NCBI RefSeq assembly: GCF_030684315.1
Contig: NC_081384.1
Span: 21,056,818-21,120,817, forward strand
DNA from: Stegostoma tigrinum
Lineage: Eukaryota
Reading direction: 5' to 3'
DNA: 64,000 bases
In this document: piece after piece, positions 1 to 64,000 of the stretch
How positions within the stretch are numbered: the stretch's first letter is position 1
Layout of the letters: the number at the start of each line of letters is the position of its first letter
Made by a program: the position numbers and the translations under genes
The notes under the pieces: model-generated
Told to the model about the DNA's origin: nothing
Databases searched by the model: none
What the model saw: the letters and a program-made list of their open reading frames with translations, nothing else

Positions 1-283
1 ACACATGGCAAATTTAGCTTGTCACTTTCACTGAACAACATCCATTTTAGAAACTTGGCACCAAAATCTCTGGGCATGTTCCATGGGTACTGACCAACAT
101 CCACATCTGATATGTGACAGTCTCTAAAAGACCTCCAGGGACATCTCTGATGCACCTACAGGATCCTTCTGCACTGCAATGCTGCACTGGCAACTATCAT
201 TGTAATCCTGTGGCAAGAACACTGAGTACTCGGGCACATGGGCCCAGCTTTAAGACTGAACCAGGCTGCATCTTCAGGCTAAG

Positions 284-511
284 TGAAAACCGAAAAAACT
301 GCAGATGCTGTAAATCAGGAACAAAAGCTGCGGAAAAGCTCAGCAGGTCTGGCAGCATCTGTGAAGGAAAAACAGAGTTAACGTTTTGGGTCTGGTGACT
401 ATTCCTCAGAATAGGCCCCCAGCCGTACTGGATTTGAAATATTAGCTCTGTTTCTCACACCACAGATGCTGCCTCTCCTGCTGAGTTTCTCCAATGTTCT
501 ACGTATTTGTT
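284..511. mobile_element. Penelope-like element terminal fragments (older subfamily), inverted pair
   Basis: GAACTGCAGATGCTG-like ...CTCAGCAGGTCTGGCAGCATCTG...AACGTTTTGGGTC..CCTCAG (284-410), followed by a diverged opposite-orientation copy (~430-511). Confidence 0.6.
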
Positions 512-1074
512 ACTTACCGCTGCTTTCAGCTTTGACCAGGGATTGAAAGCAGTTTACATGGCTCCATCTTCCACCATGTGGAGGGACAAGAGAAGCAGAA
601 CACCAGTACCAGCCAAAGCAAAGCGGCTGGAGATGCTGATACCTTTTCTACAGCCAGAAGTAGCTCCATAGGACATGTGGGATTTCCGAGGCTGTGATAA
701 CACTGTAGTGGGTTTGCAGGCTGAAATCAGGTCTCCAGAGAGGTTTGAGTACCAGTGCCTCAGAAGGCTCACACATTCATGTCAGGTCGTTTGCAGCTTC
801 ATGGAGCAAGATCTCTTTCCCAGTGGAATGGATTGCATTGTCGGTGGTGTACAAGGTGACTGGGGGATCACCATCTCCCTTTATCCCACATTACCCCTGC
901 ACACCAAGTAAACCCAATGGTGCACTCTCTTCCTTACACCTCATTTTCCTCATACTCATTGGCTAAGAAATGGCTGTTCTACTGAGTTCTTATTTATAGC
1001 TTTACTGTGTTTATCTGCGCTGGTATTTTGTGCTCCCTATTGCCACTGGCTACCAAATTTGCAGTATTTAGACG

Positions 1075-1322
1075 CATAGAAAATAGGAGCAAGTGTAGAC
1101 CATTCAGACCATCAACCCTGCTCCACCATTCATTATGATCATGGCTAATTATCCACCTCACCCTATTCCCACTTTCTCCCCATAGTCTTTGATTCTCTTA
1201 GTCCTAAGAGCTATATCTAACTCCTTCTTGAAAACATTCAGTGTTTGGCTTCAACCACTTTCTGTTGTGGAGAATTCCACAAGTTAACCACTCCCTAGGT
1301 GAAGAAATTTTTCCTTATCTCA
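1075..1322 (-). mobile_element. CR1-type LINE 3' end fragment
   Basis: Reverse complement of CR1 ORF2 C-terminus and 3'UTR (CATAGAAAATAGGAGCAAG...GTGAAGAAATTTTTCCTTATCTC). Confidence 0.7.
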
Positions 1323-1509
1323 TAACAGACAACTAGAGTTGTTCAAAACCTGAAAAAAAATTAGGGCTTCAATCTCAATCCTAACATGAACTAAAATTCA
1401 AACTCAGCAACCTCTCTATAGCCTGAACAGATGTACCTGAGTAAAGAGTTACACAACAATGCTAAACATTGCAAAGAAACAAAAAAATGACATGACCAAC
1501 AGTTAAGTA

Positions 1510-2412
1510 CCAAAGTGGCTCAAGGTTAGGTGGCATCATGGACTGTGTAGATAATAGCATAAAATTACGAGGGGGTACTGATAGACTAAGTGAATGGGCA
1601 AAACTGTGGCAGATGTTGGTCAACGTAAGTAAATGTGAGATTATCCATTTTAAACTGAAACATGATAGATAAGGGTACTTTCTTGATGGTATGAAGCTGA
1701 ATATAATGGGTTCAGGTGCATAGATTTTTAAAATGTCAATAACAGCTGCAAAACGTAATCAGGAAAGCTAATCAAATACTCATCTTTATATTTAATGATG
1801 AAGACATTATTTGGCAGTTATAGAAAATTCTAGTGATACTCCATTTGGAGTACTGTTAACAGACCGAGGCACCACACCGTAGAAAGGATATATTGGCCAT
1901 GGAGAGAGAACAACATAGGTTTACGAGAATGATACTTGGGCTTCTAGAGTTAAGTTATGAAGAAAAATTATACAAATTAGACCTGTTTTCTCAAGGGATA
2001 ATCTGATCATAGTATTCAAGATATTAATAAGAAAAGGTAGGGTATTTAAAGATAAACTATTTCCACGGCGTGTGGATTTTAGAACCGAGATGTGGGGGGG
2101 GGGTGGGGGGGGTAGTGGGCGGGGTGCGTAGTCTGAGAATTAAGGCCAGACTGTTCAGGAGAGATGTTAGCAAGCACTTCTACACACAAAGGATAGTAGA
2201 TATTTGGAATTGTTTTCCACAAATGGCAGCAGATGCAGGATCAGTTTCTAATTTTAAATCTGAGACAGTTTCACTTTTGTTAAGCAAGTTTTATTAAGGG
2301 ATAGGGGACAAAGGCAAACATGTGCAGTTAATTCACTCATCAGCCATAATTTCATGAAATGGTGCAACAGACTCGAGGGGCTGAATGGTCGACTCTTGTT
2401 CCTATGTTCTTC
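1510..2412 (+). mobile_element. CR1-type LINE 3' fragment (decayed)
   Basis: Degenerate RT C-terminal motifs (LSEWAKLWQM, KHFYTQRIVDIWN); 3' end CTTGTTCCTATGTTCT. Confidence 0.8.
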
Positions 2413-2777
2413 TGTCTGAAAGTAGCGAAGCAACAGTAATAATAGCCATGGAAAATGTTCTCATGTCATTTTGGATGAAGATGAAGGCATAATGATGGGA
2501 GGCAGCCAGAAAATGAGCAACCTAATAGAAAGTGGGTCAAATTAATTCCTCTTAAAAGTTTTGCTGCTAAGTAAAAGTCCCTGGTATTTGCATAATTGAA
2601 AGGATATGCTTAGAGCAAGTCTTATGTAGTTAATGATATGAAAGCCATATCCTTCATATATTCCTTAAAGAATTGTGAGATTATTTGATTTTTTTTCTAG
2701 AAATGTCCAATGATGCTGATGCTTGTGCTTGAAGGAGAGAGAAAGTACAGATCTCTGTGCTAATTATCAAACAGCAT

Positions 2778-2931
2778 CCCTGCTGGTTCAATGTTTTTAA
2801 GCAATGATGAGATAGTGAGCAGACCAAGAATGTTTCAGGTTCCCTCACAATGTTCTGAGTTAACTAATCTGAATAAACATAGAAAAAAAAATCATAATTA
2901 GCTTTCATACTCCATAGTAGGCGAGGGAAAA
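2778..2931 (+). mobile_element. LF-SINE-like relic
   Basis: CAGACCAAGAA..CAGGTTC...CTGAGTTAACTAATCT...CATAATTAGCTTTCA...AGGCGAGGGAAAA resembles the LF-SINE consensus as I recall it. Confidence 0.5.
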
Positions 2932-3189
2932 TGTAATGAATCCAAAGTAGGTTTCAGGAGGCCGGATTGGAGGGCATATGGGGAGGGTCGGGGCAATGGA
3001 ATCATGCTTCGGATGAATTTGGATGAGCATTTACTGTATTTCCTGGCTCCTCAGGCTTCTGTAATGAAAATATATTTCTAAAATTACTTTTCTTAGGCAT
3101 CTGCCCAGCGTACCTTAAAAGGGGCCCCTTGAGCAGTGGGATCAATTCATCAGCTTAGGTGGAGCCAACCCACCCAAAATTGGAATTTT

Positions 3190-3570
3190 ATCATTAGTTG
3201 CAACAAGAAACTCTCTGGAGGACAGCTTTAAGGATGTCCTCAAAGCAAACCTGAGGAAGTCAAACATCTCATGCCAGCTCACACAAGTCCCTGGGTGGTG
3301 AGCAACAAAAATGGAAAAGATTCATCTGGGAAGGCACCAAACATACCGAGAGACCTCTTTGGGAACACACACAGATGAAGTTAAGCCATTGGAGGGAGAG
3401 CACAAATCTTCAAACAACTCCATTTAGCCAACCTTTCAAGCACCGCCTGCCCTTCCTGTGGCAGAGTCTGTTTTGCACACCAGACTTATGGGCCATTTCA
3501 GACCACATTGAACTGGAATGGCAACAAATTATCCTCAATCCCTACAGACAGCCAATACAAAAGGCATAAA
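3190..3570 (+). mobile_element. RTE-clade LINE 3' fragment (decayed)
   Basis: GGACAGCTTTAAGGATGTCCTCAAAGCAAACCTGAGGAAG (FKDVLKANLRK) and downstream C-terminal remnants typical of RTE ORF ends. Confidence 0.55.
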
Positions 3571-5479
3571 CTTGAAATTCCCTACATTCTCCCTGTTTGA
3601 CTTCTGAAGAATTCTGAAGAAATAGGTATCAATATTTTACCAAAAGAATCCCATCCGCAAACAATTCAGAGTCTTTTTTAATGCATTTTCTACATTTATA
3701 ACCACAGGAATTCTGACTAATTGGTGTAAAATGATGCCCTTCCAAATTTTTCGTGATATATGCTGATCAAATTACACAAGGTAATTCAGAATTGTAACTA
3801 AAACTCAATATGCAAACAGTTTACAAACTGAAAGAGGCTGGTCTGAGACTTTGCCACATGTTACAATACAGTTAATAGCTTATCTGCGACTACACTGCAA
3901 CTGAAATCCTTCAGGCATTCAGGGTGTTCCAATACTCTTTTAAAAATATACCAAGAATACCAACTAGCCCCATGTGTACCTGACGGCTAAAATAAATGAT
4001 TTTATATTTTGTTCAAAAACCTTTGATATCGTCATCAAATAAAGATTAAAAAGAAGATTGCAGTTCAAACAAAGGCAGCTTTGAAATCAGAAGGTGAATA
4101 CAATCCTTCCATTGGATTCTTAACTTCCTCCTTTTTTTGTAAGAAAGGCAATTAAAAGTAGAGTCTGCTAAAACAGTTACTCCATGCTGGACCTCAGCTA
4201 CAGGAACTTGTGATCTATTTGATTTATGTCTTAAAGAAATGCCAGACGCAAGGCTGAACATGATCGGAGTCACTACTATTAAGTTAGCCAACACCCCCCA
4301 AGGAGAACCATACAATTTAGCTTACAGATCATTGCCTTCTTAAAACTTAACCACAAAATTGGTAAACTAACGTAACGACCATCTTTACACTGCCACGAGA
4401 TCACTCGATGAGTTTAAATAGAACAATTGGTGATCTCCCTACATTATCACCCCATGAAAAACATAAGATTAACACCAATCACAATGTTCACAATGCATGC
4501 ATAAATTTTAGGCTAGTCCTTAGGATGAGTTTGTTCCATTTTTTCATTGCTTAATGAAGAACAGATTAATCGCATATGTGCAGGAGGAACAAGATACTTC
4601 TGGACGAAAAAAAGGATGGCTAAATTAGAAAGAAAAGTCTTGGCAGATCATTGTCGGATGATATGTTACAGCTGGGTGCACATCGAACACTGGAAAGCTG
4701 AGAGGAAACACAATGCTAACATATGCAGAGTCAGTCAGAGGTACAAAGCTTTGCATAAACTTTGCAAAATCTTCAAAAAATGCTTGTGATTTATTCAGTA
4801 ATACTCTTAAACACTGCTGGGTGGTTTTTCTAAAGAAGATATTTTAAAAATTAAGAATGATAATGATTGCTGGCTTCTACATGTCAGTAATTAAGGTCAT
4901 TTTTAACCAAGATATTGCATTGTCAACTTCTCCATTAACTTGCATCTCACTTGATTAAATTAGCATAATCATGCACAAAATGGACCCTTTTTTAAACTCA
5001 AAGAGGAAAACTAAAGCCTTCCAAACCATTTAGTCTGTGTCTATTTTCTCCACAAAAAGAACTGGGCAGTACGAAAGACTGATTGGGTGGACTGATTTGA
5101 AAGTCACTGCATACTGAATTAATAAAAAGTGTAATTTCACATGTGCAAGAATTCAGTTAACTCTTTGACTACTGGTAACTGATTCCACTTTCAACAAGGA
5201 CACATTTAAAAAATACTATCTGGGCAAAAGGTTTTGATTAATCTGCTTTCAATCACACGGTCTAGAGGTGATTAAAATATCAGACTTGTGACGATGAGTT
5301 TGTCAGGAAAAGCCCTCAAATGTTTAAGTATATTCCTGCTAATATAATGTCATAATGAGCATTAATTTTTATACCTAATGATGCTTGGATATCCTATGTT
5401 CAATTCATAAGCCAGGTTATGTTAATGAAAAATGTTTTTAACCTCATATTTACACAATTGTAATTGTAACTTGAATTCT

Positions 5480-6420
5480 CCTGCCCATTGTCTCTGGTGT
5501 CCTCCAAGGATCTGCAGTTGACTCTTTCCATTTTCTTATCGACACTCTGTTCCTCAGTGACATTCCTCATAAGAGTCTCAGTTTCCTAACATATGTTGAT
5601 GACACCGAAGCCATAGCTCACCACCAACTCCCTTGAATCCTACATTGTGTCTAAATTGACAGAATGCTTGTCTGACATCCAGTACTGAATGAAAAGATGC
5701 TGCCTCATATTGCAAAGACTGCAAATATATTGCCTTTTCTCCCAGCTACAGACTGTACTCCACACTGATTTGGCTTGCTCACAGCCAGCTTTTGGAGTGA
5801 ACAGAACATTTGCCACAAACTCCCTGTCCAGGGTCCAAGATTGACTGTTCACCTCTCTAATCAGTCTGCCTCACTCCTTTATTTTTCTCCTTTTCAGCAT
5901 TCCTTAAAATCCCACCTCTTATGTGGCTCAGTGCCAACTTCTGTTTTATGACACTCTCATGAAGTGCCTTAGGCTGTTTTACTAGGTTGAAGGCACTATA
6001 TAAATACAAGATGTTGTGGTTCTGGCTGTGCCTGTTGCTTCACATCCTTCCCTGAGCCCATCAACTTAAATTTCCTCTAAGGAAGCCACCACATGAGATC
6101 CAAATGCACATTTATCTCTAATTTCCTATCTCTCCTAATTTTGTTCCCAAGCTCACTTTGACTTCTAGACCCCAACTTGCTCACTCTCTCCAATTCCCAC
6201 TAATTATTGACAATCCAATTTCCTTTCCTTGTCCAAAGTTAGGTGATATTTTTAACAAATCTCTCGCTTTAGGTTCTGTCTCCCTATCTTTTAAATCTGC
6301 CTTTGTTAACCCTCTCCTCAAAAATGCAACACTAAACCCCCTTACCCTTAAAAACTACCACATTATATTCAGCCTTCATTTCCTCTCCAAAGTCTTTCAA
6401 CATTGTAATGACTAGATGCA
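5480..6420 (+). mobile_element. L2-clade LINE fragments
   Basis: GVLQGS and YVDDT (RT) remnants at 5495-5550; L2-type 3' tail GGCACTATATAAATACAAGATGTTG at ~5992-6016; PLLKNATLNP..LKNY remnant at ~6310-6360. Confidence 0.65.
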
Positions 6421-6707
6421 ATGTGAAGTTTCCCAATGTGTTACATTTTCATATAGGATACTCCAAACCAGAGGGATGAACTAGTGCCTCTATTTTTTTA
6501 ATTACCCATTCTCTTTGTAGAGTGCAACAAGGTTAAACATGATCCCTTCACTTGTGGGCACCTTTCTCCCAAACCCATATTAATTTATGATTTGAAAAGA
6601 ATCAATTTAACCATGCTTTCTTCAGTTAAAAAAAGGAGTGTGTTTATTATTTATTATATGTGAGAAGAATTAGTAACACCACCCACATGCACACAGATTG
6701 GAAATTA

Positions 6708-8235
6708 TGTGCTGAATCTTATGCTCTTTTGGCTAAGTGCTTGCTGCATTGAGATTTTTGGAGAGATTCTCAACTGAAGGCCCAGCATGATTCCTCACCA
6801 TTCCTTACCAAATGAACCTTATTAACCACCTACCTCACCGCTCGCATCCAAATGCAGCCCCATCTTACCACACTCCATTCCCAGAACAATTTCAGCAGGA
6901 AGACTCTGCATCTGTTGTGCCCACTTCATTGGTAAAAGTCAATTATACACCCAGCTAAGCACTGCCGGTGTTGAACTGCCCTGGACAGTTACTGATATGT
7001 ACCCCAGAAATGCTAGACGGGGAGAAACTGACATCCCTCTGTGAATGTGTGTGCCTGGAAGTCCTGCTGGATGGGGTGATGCAGGCGTGGGATGCCTACT
7101 TCCCCTAAAACCAGCTGTGGAGGCCATTGTCTGCCTGTTCCGACACTACACATGGGTCATTGCGATCTCAGCTTCTGGACAAATGCACAGCATCGTAGCA
7201 GGGAGGTCAATGGCCTTCTCTACTCTGCCAAAGTAAGTGCTATCACCTTCTTGCTGATACAACACTTTCTCTCTTCTATTGCACCTATCTCTCACCAAGG
7301 CTAATTGGGGACCATTCTCACTATTTTCTGCAATGTCTTCCCTCATTCATTCTCACATCCACTTCCTCCTCCTTCCCACTCCTCAAAACCACCAACCCTG
7401 TATGCCCTCTGAGCTGTGCCATCACTCATTCAAGATACACTCCCTATTTGCACCAACTGTAACAGCTATGCCATCAAATTTTATGTCCCTTAATGCTTGT
7501 CTTCCTCCTATTCCAGGAGGTAAACAGCCCACAAAGGGACAAACAATATCAGGACAGGTGGTGAGCTGCCTGACATTTGACTGTATCTGAGCCTCTGAAG
7601 TGGTATCGGAGGTTGCACCAGAACTCGCTGTGCATAAGCTATCCCCCTTGACTTGACTGAAGACTGCAAAATACATCATGTTTCCTGGCTTTAAATGTGT
7701 GCTAAATGGTGAGCCAAGACAGAAGTGAAATGAGCCTAGTATATCTAACTGAGTGGGCAAAGTGCAAAATGGTAATTTGATGCAATTCCTGGCAGGGATG
7801 ATCTGAGTATCCAGGTAAGCCCAGAACTGAGTTTCTCAAGCAATTTCTGGTTTTGTTTCAGATTTCCAGCATCTGCAGTTCTTTGTTCTATTTTCATCCA
7901 GAGACGCTGCTTGGATTAGTCCACGAGTGGGGTGTGTGTCCCTGACTGCGTGGTATCTTTGCAGCAGGTTTATAATGAGAGCTGCTGGTGAAGCCCAAGG
8001 TATAGCATTGATGTACAGAAGCATCCTGCAACTGAATCAGAGATGTGCCTTGAGGGTCTTAGAGGCTGGCAGGTTGGATTCCAATATCTGTGGCTAGGGT
8101 ATGTGTAACCTGTGATGTGGAGTGTGCCCTGAAATATTGGTACCTGTATCCAACATTGATGCACTTGGGAAGTGGGCTTGCAACCTGAAATCATCAGATC
8201 CCTGCTTTGCTTTTAATGTGGAGAATTTTCAACCA
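6708..8235 (+). mobile_element. Harbinger/PIF-derived non-autonomous element with Myb/SANT-like remnant
   Basis: 5' end similar to 18040-18170; decayed LEVLLDGV...REVNGLL|GTAAGT exon; interrupted by a PLE fragment at ~7826-7890. Confidence 0.5.
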
Positions 8236-8540
8236 TCGAGCTGGTTCAGTATGCGCGTTAGCGTAGGAAGCTGAAAATACAAGTTATAGAGTTAATAAAG
8301 CATTTAACAAGTTATAGTACGCACTCTGCCTTAATTACTGATTTGTCACAGTTTAGTGAGAACTCACCATGGTGCTCAGCAAAAGCATTAAAGATAGAAG
8401 GCGATTGTCCTGACATCTCACCTGATTCTGTCACAAATCTCACTGCAGCTCATATCGCTCAAGCCCCTATAAAATTCCACTCAAAAGGTGAGTCAAATAA
8501 AGTTAATAAAAGATATTTGGATTCATCTCTCTACTGTTTC

Positions 8541-8896
8541 TAGAATAATAGAACCTTACAGTGTGGAATCAGGCCATTCAGTCTGTTGAGTCTGCACGAG
8601 AGCTCCAAAGGGCATCCCTACCAGACCGAATACCACTCTATCCCTGTAACCCTGCACAGGCATGGCTAATCCACCTAACCTACACACCCCTGGACATTGT
8701 GGGCAATGTACCATGGCCCATTCCACTTAACCTGCACATCTTTGGACTGGAGGAGTAAACTGGAGTTCCCAGAGGGAACCCATACAGGTGCAGTCAGAAT
8801 GTGCAAATTCTGCAGACTGTCACCCAAGGGGGACTCCAATCCAGATGTCTGGTGCTGTGAGGCAGCAATGCCAACCATTGAACTACCACGCCACCC
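8541..8896 (-). mobile_element. HE1-like V-SINE
   Basis: tRNA head (reverse of GTGCTGTGAGGCAGC..CACGCCACCC), V-domain (CCTAACCT..CACATCTTTGGACT), HER1-like tail. Confidence 0.85.
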
Positions 8897-11032
8897 TTGC
8901 TCACAAAAAACAGATGCTAAATGTTGTGGCCGTTGAGTTGGAGGTTACTGGTGACATCGATATTGTCCTGTTGATTTTTGAAAGTATTGGTGCGGTAGGC
9001 TGGTTGAAGTTCATTTGTCCCAATGTGTCCCTTCCCTTAACTTGTTTGCAGAACTCAGAATAAGAGAAGGTACCTGTGACCCAGAGATAAATAGAGGTTA
9101 GTTCTTCTATTGTTACCACTGTAACACACAAATCCTCAAACTCTGCCTAGTAAAAAAATGAGATTTCTGTCCCATTAGTCCATTCAGCTGACTTGAAAGT
9201 GACGTTTTAACTCCAATCTTTGTGTATCATTCCAAGGGAAGAAGGTTCAGACATATCTGCATGGTGTGTCAGAGTGTGCTATTGAGCAGACAATCATCAA
9301 CCTCTCATTATTATGGCTGTCACTTGGGATCACAGTTGATTTTTCTTTGACCCCAGGCTTTACATTTCATTCGTCTCTTCCTCTCTCTCTCTCTCTAGAC
9401 AGCCATTTTATTTACATCCACAGCTATTTTTGGCAATACCATCCATTTTTTTGAATTACGGGCAAAGAATGTCCACAGTACCTGAGGGTTCTGACTCATG
9501 GTTGTTACAATATGAACACTGACCCTTTCCCCCAATTGAATATTGGATCCCTCTTACCAAATTTCTGTTGGTGACACAGTATTAAAATGGGTCATATCAA
9601 AGTCACATTGACACTCTATGTAAGTTCAAGCATTGTAAACTATTTCACCTCACCCTTCTGAACTTGTGAGAAGCATTTAATATGATTAACTACATTATCC
9701 TTCCCTAGTGCCACTCAATTGTGCTTTAGCTGGATGAGATAAAATCACCAATCCATTCTTATCGATTCCAACTGGAGCCAGAGGATCATTTGCACCAGCT
9801 CATCACTCTCCTCCCACACTGTCACCTCTGTTGTCCTGAAGGAGCTATCCTCAACCACCTTCAACTTATGAACTATATCTTGCCACTCAACTACATCAAA
9901 TGAAAATATAACTTCAGCTTTCACGTCCACATTGATGGCATCTAGTTATACCTCTGCACCGCTTTTCTAAACCTCTTTTCTGTCTCTAAATTGTTCAACA
10001 GTTTGTGTGAAATTTAGTACTGGATGAGCAAAGATTTCCTCCATTTAATTATTGGAAGGACTGGAGTCATTGGGTAGAAATGAATGTAGGGGTTGGAAGT
10101 TGTTAACACCAGCTGGATAGTGAGCCCTAGTCCGCCCACATTTGAGAAGGTCCATCATATTATGTGTCAGTCAGGCTCTGAACTGGGCAGCCCCAGGCAT
10201 TCACCAGTATCAAGACCCCCACCCCAGGGCAGAAATACAAGCACCCACTGGTCTAAGGGTGCTGGCCCATCAGAGAACAGGAGGTGCACTTGGCAGCAGG
10301 GAGAGAAAGATGTTATCATAATAAACCCACCAACAGGCTAGGCTTGAAAGGGACTCAGATCACAGGAAAGTGATGGCATAAGGAAGGTGACAGGGCATGG
10401 ATTGTGCAGGGCAGACTGAGGTGTAATGGAAGTAAACACTCATGAAATCTCTCAATACTTCTCCCTGCTAACCTCCAACCCCATTCCTGATTCTGGGTCC
10501 CTTAGTCAGGTACTGAATACTTTTGAAGCATTTGAAGCATTTTCTCATAGTGAAATTCTCATCTTTCTTTTCAAATCTCACCATAATATCACCCCATATC
10601 ATCTGTGTGTGCTCCCACTGCTCGATCACTCCTGAGATATCTGCTTTTGATCTAGGGATCTATTTCCTCTTGGAAATCTCCGAACAACCTCAAAAGGGCT
10701 TGCTTTTGAAAAATGAAGACTAACATTAATGGATGAGGCCCTTAAGTGAGCATTAATTGCCCACTTAAGGCATCAATCAGCAGTGAGGCTTGAGTGCTGC
10801 CTTGACCGATTCCCATCCCACTTGATTAAATGCCCCTCACCACCAAATGTGTTTCAGGGGAGGGCATTAACTTCTAACCACAAACGTCTTTGCCTAGCTG
10901 CTTAGTAAAATATATTTCTGTCACTGGCTACCTTCTGTCTTATTTGACCCTGAGTTGAGGTTCTGACCATCACTTAGATTGTTAATTTCTGGGTCTGTAA
11001 CACTGGCAACTCCACTCCTGCCTAAGCTAGTG

Positions 11033-11393
11033 GGGGAGGCAATGGCCTAGTGGTTTTGTCACTGAGCTATTAATCCATAGACCTGGATAGTGCCCTGGGG
11101 ACCTGGGTTCAAATCCCACCATAGCAGATGGTGGAATTTGAATTTAATAAAATATCTGGAATTAAGAATCTAATGATGACTGTGAATCCATTGTTGATTG
11201 TCAGGGAAAAACCTATCCAATCACTAATGTCCTTTAGGGAAGGAAACTGCTATACTTACTTGGCCTGGCTTACATGTGGCTCCCAACCCACAGCAGTGTG
11301 GTTGACTCTTAACTGCCCTCTTGGCAATTAAGAATAGTCAATAAATACTGCCTGGCCAGCGACACCCTCATCCTGTGTATGAATAAAGAAAAA
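11033..11393 (+). mobile_element. tRNA-derived SINE (second elasmobranch family), near full length
   Basis: A box TGGCCTAGTGG, B box GGTTCAAATCC, body CCTTTAGGGAAGGAAA, tail AATAAAT..GGCCAGCGAC..GAATAAAGAAAAA. Confidence 0.85.
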
Positions 11394-11968
11394 GCTTGCT
11401 TCTAAAAGTCTCATCCATTTCATTATTCTTTCTGGACTTGACTATTCCGATGTACTCTAGATATCCTCCCATCTTCCACACTCTAACTAACTCAGAATCT
11501 TCCAAACCTCTGCTGCCTGTAACCTAAATTACCAAGCCCCATTTACCACCTAGTCTGACATTGGCACTTGGTCTGATGGTACTCCTGTTTTGAAATTCTT
11601 ATCTTTCTTTCCAAATCCCTCCATATCACCGTAGCACATCTCTGTGTGTTCTTTCAGCTCCACAACACCCTGACGTGTTTGCTTTCTTCGAATTCTGTGC
11701 TTCCTATTTTAATACTCCACCATTGGAAGATATACCTTTAGCTGTCAAGGCCCTGAGCTCAAAAACACCCTTCATAAACTTCTACCCCTCTCTGTTTCTC
11801 TTTTTTTTGCTTTAAATCTGCATTTCCTCCCTTCACATCTCCTTATGTGGTTCGCTATCACGTGATGTTTGATTACACTCATGTGAAGCAACCATCTCTA
11901 ACTATACTAAAAGATGGCGAGGCATCTTTCAATATTTTGAAGGTGCTTTATAATTGCAAGTTACTGTT
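11394..11968 (+). mobile_element. L2-clade LINE 3' fragment
   Basis: Pyrimidine-rich L2 ORF2 end; tail AGGTGCTTTATAATTGCAAGTT; related piece at ~10540-10680. Confidence 0.6.
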
Positions 11969-12999
11969 TCTAATGTACAGTTATTGAAAGCAAGAGTTAA
12001 AAGCCTGTGTCTCAGATCTAGTCTCCCAATTAAGAGCCATTTGAAATGTCTCCAAGCTAAATGAGAACTTTATAATCTAATTTCCCAATGTCATTATTGC
12101 CATTTAGCTCTGTTTCCTAATATCAATAGAGCATAGCCTGCATTGAGAGGCTAACAAGTATTGGCCTTGCTTAGAAATAGTTGGGAATTTAAATCTGTCA
12201 ATCCCATGTTGTCCAAAGTAAGTAGCAGTGCAGTGATTTGTTATTGTTCATTCTTGTTCAGAAATGGCTATGTTCATTGACTGAAGGGCTTATTAATACA
12301 AAATGTCAGTATTGTGGAAACAAATTATGCTGGTAATAGGAGTTGTAGAAATTCAGGATATTACACTGTGCCAAATTGTTTAAACTCCTTGCACCTTCAG
12401 GGCTCTTAATCTGTTGAGCATTTTTATTGTTCATTATTAGAATAGTTACTAAGCCTGAAATTGCTGCAGCCACCATTAGCTAGTGGATAGATCATAACTT
12501 TGAATGATACCCTTTAGTTGATTATTTTAGTACACACACGACTCGGTTACAACAAAAGGATTACTATCTGCATTAAATAAATGGACACTGGATGGCGAAA
12601 CAAAGATAAATGTATTCTTTCACTAATTTCAACCGAACTAATTTCTAAGTTAAATTGCTCTATACTGAAGAAACATTAGTTTACAACAACTGACAGGACA
12701 GAATTAGAAATAAATGGCCAAAGGGAGTGAAGCTGTTTGCAACACCAGTAAGATTCCAGTTGACCTGCTCTTAGACACTCATAGATGTTAATTTGTCGTT
12801 ATATATAAACATATGGTTTATGGCCAAAATAGCAAATGTACGTGAAAGGAAGGCAAAAATAACTGTAGCACAGAATTTGAGATACATGGTTTTATGAAAT
12901 TCATTTTGTGGTCATTCCAAGTTTTTCTTCAATCGCGTACAGAAAAATCTGCATAGACTATATTTTACTTAAATAGCTGCACAGCATGTTCTTGTGCAG

Positions 13000-13214
13000 A
13001 AGACATTTACATCAGTGAGAATGATTCCAGGGATGAGAAATTTCAGTTATAAGGACAGATTGGAGAAGCTGGGACTGTTTTTCTTGGAAAGAAGGCTAAG
13101 AGGAAATATGATAGAAGCTTTCAATATCATGTGGAATCTAGACAGAATAGAATAGATAGAGACGAACTGTTCCCACTCCTAAAAAGAGCAAGAACCGGAG
13201 GATACAGTTTCAAT
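13000..13214 (+). mobile_element. CR1 LINE fragment
   Basis: RMIPGMRNFSYKDRLEKLGLF-type coding remnant. Confidence 0.7.
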
Positions 13215-13430
13215 GATGGCCTATTGGTTTTAATCCTCGACTATTAATTCAGCCATTCAGCTAATGCTCTAGGGAGCTGGGTTCAAATCATGCCTTCGTA
13301 GGCAGCGGAATTTGAATTCAGTCAAAATAAAAATCTGGAATAAGAATCTACTGATGACCATGAAGTCATTATCGATTGTCAGAAAAACCCATTTGGCTCA
13401 TTAATGCCATTCAGGGAAGGAAATCTGTGA
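13215..13430 (+). mobile_element. tRNA-derived SINE (same family as 11033), 3'-truncated
   Basis: ATGGCCTATTGG, GGGTTCAAATC, GAATTTGAATTC, TCAGGGAAGGAAATCTG. Confidence 0.8.
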
Positions 13431-16400
13431 ACAGGGTCTGACCAGCAAATTTTAGGACTCACATGCTGTTTGACTGGCAGCCTTTGGTAACACACTTTCC
13501 AAGTATCAAGATCTGTGATAGTGCAGGATGCTCACCGTAGCTCTGGTTGTAAACTCTTTACGAGCTGATTGGCAGGAGATCAGTTGATTTATCTCACTGC
13601 CGTTAACTTACTCACCCGTAGGTTTGGCAAAATATTGGAAAATATTTTGAAAACAAAGTAAATTCTTTCTCATTGTGAAATGAAAACAAAGAGTGAAAGC
13701 CAACAGTGAAAACTACCTAAGACTTATAAGAATTAACAAGAAGATAGGTCAGACTGAATTGTCAGGAGTATGTAATGTCAAGCTTCAGGTAAGGGGAAAA
13801 ATTTGCAAATCATAAAAGGAAAGAAGGAAATGACTAGCTAATTTACTTACTGTATCTTCTTAAATCTTTTATCAATTTATAAGATTTGATGATTGCCTAT
13901 CTCTCCTCAATTTTGTGCCCTTAGCTGTCAACTGATAGCATACACTGCCCTGGATTTTAGCATGGAGATATGTTCTAAGCTGTGTGAGATGGAGTGGAAC
14001 CTGTGGGCTTGACACCAGGAAACCCAACAAGAATGAATTTCTTGAATGTCCTGAAGAATTCAACTGGATGGCAGGTTTTCATTTATTTTTAGTTAGGTTC
14101 TTGGTGATTGGTTGGTAGGTTTCCTGTCTGACAGAAAGCTTGCTTCAGAAGACTGACACCAAAAAGAGCCTACACAGGCATATTGGAAACTGCGTGAGAC
14201 AGCAAGGAACAAGGCCTGAATTGTGAATGTAGTGATTGTGGACCAGTCCTCACTAGGGACTGGTTTCAATTTCAAAGGCAGCCTGTGGCATTCTGGGATT
14301 TGCTGATCTTGTGAAAGGGGCGGGGTCCTTTGGTAGTCCTGACTGCAGAACAATCGGCATCTGATTGCGTTCCAATTGGGAAGGGGATTCTTGATTAGGG
14401 AAAAATGCTTTGATGATGATTTAGGGTCCAAATTTTCTGGGAAATGGTGCCTGATGATTATTTGGGGCCCCAGTTGTGAGGACGAAAGACCCAACAATAG
14501 TCCACGAGTGAAGGATATCTGATGCCAGTCAGCAGATTCAGTGATCAGGATTTGGAATAGTCAGGTCAAAGGGGCAGTTTACAGGAAAGCCTGGGTAAAG
14601 CCCTCCCCTTCCTCTAAGATCAGAAGTAGTGGTGTAAAGACGTTTACCACTTGAAATCTGAGTTCCAATCACCTCTTTGCAGGTGATATGTTTCTTGAAG
14701 GCTCGGCAATCCAGCTACCTACAGTTAAAACTAGCAAATCTGCCAAAATTGTTATAACATGAGAATGGGCATGATAATAGATGGTGGATGGATACCATGA
14801 TGTAACAGTGACATTAGTGGTCAAGTGCAAGAGGCTGTGAAAGAAGGAAGGAATAGTCTGACCCAGTGAGAGATGCACTTATGGAGAACAGTGTTATCCA
14901 CGATAATGTCAATGAAACAGTTTTCAGAAATCTCCTTGAAGCAGACAGCAGACATTCACAGGTAAGGGAAACCAAGTCACAAGCTACCAACAAAGGCAAG
15001 GATAGCCATCTATCAAAAATGCAGGATAGAACCCCAAGGAACAAGCCACACAGCAACAAAAGCCCAAAATTAAGATAAGTATCTTAAAAATAATAGTGCT
15101 ATATTTATATAACTGTTTCACATGAGCATTGGTCATCACCATTCAATTCCATCTCTGTTGAAATTGCATTTTGGTGGACTCAAGGCAGATTTGTTCCTGT
15201 CCAGATTTTATGAATTTAACCCTCACAGGACCCTGTCATTGTGACTTTAAGATCTATTAAACTCTTTGCAGCCAAGGTGCCAGAAGAGTTATAACTGTGG
15301 ATTTGCCTACATGTAATACCAGTGCTGATCCAGGGTTCAATACCGGGAGTCAATTCCAATTTCCAGTTTACTTGAATTGAAGTTATGGATTAAGATCAAG
15401 AGGTGTGCACCTATATGTGAAATAGTTTTGGAATTTCTATCTTGATTACAAGTGTAAGCCATAAGACTGAATATTTTGGAATTACGATGAAAATAATAGA
15501 CCGACTAGCATGTTGCAGACGTATGAACCAAACTGTTGCAAATCAACTCCAAGCAGGGATTTGGTTTTTGCTGTGAATAAAGCTAACTGAAAAACTGTTT
15601 AAACTCTTCTGTAAAAGATACTGAAATCATGCTCCGTCATTTATATACAACCATTCAAAACACCTCTGCCATAGCTTGTTAATTGTTCCAATATGTTGTT
15701 TAACTCTTGAGGATAGTAGCAGACAGGCATTTGCCTTTATTTAACAAAGTTGTTGAACAAACAAGAAATAGCTTGATTACATTCTTGTTTCACTTCAAAA
15801 GGGATGTAGAATGAACTACACATTTTAACCTACAGTCAAATGTAATTTGTCATGGAAAGTTGTCCAGATGCGGGGTAATGCTGGAGAAAAGATAATTTGG
15901 ATTACCTGAATTCTAGGTGTTGGGGCTTTAAATTGTTGCCATTTCCTTTTCACATGGACTACAGATTGAGATGGTAACCCCATCTGCAACAAGCAGTAAT
16001 CTTTAAAGGCGTGGTTTGTTAAATAAACTTGCAATAAGCATATTACTTCACTGGATTTTGTATTTTTTGCTAGTTGTGAGACACTCAGAAGGCATAACTT
16101 CATGTTTCTTGCTATAACTGTTATTTTTAAGTAAAAAGATAAATGGATGATGATTTAAGATTCATACAAAAGATTTACAAAAATCCTAATGCAATTATCA
16201 AGATAAAGTAACTACAGTAGCTAAGATCTAATATCCTGGTAGTTCACTTCTAATTTTAGAAATTTGACCATCTAGCCAAAGGCCTGTGAACAAAGTGATC
16301 ACATACTTTCACTTATATGTGCAGCAGGACTTGATGTCGTCCTTGATTAGAGACTGGTGCATGGCTGCAGACTCCACTTGCAATAGTTCAGTGTTGCTTC

Positions 16401-18039
16401 TAGTTCCTACTGTCAACATCAGATTAACTGCTGTGTTTTGACCTTTTATTTAAACTTTTACTTGCCATAATGACAAGTATAATTCCAAATAATTTCTTGT
16501 GTCTAAACAGCCTAAAATTTTCCCTCTGTAAGGATTTAACACACTTTGATCTGTCAGAAACAATGCAATGTAAATAATGAAGGATATTGTAAGTAAACAT
16601 TTGTCTAGACTGACAGCAGATCTGGATTTTAGTGCATCATCATATCACATGAAGCTACAGTCTAAATTGCCTCAAATGTATAGTATCATTGCTGTGCAAA
16701 ATTATATGCTAAATAGAAATCTACCATTTAGTGAAGTTAACTAAACAACACCCTGACAAAGAGCTGGGCAGTCTATTTTCATATAGCTACTTTTCTTGAT
16801 GGTAACTCTAATTACAGCAATACAACTTTCAGAAGACCACTGTGTAAACTATTCTTTTTTACCTTTTTTCATACAAATCACAAAGTACATCTAAAATATG
16901 CATGCGTTCATTCAAAATTATATGCAAAAATTGACAAGGATGAGTTTTTACTTGTCAAAAGCTTCATAATTTCAGTAATTATTTACAGGCAGTTATATGG
17001 TTACAGGAAATAGGAGGTTGTCTAAGTGACTAAAAAATTGGACTGCAGACTGTGTCCATAAGTAGCAACCTATTCATAGATCATGACTGTTTCCTGTAAC
17101 TGCTCTAGTCAAATTGATCAAATTGACTTATCGCGATTAAGTAGTCAACTATTGCAATTAGTGGGCTCTAGTAGCATTAGAAGTGGTCCCCTCAAACCAG
17201 CAGGTGTGTTATTTTGATAGTCAACCTACTGAATCAAGGAATCTTGCAGCACCATCTGCAGCAAATCATTCCTGTGCTGGCTCTTTGAGAAAGCAGTTCC
17301 ATTCATTGCTCCCTTTCCCTATCGTCCTACACTTATTTCTCCTTTTGATGTATTCACCCAATTCCTTTTGAAAGTTACTACAACAGATTCGTAGACCACC
17401 CATTTAAGCAGCACATCTCAGATTATGCTAAATGCATTTTCTCTAACAGTTCAGAGCCAGAACATTATTTTCATTGAAGTCAAACTTGAAATGCCAGTTC
17501 AACATTGCTAGAAGAACAGCTGTGGTAGTCCATGATTGAAGAGTGTGGCTGAGTGTATTGAACCTCTAGCATGGCAATTACAGAAGGTGCAGAGAACCTG
17601 CAGGTGCACAAAAATTAGCATAACAGCTATACACCTTTCACAGCAAACATCCAACTTGATGTAAGAAACCGTTCATACAGTGCCCACACACTGTAGATGT
17701 CATATAAAAAAAGCTGCAAGCTTCGGGATATTATTATCTAAGGGGAAGACAGCCAAAGCAGGCACTCGCTTAAAGATCATATCATCCTACCAATCGGCTG
17801 GCTGCTGCTTGACTCATTGGCACAGTGAGTTCTTGGGTGTGCAGAAACAGAAAGTTTCTTCCTTTGTAGTATTTTTTAACACAGTCATTGCAGTTACGTA
17901 TGGCCATTCCAGATGGCCTGACAATTTGGGCAAGTGGGTAGCATTTCCCACTCAGCTACTTCTGTTGAAGGAAACCTATTGGGACAGAAGTTGAAGGATC
18001 AAGTAATGACAGAAGCAGAAACCGCAAAAAAGGACTCAT

Positions 18040-19270
18040 AAGGTTAAATCTTGTGTTTTATTAGCTAATTGTGAGTTGCATCAGTTTTTTTGAAAGGATT
18101 ACCTTGTTGAGGCCCAATGGGTTTTCTCACTGTATCAAGCCTCATTAACTACCTTCCCCACCAATTGCGCCCCTTACATTTGATCCTATCCCTATCTTAA
18201 AACACATTGTTGCTGGAACAACTTGCCATTTCGCTGATAGCCTCCAACAAACTGGTAACCCTTGCACCTGTGCCACTTTTAAAAGCCCGCTACATACCCA
18301 GACAAACAGTGTCAACCTGGGGTTGCCTCCAGTGCTGTTCCTGACATTTGCTGTAGACATGGCAGACAAGGGGGCATTTTGCATTCTGATTAAGGTGGAG
18401 CAGGGGGAAGATGTCCTGCTCCTGCCATTCAACACTGGCAATGGAGGTCTCACACCAGATTGACAACCTCTGACCAGGCTGGTACACTCAGGTCTATGCC
18501 ATCTGGAGTAATGACCAACAGTGTAGGAAGAAGATCTGTGTCATTCTCCACTCCACCAACGTAAGACTTAACCTTAATCCAAAGCTACCATTCTTACTAC
18601 TGCCAGCAATATCTTCCCTCAGCCATTCACTGTCACCCATCTCAACTTGGGAAGACAGAGCAAAGGGGATGTTGTAGTTGGCCATTAACCCTGCATGTCC
18701 TCTATGCTGCCTCACTCAGGACATCTCACCATCTGCACCACAGGTAACAGCTGTGCCATCCACTTTCACCTGCCTTAATACCTGCCTGTCTATTGATCAG
18801 AGGAAATCTGTCCACAGTAGGGCAGAAATGGTCAAACAGGTGGTGGGCTGCCCAAAAATGTCCTGTAATTGGCAACTTGCCGATGCCGAGTGAGAAACTC
18901 TCATTGTTGCTCAGCAAAAGTATGGAAGTAAGATGCTTTCCATATCAAAATAGGTCTCACCAGGCTTCTCACGTGATTCTGCCTCAGATCTCACCATATC
19001 CCACATTGCTCAGGCTGCTATATGATTCTGCCCAATATGCTGTAAGGTAGCACCATGATTTTACCAAAGCTCATTAGAGATGATGCTACTCTCTGTTAGG
19101 GCCCACAGAGAGATTCTTTTGCCTACTAATAGGAGGAATAAGACTGTCTAAAAGAACAAGAGCCTTGTCCTGAGATTGCAGAGGGTGTTAGCAGGAGTGT
19201 GGGGCCATGCTACAGGATAGTGTTGGAAGAGGTTCAATGACCTAATCAGTTCAGGGAATCATGCGCTCAG
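18040..19270 (+). mobile_element. Harbinger/PIF-derived element(s) with Myb/SANT-like remnants
   Basis: 5' end homologous to 6708-6850; QQCRKKI..|GTAAG at ~18517-18565; second remnant ..VRAHREILLP..EIAEGVSRS..CWKRFNDL at ~19060-19250. Confidence 0.55.
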
Positions 19271-20532
19271 GCACACAAACAGTGTGGCCAACAACAACAT
19301 CCACTTTGGTCTGTCTTCCTATGTTATTATTCCTCATAGCAACTGAACTTATAGGTATACATATCCCACATTACCTTTTCTCATCTCACCTGAGCAAATA
19401 AGATGAAAACAAATCCATATTATTCTGTAGCATCATACCCATCTATCACATTGACACTCATAAATATTGCCCATCCACCTATTCAAAACATTCTGATTTT
19501 ATGCTCATTCAGAGCATGCAGAAATTCCTAATGCCAAAGACAAGAGTCTCTGACTATACTTCAAGTCTCAGAAAAAGTTCGACCTGAAATAATCTTGTTT
19601 CCGGGATTGTTTGAGGGAAGAAAGCACAAGCTGGAGTAAGGCATTAATTGAGTTACACTTTTGACAGTATGATGGTATGCTGCATGACTAAACTATGTTA
19701 GTTGATGATAAACAGATACAGTATGTTCCATCTCATGCCTGATTGTTAATAGGTAAACAGGTGGTAGTATTAACATTTTAGTCACAGAGAGCTTTTCTGG
19801 CTCTGAAAGAAGGAATACAAAAAATACTGGAGATGAAAGGAAGTTATTAAATGAGGCTGAATGGACTGATTTCCTCAATTTGAATGATTCCATCTCTCCC
19901 ATGTAACTTCACTAATCCAACAAGTGAATCTATCAAGCCTTCATGGATTCAGTTTGATACAGAAATCCATCCAGTTACTAGTAATATGGGCAAATGTTAG
20001 TTTTGTTTTTCAATGATCCTATTACAGAATCATGGAATTATTATGGTGAAGAATCAGAACATTTAGCCCATTGTGCCTGCAGCAACTCTATTATCTAGGG
20101 CCAATGTCCTGCTTTTTCCCTTCAGTACACCATTACTATCCAAAAATCCATCCAATGCCCTCTTAAATGCCTCCACCACATTTCCAAATTCTGCATTCCA
20201 CACCCTAAATACTCACTCTCTGAAAAAAATCATTATCTTCATGACCTCCTCTTTCACCATGACTTTGGCAACATTTCCTTCTTTGGTGATGTCAGATGGA
20301 AAGTATTCATTTAATACCAGAATCAAACCTTCAGCCTCCATGTGTCGATCTCTTTTAATTCCCTGACTGGGCTCACTCTTCCTACTTTTTTATTCTTTAT
20401 GTACCTGTGGAAGTCATTTGAATACCCATCATATTAATTGTTGGTCTCTTCTTACACTCTTTCCTTGCTTCTCTTATTTACCTTTCACACATAACATACC
20501 TCAAACTGACATAGAAGAATGTTCATTCTACA

Positions 20533-20702
20533 TAAAAACCAAAAGAACTGTGGGTGCTGTAAATCAAGAACAAAAATAGAAGTTTCAGGTCCGGTGACCA
20601 GTTCTGAGGAAGCGTCACCTGGCTCAAAATGTTAACACTGATTTTTTCTTCATAGATGCTGCCAGATCTGCTGAGCTTTTCCAGCAACTTCTGTTTTTGT
20701 TT
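20533..20702. mobile_element. Penelope-like inverted-terminus insertion (older subfamily)
   Basis: 36-bp tail + inverted ends AACAAAAATAGAAGTT / AACTTCTGTTTTTGTT; decayed hammerhead core CTGAGGA at 20604; flanking ATTCTACA direct repeat. Confidence 0.7.
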
Positions 20703-21884
20703 ATTCTACAGCTCCATTGATTTATGCTTAAAATGTTGATGGTCAATAACTAGTGAAGATAACTTGAAGAGATTCTACTGTAATACATGCAATGAGCATT
20801 CTTTGTGGTTTTCATGGTGGGGGAGAATTGAAACTGACTGTGAGAATCCTCTACCCCTGTTTCATATGTCAGAAGATAAATATGCCACTTTGATATCCAT
20901 TGTTCTTAAATGCAACAATCTCCTTCAGAATACTTTTTTTAAAAAAATTCTTTGAGAATGCTTACTTATCCCTAAGTATATTTATACAGATGCTCTGATC
21001 TGTCTTGTGACTTAGTCAAGAGTCCATCACCTGGATTTTGTTGTTAACAACAAAGTGATGACACCTATTGCTAACCTCAAAGAGTGCGTCTCACAAACAC
21101 TTTGTGATCTCTCTTACATGGAATTTACATTCCTTGTATTAATTTCATTCTTGTGTCAGCTCTAAAAGATTTCTGACCTCTAGTTACAGCGATGTCATCC
21201 AGCCAGCTAAGTAACCACCACACTGAAGAGTTCTCTGAGACAACAGCTAGAAGGTCAGGGGCATGAGTCAACCCTCACTTTTTAATTATCTTACAGAAAA
21301 TCATTAGTAGATTGGGACATACTGTAGGAACTGGATAGAAGCTAAAATATCATAAGATTATAGATGTGGATAAAATAAGAATCTATAATTTTCTCTTCGT
21401 CATTATGATGAAATTTGATATCTCACAAATGAAGTTTACAGGGTCAGAAATAATGGTGAGCAATAATCATAGGTTAGTGCATTGCTAAAACCCAGTTGCA
21501 TCTCATTCCACAATGTGTAATTTCACAGGGTGACAAAAATGAACGTTCTCAACAAATCACTTCCAAGATATTCATCTTAGAAAAGCTAACAGCTTTATGG
21601 AGGTGCAAACAATCACAATTCTTCATTTCATTTCCACAAACTCGGAGATCAGACATCGGTTTCATGAAGCAATGATGTCACATATTTTAGTTGTTGATAT
21701 GACCACAAAATCTGAATCATTGTTCATCTATGAGCCACATATGCATGTTAGCAATGCACTGTTTTGTTGAAAACATCATTGCCAAGCTAAGTAATGCTCC
21801 CCCTTGATTGCTGTACACTAAATGGTGATGTCAACTTGGAAAACCCCCATTGTTAATTTGTTTCTCTCTTTGCTACCTTGGGAT

Positions 21885-21975
21885 ACAAGGACCAATCATT
21901 TGTTCCATTGCTCCTGCTGAAATCAGCTAGCTCAGTATAAACTCATGATTAAGTAAAGAACTTTAGTGGTTTATT
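21885..21975 (-). mobile_element. LF-SINE-like relic
   Basis: Minus strand ...CTGAGCTAGCTGATTTCAGCAGGAGC...ATTGGTCC matches the LF-SINE core as recalled. Confidence 0.45.
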
Positions 21976-22054
21976 TGTTGCAGCATTTTGCTATTTATCA
22001 GTGTTCCAAAATGTCCATTAACTATTGCAGCTATGCAAGTATTCCTATATTGCA

Positions 22055-22277
22055 GAGATAATGGGAACTGCAGATGCTGGAGATTCCAAGATAATAAAAT
22101 GTGAGGCTGGATGAACACAGCAGGCCAAGCAGCATCTCAGGAGCACAAAAGCTGACGTTTCGGGCCTAGACCCTTCATCAGAGCCTCTGATGAAGGGTCT
22201 AGGCCCGAAACGTCAGCTTTTGTGCTCCTGAGATGCTGCTTGGCCTGCTGTGTTCATCCAGCCTCACATTTTATTAT
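22055..22277. mobile_element. Young Penelope-like inverted-terminus insertion (palindromic)
   Basis: 36-bp tail 22055-22090; perfect 93-bp inverted arms 22091-22183 / 22185-22277; TSD TATTCCTATATTGCA at 22040-22054 and 22275-22289. Confidence 0.85.
22187..22214 (+). ncRNA. Minimal type I hammerhead ribozyme core (PLE-type); mirror copy on - strand at 22154-22181
   Basis: CUGAUGA-A-GGG(UCUAGG)CCC-GAAA-CGUC: conserved boxes, stem II, palindromic ACGU in place of stem III, GUC cleavage triplet. Confidence 0.65.
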
Positions 22278-23419
22278 TCCTATATTGCAATTCTATTTGC
22301 CCAAATAAATCAAAATACATTTGATTTTACAGTTGAATTAGGCTTTCTAATACAAATTATTACGCCTTAACTTTAATAAAAGTCACTGCATATTGATCGA
22401 TATGCAACTGTTACACGATTTGAATAAAACATTGATTTTCAAATTCTTCAAGCATCATTCCCCCAGGACTGCTATGACTGAGAATTACTAAATAAAGAAC
22501 CAAGATCACAAGCCCATGAAATAGCAATATATGAAACATAAGCTTATGTATTATACCACTGAACTGGCCAATCAACCATTTTGATGAAAGAATAAAGATG
22601 CAGGTGATCTAGATGAGTATTTTCAGCATTTTATGTTTCTGAAATATTATCAATCCAGTATGTTGAGGTGCCATTTCAAAATATATATCATGTATACTGC
22701 TGTTGGGCACTTGAACTAATCATCCAATGATTTGTGAAATAGGTATTATAATTTTGTTCACAAAAGCAATGATAAATGCCAATTATAATTTCTAGAAAGC
22801 GGGAAGATGGTATTTGCATTATAATTGTAGTCAACCTTTCTAAAGTGTTATAGTTCATCACAACAGGTGAAAATAACAGTAGTTTCTAACATACAGAAAG
22901 TCAACTCTTAAGTGCCAATTTAGTTAAAGTTGCTGTACATTTGGGTTAAGAAATTCAAACCGTGCACTGATGAGACTGCAGCAACTAATTCCTCATTTGA
23001 ATGACCTGGGACCTCATTTCTAACAAGCCAGAAAGAAGACACCAACTTACGGGTGAATTAGGCCATTTCTGCATTACAGTCACAATTAGCCTGATGAGGT
23101 AAAAGCCAAGAGGAAACGGTGGCATTATAGGTGTGGAGGATATGCTTTCTTCACACTATACATCGTTCATAACAATTCAAATTTGACATTCCATAAAGTG
23201 CAGTAAAGATCAGCTTCTTTCAATACACTACATGAGCTACTTCACCACACTTGCTGTCACAGACTATATTTACAAAAACAAACATTTGCAGTTGCCAAGG
23301 GGTTCTACAAATTGATCTTTTGGTTTTTAAAGACAGTGTAGGTCCTGTCAGCAATACTGGAGTATTAGATGATTGTTTAGTGCTTAACAAAAGTCTGTTG
23401 GTATAGTATGGTATACTAG

Positions 23420-24725
23420 AGCTTTAGCCATTGTCCTCCTCTTGTTGAGCATTTGTGACACTCATACAACCTTTCTGCAGGTCTAGGCTTAGGCTGCAAA
23501 ATTCAAATCATCAATTGTTCTTTGCACAACACGGCCAAGAATTTGCCGACCAGCTAAAGATGATCTTTTACAAGCAGGTAGTCTTCCAGCACCTGTTGAT
23601 AACTGTTAGAGTATGTATCCCTATGAATACCTTGTAGACCACTGAATCCTGTGCCTTAGAGCTGAATAGGATGAATGTTTACAAAAATCTATTGCATCTT
23701 TTTCCAGGTCTCTTTTGCAAAGGCTACTATCCAGAACTAGAAGGGTGACAGTCTCTTTCCCATTTCTGACAACTCAGGGCTGCAGTTCATTGAGAGGTGA
23801 GACTCTGTTGTGCAAGAAGGACAACTCTTCTCGCCACCAGCCAAGACATGGTGAGAGTTAGAACATTGATGCATGGAAGAAAATGACGCATGCTGCATTT
23901 GACATTTTCAGCAAGCTTTCTGACAGCACCCAGCGTTTCTTTTTTTCCTGGAGGGTATCAAGGATGTTATGTGTGATCCATTGCCTGAAGGACTTATGGT
24001 CAAAAAGTAGATTTTTTGCACAACCGTTCAAATGTTCCACCATGGATAGATTGTACAGCATGGTTTGACTGAATGTAACATTCCTACAGTAAAAAGGGCA
24101 GGTCTATCTTTCAGATAGAACATCAGCACGTAGTGGCACCTGAAGTTTGTGTGGCAAGAGTCTATACACAGCTTGATGCAGTTACTCATAAAAATGGCCT
24201 TCAGGATTAGGATGGAATTAGGTCCATTTTCTCACCTTATCTAGAGATTTATACGTTATGTTTGTGGGGTAATAGTCCATTTTTGGTCCCCAAGTAAGGT
24301 GGACGGAAACTTCAGAGGCCACCAAAGAGCTGAAGTGCATTATAGACCAGATCTGCACCACAAATACCAACACTAAGAGTTCCCCATTCCTAATGACTAG
24401 ATACCTACTGCAAGAAGGAACATCACTCCCACATGCCTAGCAAAGGGGATGCTATGAATGGGAACAGAAGGGACCAAGATTAGCTTGCTTTCCTTGAGTG
24501 GGAGGTCCAGACGGACCATCTGCCTTCTCCAGATATTTTCAAACATCAGCTTGCTGGTAGTGCTGTACAGGGCCTCCCATTTGGCTGTATAGACCAGGGT
24601 TGCTCCTACTAGCTACTAGGGCCAGCAGTCTCAGGCAGCTAACCTTGCAGTTGAGGCTCTCTAAAGGGGCTACATCACTTACATGCTTATATAACCATAT
24701 TGTTCAGTCCCCCACTGCAAGATTG
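23420..24725 (-). mobile_element. Tx1/L1-clade LINE ORF2 fragment (decayed)
   Basis: Minus-strand FDHKSFRQWITHNILDTLQEK and downstream zinc-knuckle-region remnants (..AFAKETWKKMQ). Confidence 0.6.
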
Positions 24726-25742
24726 GTCTGACCTACACATTGATCCTTTTGATCTTTAGTGAGAGTGAACGCCCTGCCAGCAATATTTGAGTTTTTGCTG
24801 ATTATTTAGTGCTTAACAAAAGGGCAGCTGTGCTTTTAGATTATGGTATCATCTTTGCCACATATCATGAATTAACCGCTTCCAGAATGGGGATTGTGAT
24901 TTATTTAATTATTTTGGAGTTGCTCATGCTTACAGTTGAATTTTTTGTGTGAACGTTAAAGGATCCAGTGGACTGAGTTAGCTCCATATGTTTTTTATTT
25001 ATGGAGTGCCACGTAGATGTCAAGTTCCAGGAATGTGCAAAGAGAATGCAGAGCAAAATCTAACTGTAAGTTAACCCTATCCTACAAACATTTTGCTAGA
25101 ATATGTAGACAAATTGTTTCATGCCTTAACAAGAACTGGTGATCAGTTTTTTTTATGCACCCAAAAAATTAAATACAAATTTATATTCATTGGAATTTTG
25201 AAAAACAAAAATGATATTTTAATATATATTCACTTAAGAAGAGTTTGCAAAGAGTGAAAAATTATTGCATTCATGCTCACAATCTGACCATTTAAAGAAA
25301 AATTCTCTTTCCATCTCAAGTTGCATAGACCAGGTCAATATTTTATAAGCTTCCTCTTAAGAAGTTGGAAAGTAAGGGCTTTTAAAGGTTACAGCAAGTC
25401 TAGTATTTTATTGACTGTGGACATGGTAGGAAAAAGGTCACTTCAATGTTTCAGGGGCTATTTTGGGGGTAGTGACTCCACATTTATTCTATCAAAATGT
25501 TTCATATTTTAAAATAAAAGTATTAAATCTCCTTATAGTCTTCTTATGGTAATGAATCTGGTCTCAATGTGTAAGGTCTCCATGCAACTGCACATTCCCA
25601 GCCCTGACATTGCGATGGACAGACTACATTTTATACTGTCATGGCTTTCGTTGTCTATATTGTGGCAGCCTTAAGTTCACTAACTGCAGCTAAGCCAGTG
25701 TTTTGCATAAATTCAACATTAATTCTTTACTCTTGTGCTGTA

Positions 25743-26775
25743 AGGGCTGAATTTTCCCATTTTTTTAGCAATGTGTCTTTTCAAGTGAAATTCATTGTGG
25801 TTGGTCTGCCAAAGCATACATCGACTTGTCCCACACTGCCTTCTTCAATCATCTCATTAAGAACTCGCTCCTTAGTGCTCATCGCATTGAATCATACAGC
25901 AGGAGATGTGGAAGTGTTTGCCACTGCTGGGATGTTCATGCCCCTGGTGCCATACATCATAATTAACACTGCAAACCAGGGCATGCCTCTCACATTCTGG
26001 CGTTCTCGCATTATCTCTTAGGAAAAGGCTCATAAAGAAAAGTTAGCTCCCTGTTTTGTGTACAAGGACCTTAAGAAGCTGGGCAATGGGGTTGTGGCAA
26101 AGAGACCAGTCCTTTCTCCTGCTGTTCAACAAAGGAGGCCACACCACGAGATATAGGCAACCTGAATCATCATAGTGGAATGCATTTAATAATCTCACGC
26201 TCCACAAGGATAAGTATCACTATCTTATGTCTGCCACAAAGGCTTGCAGCAAGTAAACCAAAGAGAGTAAGCACTAAGAACACAAGGTATGAGCCTGAAG
26301 ATATATCCAGTGTTAGATGCATGAGATTTGTGTGTCCCTGCAGTTGAAGTGCCCGACAGAAACATGCAAGGCGTAAGTGACTCTAGATCTAAAGTGAAGC
26401 CCTGAAGGGCTGAAGTGGTGTATACGAGTTGGTCTGATAGTGGCCATGATGATACGGTGAGGGCAGGTGGCTTACTAAAGCTCACTTATATAGACAAAGG
26501 GTGGAGAAGGATAGTGTTCATAGAGCTTGTGGGCACAGAGTGGTGAAGACTGCATTGTCCGAAGATCCAGGGAAAGAGAAGCCAACAGGTCACCACTCTG
26601 AGTTTCATGTTAGGAACCATGTGGCTTCTCAGGGAAGGGAGAATTTGGAGCCATTTGAAATGAGACAAGGTTAACCAATAATGAGATGCAAATGCATGGA
26701 AATAAGGCAGTCACTTCTCATTAGTAAGATTGTTAAACCCTAAATGGTTTAACCATGCAGGTGAAAATCTTGCAT
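25743..26775 (+). mobile_element. Harbinger/PIF-derived non-autonomous element with Myb/SANT-like remnant
   Basis: TIR-like GGGCTGAATTTTC ... GAAAATCTTGC; KLAPCFVYKDLKKLGNGVVAKRPVLSPAVQQRRPHH remnant at ~26040-26150. Confidence 0.5.
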
Positions 26776-26984
26776 TCTTCTTTCTTGAGGTCAAGATCTG
26801 ATTTTTCCACTTTAGTCTTTTTTCCAAACCTTCCTGCTATTACCCAGAGAGGACAGCAGAAATTCTGCCTCTGTTTCTATCTTTAAAATGCTGTCATTAA
26901 TTCCAGAACTTTATCAATATCCATTCAGACTATCAAGAAATGATCAATCTGGATTTGTAGATTTTTCTGTTTATCAGCATCTTG

Positions 26985-27214
26985 TGTTTAGGCTAATGAT
27001 CTAGATGCTTGGTTTAATCATCCAAAGAAAATGAGGTCCAATTCCAAACTGTAGATTGAGAGTTTGGATTCAGCTTCCACAATCTAGGACTAAATAAAAT
27101 CAATCAAGGTTACAATGAACTTGTTGGGTCATTATTTTAAAATAACTGTTTCAATAATACCCTTTAGGGAAGGAAATCTGCTGCCCTGGTCTAACTTGGC
27201 CAATATGCGGTTAC
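26985..27214 (+). mobile_element. Decayed tRNA-SINE (family of 11033), interrupted
   Basis: GGTCCAATTCC B-box remnant, CCTTTAGGGAAGGAAATCTGCTGCCC. Confidence 0.6.
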
Positions 27215-27242
27215 TGTAAAAAAACACTCTTTTCCACTTCTT

Positions 27243-27331
27243 AGATAATAAAGTGTGGAGCTGGATGAACACAGCAGGCCAAGCAGCATCTCAGGGGCAC
27301 AAAAGCTGACGTTTCGGGCCTAGACCCTTCA
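27243..27331 (-). mobile_element. Young PLE terminal fragment
   Basis: Near-identical to the 22089-22178 arm; truncated at CCCTTCAT inside the hammerhead CUGAUGA box. Confidence 0.8.
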
Positions 27332-29558
27332 TGGCTTTTGTGCTGGTTGACAAGTCTGATGCAGTGCTGTGACTGTCACCAGGGGTAGGGAGAGAGGTAG
27401 GTCTGGCAGGAATGGGGATTTAAAACTACAGTTGGCATAAATCTGAACCATGGAAACAGACATGTGGAGACTGTTTAAGGAGCAGCTTTTGCGAATGATG
27501 TATAAATTGTTCCTCTGAGACAGGTAAGAAGGGGTAAGATTAAGGAGCCTTGGATGACGGGAACAGAGGTGCTTCTCGTCAAAAAGAAAAAGGCAGCTTA
27601 CGTAAGGTGGAGGAAGCAAGGGTCTAGCACAGCTTTAGAGGATTACAGGCTTGCTCGGAAGGAGCTCAAAAGTGGACTGAGGAGGGTCAGGAGGGGGCAC
27701 GATAAAGGCCTGGCAGGAAGGATCAGGGAGAGCCCAAAAGCATTTTACTCCTACGTGAGGTATAAGAGAATGATCAGGGAGAAGGTAGGGGCGATCAGGG
27801 ATAGCATAGCGAACTTGTGCATGGAGTCTGAGCAGATAGGGGAAGCCCTAAATGAGTTTTTTGGTTTAGTTTTCACTAAGGAAAGGGATCTTGTTGTGAA
27901 TGAGAACTTTGAGGAGCAGGAAAACAGGCTTGAACAGATCAAGATTGAGGAAGTTGATGTGCTGGAGATTTTGGCAAACATTAAGATTGATAAGTCCCCA
28001 GGGCCAGACCAGATTTATCCTAGGTTGCTCCGGGAAGCGAGAAAGGAGGTTGCTAAGCCGCTGGCAAAGATCTTTGCTTCCTCACTGTCCACAGGAGTCA
28101 TACCGGAAGATTGGAGGGAGGCAAATGTTGTTCCTCTTTTCAAGAAAGGGAATAGGGAAATCCCTGGAAATTACAGATTAGTCAGTCTTACGTCTGTGGT
28201 CAGCAAGGTTTTGGAAAGAATTCTGAGGGATAAGATTTATGGCTATTAGGAAAAGCATAGCGTGATTAAAGGGAGTCAGCATGGCTTTGTGAGGGGCAGG
28301 TCATGCCTTACAAATCTTATTGAGTTCTTTGAGGAAGTCACGAGACAGGTTGATGAGGGTCGTGCAATGGATGTGGTGTACATGGACTTCAGCAAGGCAT
28401 TTGATAAGGTTCCCCACGGCAGGCTCATTCATAAAGTCGGGAGGTATGGGATACAGGGTGACTTGGCTGTCTGGATTCAGAATTGGTTGGCTGACAGGAG
28501 GCAGAGAGTGGTTGTAGATGGTAAGTATTCTGCCTGGAGGTCAGTGCTGAGTGGTGTCCCGCAGGGCTCTATTCTTGAGCCTCTGCTCTTTGTAGTTTTT
28601 ATAAATGACTTGGATGAGGAGGTTGAGGGGTGAGTTAGTATATTTGCTGATGACACAAAGGTTGGAGGTGCCATTGATAGTATCGAGGGCTATTGCAGGC
28701 TTCAGCGAGACATTGACAGAATGCAGAGCTGGGCTGAGAAATGGCAAATGGAGTTCAACCTGAATAAATGCAAGGTGATGCATTTTGGAAGGTCGAACTT
28801 AAATGCTGAATATAGGATTAAAGGCAGGATTCTCAGCAGTGTGGAGGAACAACGGGATCTTGGTGTTCAAGTGCATATCTCCCTCAAAGTTGCCACCCAA
28901 GTGAATAAGGTTGTTAAGAAAGCATATGGTGTTTTGGCTTTCATTAACAGGGGGATCAAGTTTAAGAGCCGCGAGGTTATGCTGCAGCTCTACAAAACCC
29001 TGGTGAGACCACACTTGGAATATGGTGTTCAGTTCTGGTTGCCCTATTATAGGAAAGATGTGGAGGCTTTGGAGAGGGTGCAAAGGAGGTTTACCAGGAT
29101 GCTGCCTGGAGTGGAGGGCTTGTCTTACGAGGAGAGGTTGACTGAGCTCGGACTTTTCTCTCTGGAGAGAAGGAGGAAGAGAGGTGACCTGATCAAGATG
29201 TACAAGGTAATGAGAGGCATGGATAGAGTCGATAGCCAGAGACTTTTCCCCAGGGCAGGATTGACTGCCATGAGGGGTCATAGTTTTAAGGTGTTAGGAG
29301 GAAGGTATAGAGGAGGCATCAGAGGGAGGTTCTTCACCCAGACAGTTGTGAGCGCATGGAATACTTTGCAAGTGGTAGTCATGGAAGCAGAGTCATTAGT
29401 GACATTTAAGCGACTGCTGGGCATGCACATGGACAGCAGTGAATTGAGGGGAGTGTAGGTTAGGTTATTTTATTTTTGGATTAGGATTATTCCACAGCAC
29501 AACATCGTGGGCCGAAGGGCCTGTACTGTGCTGTACTTTCCTATGTTCTATGTTCTAT
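27332..29558 (+). mobile_element. CR1-clade LINE (HER1-like), 5'-truncated, young; RT pseudogene
   Basis: ORFs 27554-28249, 28262-28633 and 28721-29458 share one frame broken by TAG and TGA; motifs [38 protein letters not shown]; 3'UTR GGGCCGAAGGGCCTGT and (CTATGTT)n tail. Confidence 0.95.
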
Positions 29559-30129
29559 CCAGACAACTGAGCTCAGATTGTTTCTTTCCCCCATGCACTT
29601 TATTATCCAGACCAATGAATATTAATGGTTAGGGCTCCAGTTTTCTTTCCGTCACGTGACTGGCCAGAAATCATCCCATCCTTAACATCAGCATTTGTCG
29701 GAATGATGCTGATGGTCAGTTGTCAATCTGTTTGGCCAGATTATGTGGACCCATTCATTGACCATCGAGTCCTGGAGTGAGAATTGAACACAACTTTCCA
29801 GCATAGAGACAGTCTTGCTACTGTTGAGCCAAAAGACCTCCATTGGGAAAGGCTGCAAGCAGATTTAATAGGCATTTTAAAATTAGGAGGTATTTTCAAG
29901 AACAAGTGGGAAAAGGATGCCATTCTGAGTGGGGAGTCAAACTACAGAAGCAATCAAACACCAATATAGTTGACTGTCCACTTCCCTCCAAAGCCTTTCA
30001 GCAATAAATTCCAACATCATCCTGTGAAATAAATTTGAAAATCAATAAGTATATACTTCCTTTCATAATCTCAAGTAAATCCTATACTGGATTCAAGAAA
30101 GTCTACATAGAAAGTCAAAACCTTGCAGC

Positions 30130-30526
30130 TTGTGTAAAGGGAATTTAACAGAATGGGAGCAGGGATGAGAGACTTCAGTTCCATACGTGGACTAAAGAAG
30201 CTGGGATTTCTTTCTTTAGAGTGGAGAGTTTTCAAATGTTCAAGACTAAAAGAGATTTTATATAATAAATACAGATGTATTGTGGGTGAGAAGGAAAAAA
30301 ATTTATGCAATGAGTTTTAATCTGGATTCATTGCCTGAAACGATTGTCAAAGTCGCTTCAATAGAAACTACTGAAACTGTTAAGAAAATATTGAATATGC
30401 TCGAAAAGAGAAAACTGTCAGGCATCTGGAGGGAAAGTTAAGGGAGTGGGACTAACTGGATTGGCCATAAAAGACATGGTACAGATCAGATGGGCAGAAT
30501 GTCCTTTTGTGTTCTATGATTCTATA
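30130..30526 (+). mobile_element. CR1 LINE 3' fragment (decayed)
   Basis: GGGATGAGAGACTTCAGTT...; tail GTGTTCTATGATTCTATA. Confidence 0.65.
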
Positions 30527-31597
30527 ACCCTATCCCAAAATCAGGAGGCCTGATGAACTGTCGCATGTCAAATGATGTTTTCACTTATGTTTCTTTCAAA
30601 GTTCGAACTAAGAGTTCATCAAAGGTTTTCAGTTGCACAGACAAATTGTGTGAGCTTTCCCTATCTGTTAATGTTCAAACGCTTCAGTAAAGTGTCTTTC
30701 ATCATTGAATAAACATGTCAACTTTAAAGAAGTGCTTCCTGAGGCCACAAATCAATTTTCACATAGTTTTAATTGTTTTACCTTAATTTGATTGTTGTAA
30801 GCCTTTGTGTTGTAGCTCACTTTGCAATGAAAATGTCATCACATTATAGGTAGGCTTTGCTTCCTTGTACACCTCCTGCACAATGGCCATTTCTTGATGA
30901 TGCCTGTATATTCCAGCTGGATTGACTTCGATTGTGTTGCACAGATTCATGAATAAATATACATTTATGGTTGAAATTGAGTTTATCTCCTTATCTGTCA
31001 CAATACCAAAGATATATTTCTGCTAGTCTTGCTGGGCTTTCCCAGCAGCATTCAAGCTTTTTTTAAAAATTAAATACCATTATTAAAATCAAAACGTTCT
31101 CCCCTGGTTATTTTATTCATGAAGTGATACATCTAAAGGATAATATCAATTAATACTCAAATATTTTCTATTCCTTTCTTTTTATATGTGAATAGATAAA
31201 TAATCTACATTGCTTCATTATATATAAAAATAACAATTTCCTGGTTCCAAATTTGAAATGAGGAACTTCATGAAAAAGTTTTCCCATTCTTTCCAGAGGA
31301 AAACCCAAGATTAGGCAATTGTTCCTTGACTATCTTTAGTAAGTAGTCTCAAAACCATCCTCTCAGGTAAGTCCACTCTTCTTCTCTGAGATCAAAAATG
31401 AATGCAATGCCCAGATGTGAGGTTCGATCCCTTCTTGCCATCACCTCATTCATGCCCCATTTAAGCTTTGAGCTACATTGTCATTGCAAAACTCCTTTAT
31501 TTGTTTGAATTCCGTCTGTCATAGCATGGCCATTAACACACAGTTTACCCACATTCTATTGGATTATCACTTGTTGGTGATATCAATCGCATTTCAA

Positions 31598-31899
31598 AAT
31601 AATAGAACCCCCTACAGCGTAGAAACAGGCCTTTCAGCCCTAACAAGTCCACATCAACCCTCGGAGCTTCCTGCCCCAACACATTCGCCTAGTCTACAAC
31701 CAGCTAAACACTACGGGCAATTTAGCATGACTAATCCACCTACTGCACATCTTTGGACGTTGGGAGGAAACCAGAGCACCCAGAGGAAACCCACATAGAC
31801 ACGGGGAGAATATGCAAACTCCACACAGACCCGAGGGTGGAATTGAATCCAGGTCCTTGGTGCTGTGAGGTAGTACTGCGAACCACTGTGCGACTGTGT
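31598..31899 (-). mobile_element. HE1-like V-SINE
   Basis: GGGAGGAAACCAGAGCACCCAGAGGAAACCCAC..GGGAGAAT.TGCAAACTCCACACAGAC; tRNA head at right end. Confidence 0.88.
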
Positions 31900-33074
31900 T
31901 CTCTCATGAGAGTTATGCTCTTGCTCATTAAGGGAAGTTCAATGTTTAGATCTTTCATATGATCCATCATCAAAGTTTTCAACTATCTCCTAACGATCGA
32001 GGTAAGACTCAGAGAACATAACTTTGAAGAATCACATCATGGCCCTTTTTTAAAAAAAATGGGCTCGCATTTGCTACCTTCCAATTCATTGAGCTTTTGC
32101 TATAAGTCCACTAAAATTGGGGGTACACTGGTAATGGAATTAGTAACATTTTCCAATCACTTGATGGGAGGAAATCATCATTGACTGTTCAGCTTCTCAT
32201 CCATTTCTCCAATGCCCAGGATTATAGCACAAGAATTCCAGCCTGCTCATTCTTTGGGATTCTTCTCTGAACTCAGACTCCCATCCCCAGTTCACAGAGT
32301 CACAGCATAATGATTTAGTAACTCTTCTACTTTTTCATCCTTATGAAAGTGACTCCTGTTTCTCTTCACCTTGCTTTTATTCCTGATAAGGAATTGTTTT
32401 AATTAATATTGTTTTCCTGCCTTTTCCTACTTCTTCCAAGTTCCTTGCTGTTTCGTTTAGCGGTTGCTTTGTCTTCATTTTTTTAAAAAAATTGCAGGGA
32501 ATGTGGGCTTAGCTGTTTAAGCCATTTTGTTTTGCTAATCCCTAATTATGTTTAAGGTGGTGACAGTGAGTTGCATGATATTCCTTCCTTTCCCTTTCTC
32601 TTCTCCTTTGTACCAGAATTTTCAATACCCTTTGTCCAGGATAGGGTTGTGAATAAAAATGTATTCTTGAAACATTTCATTCCATGACATGGCTCCATGT
32701 TCCAGCCTTGTCATAATGTCTTCTGGTGGCATTTGAAAAGCTAAAAGACTGATTACTCAATTGGATAATACTTTGCTGCCAGCAAAAAATCACATTTCCC
32801 CCTAATTTTAATATTTTAAGATCTGGTAAAGGAAATGTTCAAAGGAAAATAGTGAAGAAAATGTATATTTTTTAACATCCATAATATTTTTCGCTAGAGT
32901 GTAACACATGAGGATCCTGAAGATTATTATTCAATTCTTGAAGGGGCCAATGCCTTCCAGTTTGGCACCTAGAAATAATTATTTGGGATAGAATTAATAG
33001 TCACTTGAAAAACTTGTGATTTAATTCAGAAGAATTAGCATAGATTTGTTAAGTGGAATTTAAGTCTAACTAAT

Positions 33075-34225
33075 TGGATTATCTTGAAATGCAATGGAGA
33101 GGGTTGATGAGGGCAGTGCTGTTGATGTGACATGGACAACTAAAGGTTTGATACAGTGCTACACAACAGCCTTGTAAGAAAAGATAGGTTATGGAATAGA
33201 AGAGATTGTATGACTGATAGAAAATAGGGGCTAATGAATAATGATAAATTTTCAGGCTGCAAGAAGGTTTCGTATTGGAACCTTTGTTTTCCTTTCTACA
33301 TGTAAACAATCTAGATATTGATGTGTAGGGGACAATGTCAAAGTAAGTTGACACACTAAATTTTGGGAGAAATGTAAACTATGGAGGACAATGTAAAATA
33401 TCAACAGGATATTCATAAGTTTGTGGAGTGGGTGGATTGTGCTGGTGATGCTCAATACTGAGCAATATTGAAATGATGTGCTTTGGTTCAAAGAAAACAG
33501 ACAGGCAGTATAACTTAAAGATGAGCAGGAGTATAAAACTTAGGTGCAGGTACACAAGTTATTAAAGGTAAATGGACAGGTAGAGAGAGAATTTTAAAAA
33601 AAACAGGTAGTATCCTAGGCTTCATTATTAGTGGCGTAGAGTGCAAAAACTGGAAGCTGATGTTGAATCTGTGTAGGACACTATTTAGACTTCAGCTTGA
33701 GTATCGTGTCCAGTTTAGTGGACCATACTTTAGGAAGGTGTGAATACATTTGAAAGCGAGTGGAAGAGGTTTATAAGAATGGTTCCAGGGCTAGACAACT
33801 CAGTTATGCGGATAGATCGAAGAAGTTGGACTGTTTTGCTTGGAGAAGCCAAGGCCAAAGAGTGATTTGATAGAAGTTTTCAAGATCATGATGTGGCTGG
33901 GAACAGGGAGAACTGTTCCTTCATACACATGGATTGAGAACCAGAGGCCGCATTTTTTTAATGTTTTGCAAATAAAGCAAATACAAAGTCAGAAGAAAAT
34001 CTTTTTCTCACAGCAAGTGGTCTAGTTTTGAAATGCACTACCTGAAAACATGGTGGAGGCAGGTTCAATTGAGATATTCAAAAGGCCATAGGATGATTAT
34101 TTCAATAGATACGGAATACAGGAGAAAAGACATAGGTTTGACACAAAATCAAAATACTCAGAGAGCTAGTAATGACATGATGGGCCAAATGGCTCCTTCT
34201 CTGTCTTTACAGTTCTGTGATTTTA
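33075..34225 (+). mobile_element. CR1 LINE 3' fragment (decayed)
   Basis: VDEGSAVDV.WT..KVFD, LEYRVQF, DLIEVFKIM remnants; tail TTCTGTGATT. Confidence 0.75.
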
Positions 34226-35630
34226 GTCCAGTAGGCTTTCCATTATCTCTCTATTTAACCAAACTTCTTTTACACTCTGTTGCCTGCCACTAACGTATTT
34301 CTGGAATAATCTGCTTCTGTGGTACATTAATTAATAATACTTTTTAAAGAATTATTATTTTCCCACTTATAATAATATAGTCCTTCTTATTTATTCCTTA
34401 GTAAGTTTATTGCAGGATACCAGTAGGTCTCCTTTAATGTCCTTTGCACATTTTTACTGGTTTGTTAGCGGCTCTGTTTTTCTTTCAATCTAAACATTAA
34501 CAAATTTAACCCTAAGGGCATACTTTTTGCCAAATGCTTTAGACAGTGAAGAGCTCTCGAAAAACTCTCAGCACTAGGAACAGAAATGAATACTGTCATT
34601 CATACCCTTAAATGAACAGTAATTGAACCTTTCCACCTGGTTCCTGAAGTTCGCTTTATAGGATTTCCTTTCTACATTGAGCTGTGTTGCCATTTTCCCA
34701 CATCAATTAAAATATAATATTCTCAATCATGCTTAAAAATGATTCCATCAATCTCTTTAACCATGGACTTTTTTTGCATTTACAGTGTTATGCTTAAGCT
34801 TTCTGTTCCATATCCGCCTTGAGAAATTGTTTGACACCCTGTACAAGTAGTTTGCTCAGAGTTAACATTCTCTATAGATTTGATCTTTGTTTGTTTCCTT
34901 CAAACAACTTCGCTCTGTATGCGGTGGAGGTCAAGGTGGTGACAAAATAAGAAGGGTCAAAGAAGTGGAGACTTTAATGCAAGACTTCACTGAATAAATT
35001 ATTGGAGAATTTGGTCTGACATTCAGCCAGCTTGATTGCCTGGGCAGTTGGCAGGAATTGGAATCTAGTAGCAGGAAGACGCAGTAGGAGGTATGAAGGT
35101 ACTGAACCGTGGGATCATGCTGGAGTGGCGTCTGCTGGCAATAGGGAGAGTCTACAATTGTGAGTAGGGAGGCGCTGTCCTCAATCTGAGGAAGACTCTG
35201 GCTGCAACTGGCAATTGTATCTGGCCTCGATTGGGAAGGGATGACTCAGAGGCTATTATTGTGAGGGGGTGTTCTGGGGAAGGAGGGGCAGAAGGTACCT
35301 TTAGCACCCTGCCTTCCTTTCCCACAAAGAAATTTTAACTCTTCAGGCCCGCAATCTGATCATTAACCAGTTTACCTGCTAGGAAAGCCAACTCTGCTTC
35401 CCAACAATGCCTTCAGTAAAAATTACAGATTGTTCCCTTGGATCAATCTGCACAGAAAAAAGTAAGAGCCTATTTGCTTCCTATGAGTGTCATGCTCATT
35501 TGTTCAGATTCAGAAGATGTGGCAGAAAAGTAGCAGGGTCAAAACAGAAAATGAAAGCCTTTATTTTAATATATCTACTCCATCCAAATTCTGCTAGGCT
35601 AGGGCAGTTAAAATGAGGACCATTACTTTG

Positions 35631-35925
35631 GAATCACAGAATCCCTACGGTGTGAAAGCAGGTCGTTTGACCCACCCAATCCATGCATTTCCCATGGCTA
35701 CACCACCTAACTTGCACATCCCAAGACACTATGGGCAACTTAACATGGCCAATCCACCTAATCTACACACTTTCGGGCTGTGGGAGGAAACCAGAGCAGC
35801 CAGCAGAATCCCATGCAGACAGGAGGAGAATGTGCAAATTCCACATGGACAATTATATGTGTTAGGAATTAAATGCCCTGGCACTCCGAGACAGCAGGGC
35901 TAACCACTGAGCCACTGTACCACCA
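35631..35925 (-). mobile_element. HE1-like V-SINE
   Basis: GGCCAATCCACCTAA..CTGTGGGAGGAAACCAGAGCA..TGTGCAAATTCCAC; head CTAACCACTGAGCCAC. Confidence 0.85.
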
Positions 35926-38789
35926 CTTGGCTTGGGGGCTTAAATGATGGTGGAGGGTGAAGCATCCTCACATTGCTCCTGCTGTGAGCCTCCAACAGGG
36001 TTTTTACCTGATGTAGTACTACTTATCTTGTCCCTGAAATAAAAGAGAATGGCTGTGGGTAACTTGGTAATGAAGAATTCAACAAACATTTATTGCAAAT
36101 AGCACTTTTGTAAAAACATTACAATACTCAGGTATGATGCATAGATTTCATGCTGTGGAGCATGCTTCCAGTAGAATGATCCAAGGTAAGAGAGAGTATG
36201 AATCTTCATTTGCTGAGGTGACATGCCATGACATAATGATGATATTCTTGGCATAGCTCTTAAAGTTATACTGGGACATATTGACCATCAAATATAACAC
36301 AGAGCTGTCCTTCTTGATTTGCTGAATAAATTACAGGCATATACTGATTTAAAGAAACACCATATATACAGTTTATTGCAATAGGGTAAATTCTTACACA
36401 AAAATTTCTCCTGAAGCCTGCATTCAAAGATCACTTTGTCAGTTTGACAAAAAGCCTGCTTTATACACTTTATACAGCCACTATTAATAATGATCGTACA
36501 GGCTCATTTAAAGATACTGAGATAACTAAATTAATGTTCCTGTGGAAGTGGCATTGGGTGGTTTTGACCCTGTAAGTGAGAAAGACAAGTGCTGATGGTG
36601 GGATGTAACCAGAATCTAAACCAGCGGAATTAAAAATGAAGATTGAAGCGCGGGTCAATTAATAGAGTTCATTGGCTACTTTTAAACATTTATAATCAAC
36701 AAATTGTTGAGCTCTACAAATGTTCTCCATGCAAAAGTAGAAGGAAGAAAAAGTATAAGAATCTCTTCATGAAACATAATAATGCTTTTGTTAACTCCCT
36801 GCTGCAGATCTTGTGAATGCACTCTTCATCATGCATTGTCATTAGTTAGTCATGTTCTATTATTTGATTTCATTGGTGTATGTTCTTTAACATGTTAATT
36901 GAAACTCTATTTTAAATGGAAATACTTACTGCTGAATGCACAAATGGATTAAAACAGCCAATCCAAGAATACATGGGGTCTGTGATTGAATACACTATGT
37001 CATCTAACAAAGCTCTCATATATTCTGAATGAGTTATTACCACTCGAGAAACCAAAAATGTGTGGAGTTGGAAAGGCTCAGTTAGCAACTTATACATTTC
37101 CCATTAGCAAATATATTTTCACCAGTAAGATTTCCTATTGATATGTAGATGTGTTATGTAAAATATTAATTTTTAATATAATTGGATATAAATATGTATT
37201 CACTTTTTGTGAAGACTACTTTGCAATGTGGTTGAATTTATAATGGACAAGGTGCTTGGATGTAGACATCATTTGTCTTTTCTAACTTTCTCTGAGAACT
37301 TTTCCAGCAAAGATTGTGTGTACAACACTCAATGGAAGGCTTCATCACTGTAAGTGGAAAATTCTTAAAGGAGAGTTTTGAATCTACACCACAGACTCCA
37401 GAAAAATAGAATTCAGCCAGCTACTACTGATCCAGGAAGAGACCACAGCTTGTGTAGAAAGCCACATCAGTCTAAAACAGGCATTTAGGATAATCAGCGA
37501 ATAAGTCTGTTACCCTAAATTTAACTGTTACTTGGCCAAATCTTACTTAATATAACACTCCACAGAGTTGTACATTTTTCCCCAGCTCAGAAGTAATTAA
37601 GTGTGTATGCATGTTTTTTGTGTATGTCTTTGTTCAAGGGGGGATAGTTGGACATATCTGCATATTAAAACTTGTTGCTAATAATCTTCGCTTGAGTACA
37701 TGTTTGCAACAAAATAGTGTTATGGACCAAACCACACACCTTCAAAATATTAAGAAGATAGCCCATACCCTCATTTTTTCTTGTTTTAAAGGTAATGTAA
37801 GGCATTGTGTTTCAGATGCAATTCAATTGAACAAACTACTCGACGTTAAGCAAAATACACTTTATTTTTACACTACAGTTAAAACACAGACAAAATAAAA
37901 ATAAAATAAAAGAATTAGCTTACCTGTAACTTTAGTGACACATGTAATAAAATAATATATGTTAGCTACTACTAATTAACTGTTCTAATATAGTAATATC
38001 TCATAAACACATCCTTAGCAAAGGCAAATTCAGTAAAATAGGTGGTGTTACATGCAATTCTAGTAAGTGGAAGAGAGCCGCAGCTTTCAGCTGGAACAGA
38101 GGGAGGAATAAGAACTTTCATATCCATCTTCAAACCCCAGCAACTTTTAAATGCTAAAACTAAAAATCATTGTTTTATGCGAACTTGACCCCACCTATTC
38201 AGGTTGCTTCTATTGTTCCAACTTTAAAAAAAGCCCAAGGCCTCACAAGCTGTTTACTTCACTGGTCTTTATCAGATCACTCTGTAGCTCTGTCTCAACC
38301 CGTCTTCATTAAAAAAAAGGGCAAAATACACTTTTTAAAGCCATAGTATCATCATAATAATTGTTTGCTTGTTAACTAAAGGAAAATGGCTGATTTTTAA
38401 ATTTACAATCTATTATACAATTGGAATATCACTTCCAATTTAAATTCAAACTCCGTGGAAAAGTGAGACAGGGAAAAGAAAAAAAACAACAGAATATGCA
38501 GGAAAGTTCACCCCACTAACAGAGTATTGCACCACACAGTACACTGCAGAAAGTATGATGATAAATTTGAAAGTTAATTAAAGTGACACAATTAATTAGT
38601 AGACATTCCTGATGTGGATCAGGGAAAATACCTTATGTTGTGTTTGTTACAAAACAAGACACAAGCCTTCTACAAATTTAGCTCACAGAAATTTCCCTTC
38701 TTATCTCAAATATAAAGCATTTCAGGGTGGTCACATCACAATACTTAAAATGGTAAACGAATTCAATTGAATAGTGGCATAGAATCTAT

Positions 38790-40320
38790 TGCCCCTTAAA
38801 GGGAAAACCAGAATAAGGTGTTTAAACATAGCTTTGGAGACAGACCATTTAGGGGTGAAATCAGGAAACATTTTTACACAAAGAATAATCTGGAAATCTA
38901 TGCCCCATATACTAAGAGAATCAAAGCTTTTAAGATCAAAATTGATTGACTTATATTAGGTAAACTTATCAGGGAATATAGAGCTCAGTTGGTTTAGACA
39001 ATGCCATAGCACTCCCCCATCACTGCCAGGCTAGAATACAGCAGGGAATAATTGCCTGATATTATAGGAAGCTGCTGAAATCTATTACTAAGGGTATGAT
39101 AATAAGGCATATGGGAAACTGTAGTATGATTAGGCAGTCTCAACAAAATTTTATGAAAGAGAAATTATGCTTGACAAATTTATTACAACTGTTCAAGAGT
39201 GTACTCAGCAGGATAAATGATGAGGAATCAGTGGAAGTAACATCTTTGGACTCTCCAAAATAATTTGATTAATGCCACACAGAGGGTGTTATACGAGATT
39301 TGGGTTCTTAGGATCAGGTAATATATTAGTATGGCTTCAGGATTTGCTAACAAACTGAAACTGTATTGGAATCTGTGTATAATTTTTAGGTTAGCAGTCT
39401 GAAACCGACAAACAGCTACCGGGATTAGTGCTTGGACCTCATTTATTTATAAGCTATATCAATTACTTAGATAAGGGGACAAGGTGTGATACATCTGGGT
39501 TTACTGATAGTACAAAGCTAAGCTGTGAAGACACTGCAAAGAGATTGCAAAGGAATAGGATTGTTGAAATGACTGGACAAAAGAGTGCAAATAGAGTACA
39601 ATATAAGGAAGTGTGAAGTTATTCATCTTTGGTTGGAAACATGGAAAACAAATTATTTTAAAAGATGAGAGGAAAGGAGAGATTTAGAAACACTTGAACA
39701 TGAACCATAGTATCATATGTAGGTATAGCAAACAAATAGACAAATGATTTTCACCTTTTTACGGCGAGGTAAGAGTAGGAAGTCTCACTGCAAATATGGG
39801 GCATCAGTGAGACCAAAGCTGGAATAGTATGCACAATTTTAGTTTGTGATAAATGTGCCTTAGAGGGAAGTGAAACCAATGATCACTTGACTGATTTCTA
39901 CAATGAGACGGCTATTAAATGAGGAGAGATTGTATACAGTGGGCCTCTGCAATCCAGAATTTACAGAATGAGAGGTGATCACTTTAAAGCATATGAAGTT
40001 CATAGAAAGCTTGACAATATTGACACTGAGAACTTTACGGAGCAGAACTGGGGACATTAATTTCAGGACAAGTAGTTGGTCATTTCAGATTGGGATAAGA
40101 ATAAACATCGCCACTCTGGAGGTTAAAAAAAATTTGAAGTTCATGACCATTGATGAGCATCAATAAGTATATCCAAGACTGAGATTAACAGACTTCAGAC
40201 CACTAAGGAAATCAAGTGATATGAAGATAAGGCTGCAATGTGCAGTTGATGGACAAGCTCAGCAATGATTTTATTCAACAGCAGAGGTTTGATAGTTCAC
40301 ACAGTTAATTGTATGTCACT
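38790..40320 (+). mobile_element. CR1 LINE fragments (heavily decayed)
   Basis: SVLGPHLFISYINYLD, FTDSTKL and 3' remnants. Confidence 0.7.
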
Positions 40321-40674
40321 TGTATTTAATTATGTGCAAAGGGAGAGCATTCCATGAGGGTTTGTTGGATTGCATATAAGGAGATATTGATAAAATAATC
40401 AGTCATGTGGTTGCGTTAGGCGTTATGTGCTTCTAGTGTAATACTCAGTGAATAAAAAAAAAGAGTAAAAACTGGCTTCCATATCATCCTTCCACAAGGG
40501 GTTGCAGAAATACAACACCCATAAAATATTCCTGCTCATACTGCTTATGTTCTTGAATTGAGTTGAGGTACAGATTTGCCACAACATAACTGAATGGCAG
40601 AGAAGTGCTGAAGGCTTGGATGGTCTATTGTGTTCTAATGCTATCCATCAATTTCCTACATCTAATGAGAAGGT

Positions 40675-41030
40675 AACTAGTCTGGTGAGGTGGTCTTGTA
40701 ACACAGTAGTAGTATCCCTGCTTCCGAATCAAAGGCCTTGGATTCAAGTCTCAGTCCAGGATTTGAAGATCAAGAAAAGTGCACTCACAACACAACCAAA
40801 AAGGATACATTCCGCATCCACAAACAGCAGGCAGGAAAAGCTGGAGAAATTCCTTGTCAGTCATACAATGGAAAGATACTGGAGTTGTTACCATCATTTT
40901 CTAGCAAACCAAAAATTTATGTTGCCATGTCAGCACTGGATTTAGGAACCTCCTCCCTGCCCTACGCCTGGTGAAAGTTCTAACATAATGGGTCAGACCT
41001 GCTCTTGGGCAGGGAACTCAGAAAGAAGTC
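40675..41030 (+). mobile_element. Probable tRNA-SINE (third family)
   Basis: tRNA-like head (GTAACACAGTAGTAG..GGATTCAAGTC) followed by a body unlike HE1 or the 11033 family. Confidence 0.4.
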
Positions 41031-41159
41031 TAGACTCAATTGGAAAATTATCATATTTTACTTCCTATTAGTCAAGACAGTGATTTGGCAACAAATCCAA
41101 CTTGATAATGGTAATTGTACAGCACTAACTTTGTAATTTTAGTGGTCAAGGTTATACTC

Positions 41160-42600
41160 CACAGAATCAAAGAGTTATTTCGGAGCAGAAGGAGGCCATT
41201 CAGCCATCGTGTCTGCATCAATACTCTGTGCATTTTTTTTCTTTGTGCCATTCTCTTGCTTCTTATGTGTAGCCCGGAACATTGGATGATTATTTAAATG
41301 GAAAATGTTCTCTTGAATGCCTCAATTCAATCTGCCTCCACCACACTTCCGGTCGTGCATTCCATATGCTAACCACTCACTGTGTGAAAAGGTTTTTCCC
41401 ACTTCACATTTGTTTTTCTTGCAAAACACTTTAAAACTGTATCCTCTGGTTTTTGATCCATTTAACAGTGGGAAGCAGTTTCTCCTTACCCATTCTCTCT
41501 ATATCACTCACAATTTTGAAAGCTTCTATCAACTCTCCACTTAGTCTTCTCTCCAAGGAAAACAGTCCCCACTTCTCCAAGCTTTTCGCTTGGCATATCC
41601 ATAGAATTATATTCATAAACCTCTTCTGCACTGTCTCCAATGCATTCATACCCTTCCTCTGCTGTGGAACACAGAAATGCACATAATACTCCAGCTGACC
41701 TCTCACCAGAGTCTCTTGTCAGTTCATCATAACCCTACTGACCAACTAGACCCCCTGCCCTTGGTTCTCTATGCCCCTATTCACAAAACCCACAACAGTA
41801 TATGCTTAATCTGTACCTACCCTGCCACCTTCAATAACTGATGTACATATAAACCCAGATAATAAAATGTGAGGCTGGATGAACACAGCAGGCCAAGCAG
41901 CATCTCAGGAGCACAAAAGCTCATATACAAGAGCACATATAAACCCAGATCTTTATGCTCCTGTATAACATTTAGAACAGTACCCTTTTTTCTGCATTTT
42001 TTTTACCAGAGTGTATTACTTCACACTTCTCCACATTGAGCTTATCCTGATATCAATCCACCCACTCCTCCAATATTAGTGTTGTTTTGGAATTCTACAA
42101 TGTCCTCCTCACAGTTTACGATTCTACCAAATTTTGTGTCGTCTGCAAATGTTGAAATTACCCCTGTACACAAGATCTAAATCCTTTGTATATCAGAAAA
42201 AGAGAAACTCCCAGCACTGACCCCTGGGGAACTCCACTACAAAACTTCTTCCAGCCTGAAAAGTACCCACAATTAGTCTTTCTCCCCTATCTCCCAGACA
42301 ATGTTGCGTCCATTTTGCTACTGTTCCTTTTATTCCATAACCTATAAATGTAGTCACAAGGCTTTCGTGCGGCATGGTATCCAATGCCCTTTAAAAGTCC
42401 ACGTGCACCACATTAATACTGCGCCTATTACCTCTTCAAAAATCTTCAGCTAGTTCGAATCAATTTTCCTTGAACGAGCGCATGATGACTCTTCCCAAAT
42501 AACTCAGTTTTGTTCCACGTGTCTATTAATTTGATGCCGAATAATTGCTACTAGAAGTCTTTCTCCCCACCACCGAAGTTAACCTGACTGGTCTAAATCA
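41160..42600 (-). mobile_element. CR1 LINE 3' fragment (decayed), interrupted by a PLE fragment
   Basis: Minus ORF LEYYVHFCVPQQRKGMNALETVQKRF..LEKWGLFSLERRLSGELIEAFKI; FADDTK remnant near 42130-42148. Confidence 0.85.
41861..41934 (-). mobile_element. Young PLE micro-insertion with 16-bp TSD
   Basis: 41861-41921 is identical to 22093-22153; ACATATAAACCCAGAT duplicated at 41845-41860 and 41935-41950. Confidence 0.85.
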
Positions 42601-45479
42601 CTCCAAGATATTCTGTAATCAAGTTGCGCAGAAATGATATGGCATAGGTCTGGAGCACGTCTCAAGCTGGGCTTGCTTCGCTCAGAGCTGGGGGATTCTG
42701 CAGAATCGACTCCAAATGGCAAGGTGGTAGTTTGTAACAATTGTGCTGAGACATAAGAAGCAGTTTGGTGGCTCAGCTAAGATATGCATAAAGTATTTCA
42801 GCTGTCTTTTAAAGTCGAGAAATATAGCAAGTTGAAGTTTTACAGCAGCGTTTGGTGCAAATTTGCGTTTGAGTCATGCACGGTGAAGCGAGGGTCAGGG
42901 AAGGGGAAATGTAATGATGAGTGTGACCCATCTGCAAGAGACCTGCCCTCTTTCGCACCGCACCTACTTCTTCAAGAGCACCACGTAGACACTGCGAACG
43001 GCGACAGGGGTTGCTAGCACCGTTCGATGGGAAATGGTGTTTGCACCAAATAATTTAAAAAGCATCATTGATTTTAATTCTCCCAAAACAGCCCGGACTC
43101 AAGAACGATATAGTGAATTTAATCGGAATCCTTAACTATTTTCTTTGCCTACTATTACAGTGAATACCATAACGCCATAGAGCCTGACATTCCTGCCTTT
43201 CTTCTTTGGGATCCAAAAAAACATGTTAACTAATTCATCCCATCTGCAACTGGAATAGTGTTGATGTAAGCGAGTTTAACGCATCCCAGATGTGGAGCTG
43301 TCTACTCGGTATCAGAAAGAGAAATCACTGAGCAGTTCGGGAGAATCTTTTCAATGTTCATATTTGGGTTGTTTTGGGTCAGGAATATAACTTCAACAGG
43401 AAAAAAATATATACGTTTCTCATCTTTTTGTTCAGATTTGATCGACTGAGGCGAACTAGTGATTCCATCTGGTTTGTATAAGTGCACCGAGCCCTCCCCA
43501 ACTGTATTGAATTAAACATTCACCTCCGACTTATATAAACTAAAAATTGACCCTCCACCCACACCACCTGTAGAACCTTCTCCCTCAGTGGTCTCAATAT
43601 AGAAAATACTGCTCCTCCGAACAATTCTTCCATCGTTACGTAAGGGAAGCTGGTAGAGAAGTCTCCTGAGGTCGAGCTCAGGGGCTTCAGGCTAATCACT
43701 GTGCGGGGAACTGTCAGTTCAGGCAAAGACAGAGAAAGGGGACCACTTCTAAACCCAGGATACAGCGATCCGTTGCGTTTTATGCCACTCGCCAAACGCA
43801 ATTGAAGCACAAGCCCAGGTGGATGCAAGTCTCAAACGTGTTAATGTGCGCAATAAATCAAAGTGGAAGGTGAACACAGCAGTTGTGATGCTTTTAGTGT
43901 GACAACACAATTATTCGCAGGTATTATTACATTCAAAGTAGCACACCTTCTAAATACTGGGAAATCTCCTATCGCCCCACCCAACACTGTCTTGGAGTGC
44001 ACCGTTCGTGGTAGGAAACGTGCAGCCCACAAGGAATTTTGCTCAACTGCTTCTTGATGATCTTTTCAGCAGCGCTACATGGTTACCACATACACCGCGG
44101 GCTTTGCAAAAGCGTTTTCAGACGTGTCACCAATTCACCCAACTATCACAGAGTGAGCTAAACGAATATATTAATACATCGCCCGTGACTTGAAACCCCT
44201 GCTTTGGTTCTGTCAAATCCTCCACGTTATGAGAAAAGGATTTCGTAACTGGGGGAAAATTTAGTGTGTTCGCTCTGGGAGTTCCCTTTAGCTGTTGGTT
44301 TGTTCTGGAACGAATTGTCACTTTATGTCGTTATTTTTTAAACCTCTAAAAATAAGAAAGTTGAACTGTTATCATTTTATGTGACTTACTGAAACATTGC
44401 TGCTTTTCATAAAAATTACAGTACACTACAGGTTTCGATCAAGCGTCACATCCCAAATTATTAAATCCTGGGAGCAGGATGATTCGGGGGCACGTTCATT
44501 TCGATGTCGTTTCCTTTGGGAAAGAAGCAACCACATACCCGTCTCTCTGCCACATCTCAACTTTCCAACTCTCCTCCCCAGCCCCCACACCAGGTTATCC
44601 TTACGAAAATAAGAGTGCTGAGGCATGAAAAAAAAATCGACATCCTCACAGGTGTTGTTTATAAAGTAACAATCAAATAGTTGCAAACAAAACAAAAACA
44701 CAGAGCAGCCTAATTCGTTGTCATGCAATGCTAGCAAGGTGCAAATGTTTTAGCTGAAACCAATCGAGTTCCGCTCGGGGAATCATGCCACTGTTAAACC
44801 CCTCAGGTTTATGACCTTTCGGTTTTTATATTTCAATTCTAATGCTGCTGATTGAAAATTGCTATTTCAACAGCAAGTCCATGATTACAGAGTAATCTCT
44901 TTGTTAGATTCACACTAGGCGACGGGTGATTCCATAAGGGGAAATAAAATGCAGAAAAGTGATCACAACATTGACAATTTGACTTATTTCTGCGTTTAAA
45001 TGTGTCTCATCTAAAATCCGGGAAACATTTGATTTGGATCTTTTCAAGTCTAGTTTCTTGGAGGTTTCCTCACCAATTACTCCCCAACTTTCGTGTTTTT
45101 CTGAAAAAAAACTGATGAGTTGGCGTATCAATAAAAGTGATTACGTGTATGTTGGTTAGGAAGAGCTAAGCCGTTCCTTCAGTTGAAAGTTTTCCAGCCC
45201 TTCTTTGACCCAGTCATGCTTCAACGTGTCTCTCTGCTCTGTAACAGCCTCTGAAACGAAGCCAATAAAAAAAAAAGTGCCTTTGAAAAATGATGTGCCC
45301 GTGTCTGAAGAAGAATAGGTTTTAGGAAAAGAATTATGGTTCATCAAATTAAATGGGTCTTGCGTCGGGGTTAGGGCGGGGGGGGGGGGGTGATGTATAG
45401 AGAAGGAGGCAGGGCATGGAGTGCAAGTATGAGTCCAACAGCCACATGGCGGTTCACACCAGCCATCCAGAATTCCCTC

Positions 45480-45700
45480 TTCCCACCCCGATTGGAGGAA
45501 GGCATCTACGTACATGTTAGTGGATGGTCAGAGACAATTGGATCCTGCCGCAGGCGGGGACTTTGCCGGTTTCCAACTGGAGGAGGAGATTTGTTTGGTG
45601 GCGGGGGGGGGTCACTGGTGGAGATGGGCGGCAACTATTCACACCTCCAAAGCCTGGCACACATAAAAGGGCAGGCGATCTGCAAACGGAACAGTAGGAA
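45480..45700 (+). promoter_or_regulatory. COL1A1 proximal promoter
   Basis: Inverted CCAAT boxes (ATTGG 45491-45495, 45537-45541), GC boxes (~45600-45632), TATA-like CATAAAAG 45662-45669; sequence ~45690-45720 resembles the mammalian TSS region (GGAAGTTTCT..GGGG.TCGG). Confidence 0.75.
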
Positions 45701-45753
45701 GTTTCTGCTGGGGCTCGGTGCTGAAGCTTGGAATTACACACCAGAACCATTGC

Positions 45754-45768
45754 ATGTCCGGACGTTAA
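45754..45768 (+). promoter_or_regulatory. uORF1 (MSGR*) in COL1A1 5'UTR
   Basis: ATG TCC GGA CGT TAA. Confidence 0.75.
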
Positions 45769-45788
45769 AGAAAGTTTCCCTTTTTTTA

Positions 45789-45820
45789 CCCCAAAGAGTC
45801 TACATGTCTAATATTTAGAC

Positions 45821-45836
<16 letters not shown>
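45789..45836 (+). promoter_or_regulatory. Collagen 5' stem-loop (LARP6-binding element) enclosing the start codon
   Basis: CCCCAAAGAGTCTACATGTCTAATATTTAGACATGTTCAGCTTTGTGG: 48 nt with upper stem CATGTCTAA/TTAGACATG and the conserved internal loop. Confidence 0.92.
45804..45818 (+). promoter_or_regulatory. uORF2 (MSNI*) within the 5' stem-loop
   Basis: ATG TCT AAT ATT TAG, ending 2 nt before the main ATG. Confidence 0.8.
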
Positions 45837-63786
<17,950 letters not shown>

Positions 63787-64000
63787 GTAAGTCCATATCT
63801 TGAATTATTTCAAACTAATAATAACTGAAATCCTCTTCAAGGCTGTTGTGTCAGGTTCTGTTGACATTTGGTACTTTGTTCATTTTGGAATCCAGAGATC
63901 ATTAGCCATGGTGATATATTGTCCGAAATTTTGCAGCAATAATGACAGCAAAGTAATGAGTGTTCGCGGTCATTAGTCCATTGAAAAAAAACTGACTGTA

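Follow-up and report, generated by a model that had tools for sequence, protein, structure and literature searches.

[quoted passage not shown] In Pen2a and Pen2 of Adineta vaga and in Penelope of Drosophila virilis, the pLTRs stand head to head and form a palindrome at their junction (PMC3846280, PMC2377424, PMC8557442). The tail has been given as 31 bp in PMC3846280 and as 30–40 bp in PMC8557442, which reads it as a product of nuclease resolution; a 34-bp repeat is described in PMC2377424. In published A. vaga cases the TSDs measure 8–10 bp. The protein of Poseidon from Anolis carolinensis (PAc) cuts both strands in vitro and extends them, with reverse transcription starting at two internal sites separated by the length of the tail; a dimer model has been proposed for it (PMC11167929). 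According to the same source, its start sites lie 111–118 nt into an ORF that itself begins in stem II of the ribozyme. Minimal hammerheads of metazoan PLEs are mostly solo copies, and pairs on opposite strands, 100–700 bp apart, are also on record (PMC4209133). Both the origin of PLE inverted repeats and tails and the cutting of hammerheads in vivo are called open in PMC8557442 and PMC11167929.

A sequence-only reading of 64,000 nucleotides of Stegostoma tigrinum DNA (the window) had pointed to two mismatch-free 93-bp arms around a 1-nt spacer, bracketed by a 15-bp TSD and centred 2 nt outside a CUGAUGA box. We found all of this as described: the arms are 100% complementary, the direct repeat is exact over its 15 nt, and the hammerhead C3 positions fall on either side of the centre (table 1). 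The insert proper spans 22055–22274 (220 bp). The last 3 nt of the right arm (22275–22277) double as the first 3 nt of the right TSD, leaving 90 bp of that arm as certainly element-derived, and the last 2 nt of the left TSD (22053–22054) also match the family continuation at 55120–55121, so that the two target junctions show microhomology of 3 nt and 2 nt. The 36-bp one-sided tail of the earlier reading is present, although its exact length depends on the junction convention and ranges from 34 to 41 bp over the possible assignments. A search of the window for inverted repeats (at least 20 nt, within 1.5 kb) gave three pairs, and the only perfect one is this palindrome (22091–22277), whose RNA fold has a z of -28.5, equalled by 0 of 200 shuffles. 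Among 3000 random pairs of zones 235 nt apart, two had an exact 15-nt match; both are the element itself, and the next best match is 13 nt. The target DNA of the insertion is 71% AT, against 61% in the window.

Table 1. Features of the palindromic element and related copies (positions in the window).
Positions	Strand	Feature	Basis
22040–22054	+	Left TSD copy, 15 bp; last 2 nt are microhomology with the outer end of the element	Repeat match
22055–22090	-	36-bp tail, one side only; putative gap between outer and inner reverse-transcription start sites	Matches 55122–55157; meaning of tail from PMC11167929
22091–22183	-	Left arm, a pLTR segment whose element sense is the minus strand	Self-complementarity, family match
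22152–22183	-	Minimal type I hammerhead with C3 at 22181 and a predicted cut after 22154; bulged base, helix II of 4 bp, helix III a palindromic stub	Descriptor search
22184	.	Single spacer base, C	Fits neither continuation found in two longer copies
22185–22277	+	Right arm, second pLTR segment, head to head, ends at inner start site	22275–22277 common with TSD
22185–22216	+	Second minimal hammerhead: C3 22187, predicted cut after 22214, helix I 2 bp	Descriptor search
22275–22289	+	Right TSD copy, 15 bp	Repeat match
27243–27344	-	Arm from inner site into ribozyme core plus 11-nt inverted stub; followed by a presumably CR1-like LINE	BLAST
41845–41950	-	Single-arm insertion, 16-bp TSD, from inner site to exactly the predicted ribozyme cut	BLAST, TSD search
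54859–55294	-	Partial tandem in direct orientation (period about 306), within a collagen intron and antisense to that gene	BLAST
285–513	.	Older family: tail, arm ending 2 nt beyond ribozyme core (411), then diverged inverted arm	Profile, alignment
20520–20710	.	Older family: inverted insertion of the same layout, 13-bp TSD (1 mismatch), 36-bp tail 20533–20568	TSD search, alignment
46949–47085	.	Older family: arm ending 2 nt beyond core (47055), then short possible inverted stub near cut site	Stub weak, score 22

The element shares with the A. vaga and D. virilis PLEs the head-to-head pLTRs, the one-sided tail of 30–40 bp, the outer TSD and the junction palindrome. It differs from them in its small size, in having neither an ORF nor a third pLTR, in a TSD longer than in the A. 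vaga cases, and in a perfect centre with a 1-nt spacer just outside the ribozyme core. It is the known PLE layout in an unusually clean, unmutated example, stripped to its junctions. The resemblance to PAc extends to the two start sites and the tail, the extension of both strands, the AT-rich target and the upstream hammerhead (PMC11167929). Where the PAc ORF begins in stem II, the ATG at that spot in the right arm opens a frame of only 14 codons, and the candidate ORF start of the window family lies 40 nt beyond the tail.

We are confident that 22040–22289 is a PLE-derived insertion. Its PLE membership rests on non-coding features, because no PLE ORF was found: a hammerhead in the terminal repeat, a one-sided tail of 30–40 bp, both inverted (22 kb) and direct partial tandem (54859–55294) arrangements, and TSDs of variable length in AT-rich DNA. 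A descriptor for minimal hammerheads, with criteria taken from PMC4209133, gave 4 matches in the 64 kb against 0.23 expected, and all four lie inside the element family, in both palindrome arms and both tandem units. As in the metazoan PLE hammerheads of that paper, the motifs have the CUGANGA and GAAA boxes, an NUH cut site, a bulge after A9, G10.1–C11.1 and a palindromic helix III stub at 15.2–16.2, for which we computed a self-duplex of 4 bp and -3.1 kcal/mol. They depart from the published pairs in lying 6 nt apart and being base-paired to each other, and in their short helices I (2 bp) and II (4 bp). Helix I has 2 bp in three of the four motifs, compared with a criterion of about 4–5 bp for metazoan PLE minimal hammerheads; a 2-bp helix I is on record for D. 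virilis (PMC4209133). In the fourth motif, on the minus strand, the junction extends helix I from 2 to 8 bp, three of these being G-U. We set aside the idea that this is a repaired ribozyme, since the full hairpin abolishes helix II: in our fold computations the pairing probability of helix II dropped from 0.64 in a single arm to 0 in the whole palindrome. A transcript of the palindrome would, on these folds, be a plain 90-bp duplex with the ribozymes sequestered in the hairpin. The cruciform or dsRNA that had been envisaged for the palindrome is, by the same computations, physically possible. Rfam returned no match at gathering score anywhere in the window, hammerheads included; near the element it gave 15 sub-threshold matches to generic hairpins, the best scoring 30 of 100 bits.

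The coding partner was sought in several ways. None of the 132 window frames of at least 72 aa carries a PLE-type reverse transcriptase or GIY-YIG domain in Pfam, which reported only LINE reverse transcriptase, VWC, collagen and one weak unrelated match. The 14 frames that overlap the 220-bp element are 20–57 aa long, none longer, and so fall short of an autonomous PLE. Homologue searches with three translated frames, including the one from the ATG at 55082, gave no match. A full protein search against 1.84 billion representatives returned a single match, the whale-shark gene model g23578.t1 (E 1.7e-4, 63% over 30 aa), in keeping with a shark host. Read as degenerate antisense, the residues beside the match agree in all 9 of 9 positions with a Cys/Tyr pattern that we take to be that of PLE GIY-YIG nucleases and that was picked after the protein had been seen; the best of 5000 shuffles reached 7. 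The model looks like a mis-predicted protein in which a pLTR copy is nested antisense in a GIY-YIG-like frame; we treat the match as a lead only, which would indicate nesting rather than linkage of the pLTR to a GIY-YIG frame. This supports the earlier description of a PLE integration product that has no ORF but carries an inverted pLTR, a tail and a TSD. Because nothing 3′ of the tail is present in the element and the hairpin sequesters its ribozymes, further movement is unlikely and the element is probably now an inert scar. On balance, we favour a non-autonomous, probably dead-on-arrival insertion that was made in trans by an endonuclease-bearing PLE via two-ended priming.

BLAST revealed three further young insertions in the window that are related to the palindrome element. 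In the 41.9-kb copy, all 65 nt of 41857–41921 agree with the left arm. Between its ribozyme-cut end and its right TSD lies a 13-nt filler (41922–41934). Seven of its first 8 nt agree with the target site, which recalls the templated insertions of end-joining repair. In the 27.3-kb copy, the inverted stub starts 1 nt after the predicted ribozyme cut. Both units of the 54.9-kb tandem stop 45–46 nt upstream of C3, a common stop suggestive of template jumping at one fixed 5′ end of the RNA. The tandem continues past the tail into further element sequence; an ATG in this part (55082, 40 nt from the tail) may be the PLE ORF start. Both units also have a pyrimidine tract and an AG about 24 nt upstream of C3, a possible 3′ splice site. 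An older sister family has the tail core and the arm in common with the young one. Its copy at 20520–20710 has the layout of the palindrome, although the left arm (20569–20599) is partly deleted; the right arm (about 20600–20701) shares 4 nt with the TSD. Both TSD-flanked inverted copies in the window, which belong to two diverged families, have a tail of 36 bp, and this supports the earlier expectation of a non-random tail length. Short old fragments of the sister family at 7827–7885 and 31006–31054 end before the ribozyme. A profile built from eight family stretches gave 21 matches at E ≤10, 11 of them below 1e-3 and 8 of these being seeds, while the reversed window gave 3 matches with a best E of 4.7. 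TSDs were found at three of seven loci (15, 16 and 13 bp; 65–71% AT against 61% in the window), and the search had no convincing result at the 27.3-kb, tandem, 0.3-kb and 46.9-kb loci. We claim no nick-site consensus, as the ATT preferred by the anole enzyme follows only one of six inferred nicks. The 24-nt core had no match among the bacterial and archaeal genomes, plasmids and phages searched.

The ends of these copies cluster around the ribozyme. Relative to C3, the seven ends of the young family lie at -2, -2, +3, +28, +29, -45 and -46, where +28 is the first base after the predicted cut; five of the seven are inside the ribozyme module and two at -45/-46. Against a uniform null the clustering gave P values of 0.009 and 0.018, which are post hoc and concern non-independent ends. 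Among the older copies, the stop is at about -2 in two arms, and a third arm has its start at about -4 to -6; this is where the reference arm runs out, so these positions carry some 4 nt of uncertainty. Another two inverted pieces start within the module, and one left arm, being deleted, could not be scored. No single stop is common to all ends (-2, -45 or cut site), and two older fragments (7.8 kb and 31 kb) finish before the ribozyme, which counts against the favoured route. The simplest reading of the clustering, and a pattern to test, is run-off at a few RNA 5′ ends. The stops would then mark RNA 5′ ends 2 nt before the core, about 45 nt before it and at the cut, and the end at the cut would be genomic evidence of a minimal PLE hammerhead cleaving in the germ line. 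Two copies bear indirectly on cleavage of the predicted ribozyme, the one that ends at the predicted cut and the one with its inverted stub 1 nt past it. In contrast, the anole RNA-seq showed no RNA ends at the ribozyme cut (PMC11167929). An AG lies at 20600–20601 (within 20598–20604) in the older family, just before the -2 position where two other old arms stop. By analogy with D. virilis, in which an intron end abuts helix I of the hammerhead (PMC4209133), the old arms that stop at -2 could be copies of a spliced RNA. The young family has no AG at its -2 stop, which led us to reject a 3′ splice site there.

Provided that the insertion is PLE-derived, we consider it fairly probable that it arose by two-ended priming. 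A staggered cut of 15 nt would open the target, and both 3′ ends would prime reverse transcription, the top strand at the outer tail site and the bottom strand at the inner site, with the element sequence antisense to the RNA. Both cDNAs would stop at the same base, 2 nt beyond the ribozyme core, and would be joined head to head with one extra base to give the observed product. The spacer base at 22184 appears to be either non-templated or a subfamily variant. An extra C on a cDNA is the expected trace of copying a 5′ cap, and the spacer C possibly has this source. The position of the right-arm end falls within 0–2 nt of the target junction in both cleanly alignable single-arm copies (41857 and 27243), and the third copy, the first tandem unit at 54859, starts about 10 nt further in. 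Priming of the second arm at the target predicts that the right arm should end at the inner site of the single-arm copies. Against two-ended priming stands the fact that rival routes give nearly the same final sequence and that only one intact centre is readable. In addition, the junctions of window copies show 2–4 nt of microhomology, whereas the start sites in PAc are not homologous to the cut DNA (PMC11167929).

The earlier reading had left the choice between fold-back and second-strand priming. Of these, the use of a second target strand fits better. In fold-back, the cDNA from the outer site would have snapped back, copied itself and been captured on the second target end by the 3-nt microhomology or by nuclease trimming. 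Self-priming is the published reading of PLE junction palindromes (PMC3846280); a single RNA would suffice, and the complete identity of the arms would be accounted for at once. It may also occur in this family, as no more than 2 edits separate the arm/stub junction of the 27.3-kb copy from the product of a snap-back at 4 self-complementary nt. In our DNA folds, however, cDNA ends at 22181, 22183 or 22184 were unpaired and the 1-nt loop at the palindrome centre cannot close. With no stem at the cDNA end, fold-back therefore needs about 3 untemplated bases to build one, and it leaves the end of the second arm at the inner start site unexplained, in two families, unless a nuclease trims there. 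We regard fold-back as unlikely for the palindrome. Somewhat less likely still is a master copy, that is, a palindrome copied from an inverted-pLTR 5′ end through read-through RNA, or a small mobile hairpin family. In D. virilis, the most frequent layout has inverted pLTRs beside the 5′ pLTR (PMC8557442, PMC2377424), and a master would explain the fixed centre, the fixed tail and a spacer base missing from other copies; the 8-bp helix I on the minus strand also suits it. Yet the other inverted junctions in the window differ, the reverse transcriptase would have to unwind a 93-bp hairpin with sequestered ribozymes, and the element is missing the sequence 3′ of the tail that the anole protein requires (PMC11167929). 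Two separate events, whether insertion of another copy within or next to the first one or later recombination or gene conversion, seem very unlikely: a single TSD brackets the whole unit with none at the centre, and the layout recurs at 20520–20710, even though PLEs can target their own sequence (PMC11167929), a nested copy is apparently present in the whale-shark gene model and conversion would hold the arms identical.

We find it scarcely credible that the element is a miniature inverted-repeat DNA transposon (MITE) or a host hairpin-RNA gene. A long inverted repeat with a TSD, and the generic Rfam hairpin matches, would suit these, but the ends are asymmetric (36-bp offset on one side), the TSDs vary (13, 15 and 16 bp), a hammerhead core is present, the relatives are single-arm and direct-tandem, and no Rfam match reached gathering score. 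Nor is the palindrome an assembly or library artefact. Perfect palindromes are a known artefact class, but a fold-back chimera would invert the flank too, whereas here unique DNA resumes after the direct 15-bp repeat. The ends at family-defined sites, these direct unique flanks and the decayed arm in the old copy of the same layout rule out a fold-back artefact for practical purposes. In LINE-1 twin priming, both target ends prime cDNA, which yields an inversion inside one TSD. The window element would be alike in having both ends primed within one TSD (the term is used in bioRxiv 10.1101/2024.12.14.628481). We rejected a LINE-1-type product, as there is no poly(A) and the two arms cover the same template stretch instead of adjacent, non-overlapping ones, which points to two templates. 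Metazoan non-LTR retrozymes are likewise short, non-coding, hammerhead-bearing and likely moved by PLE proteins, and the 306-nt tandem at 54.9–55.3 kb is within their size range (PMC7229834). The palindrome itself was not assigned to them: its units are inverted rather than head-to-tail repeats of 170–400 nt, its ribozyme is minimal rather than canonical and without an Rfam hammerhead match, and it has a tail and a TSD.

The insertion had been called very recent, which is unproven. With 0 differences in 105 paired sites, divergence is at most 2.8% (95%), or about 2e7 generations at the epaulette-shark rate of 7e-10 per site per generation (PMC10587355). Homogenisation can also keep arms alike. 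Once the 65 nt in common with the 41.9-kb copy are counted as well, the bound falls to 1.25e7 generations. The element is young next to its neighbours, the tandem units agreeing with each other at 115 of 128 positions, rather than demonstrably recent.

The window contains several other features. Pfam placed VWC and triple-helix exons of a fibrillar collagen gene, presumably collagen I-like, at 47564–62010; the distance from the palindrome to the VWC exon downstream of it is about 25 kb. Pfam also identified a LINE reverse transcriptase at 28.2–29.5 kb, part of a 5′-truncated LINE (27345–29540) that we take to be CR1-like, with two stop codons in the reverse transcriptase region; it follows directly after the 27.3-kb inverted stub. 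An imperfect 31-nt inverted repeat (74%, 223 nt apart) at 21476–21760, 300 bp left of the element, is possibly a decayed small DNA transposon. Another dispersed repeat, with copies 73–79% alike at 8661–8880, 31708–31888, 35686–35845 and 61211–61371, is probably a SINE.

In the literature searched, with most subscription papers and Repbase/Dfam outside its scope, we found no account of shark pLTR palindromes or of two-ended priming as their cause; the element family is likely already catalogued in Repbase/Dfam. No host function is indicated for the 22040–22289 copy. PLE-derived elements of this kind can be mislabelled as MITEs or microRNA hairpins. If transcribed, the element could feed small-RNA silencing of its family, a role that inverted copies of Penelope play in flies (PMC3681739). 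More tentatively, such palindromes might record directly in the genome how a PLE dimer primes from two ends on two templates, the short elements being, instead of random 5′ truncations, complete run-off copies of the RNA leader that precedes the internal start site, whose stops map RNA 5′ ends, with the ribozyme cutting in the germ line; we hold this whole picture as a doubtful but testable one. A genome-wide count of junctions in the lineage could choose between two-ended priming, fold-back and master copying. At a density of four young insertions in 64 kb, a shark genome may contain copies in sufficient number to decide how the inverted repeats of PLEs arise.

Follow-up and report, generated by a model that had tools for sequence, protein, structure and literature searches.

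A palindromic repeat near 22 kb of the DNA analyzed here (a 64,000-nucleotide stretch of contig NC_081384.1 of Stegostoma tigrinum, hereafter the window) raises three questions: whether it carries a true hammerhead ribozyme, which element brought it there and whether this ribozyme has left traces of its activity in the genome.

Hammerhead cores in the window

The first-pass annotation had placed a hammerhead core between positions 22154 and 22214, and two intact minimal type I cores were indeed located there (Table 1). They lie on both strands, head to head, at the centre of an inverted repeat, and read CUGAUGA-A-GGGU/CUAG/GCCC-GAAA-CGUC; the position of their predicted scissile bonds follows the standard hammerhead numbering (PMC4209133). 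The type I order, the CUGANGA and GAAA boxes and the NUH cleavage triplet are all present. A loose core pattern gave 16 matches in the window compared to 7.1 ± 2.5 in shuffles and is, taken alone, weak evidence for a hammerhead. One CUGAUGA...GAAAC-like match (23091-23124, plus strand), outside the Penelope-like element (PLE) repeat and devoid of a GUH triplet, is probably due to chance. The search with hammerhead models that the annotation had proposed brought no support: in a scan of the window, none was found among the nine Rfam matches at E ≤ 5, an absence that is plausible for a motif devoid of helix III. Since the loose pattern is weak and Rfam returned no hammerhead, the identity of the motif rests on its copy number, its carrier and covariation. 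The 3.2-Gb genome contains 92,176 exact copies of the 28-nt core (45,976 and 46,200 by strand), compared to zero for the reversed control.

Table 1. Hammerhead cores, PLE copies and insertion features in the window
Feature	Position	Strand	Basis or remark
Decayed core, older family F3, G12A	380-409	-	Sequence
Decayed core, older family F3, G12A, stem III altered	20604-20633	+	Sequence
Left target-site duplication, 15 bp	22040-22054		Same 15-mer at 22040 and 22275
Left arm, 5′-truncated PLE leader/pLTR end	22053-22183	-	99.2% identity to full-length copy L312
38-nt PLE tail, left arm only	22053-22090	-	Left arm matches parent from C3-2 to C3+128, right arm only to C3+90
Minimal type I hammerhead core	22154-22181	-	Predicted scissile bond 22154 (C17)/22153 (A1.1); sequence pattern and fold
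Single junction base between arms	22184		Both arms end 2 nt upstream of C3
Right arm, C3-2 to C3+90	22185-22277	+	Comparison with parent element
Minimal type I hammerhead core	22187-22214	+	Predicted scissile bond 22214/22215; sequence pattern and fold
Right target-site duplication, 15 bp	22275-22289		Same 15-mer at 22040 and 22275
Copy truncated within core, begins at A6	27243-27332	-	Alignment; C3-U4-G5 absent
Copy with 5′ end exactly at A1.1, first base past predicted cut	41854-41921	-	Comparison with parent
Decayed core, older family, GAGU/ACUC stem II, G12A	47022-47053	-	Sequence
Internally deleted mini-tandem: pLTR end, leader, about 32 ORF codons, second pLTR end	54861-55294	-	Alignment

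In the fetched DNA, the copies fall into families that differ by their stem I: CU/AG in F1 (n = 233, young), UU/AG in F2 (n = 39), AGUU/AACU in F3 (n = 38), UCA/UGA in F5 (n = 7) and UGCA/UGCG in F5b (n = 5). Stem II varies among them in length and sequence, with constant boxes, bulge and ACGU, in a search whose pattern itself demanded near-intact boxes; N7 is U, A or G and N17 is C or U. Most copies of F1, F2, F3 and F5 have the form GAAACGUY, with a palindromic 15.1-16.1 (ACGU) and no helix III. The base between A9 and 10.1 is a bulged A in 226 of the 233 F1 copies and a U in F5, and the commonest II.1 pair (G10.1-C11.1) is G-C. The palindromic stem III and the extra A before stem II that the annotation had mentioned are found at the family level. 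So is the variation of stem II around conserved boxes. Helices I and II covary: among 28 copies, 85.7% of the cells are paired compared to 62.0% after shuffling and 20-43% in slid structures (the rows were hand-picked and are related, and the shuffle count is not a probability), and all seven pairs of helices I and II show two-sided changes.

Judged on these features, the motif is the known minimal hammerhead ribozyme (min-HHR) carried by PLEs, and the ribozyme class, its carrier and the inverted layout have already been published. It shares with the PLE min-HHRs described by Cervera and De la Pena (2014, PMC4209133) (i) the type I order, the CUGANGA and GAAA boxes, the extra base between A9 and 10.1 and the G10.1-C11.1 pair, and (ii) the lack of helix III, the palindromic 15.2-16.2, and the occurrence mostly as solo truncated copies or as opposite-strand pairs. 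Helices II and I of F1 have 4 and 2 bp, whereas those of Schistosoma usually have 7-8 and 4-5 bp; a 2-bp helix I is also reported for Drosophila virilis (PMC4209133). The 92,176 exact copies found here compare with 4,000-9,000 copies reported for coelacanth and Xenopus in this same article, whose main text names no shark and whose supplements may list shark motifs.

The inverted repeat at 22 kb is perfect over 93 nt, with a 1-nt spacer. From its target-site duplication, its one-sided tail and the 99% identity of its arms to L312, this palindrome is one young PLE insertion. One-sided PLE tails have been described (PMC8557442, PMC11167929), and, by analogy with PAc, a Poseidon element of Anolis (Frangieh et al. 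2024, PMC11167929), the 38-nt tail would be the mark of a second start site of reverse transcription. No host exon was recognized near 22 kb among the 14 open frames of at least 110 codons found in 1-48 kb.

A fold check confirmed the three structural reservations or features listed by the annotation, namely a native stem I of 2 bp, a competing helix between CUGAUG and CGUCAG and an 8-bp stem I of the minus-strand copy. In the F1 monomer, the sequestering hairpin formed by this competing helix is predicted at -11.4 kcal/mol compared to -3.6 for the hammerhead register; a stable hairpin over the core is predicted in both F1 and F5, and unconstrained cofolding did not yield the active dimer, an outcome that weighs neither for nor against its formation. 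Such a poor free fold is not disqualifying, since the hammerhead of PAc cuts only with the help of its own protein (PMC11167929). A transcript across the whole palindrome is predicted to form a hairpin of about 93 bp (-191 kcal/mol) that overrides both cores, and because of this hairpin the palindromic copy itself is probably inert. The 8-bp stem I was considered as an activating feature and rejected, as the 93-bp hairpin dominates.

The other copies of the window bear out the annotation only in part. The 27.3-kb copy, which had been said to contain a complete core, begins at A6 and lacks CUG; it adjoins broken LINE reverse transcriptase frames (27506-29455, plus strand) that we take to be CR1/L2-like. 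In the 54.9-55.3-kb copy, one core (54915-54942) is intact as claimed and the other (55221-55248) has the sequence GAAACAUC, in which the stem III palindrome is broken. This remnant lies antisense in an intron of a fibrillar collagen gene, whose numerous short Gly-X-Y exons were seen on the plus strand from about 48,700 to 64,000. The copies at 380-409, 20604-20633 and 47022-47053 are decayed relatives, as had been stated; all belong to an older family and carry G12A. The copy at 41854-41921 has a 16-bp target duplication (41845, 41935) and a short filler. The annotation mentions neither this copy nor the target duplication and tail of the 22-kb insertion.

The parent element and its short inserts

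The annotation had suggested a recently active PLE as the carrier and a link to a reading frame encoding a reverse transcriptase (RT) and a GIY-YIG endonuclease (EN) elsewhere in the genome. Both were found. Among the first 30 loci of the exact-core list, long copies extend upstream from the core into the end of an ORF with YIDD, a Cys linker and GIY-YIG. A protein search of the genome (150 of 33,485 candidates were scored, and 20 loci were fetched, chosen mainly for long open frames) gave full ORFs of 1,073 and 1,080 aa in two of these 20 loci. The single ORF thus encodes a protein of about 1,075 aa with an RT carrying DKG and YIDD motifs, a Cys linker and, at the C-terminus, a GIY-YIG domain; the profile matches of the two ORFs (RVT_1, E = 4e-5 and 3.5e-4; GIY-YIG, E = 2e-4 and 4e-3) all fall just short of the Pfam cut-offs. 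L312 and L318 show the order inverted arm, truncated pLTR, ORF region and 3′ pLTR. In L312, to which the arms of the window palindrome are 99% identical, the ATG lies 166 nt downstream of C3, i.e., the ribozyme precedes the ORF.

The linker CNRRKCYTC at residue 903 fits the CX2-5CxxC motif that, between RT and EN, defines the Neptune/Nematis type (PMC8557442). Placed by this motif and not by a tree, the element is an EN+ PLE with a Neptune/Nematis-type linker. Like such EN+ PLEs (Craig et al. 2021, PMC8557442; Arkhipova et al. 2013, PMC3846280), it combines an RT, a Zn-finger-like Cys linker and, at the C-terminus, a GIY-YIG domain, and its copies include partial tandems, adjacent inverted copies, one-sided tails of 30-40 bp and target duplications. 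In contrast to the insertions described in these articles, the window copy consists of two arms of about 90-130 nt only. The element resembles PAc by its hammerhead in the pLTR/ORF-start region and differs from it by the Cys linker of its protein and by the position of the ATG, which is inside stem II in PAc (PMC11167929). Named reference PLE proteins were absent among the 120 protein matches listed, the closest of which comes from Chiloscyllium punctatum (78%). F5 is a separate PLE family, with its own GIY-YIG end and no pLTR sequence in common with F1.

The short copies could also belong to a non-coding ribozyme element that is independent and propagates itself in the manner of a SINE or retrozyme, in line with the annotation, which saw a self-cleaving module spread by short non-coding inserts. 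Non-LTR retrozymes, non-coding PLE-derived repeats with type I hammerheads that they resemble in this respect, have been reported in one chondrichthyan genome (Li, Clavereau, Pollet, 2026 preprint, 10.64898/2026.07.22.740005), and the genome contains 8,325 near-identical short fold-backs as well as a few 100-nt units in head-to-tail order that extend between the cut site and the end of the tail. We nevertheless consider this origin very improbable. The junction centres differ between copies, so that there is no single inherited master, the arms are 99% identical to full-length ORF-bearing copies, and the palindrome lacks upstream pLTR sequence and is predicted to fold as one long hairpin. By definition, each unit of a retrozyme carries a complete ribozyme and the units follow one another head to tail (10.64898/2026.07.22.740005), whereas the 22.1-kb copy is single and head-to-head and the pair at 54.9-55.3 kb, in which one core is broken, is a deleted element. 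Given their target duplication, tail and inverted arms, the short inserts look like truncation by-products of the autonomous element: they have the anatomy of its 5′-truncated products, and the palindrome is predicted to be locked in a hairpin.

Several other arrangements were observed. Minisatellites of 50 nt made of the PLE leader downstream of the cut site are found at the 3′ end of older copies (L035:7846-9966, L039:7891-8393, L041:6809-7372), and an older-family copy (L218, L219) is directly joined to (CCCTAA)n telomere-like repeats. Six F5 loci (L343, L366, L367, L376, L388, L398) have one and the same A-rich 3′ end, that of another element, joined into stem II, which is consistent with a LINE targeting the F5 ribozyme.

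Insertion 5′ ends at the core and at the predicted cut site

Among the short arms with a full core, 95 of 97 start 0-7 nt upstream of C3, and 148 other arms extend into the pLTR (these loci were partly selected by pattern). Genome-wide, both arms extend to the core start in 8,325 fold-back joints, i.e., the junction type seen at 22184. From these arm starts, we infer that the upstream stop is likely the 5′ end of the element RNA, 1-5 nt upstream of C3. The cap-G test failed in single-arm copies: an untemplated, cap-derived G was seen in 32 of 62 inverted joints, yet in only five of 22 single-arm copies, and was rejected as evidence. Subfamily variants are concordant between the two arms (0.90-0.96 compared to 0.54-0.74 expected, 50 pairs), so the arms derive from one source element; the sharing of rare variants between arms is low (three are shared and 36 are not). 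Of 21 inverted cases with one arm starting at A1.1, 18 have a partner arm that is likewise devoid of the core (scored by eye), pointing to a single RNA or a jointly cut dimer as the source of both. In five F5 loci (L369, L375, L382, L383, L419), the partner arms end about 12-20 nt upstream of C3, where the RNA of this family may start.

In F1, 5′ ends were counted genome-wide with a fixed exact anchor at positions C1.3 to C17, and the first 30 matches of each list, all on contig C1, were inspected. A non-C before A1.1 gave 5,848 matches, 25 of 30 being true ends automatically (24 after L069 was dropped by eye), compared to 2,357 matches with six true ends for a non-A before G1.2, 2,417 matches with ten true ends (eight by eye; several are A1.1 ends in which a C stands by chance) for a non-T before C17, and 584 matches with 21 true ends (20 by eye) for two mismatches before C1.3. 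With approximate detection factors, the estimated number of A1.1 ends is about 5,900 (4,500-6,800), compared to 660 (260-1,280) at G1.2, 700 (490-860) at C1.3 and 910 (420-1,560) at C17, the latter figure being an upper bound. When AGCT palindromes are removed, 1,247 A1.1 matches remain, of which 25 of 30 are true ends, or 15 without the 10 microhomology joints; the strictest count is 1,800 (1,100-2,400), and the A1.1 excess without AGCT joints is only about 2- to 2.5-fold, with an interval that overlaps that of C17. The first 50 of the 1,536 short fold-back joints comprise 28 centred on the AGCT at the cut, two on ACGT (p = 9e-7), whose palindrome is 5 nt from the cut, and 6-7 on GGCC (p = 5e-4), the remainder being asymmetric; an AGCT-centred joint alone is compatible with ends at A1.1, G1.2 or C1.3 alike. 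In an unbiased 970 kb, a sample too small to reveal a cut-site peak, one of 302 anchor hits starts at A1.1 and the ends smear across the core, satellite units and old families included.

Because the AGCT at the F1 cut is self-complementary, the test was repeated in F5, whose cut has no palindrome and leaves UGAAAAC. The comparison concerned U1.1 and G1.2, with all 60 and all 38 matches inspected and the upstream neighbour outside the count. True ends were 44 of 60 at U1.1 compared to 20-24 of 38 at G1.2 (24 by script, 20 by eye; p = 0.004-0.02), 16 matches being dropped at U1.1 (core variants or internal deletions) and 14-18 at G1.2. Blunt joints with both arms starting at U1.1 and no microhomology were found eight times, compared to zero at G1.2 (p = 0.008); two further joints with both arms at U1.1 carry a filler of 2 or 5 nt, compared to none at G1.2. 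The foot of the predicted hairpin differs between F1 and F5, and the peak tracks the scissile bond in both. This 5′-end peak at the scissile bond in two PLE families is likely a sign, albeit an indirect one read from genomic sequence, of RNA self-cleavage in vivo. No report of genomic 5′ ends at PLE hammerhead cut sites was found in the literature searched, which excluded subscription papers and some supplements.

Cut-type ends amount to about 5% of the exact-core count. Cleavage is therefore not required for insertion, in agreement with PAc, for which ribozyme mutants are reported to have no effect on insertion and the ribozyme to be dispensable in vitro (PMC11167929). The same article reports no RNA-seq reads ending at the cut site, whereas genomic 5′ ends are enriched there in the present genome.

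Three loci (L112, L113, L116; G000:C1:4383892, 4383992 and 6335855) contain the head-to-tail 100-nt units mentioned above, which span the leader from A1.1, at the cut site, to the end of the tail and would be expected if a cut leader were copied repeatedly or circularized; the F5 locus L353 shows a restart that resembles them.

Possible origin of the ends and comparison with other ribozyme-bearing elements

Two explanations of the ends invoke the same element without cleavage as their cause. Long cDNAs could anneal at the 4-nt AGCT or at other microhomologies and then be trimmed, the ribozyme ancestry being the same. AGCT palindromes indeed make up 11 of the 30 inspected A1.1 matches, and 10 of the 25 non-palindromic ends have a microhomology of 2-3 nt with the partner arm, such joints being common. 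The neighbouring palindromes of equal length are far less used (ACGT two and GGCC 6-7 times compared to 28 for AGCT), and F5, devoid of any palindrome at its cut, has its eight blunt zero-homology joints at U1.1 and none at G1.2; trimming after annealing is thus quite improbable. Alternatively, the RT could stall at the folded ribozyme, so that cDNAs would end near the 3′ foot of the fold whether the RNA is cut or not. The stable hairpin predicted over the core in both families is in favour of such a pause, which in F5 would mimic cleavage, as the 3′ edge of the predicted helix is C17. In F1, the 3′ edge of the hairpin is G1.2 and predicts ends at C1.3 or G1.2, yet these are about 2.5- to 9-fold rarer than A1.1 ends, and the scissile bond is the only position common to both families. 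We therefore regard stalling as unlikely, while giving it more weight than annealing and trimming.

The reading that we hold to be fairly probable is that the motif is the leader/pLTR hammerhead of a young and abundant PLE, that the window palindrome is a short inverted insertion of this element and that the ribozyme likely cuts a minority of the RNAs in vivo. The element RNA would start 1-5 nt upstream of C3, just before the core. By analogy with PAc, in which both target strands are cleaved and extended and two internal RT start sites define the tail (PMC11167929), the element protein would nick both target strands and reverse transcription would initiate within the RNA, at one site about 92 nt and another about 130 nt downstream of C3. 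Both of the resulting short cDNAs would extend as far as the 5′ end of the RNA and then be joined head to head; two-site priming and head-to-head joining would produce the target duplication, the one-sided tail and the palindrome. Most templates would be uncut, as reported for the main template of PAc (PMC11167929), giving arms that stop just before the core, as at 22184. Roughly one template in 20 would be cut after GUC, giving arms that start at position 1.1, as at 41921. Since free RNA is predicted to favour the hairpin that sequesters the core, cutting likely requires a dimer formed through the self-complementary ACGU and probably the help of the element protein; hammerhead cleavage as dimers (Lunse et al. 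2017, via the review PMC6765202) and protein-assisted cleavage in PAc (PMC11167929) have been described. For the junction palindromes of PLEs, Arkhipova et al. (2013, PMC3846280) proposed self-priming on an antisense template; in contrast to this model, ends located at the sense-strand cut site favour a sense template.

The F1 core contains an AUG that opens a frame of 13 codons and that cutting would remove. In R2 non-LTR elements, the end defined by the ribozyme is visible in genomic 5′ junctions. The present element resembles R2 in that a 5′ ribozyme, HDV-like in R2, would set the end of the template, and differs from it in that the cut RNA is the normal template of R2 (review PMC6765202) and apparently that of about 5% of the insertions here.

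The role of the ribozyme in endonuclease-bearing PLEs has been stated to be unclear (PMC8557442). On balance, we lean towards seeing in the ends described here the fossil trace of PLE hammerhead catalysis in vivo: cut RNA would have been the source of thousands of insertions, belonging to at least two unrelated families, with both arms often starting at the scissile bond. The cut leader, which still carries the RT start sites, would be a real retrotransposition template, both cDNAs would come from one RNA or from a jointly cut dimer, and the ribozyme, instead of being a required processing step, would serve as a switch by which a minority of RNAs lose their cap and an upstream AUG. If the 5′-end peak holds, insertion junctions would be the first in vivo readout of PLE hammerhead cleavage in the literature searched, they would provide a cheap assay, based on sequence only, for any genome with young PLEs, and they would constrain how inverted PLE insertions form.

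What the first reader, a model, noticed from the sequence alone, without database searches (positions are those of the whole stretch)
41845..41950. PLE micro-insert begins exactly at the predicted ribozyme cleavage site
Seen: a 61-bp piece (41861-41921) identical to the young repeat sits in an old CR1 with a 16-bp TSD. On the element-sense (minus) strand it starts AGCTTTTGTGCTCC, the first nucleotides after GAAACGTC. The next base departs from the element and is followed by 13 bp of filler (CATATACAAGAGC) resembling bits of target and element. Inference: reverse transcription ran off the 5' end of a self-cleaved RNA, which would be a genomic fossil of in vivo hammerhead activity. One instance could be chance.
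Basis: partly seen in the sequence, partly recalled or inferred. Interest (0 to 1): 0.72.

Follow-up and report, generated by a model that had tools for sequence, protein, structure and literature searches.

The report
Penelope stub starting at hammerhead cut
This 61-base scrap of a very common jumping gene begins exactly at the predicted cut of the element's small self-cutting RNA, and the genome holds a modest excess of such starts, which likely means that a few percent of copies were made from self-cut RNA, although this one copy could also be a chance join.

Summary
Observation confirmed: 61 bp of a Penelope-like (Neptune-type) element, starting at the first base after GAAACGTC (+1), 13-nt filler, 16-bp TSD, in a decayed LINE. 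Among 142,003 exact cores, starts at +1 number 2,402 against 127-383 at five neighbouring positions. About 60% are head-to-head joints on the AGCT palindrome (553 insertions, against 21-95 for four other 4-bp palindromes of equal or greater stability), and arms starting at +1 rarely have a partner arm that crosses the cut (2 of 20, against 56 of 67 elsewhere). A second family shows a weaker +1 peak. But microhomology inflates the peak, a non-palindromic subfamily shows under twofold excess, helix I has only 2 bp, only 3% of arms start at +1, and 44% start at the ribozyme's 5' edge (-34 to -20). This copy's filler itself supplies an AGC microhomology. Cleavage as the cause of the excess: about 0.6; this copy being such a fossil: about 0.4. 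No RNA data. Earlier notes of this scan report the same pattern at other places in this genome and in two other genomes.

The parts
41861..41921 (-). Element bases +1 to +61 (first base after the predicted hammerhead cut to the short 3' end of the pseudo-LTR)
   Evidence: Identical to reverse complement of 22215-22275; 3' end falls in the +62..+69 cluster of the family
41922..41934 (-). 13-nt filler, element-sense GCTCTTGTATATG: patches matching element +7..+13 (with the TSD's last TGT), element near +64 (TCTTG) and the TSD (TATATG); GCTC...GAGC can fold back and supplies AGC microhomology
   Evidence: fold-back read from the sequence
41845..41860 (.). Target-site duplication, copy at the element's 3' end
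41935..41950 (.). Target-site duplication, copy at the element's 5' end
   Evidence: family TSDs peak at 13-16 bp
41984..42597 (-). Decayed host LINE reverse transcriptase; the insertion lies just after it in the same orientation
   Evidence: tblastn 32% identity to RVT_1 ORF of L050
22185..22277 (+). Reference copy, short arm (-30 to about +63) of a head-to-head insertion; holds the whole minimal hammerhead (CTGATGA at 22187, cut between 22214 and 22215)
22053..22183 (-). Tail-bearing arm (-30 to about +101) of the same head-to-head insertion
27243..27332 (-). Further copy truncated inside CTGATGA (about -25)
54861..55249 (-). Two hammerhead-bearing copies in tandem, 306 bases apart

Best explanation
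The insert is a 5'-truncated 3' end of a Penelope-like retroelement with a 16-bp target duplication, and it likely belongs to a minority class (about 2-4% of copies) whose RNA template had probably been cut by the element's minimal hammerhead, so that reverse transcription would have run off at +1. Steps: (shown) the family has two 3' ends, +62..+69 and +98..+103, TSDs of 13-16 bp, and head-to-head insertions that nearly always pair one short arm with one tail arm; (inferred) the endonuclease nicks both strands about 14-16 bases apart and each nick primes at one of the two start sites, probably on one RNA or a paired RNA dimer; (shown) most arms stop at -34..-20 or further upstream, a smaller sharp set at +1; (inferred) when the template ends at +1 both cDNAs end in AGCT and anneal into a perfect palindrome, and when only one strand is copied, as here, the cDNA end is joined to the target by repair synthesis that writes a templated filler; (untested) the ribozyme cuts in vivo, as a dimer through ACGU or with protein help.
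For: Starts with three upstream bases unlike the element: -5 239, -2 127, -1 359, +1 2,402, +2 315, +3 383, of 142,003 cores. Symmetric joints on 4-bp palindromes: AGCT at +1..+4 553; ACGT at -5..-2 34; GGCC at -13..-10 95; CTAG 65; GGCC at +28..+31 21, although AGCT is the weakest duplex (-3.8 against -4.0 to -6.8 kcal/mol). Partner arm crosses the cut in 2 of 20 non-symmetric +1 joints but in 56 of 67 at -5, -2, +2, +3 (Fisher 2e-9; 2 of 11 after dropping rows with 3-4 nt microhomology, 4e-5). Target-joined starts: about 240 (95% 118-423) at +1 against 37-84. T-preceded starts, which exclude the AAA and AGG classes: 249 at +1 against 89 at the AG start +17 and about 120 and 100 at +2 and +3 (by eye). 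An unrelated family with TGAAAAC after the cut: 9 clear starts at +1 against 18 over -7..-1, two insertions with both arms ending at +1 without microhomology (by eye). One-tail-one-short pairing 125 of 134.
Against: Only 11 of 365 arms start at +1, 159 at -34..-20; +13 also has 11 there (not inspected). Microhomology alone makes large peaks elsewhere: 381 joints on imperfect GAGCAC at +8..+13, 284 on the stem II palindrome, 673 starts at the AG of -14 against about 910 non-AAA starts at +1. The symmetric AGCT joint would arise equally from ends at +1, +2 or +3. In the AGCC subfamily +1 has 185, of which 15 of 30 inspected are real breaks, against 56 at +2: under twofold. In the second family +2 (7) and +3 (12) are as high as +1, and 9 against the downstream mean has P=0.04 only. 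The filter at +1 drops two of the three AG-microhomology joints with an upstream partner, which inflates the partner asymmetry; some filler rows may be eroded symmetric joints. Helix I has 2 bp and is not predicted to form (P 0.00); Rfam finds nothing. In the anole element cleavage was not needed for insertion in vitro and no RNA reads began or ended at the cut (PMC11167929).
Confidence: 0.6

Rival explanations
1. Microhomology only: templates are uncut, and cDNA ends are trimmed and joined wherever a short match exists; AGCT is palindromic and AGC recurs five times in the antisense arm, so +1 collects joints. For this copy, fold-back synthesis of the filler produced GAGC, which annealed at +1.
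For: 381, 284 and 673 joints at other microhomology sites; excess under twofold where the palindrome is absent; filler anatomy.
Against: Does not explain a 16-fold difference between AGCT and the equally stable ACGT five bases away, the twofold excess of T-preceded and about threefold excess of target-joined starts, or blunt both-arms-at-+1 joints in the second family.
Confidence: 0.2
2. Reverse transcriptase stalls at the 3' edge of a folded or protein-bound ribozyme region on an uncut RNA; both cDNAs then end at about +1..+3 and give the same palindrome.
For: A 39-nt fragment folds into a -11.4 kcal/mol rod pairing -28..-23 with -4..+2; symmetric joints cannot tell +1 from +2 or +3; a stall would also bound both arms.
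Against: The rod is not predicted in 100-nt context (P 0.02); non-symmetric starts peak at +1, not +3; in the second family helix I covers +1..+3, so a stall should end at +4, yet +4 has 4 and +1 has 9 (by eye).
Confidence: 0.15
3. This particular copy is an ordinary random truncation that fell on +1, whatever the population shows.
For: Background target-joined starts are 37-84 per position against about 240 at +1, so a quarter to a third of such copies are background even if cleavage occurs.
Against: +1 is the most used single position between -19 and +12.
Confidence: 0.05

Closest known systems
EN+ Penelope-like elements (Neptune/Nematis type) with pseudo-LTR, inverted 5' copy and optional 30-40-bp tail (PMC8557442 and PMC3846280, passages read)
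   Same: RT then CX4CxxC linker then GIY-YIG; heavy 5' truncation; head-to-head copies with palindromic joints; tail on one end; TSD
   Different: Here the joints were counted: tail-plus-short pairing 125 of 134, 5' ends peak at -32..-29 and at +1. PMC3846280 reads such palindromes as self-priming; the one-tail-one-short rule with a TSD fits two primed strands better (inference).
Minimal hammerheads of metazoan PLEs (Cervera and De la Pena 2014, PMC4209133, parts 1-2 of 4 read)
   Same: CUGAUGA, one unpaired base before G10.1-C11.1, GAAA, palindromic 15.2-16.2, GUC; weak, dimer-type design; mostly dispersed single copies
   Different: Helix I of 2 bp (as in the D. virilis variant) rather than 4-5 bp; that paper states there was no in vivo evidence, while this genome gives an indirect footprint
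Poseidon of Anolis (Frangieh et al. 2024, PMC11167929, parts 1-2 of 4 read; supplements not seen)
   Same: Two internal RT start sites bounding the tail; both target strands cut and extended; hammerhead just upstream
   Different: There uncut RNA was the dominant substrate and no reads matched the cut; here most copies also come from uncut RNA but a small class starts at the cut
R2 elements with HDV-like ribozyme (Eickbush et al. 2013, PMC3774820, abstract read)
   Same: Genomic 5' junctions can record a ribozyme cut; junctions at the cut are variable and use chance microhomology
   Different: In R2 the cut defines the element's 5' end; here it accounts for a few percent of copies and removes the ribozyme from the copy

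Membership tests
EN+ Penelope-like element | ORF with RT followed by C-terminal GIY-YIG endonuclease, upstream of the repeat | tested here: met
   RVT_1 E 1.9e-5 in L074 and GIY-YIG E 5.4e-4 in L065; both below Pfam's curated cut-offs and on fragments of two copies whose ORFs overlap
EN+ Penelope-like element | Pseudo-LTR with inverted copies and a 30-40-bp tail at one end | tested here: met
   3' ends at +62..+69 and +98..+103; 125 of 134 head-to-head pairs with one tail
Neptune/Nematis clades | CX2-5CxxC motif between RT and endonuclease | tested here: met
   CNRRKCYTC before the GIY-YIG motif; feature from PMC8557442
Neptune clade | RT phylogeny | not tested
   No reference PLE proteins were on hand
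Minimal type I hammerhead of PLEs | Conserved core CUGAnGA, GAAA, UH; extra base before G10.1-C11.1; palindromic 15.2-16.2 | tested here: met
   Sequence at 22187-22214 against the features in PMC4209133; Rfam gives no hit at gathering score
Minimal type I hammerhead of PLEs | Helix I of 4-5 bp | tested here: not met
   Only -30/-29 pair with +2/+1; no 5-nt complement of +1..+5 in the 1.4 kb of one copy; 2 bp is described for the D. virilis variant
Minimal type I hammerhead of PLEs | Self-cleavage after GUC | not testable with these tools
   Needs an RNA assay; only the genomic footprint was measured
Retroelements whose 5' end is set by a ribozyme cut (R2 type) | Most complete copies begin at the cut | tested here: not met
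   11 of 365 arms at +1, 159 at -34..-20, 109 beyond -40
Non-LTR retrozyme | Two or more tandem units each with a whole hammerhead | tested here: not met
   The insert is single and lacks the core; definition from 10.64898/2026.07.22.740005

The most novel reading that the evidence does not exclude
Minimal Penelope hammerheads do cut in the germline, and the genome records it: a staggered double nick primes two cDNAs on one RNA (or on an ACGU-paired, doubly cut RNA dimer), so head-to-head joints read out template ends, one at the ribozyme's 5' edge and one at its cut. Self-cleavage would then act as a brake that turns a few percent of transposition events into ribozyme-less dead stubs.
Probability: 0.45. 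Interest if true: 0.7.

Novelty: new member of a known kind. Interest (0 to 1): 0.5.

Why it matters
Whether the minimal hammerheads of animal Penelope-like elements cut in vivo is open: they are barely active in vitro (PMC4209133) and no RNA ends were found at the cut in the one reconstituted element (PMC11167929). An excess of genomic junctions at the cut, in a family with over 140,000 copies, is indirect in vivo evidence and names exact ends to look for in RNA. The junction counts also constrain how the characteristic inverted copies and the one-sided tail arise. I found no paper that tabulates PLE 5' junctions against the hammerhead cut in seven searches of the held library; subscription journals and supplements were not searched.

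Tried and rejected
A DNA search of the genome with the 61-mer returned nothing because common words are skipped; counts were made with patterns instead. Rfam found no family in the window. Sequencing runs: no RNA holder listed, so RNA ends were not examined and no reads were laid. The rod-hairpin stall model was raised by a 39-nt fold and weakened in longer context. An intramolecular snap-back origin of the AGCT palindrome was considered and judged less likely, since it needs a 2-nt loop while the larger-loop product is rare (GCA rows, 10 of 31 inspected at -1). A splice-defined 5' end was considered; the -34..-20 cluster is broad and has no AG at -30. An uninterrupted relative of the host site was sought among fetched loci: one weak 71-nt hit, not used. 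A larger random sample could not be fetched, so the unselected histogram rests on 365 arms. Lunse et al. 2016 on dimeric PLE hammerheads was not held; I know it only from a review's passage and reference list.

Full report
Numbering: +1 is the first base after GAAACGTC on the element's sense strand, -1 the C before it.

1. Observation. The 16-bp repeat at 41845-41860 and 41935-41950 encloses 61 bp (41861-41921, minus strand) and 13 bp of filler. The 61 bp are identical to +1..+61 of the copy at 22215-22275. The host is a decayed LINE reverse transcriptase.

2. The element. The window lies in a 3.2-Gb genome with 142,003 exact copies of +1..+29. Long copies lead upstream into an ORF with RT, a CX4CxxC linker and a GIY-YIG domain (Pfam scores below curated cut-offs), the anatomy given for Neptune/Nematis-type Penelope-like elements (PMC8557442, passages). 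Directly before +1 stands a minimal hammerhead matching the features in PMC4209133 (parts 1-2 of 4), but with a 2-bp helix I that folding does not predict; Rfam has no hit. 3' ends cluster at +62..+69 and +98..+103, and 125 of 134 classifiable head-to-head pairs (142 found, 8 with an atypical end left out) have one of each. This matches the two RT start sites and two-strand priming shown for anole Poseidon (PMC11167929, parts 1-2 of 4). I infer that both nicks of a 13-16-base stagger prime copying in one coordinated event.

3. Where copies begin. In 365 arms not chosen on a breakpoint (164 from flanks, random stretches and the window; 201 from loci partly chosen on an intact +1..+29 core), 109 reach beyond -40, 159 begin at -34..-20, 38 at -19..-1 and 11 at +1 (5 and 6 in the two sets; the focal copy and both arms of symmetric insertions are included); +13 also has 11, probably one tandem array seen, not checked. 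So the dominant end leaves the ribozyme whole; +1 is a minor, sharp peak of about 3%.

4. Whole-genome counts. With three upstream bases all unlike the element: -5 239, -2 127, -1 359, +1 2,402, +2 315, +3 383. Of the first 100 listed at +1, 62 have AAA upstream (by eye); I fetched all 38 others and part of the AAA rows, 76 arms in all, of which 37 were symmetric joints. Symmetric joints number 553 on AGCT against 34 on ACGT, 95 and 21 on the two GGCC and 65 on CTAG (CpG decay allowed), though AGCT is the weakest duplex. If both cDNAs share a template that ends at +1, neither arm can cross the cut: the partner arm crosses in 2 of 20 non-symmetric +1 joints (2 of 11 without 3-4-nt microhomology) and in 3 of 18 at -1, but in 56 of 67 at -5, -2, +2 and +3 (from 26-31 loci per offset). 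Target-joined starts scale to about 240 at +1 (10 of 100; 8 on manual reading) against 37-84. T-preceded starts are 249 at +1, 89 at +17 (a wider set of subfamilies) and about 120 and 100 at +2 and +3 (38 and 27 of the first 100, by eye).

5. Results against. Microhomology makes sizeable peaks with no ribozyme: 381 joints on GAGCAC, 284 on stem II, 673 starts at -14. The symmetric joint cannot distinguish ends at +1, +2 or +3. In the AGCC subfamily (12,377 cores) +1 has 185, of which 15 of 30 inspected are real breaks, against 56 at +2 (not inspected). The filter at +1 removes two of three AG-microhomology joints to upstream partners. In an unrelated family (TGAAAAC after the cut) I read 100 of 158 matches by eye and dropped 23 indels or internal deletions: +1 had 9 clear and 3 doubtful starts, -7..-1 18 in all, +2 7, +3 12 (start of an A run), +4..+9 17; two insertions had both arms ending at +1 without microhomology (Poisson 0.001 against upstream, 0.04 against downstream).

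6. This copy. The filler is a mosaic of element and target patches, typical of repair synthesis by repeated short-match priming (recalled for polymerase theta, not tested). Its first four bases can fold back to template GAGC, so the final join may have used AGC microhomology whether or not the cDNA ended there. With a target-joined excess of roughly threefold and 0.6 for cleavage as its cause, the odds that this copy is a cleavage fossil are about 0.4.

7. Mechanism. Most likely: most templates are uncut and end or block at the ribozyme's 5' edge; a few percent are cut after GUC, as dimers or with protein help (untested), and yield stubs that start at +1, mostly as AGCT palindromes because that end anneals to itself. 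Rivals are microhomology alone (0.2) and RT stalling at the 3' edge of a fold (0.15).

8. Known and new. Element, ribozyme, inverted copies and tail are known kinds. R2 elements already show that junctions can record a ribozyme cut (PMC3774820, abstract). For Penelope-like elements the papers I read report weak in vitro activity and no in vivo evidence; seven searches showed no junction count at the cut. Supplements were not seen, and Fig. S2 of PMC11167929 bears on this. Other papers seen: 10.64898/2026.07.22.740005 (parts 1-2 of 5), PMC3846280 and PMC6765202 (passages). Earlier notes of this scan, looked up after my counts, report the same edge cluster, cut-site footprint and two-ended insertion at other places in this genome and in two other genomes; they are unchecked notes on largely the same data, not independent support.

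Verdict: real feature, known kind of element, indirect and moderate evidence on an open question. Interest 0.5.

Noticed in passing
genome-wide; window 22053-22277: The main 5' end of the family lies at the ribozyme's 5' edge: 159 of 365 arms at -34..-20 and 4,687 head-to-head insertions with both arms ending within 10 bases before CTGATGA. Cause open: RNA start, nuclease stop or RT block before the C tract.
   Followed up: partly
142 head-to-head pairs in fetched loci: 125 of 134 classifiable pairs have exactly one tail arm and one short arm (expected 67 if independent), with TSD-like repeats of 13-16 bp in 88 of 142.
   Followed up: yes
window 250-520 and 20480-20720; L412, L131 and others: A second hammerhead family (AACTCTG after the cut, 4-bp helix I) also mostly begins a few bases before CTGA: 18 of 25 motif-bearing copies by eye, of 75 copies found.
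   Followed up: partly
L412, L131 (second family); L177 about -53 (main family): 3' splice-site-like sequence shortly upstream of the hammerhead (branch-like CTGAC, pyrimidines, CAG 12 bases before CTGA in the second family), recalling the intron that ends at helix I in D. virilis Penelope.
   Followed up: no
L321, L322, L325, L329, L330, L341, L345, L347: An older subfamily carries an extra A at the cut (GAAACGTCA then AGCC) together with a different stem II; a distinct ribozyme variant.
   Followed up: no
L138-L146 (G000 C2, 58.04 Mb); window 54861-55249: Tandem arrays of element pieces: a 208-bp unit restarting at -5 (nine units listed) and a 306-bp two-unit repeat with whole hammerheads, retrozyme-like.
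   Followed up: no
L136 minus strand: An inverted arm supplies an in-frame ATG to the element's ORF, giving a 533-codon chimeric frame.
   Followed up: no
window 49270-63800: Exons of a fibrillar-type collagen gene (Gly-X-Y repeats, + strand); the tandem Penelope copies at 54861-55249 lie in one of its introns.
   Followed up: no
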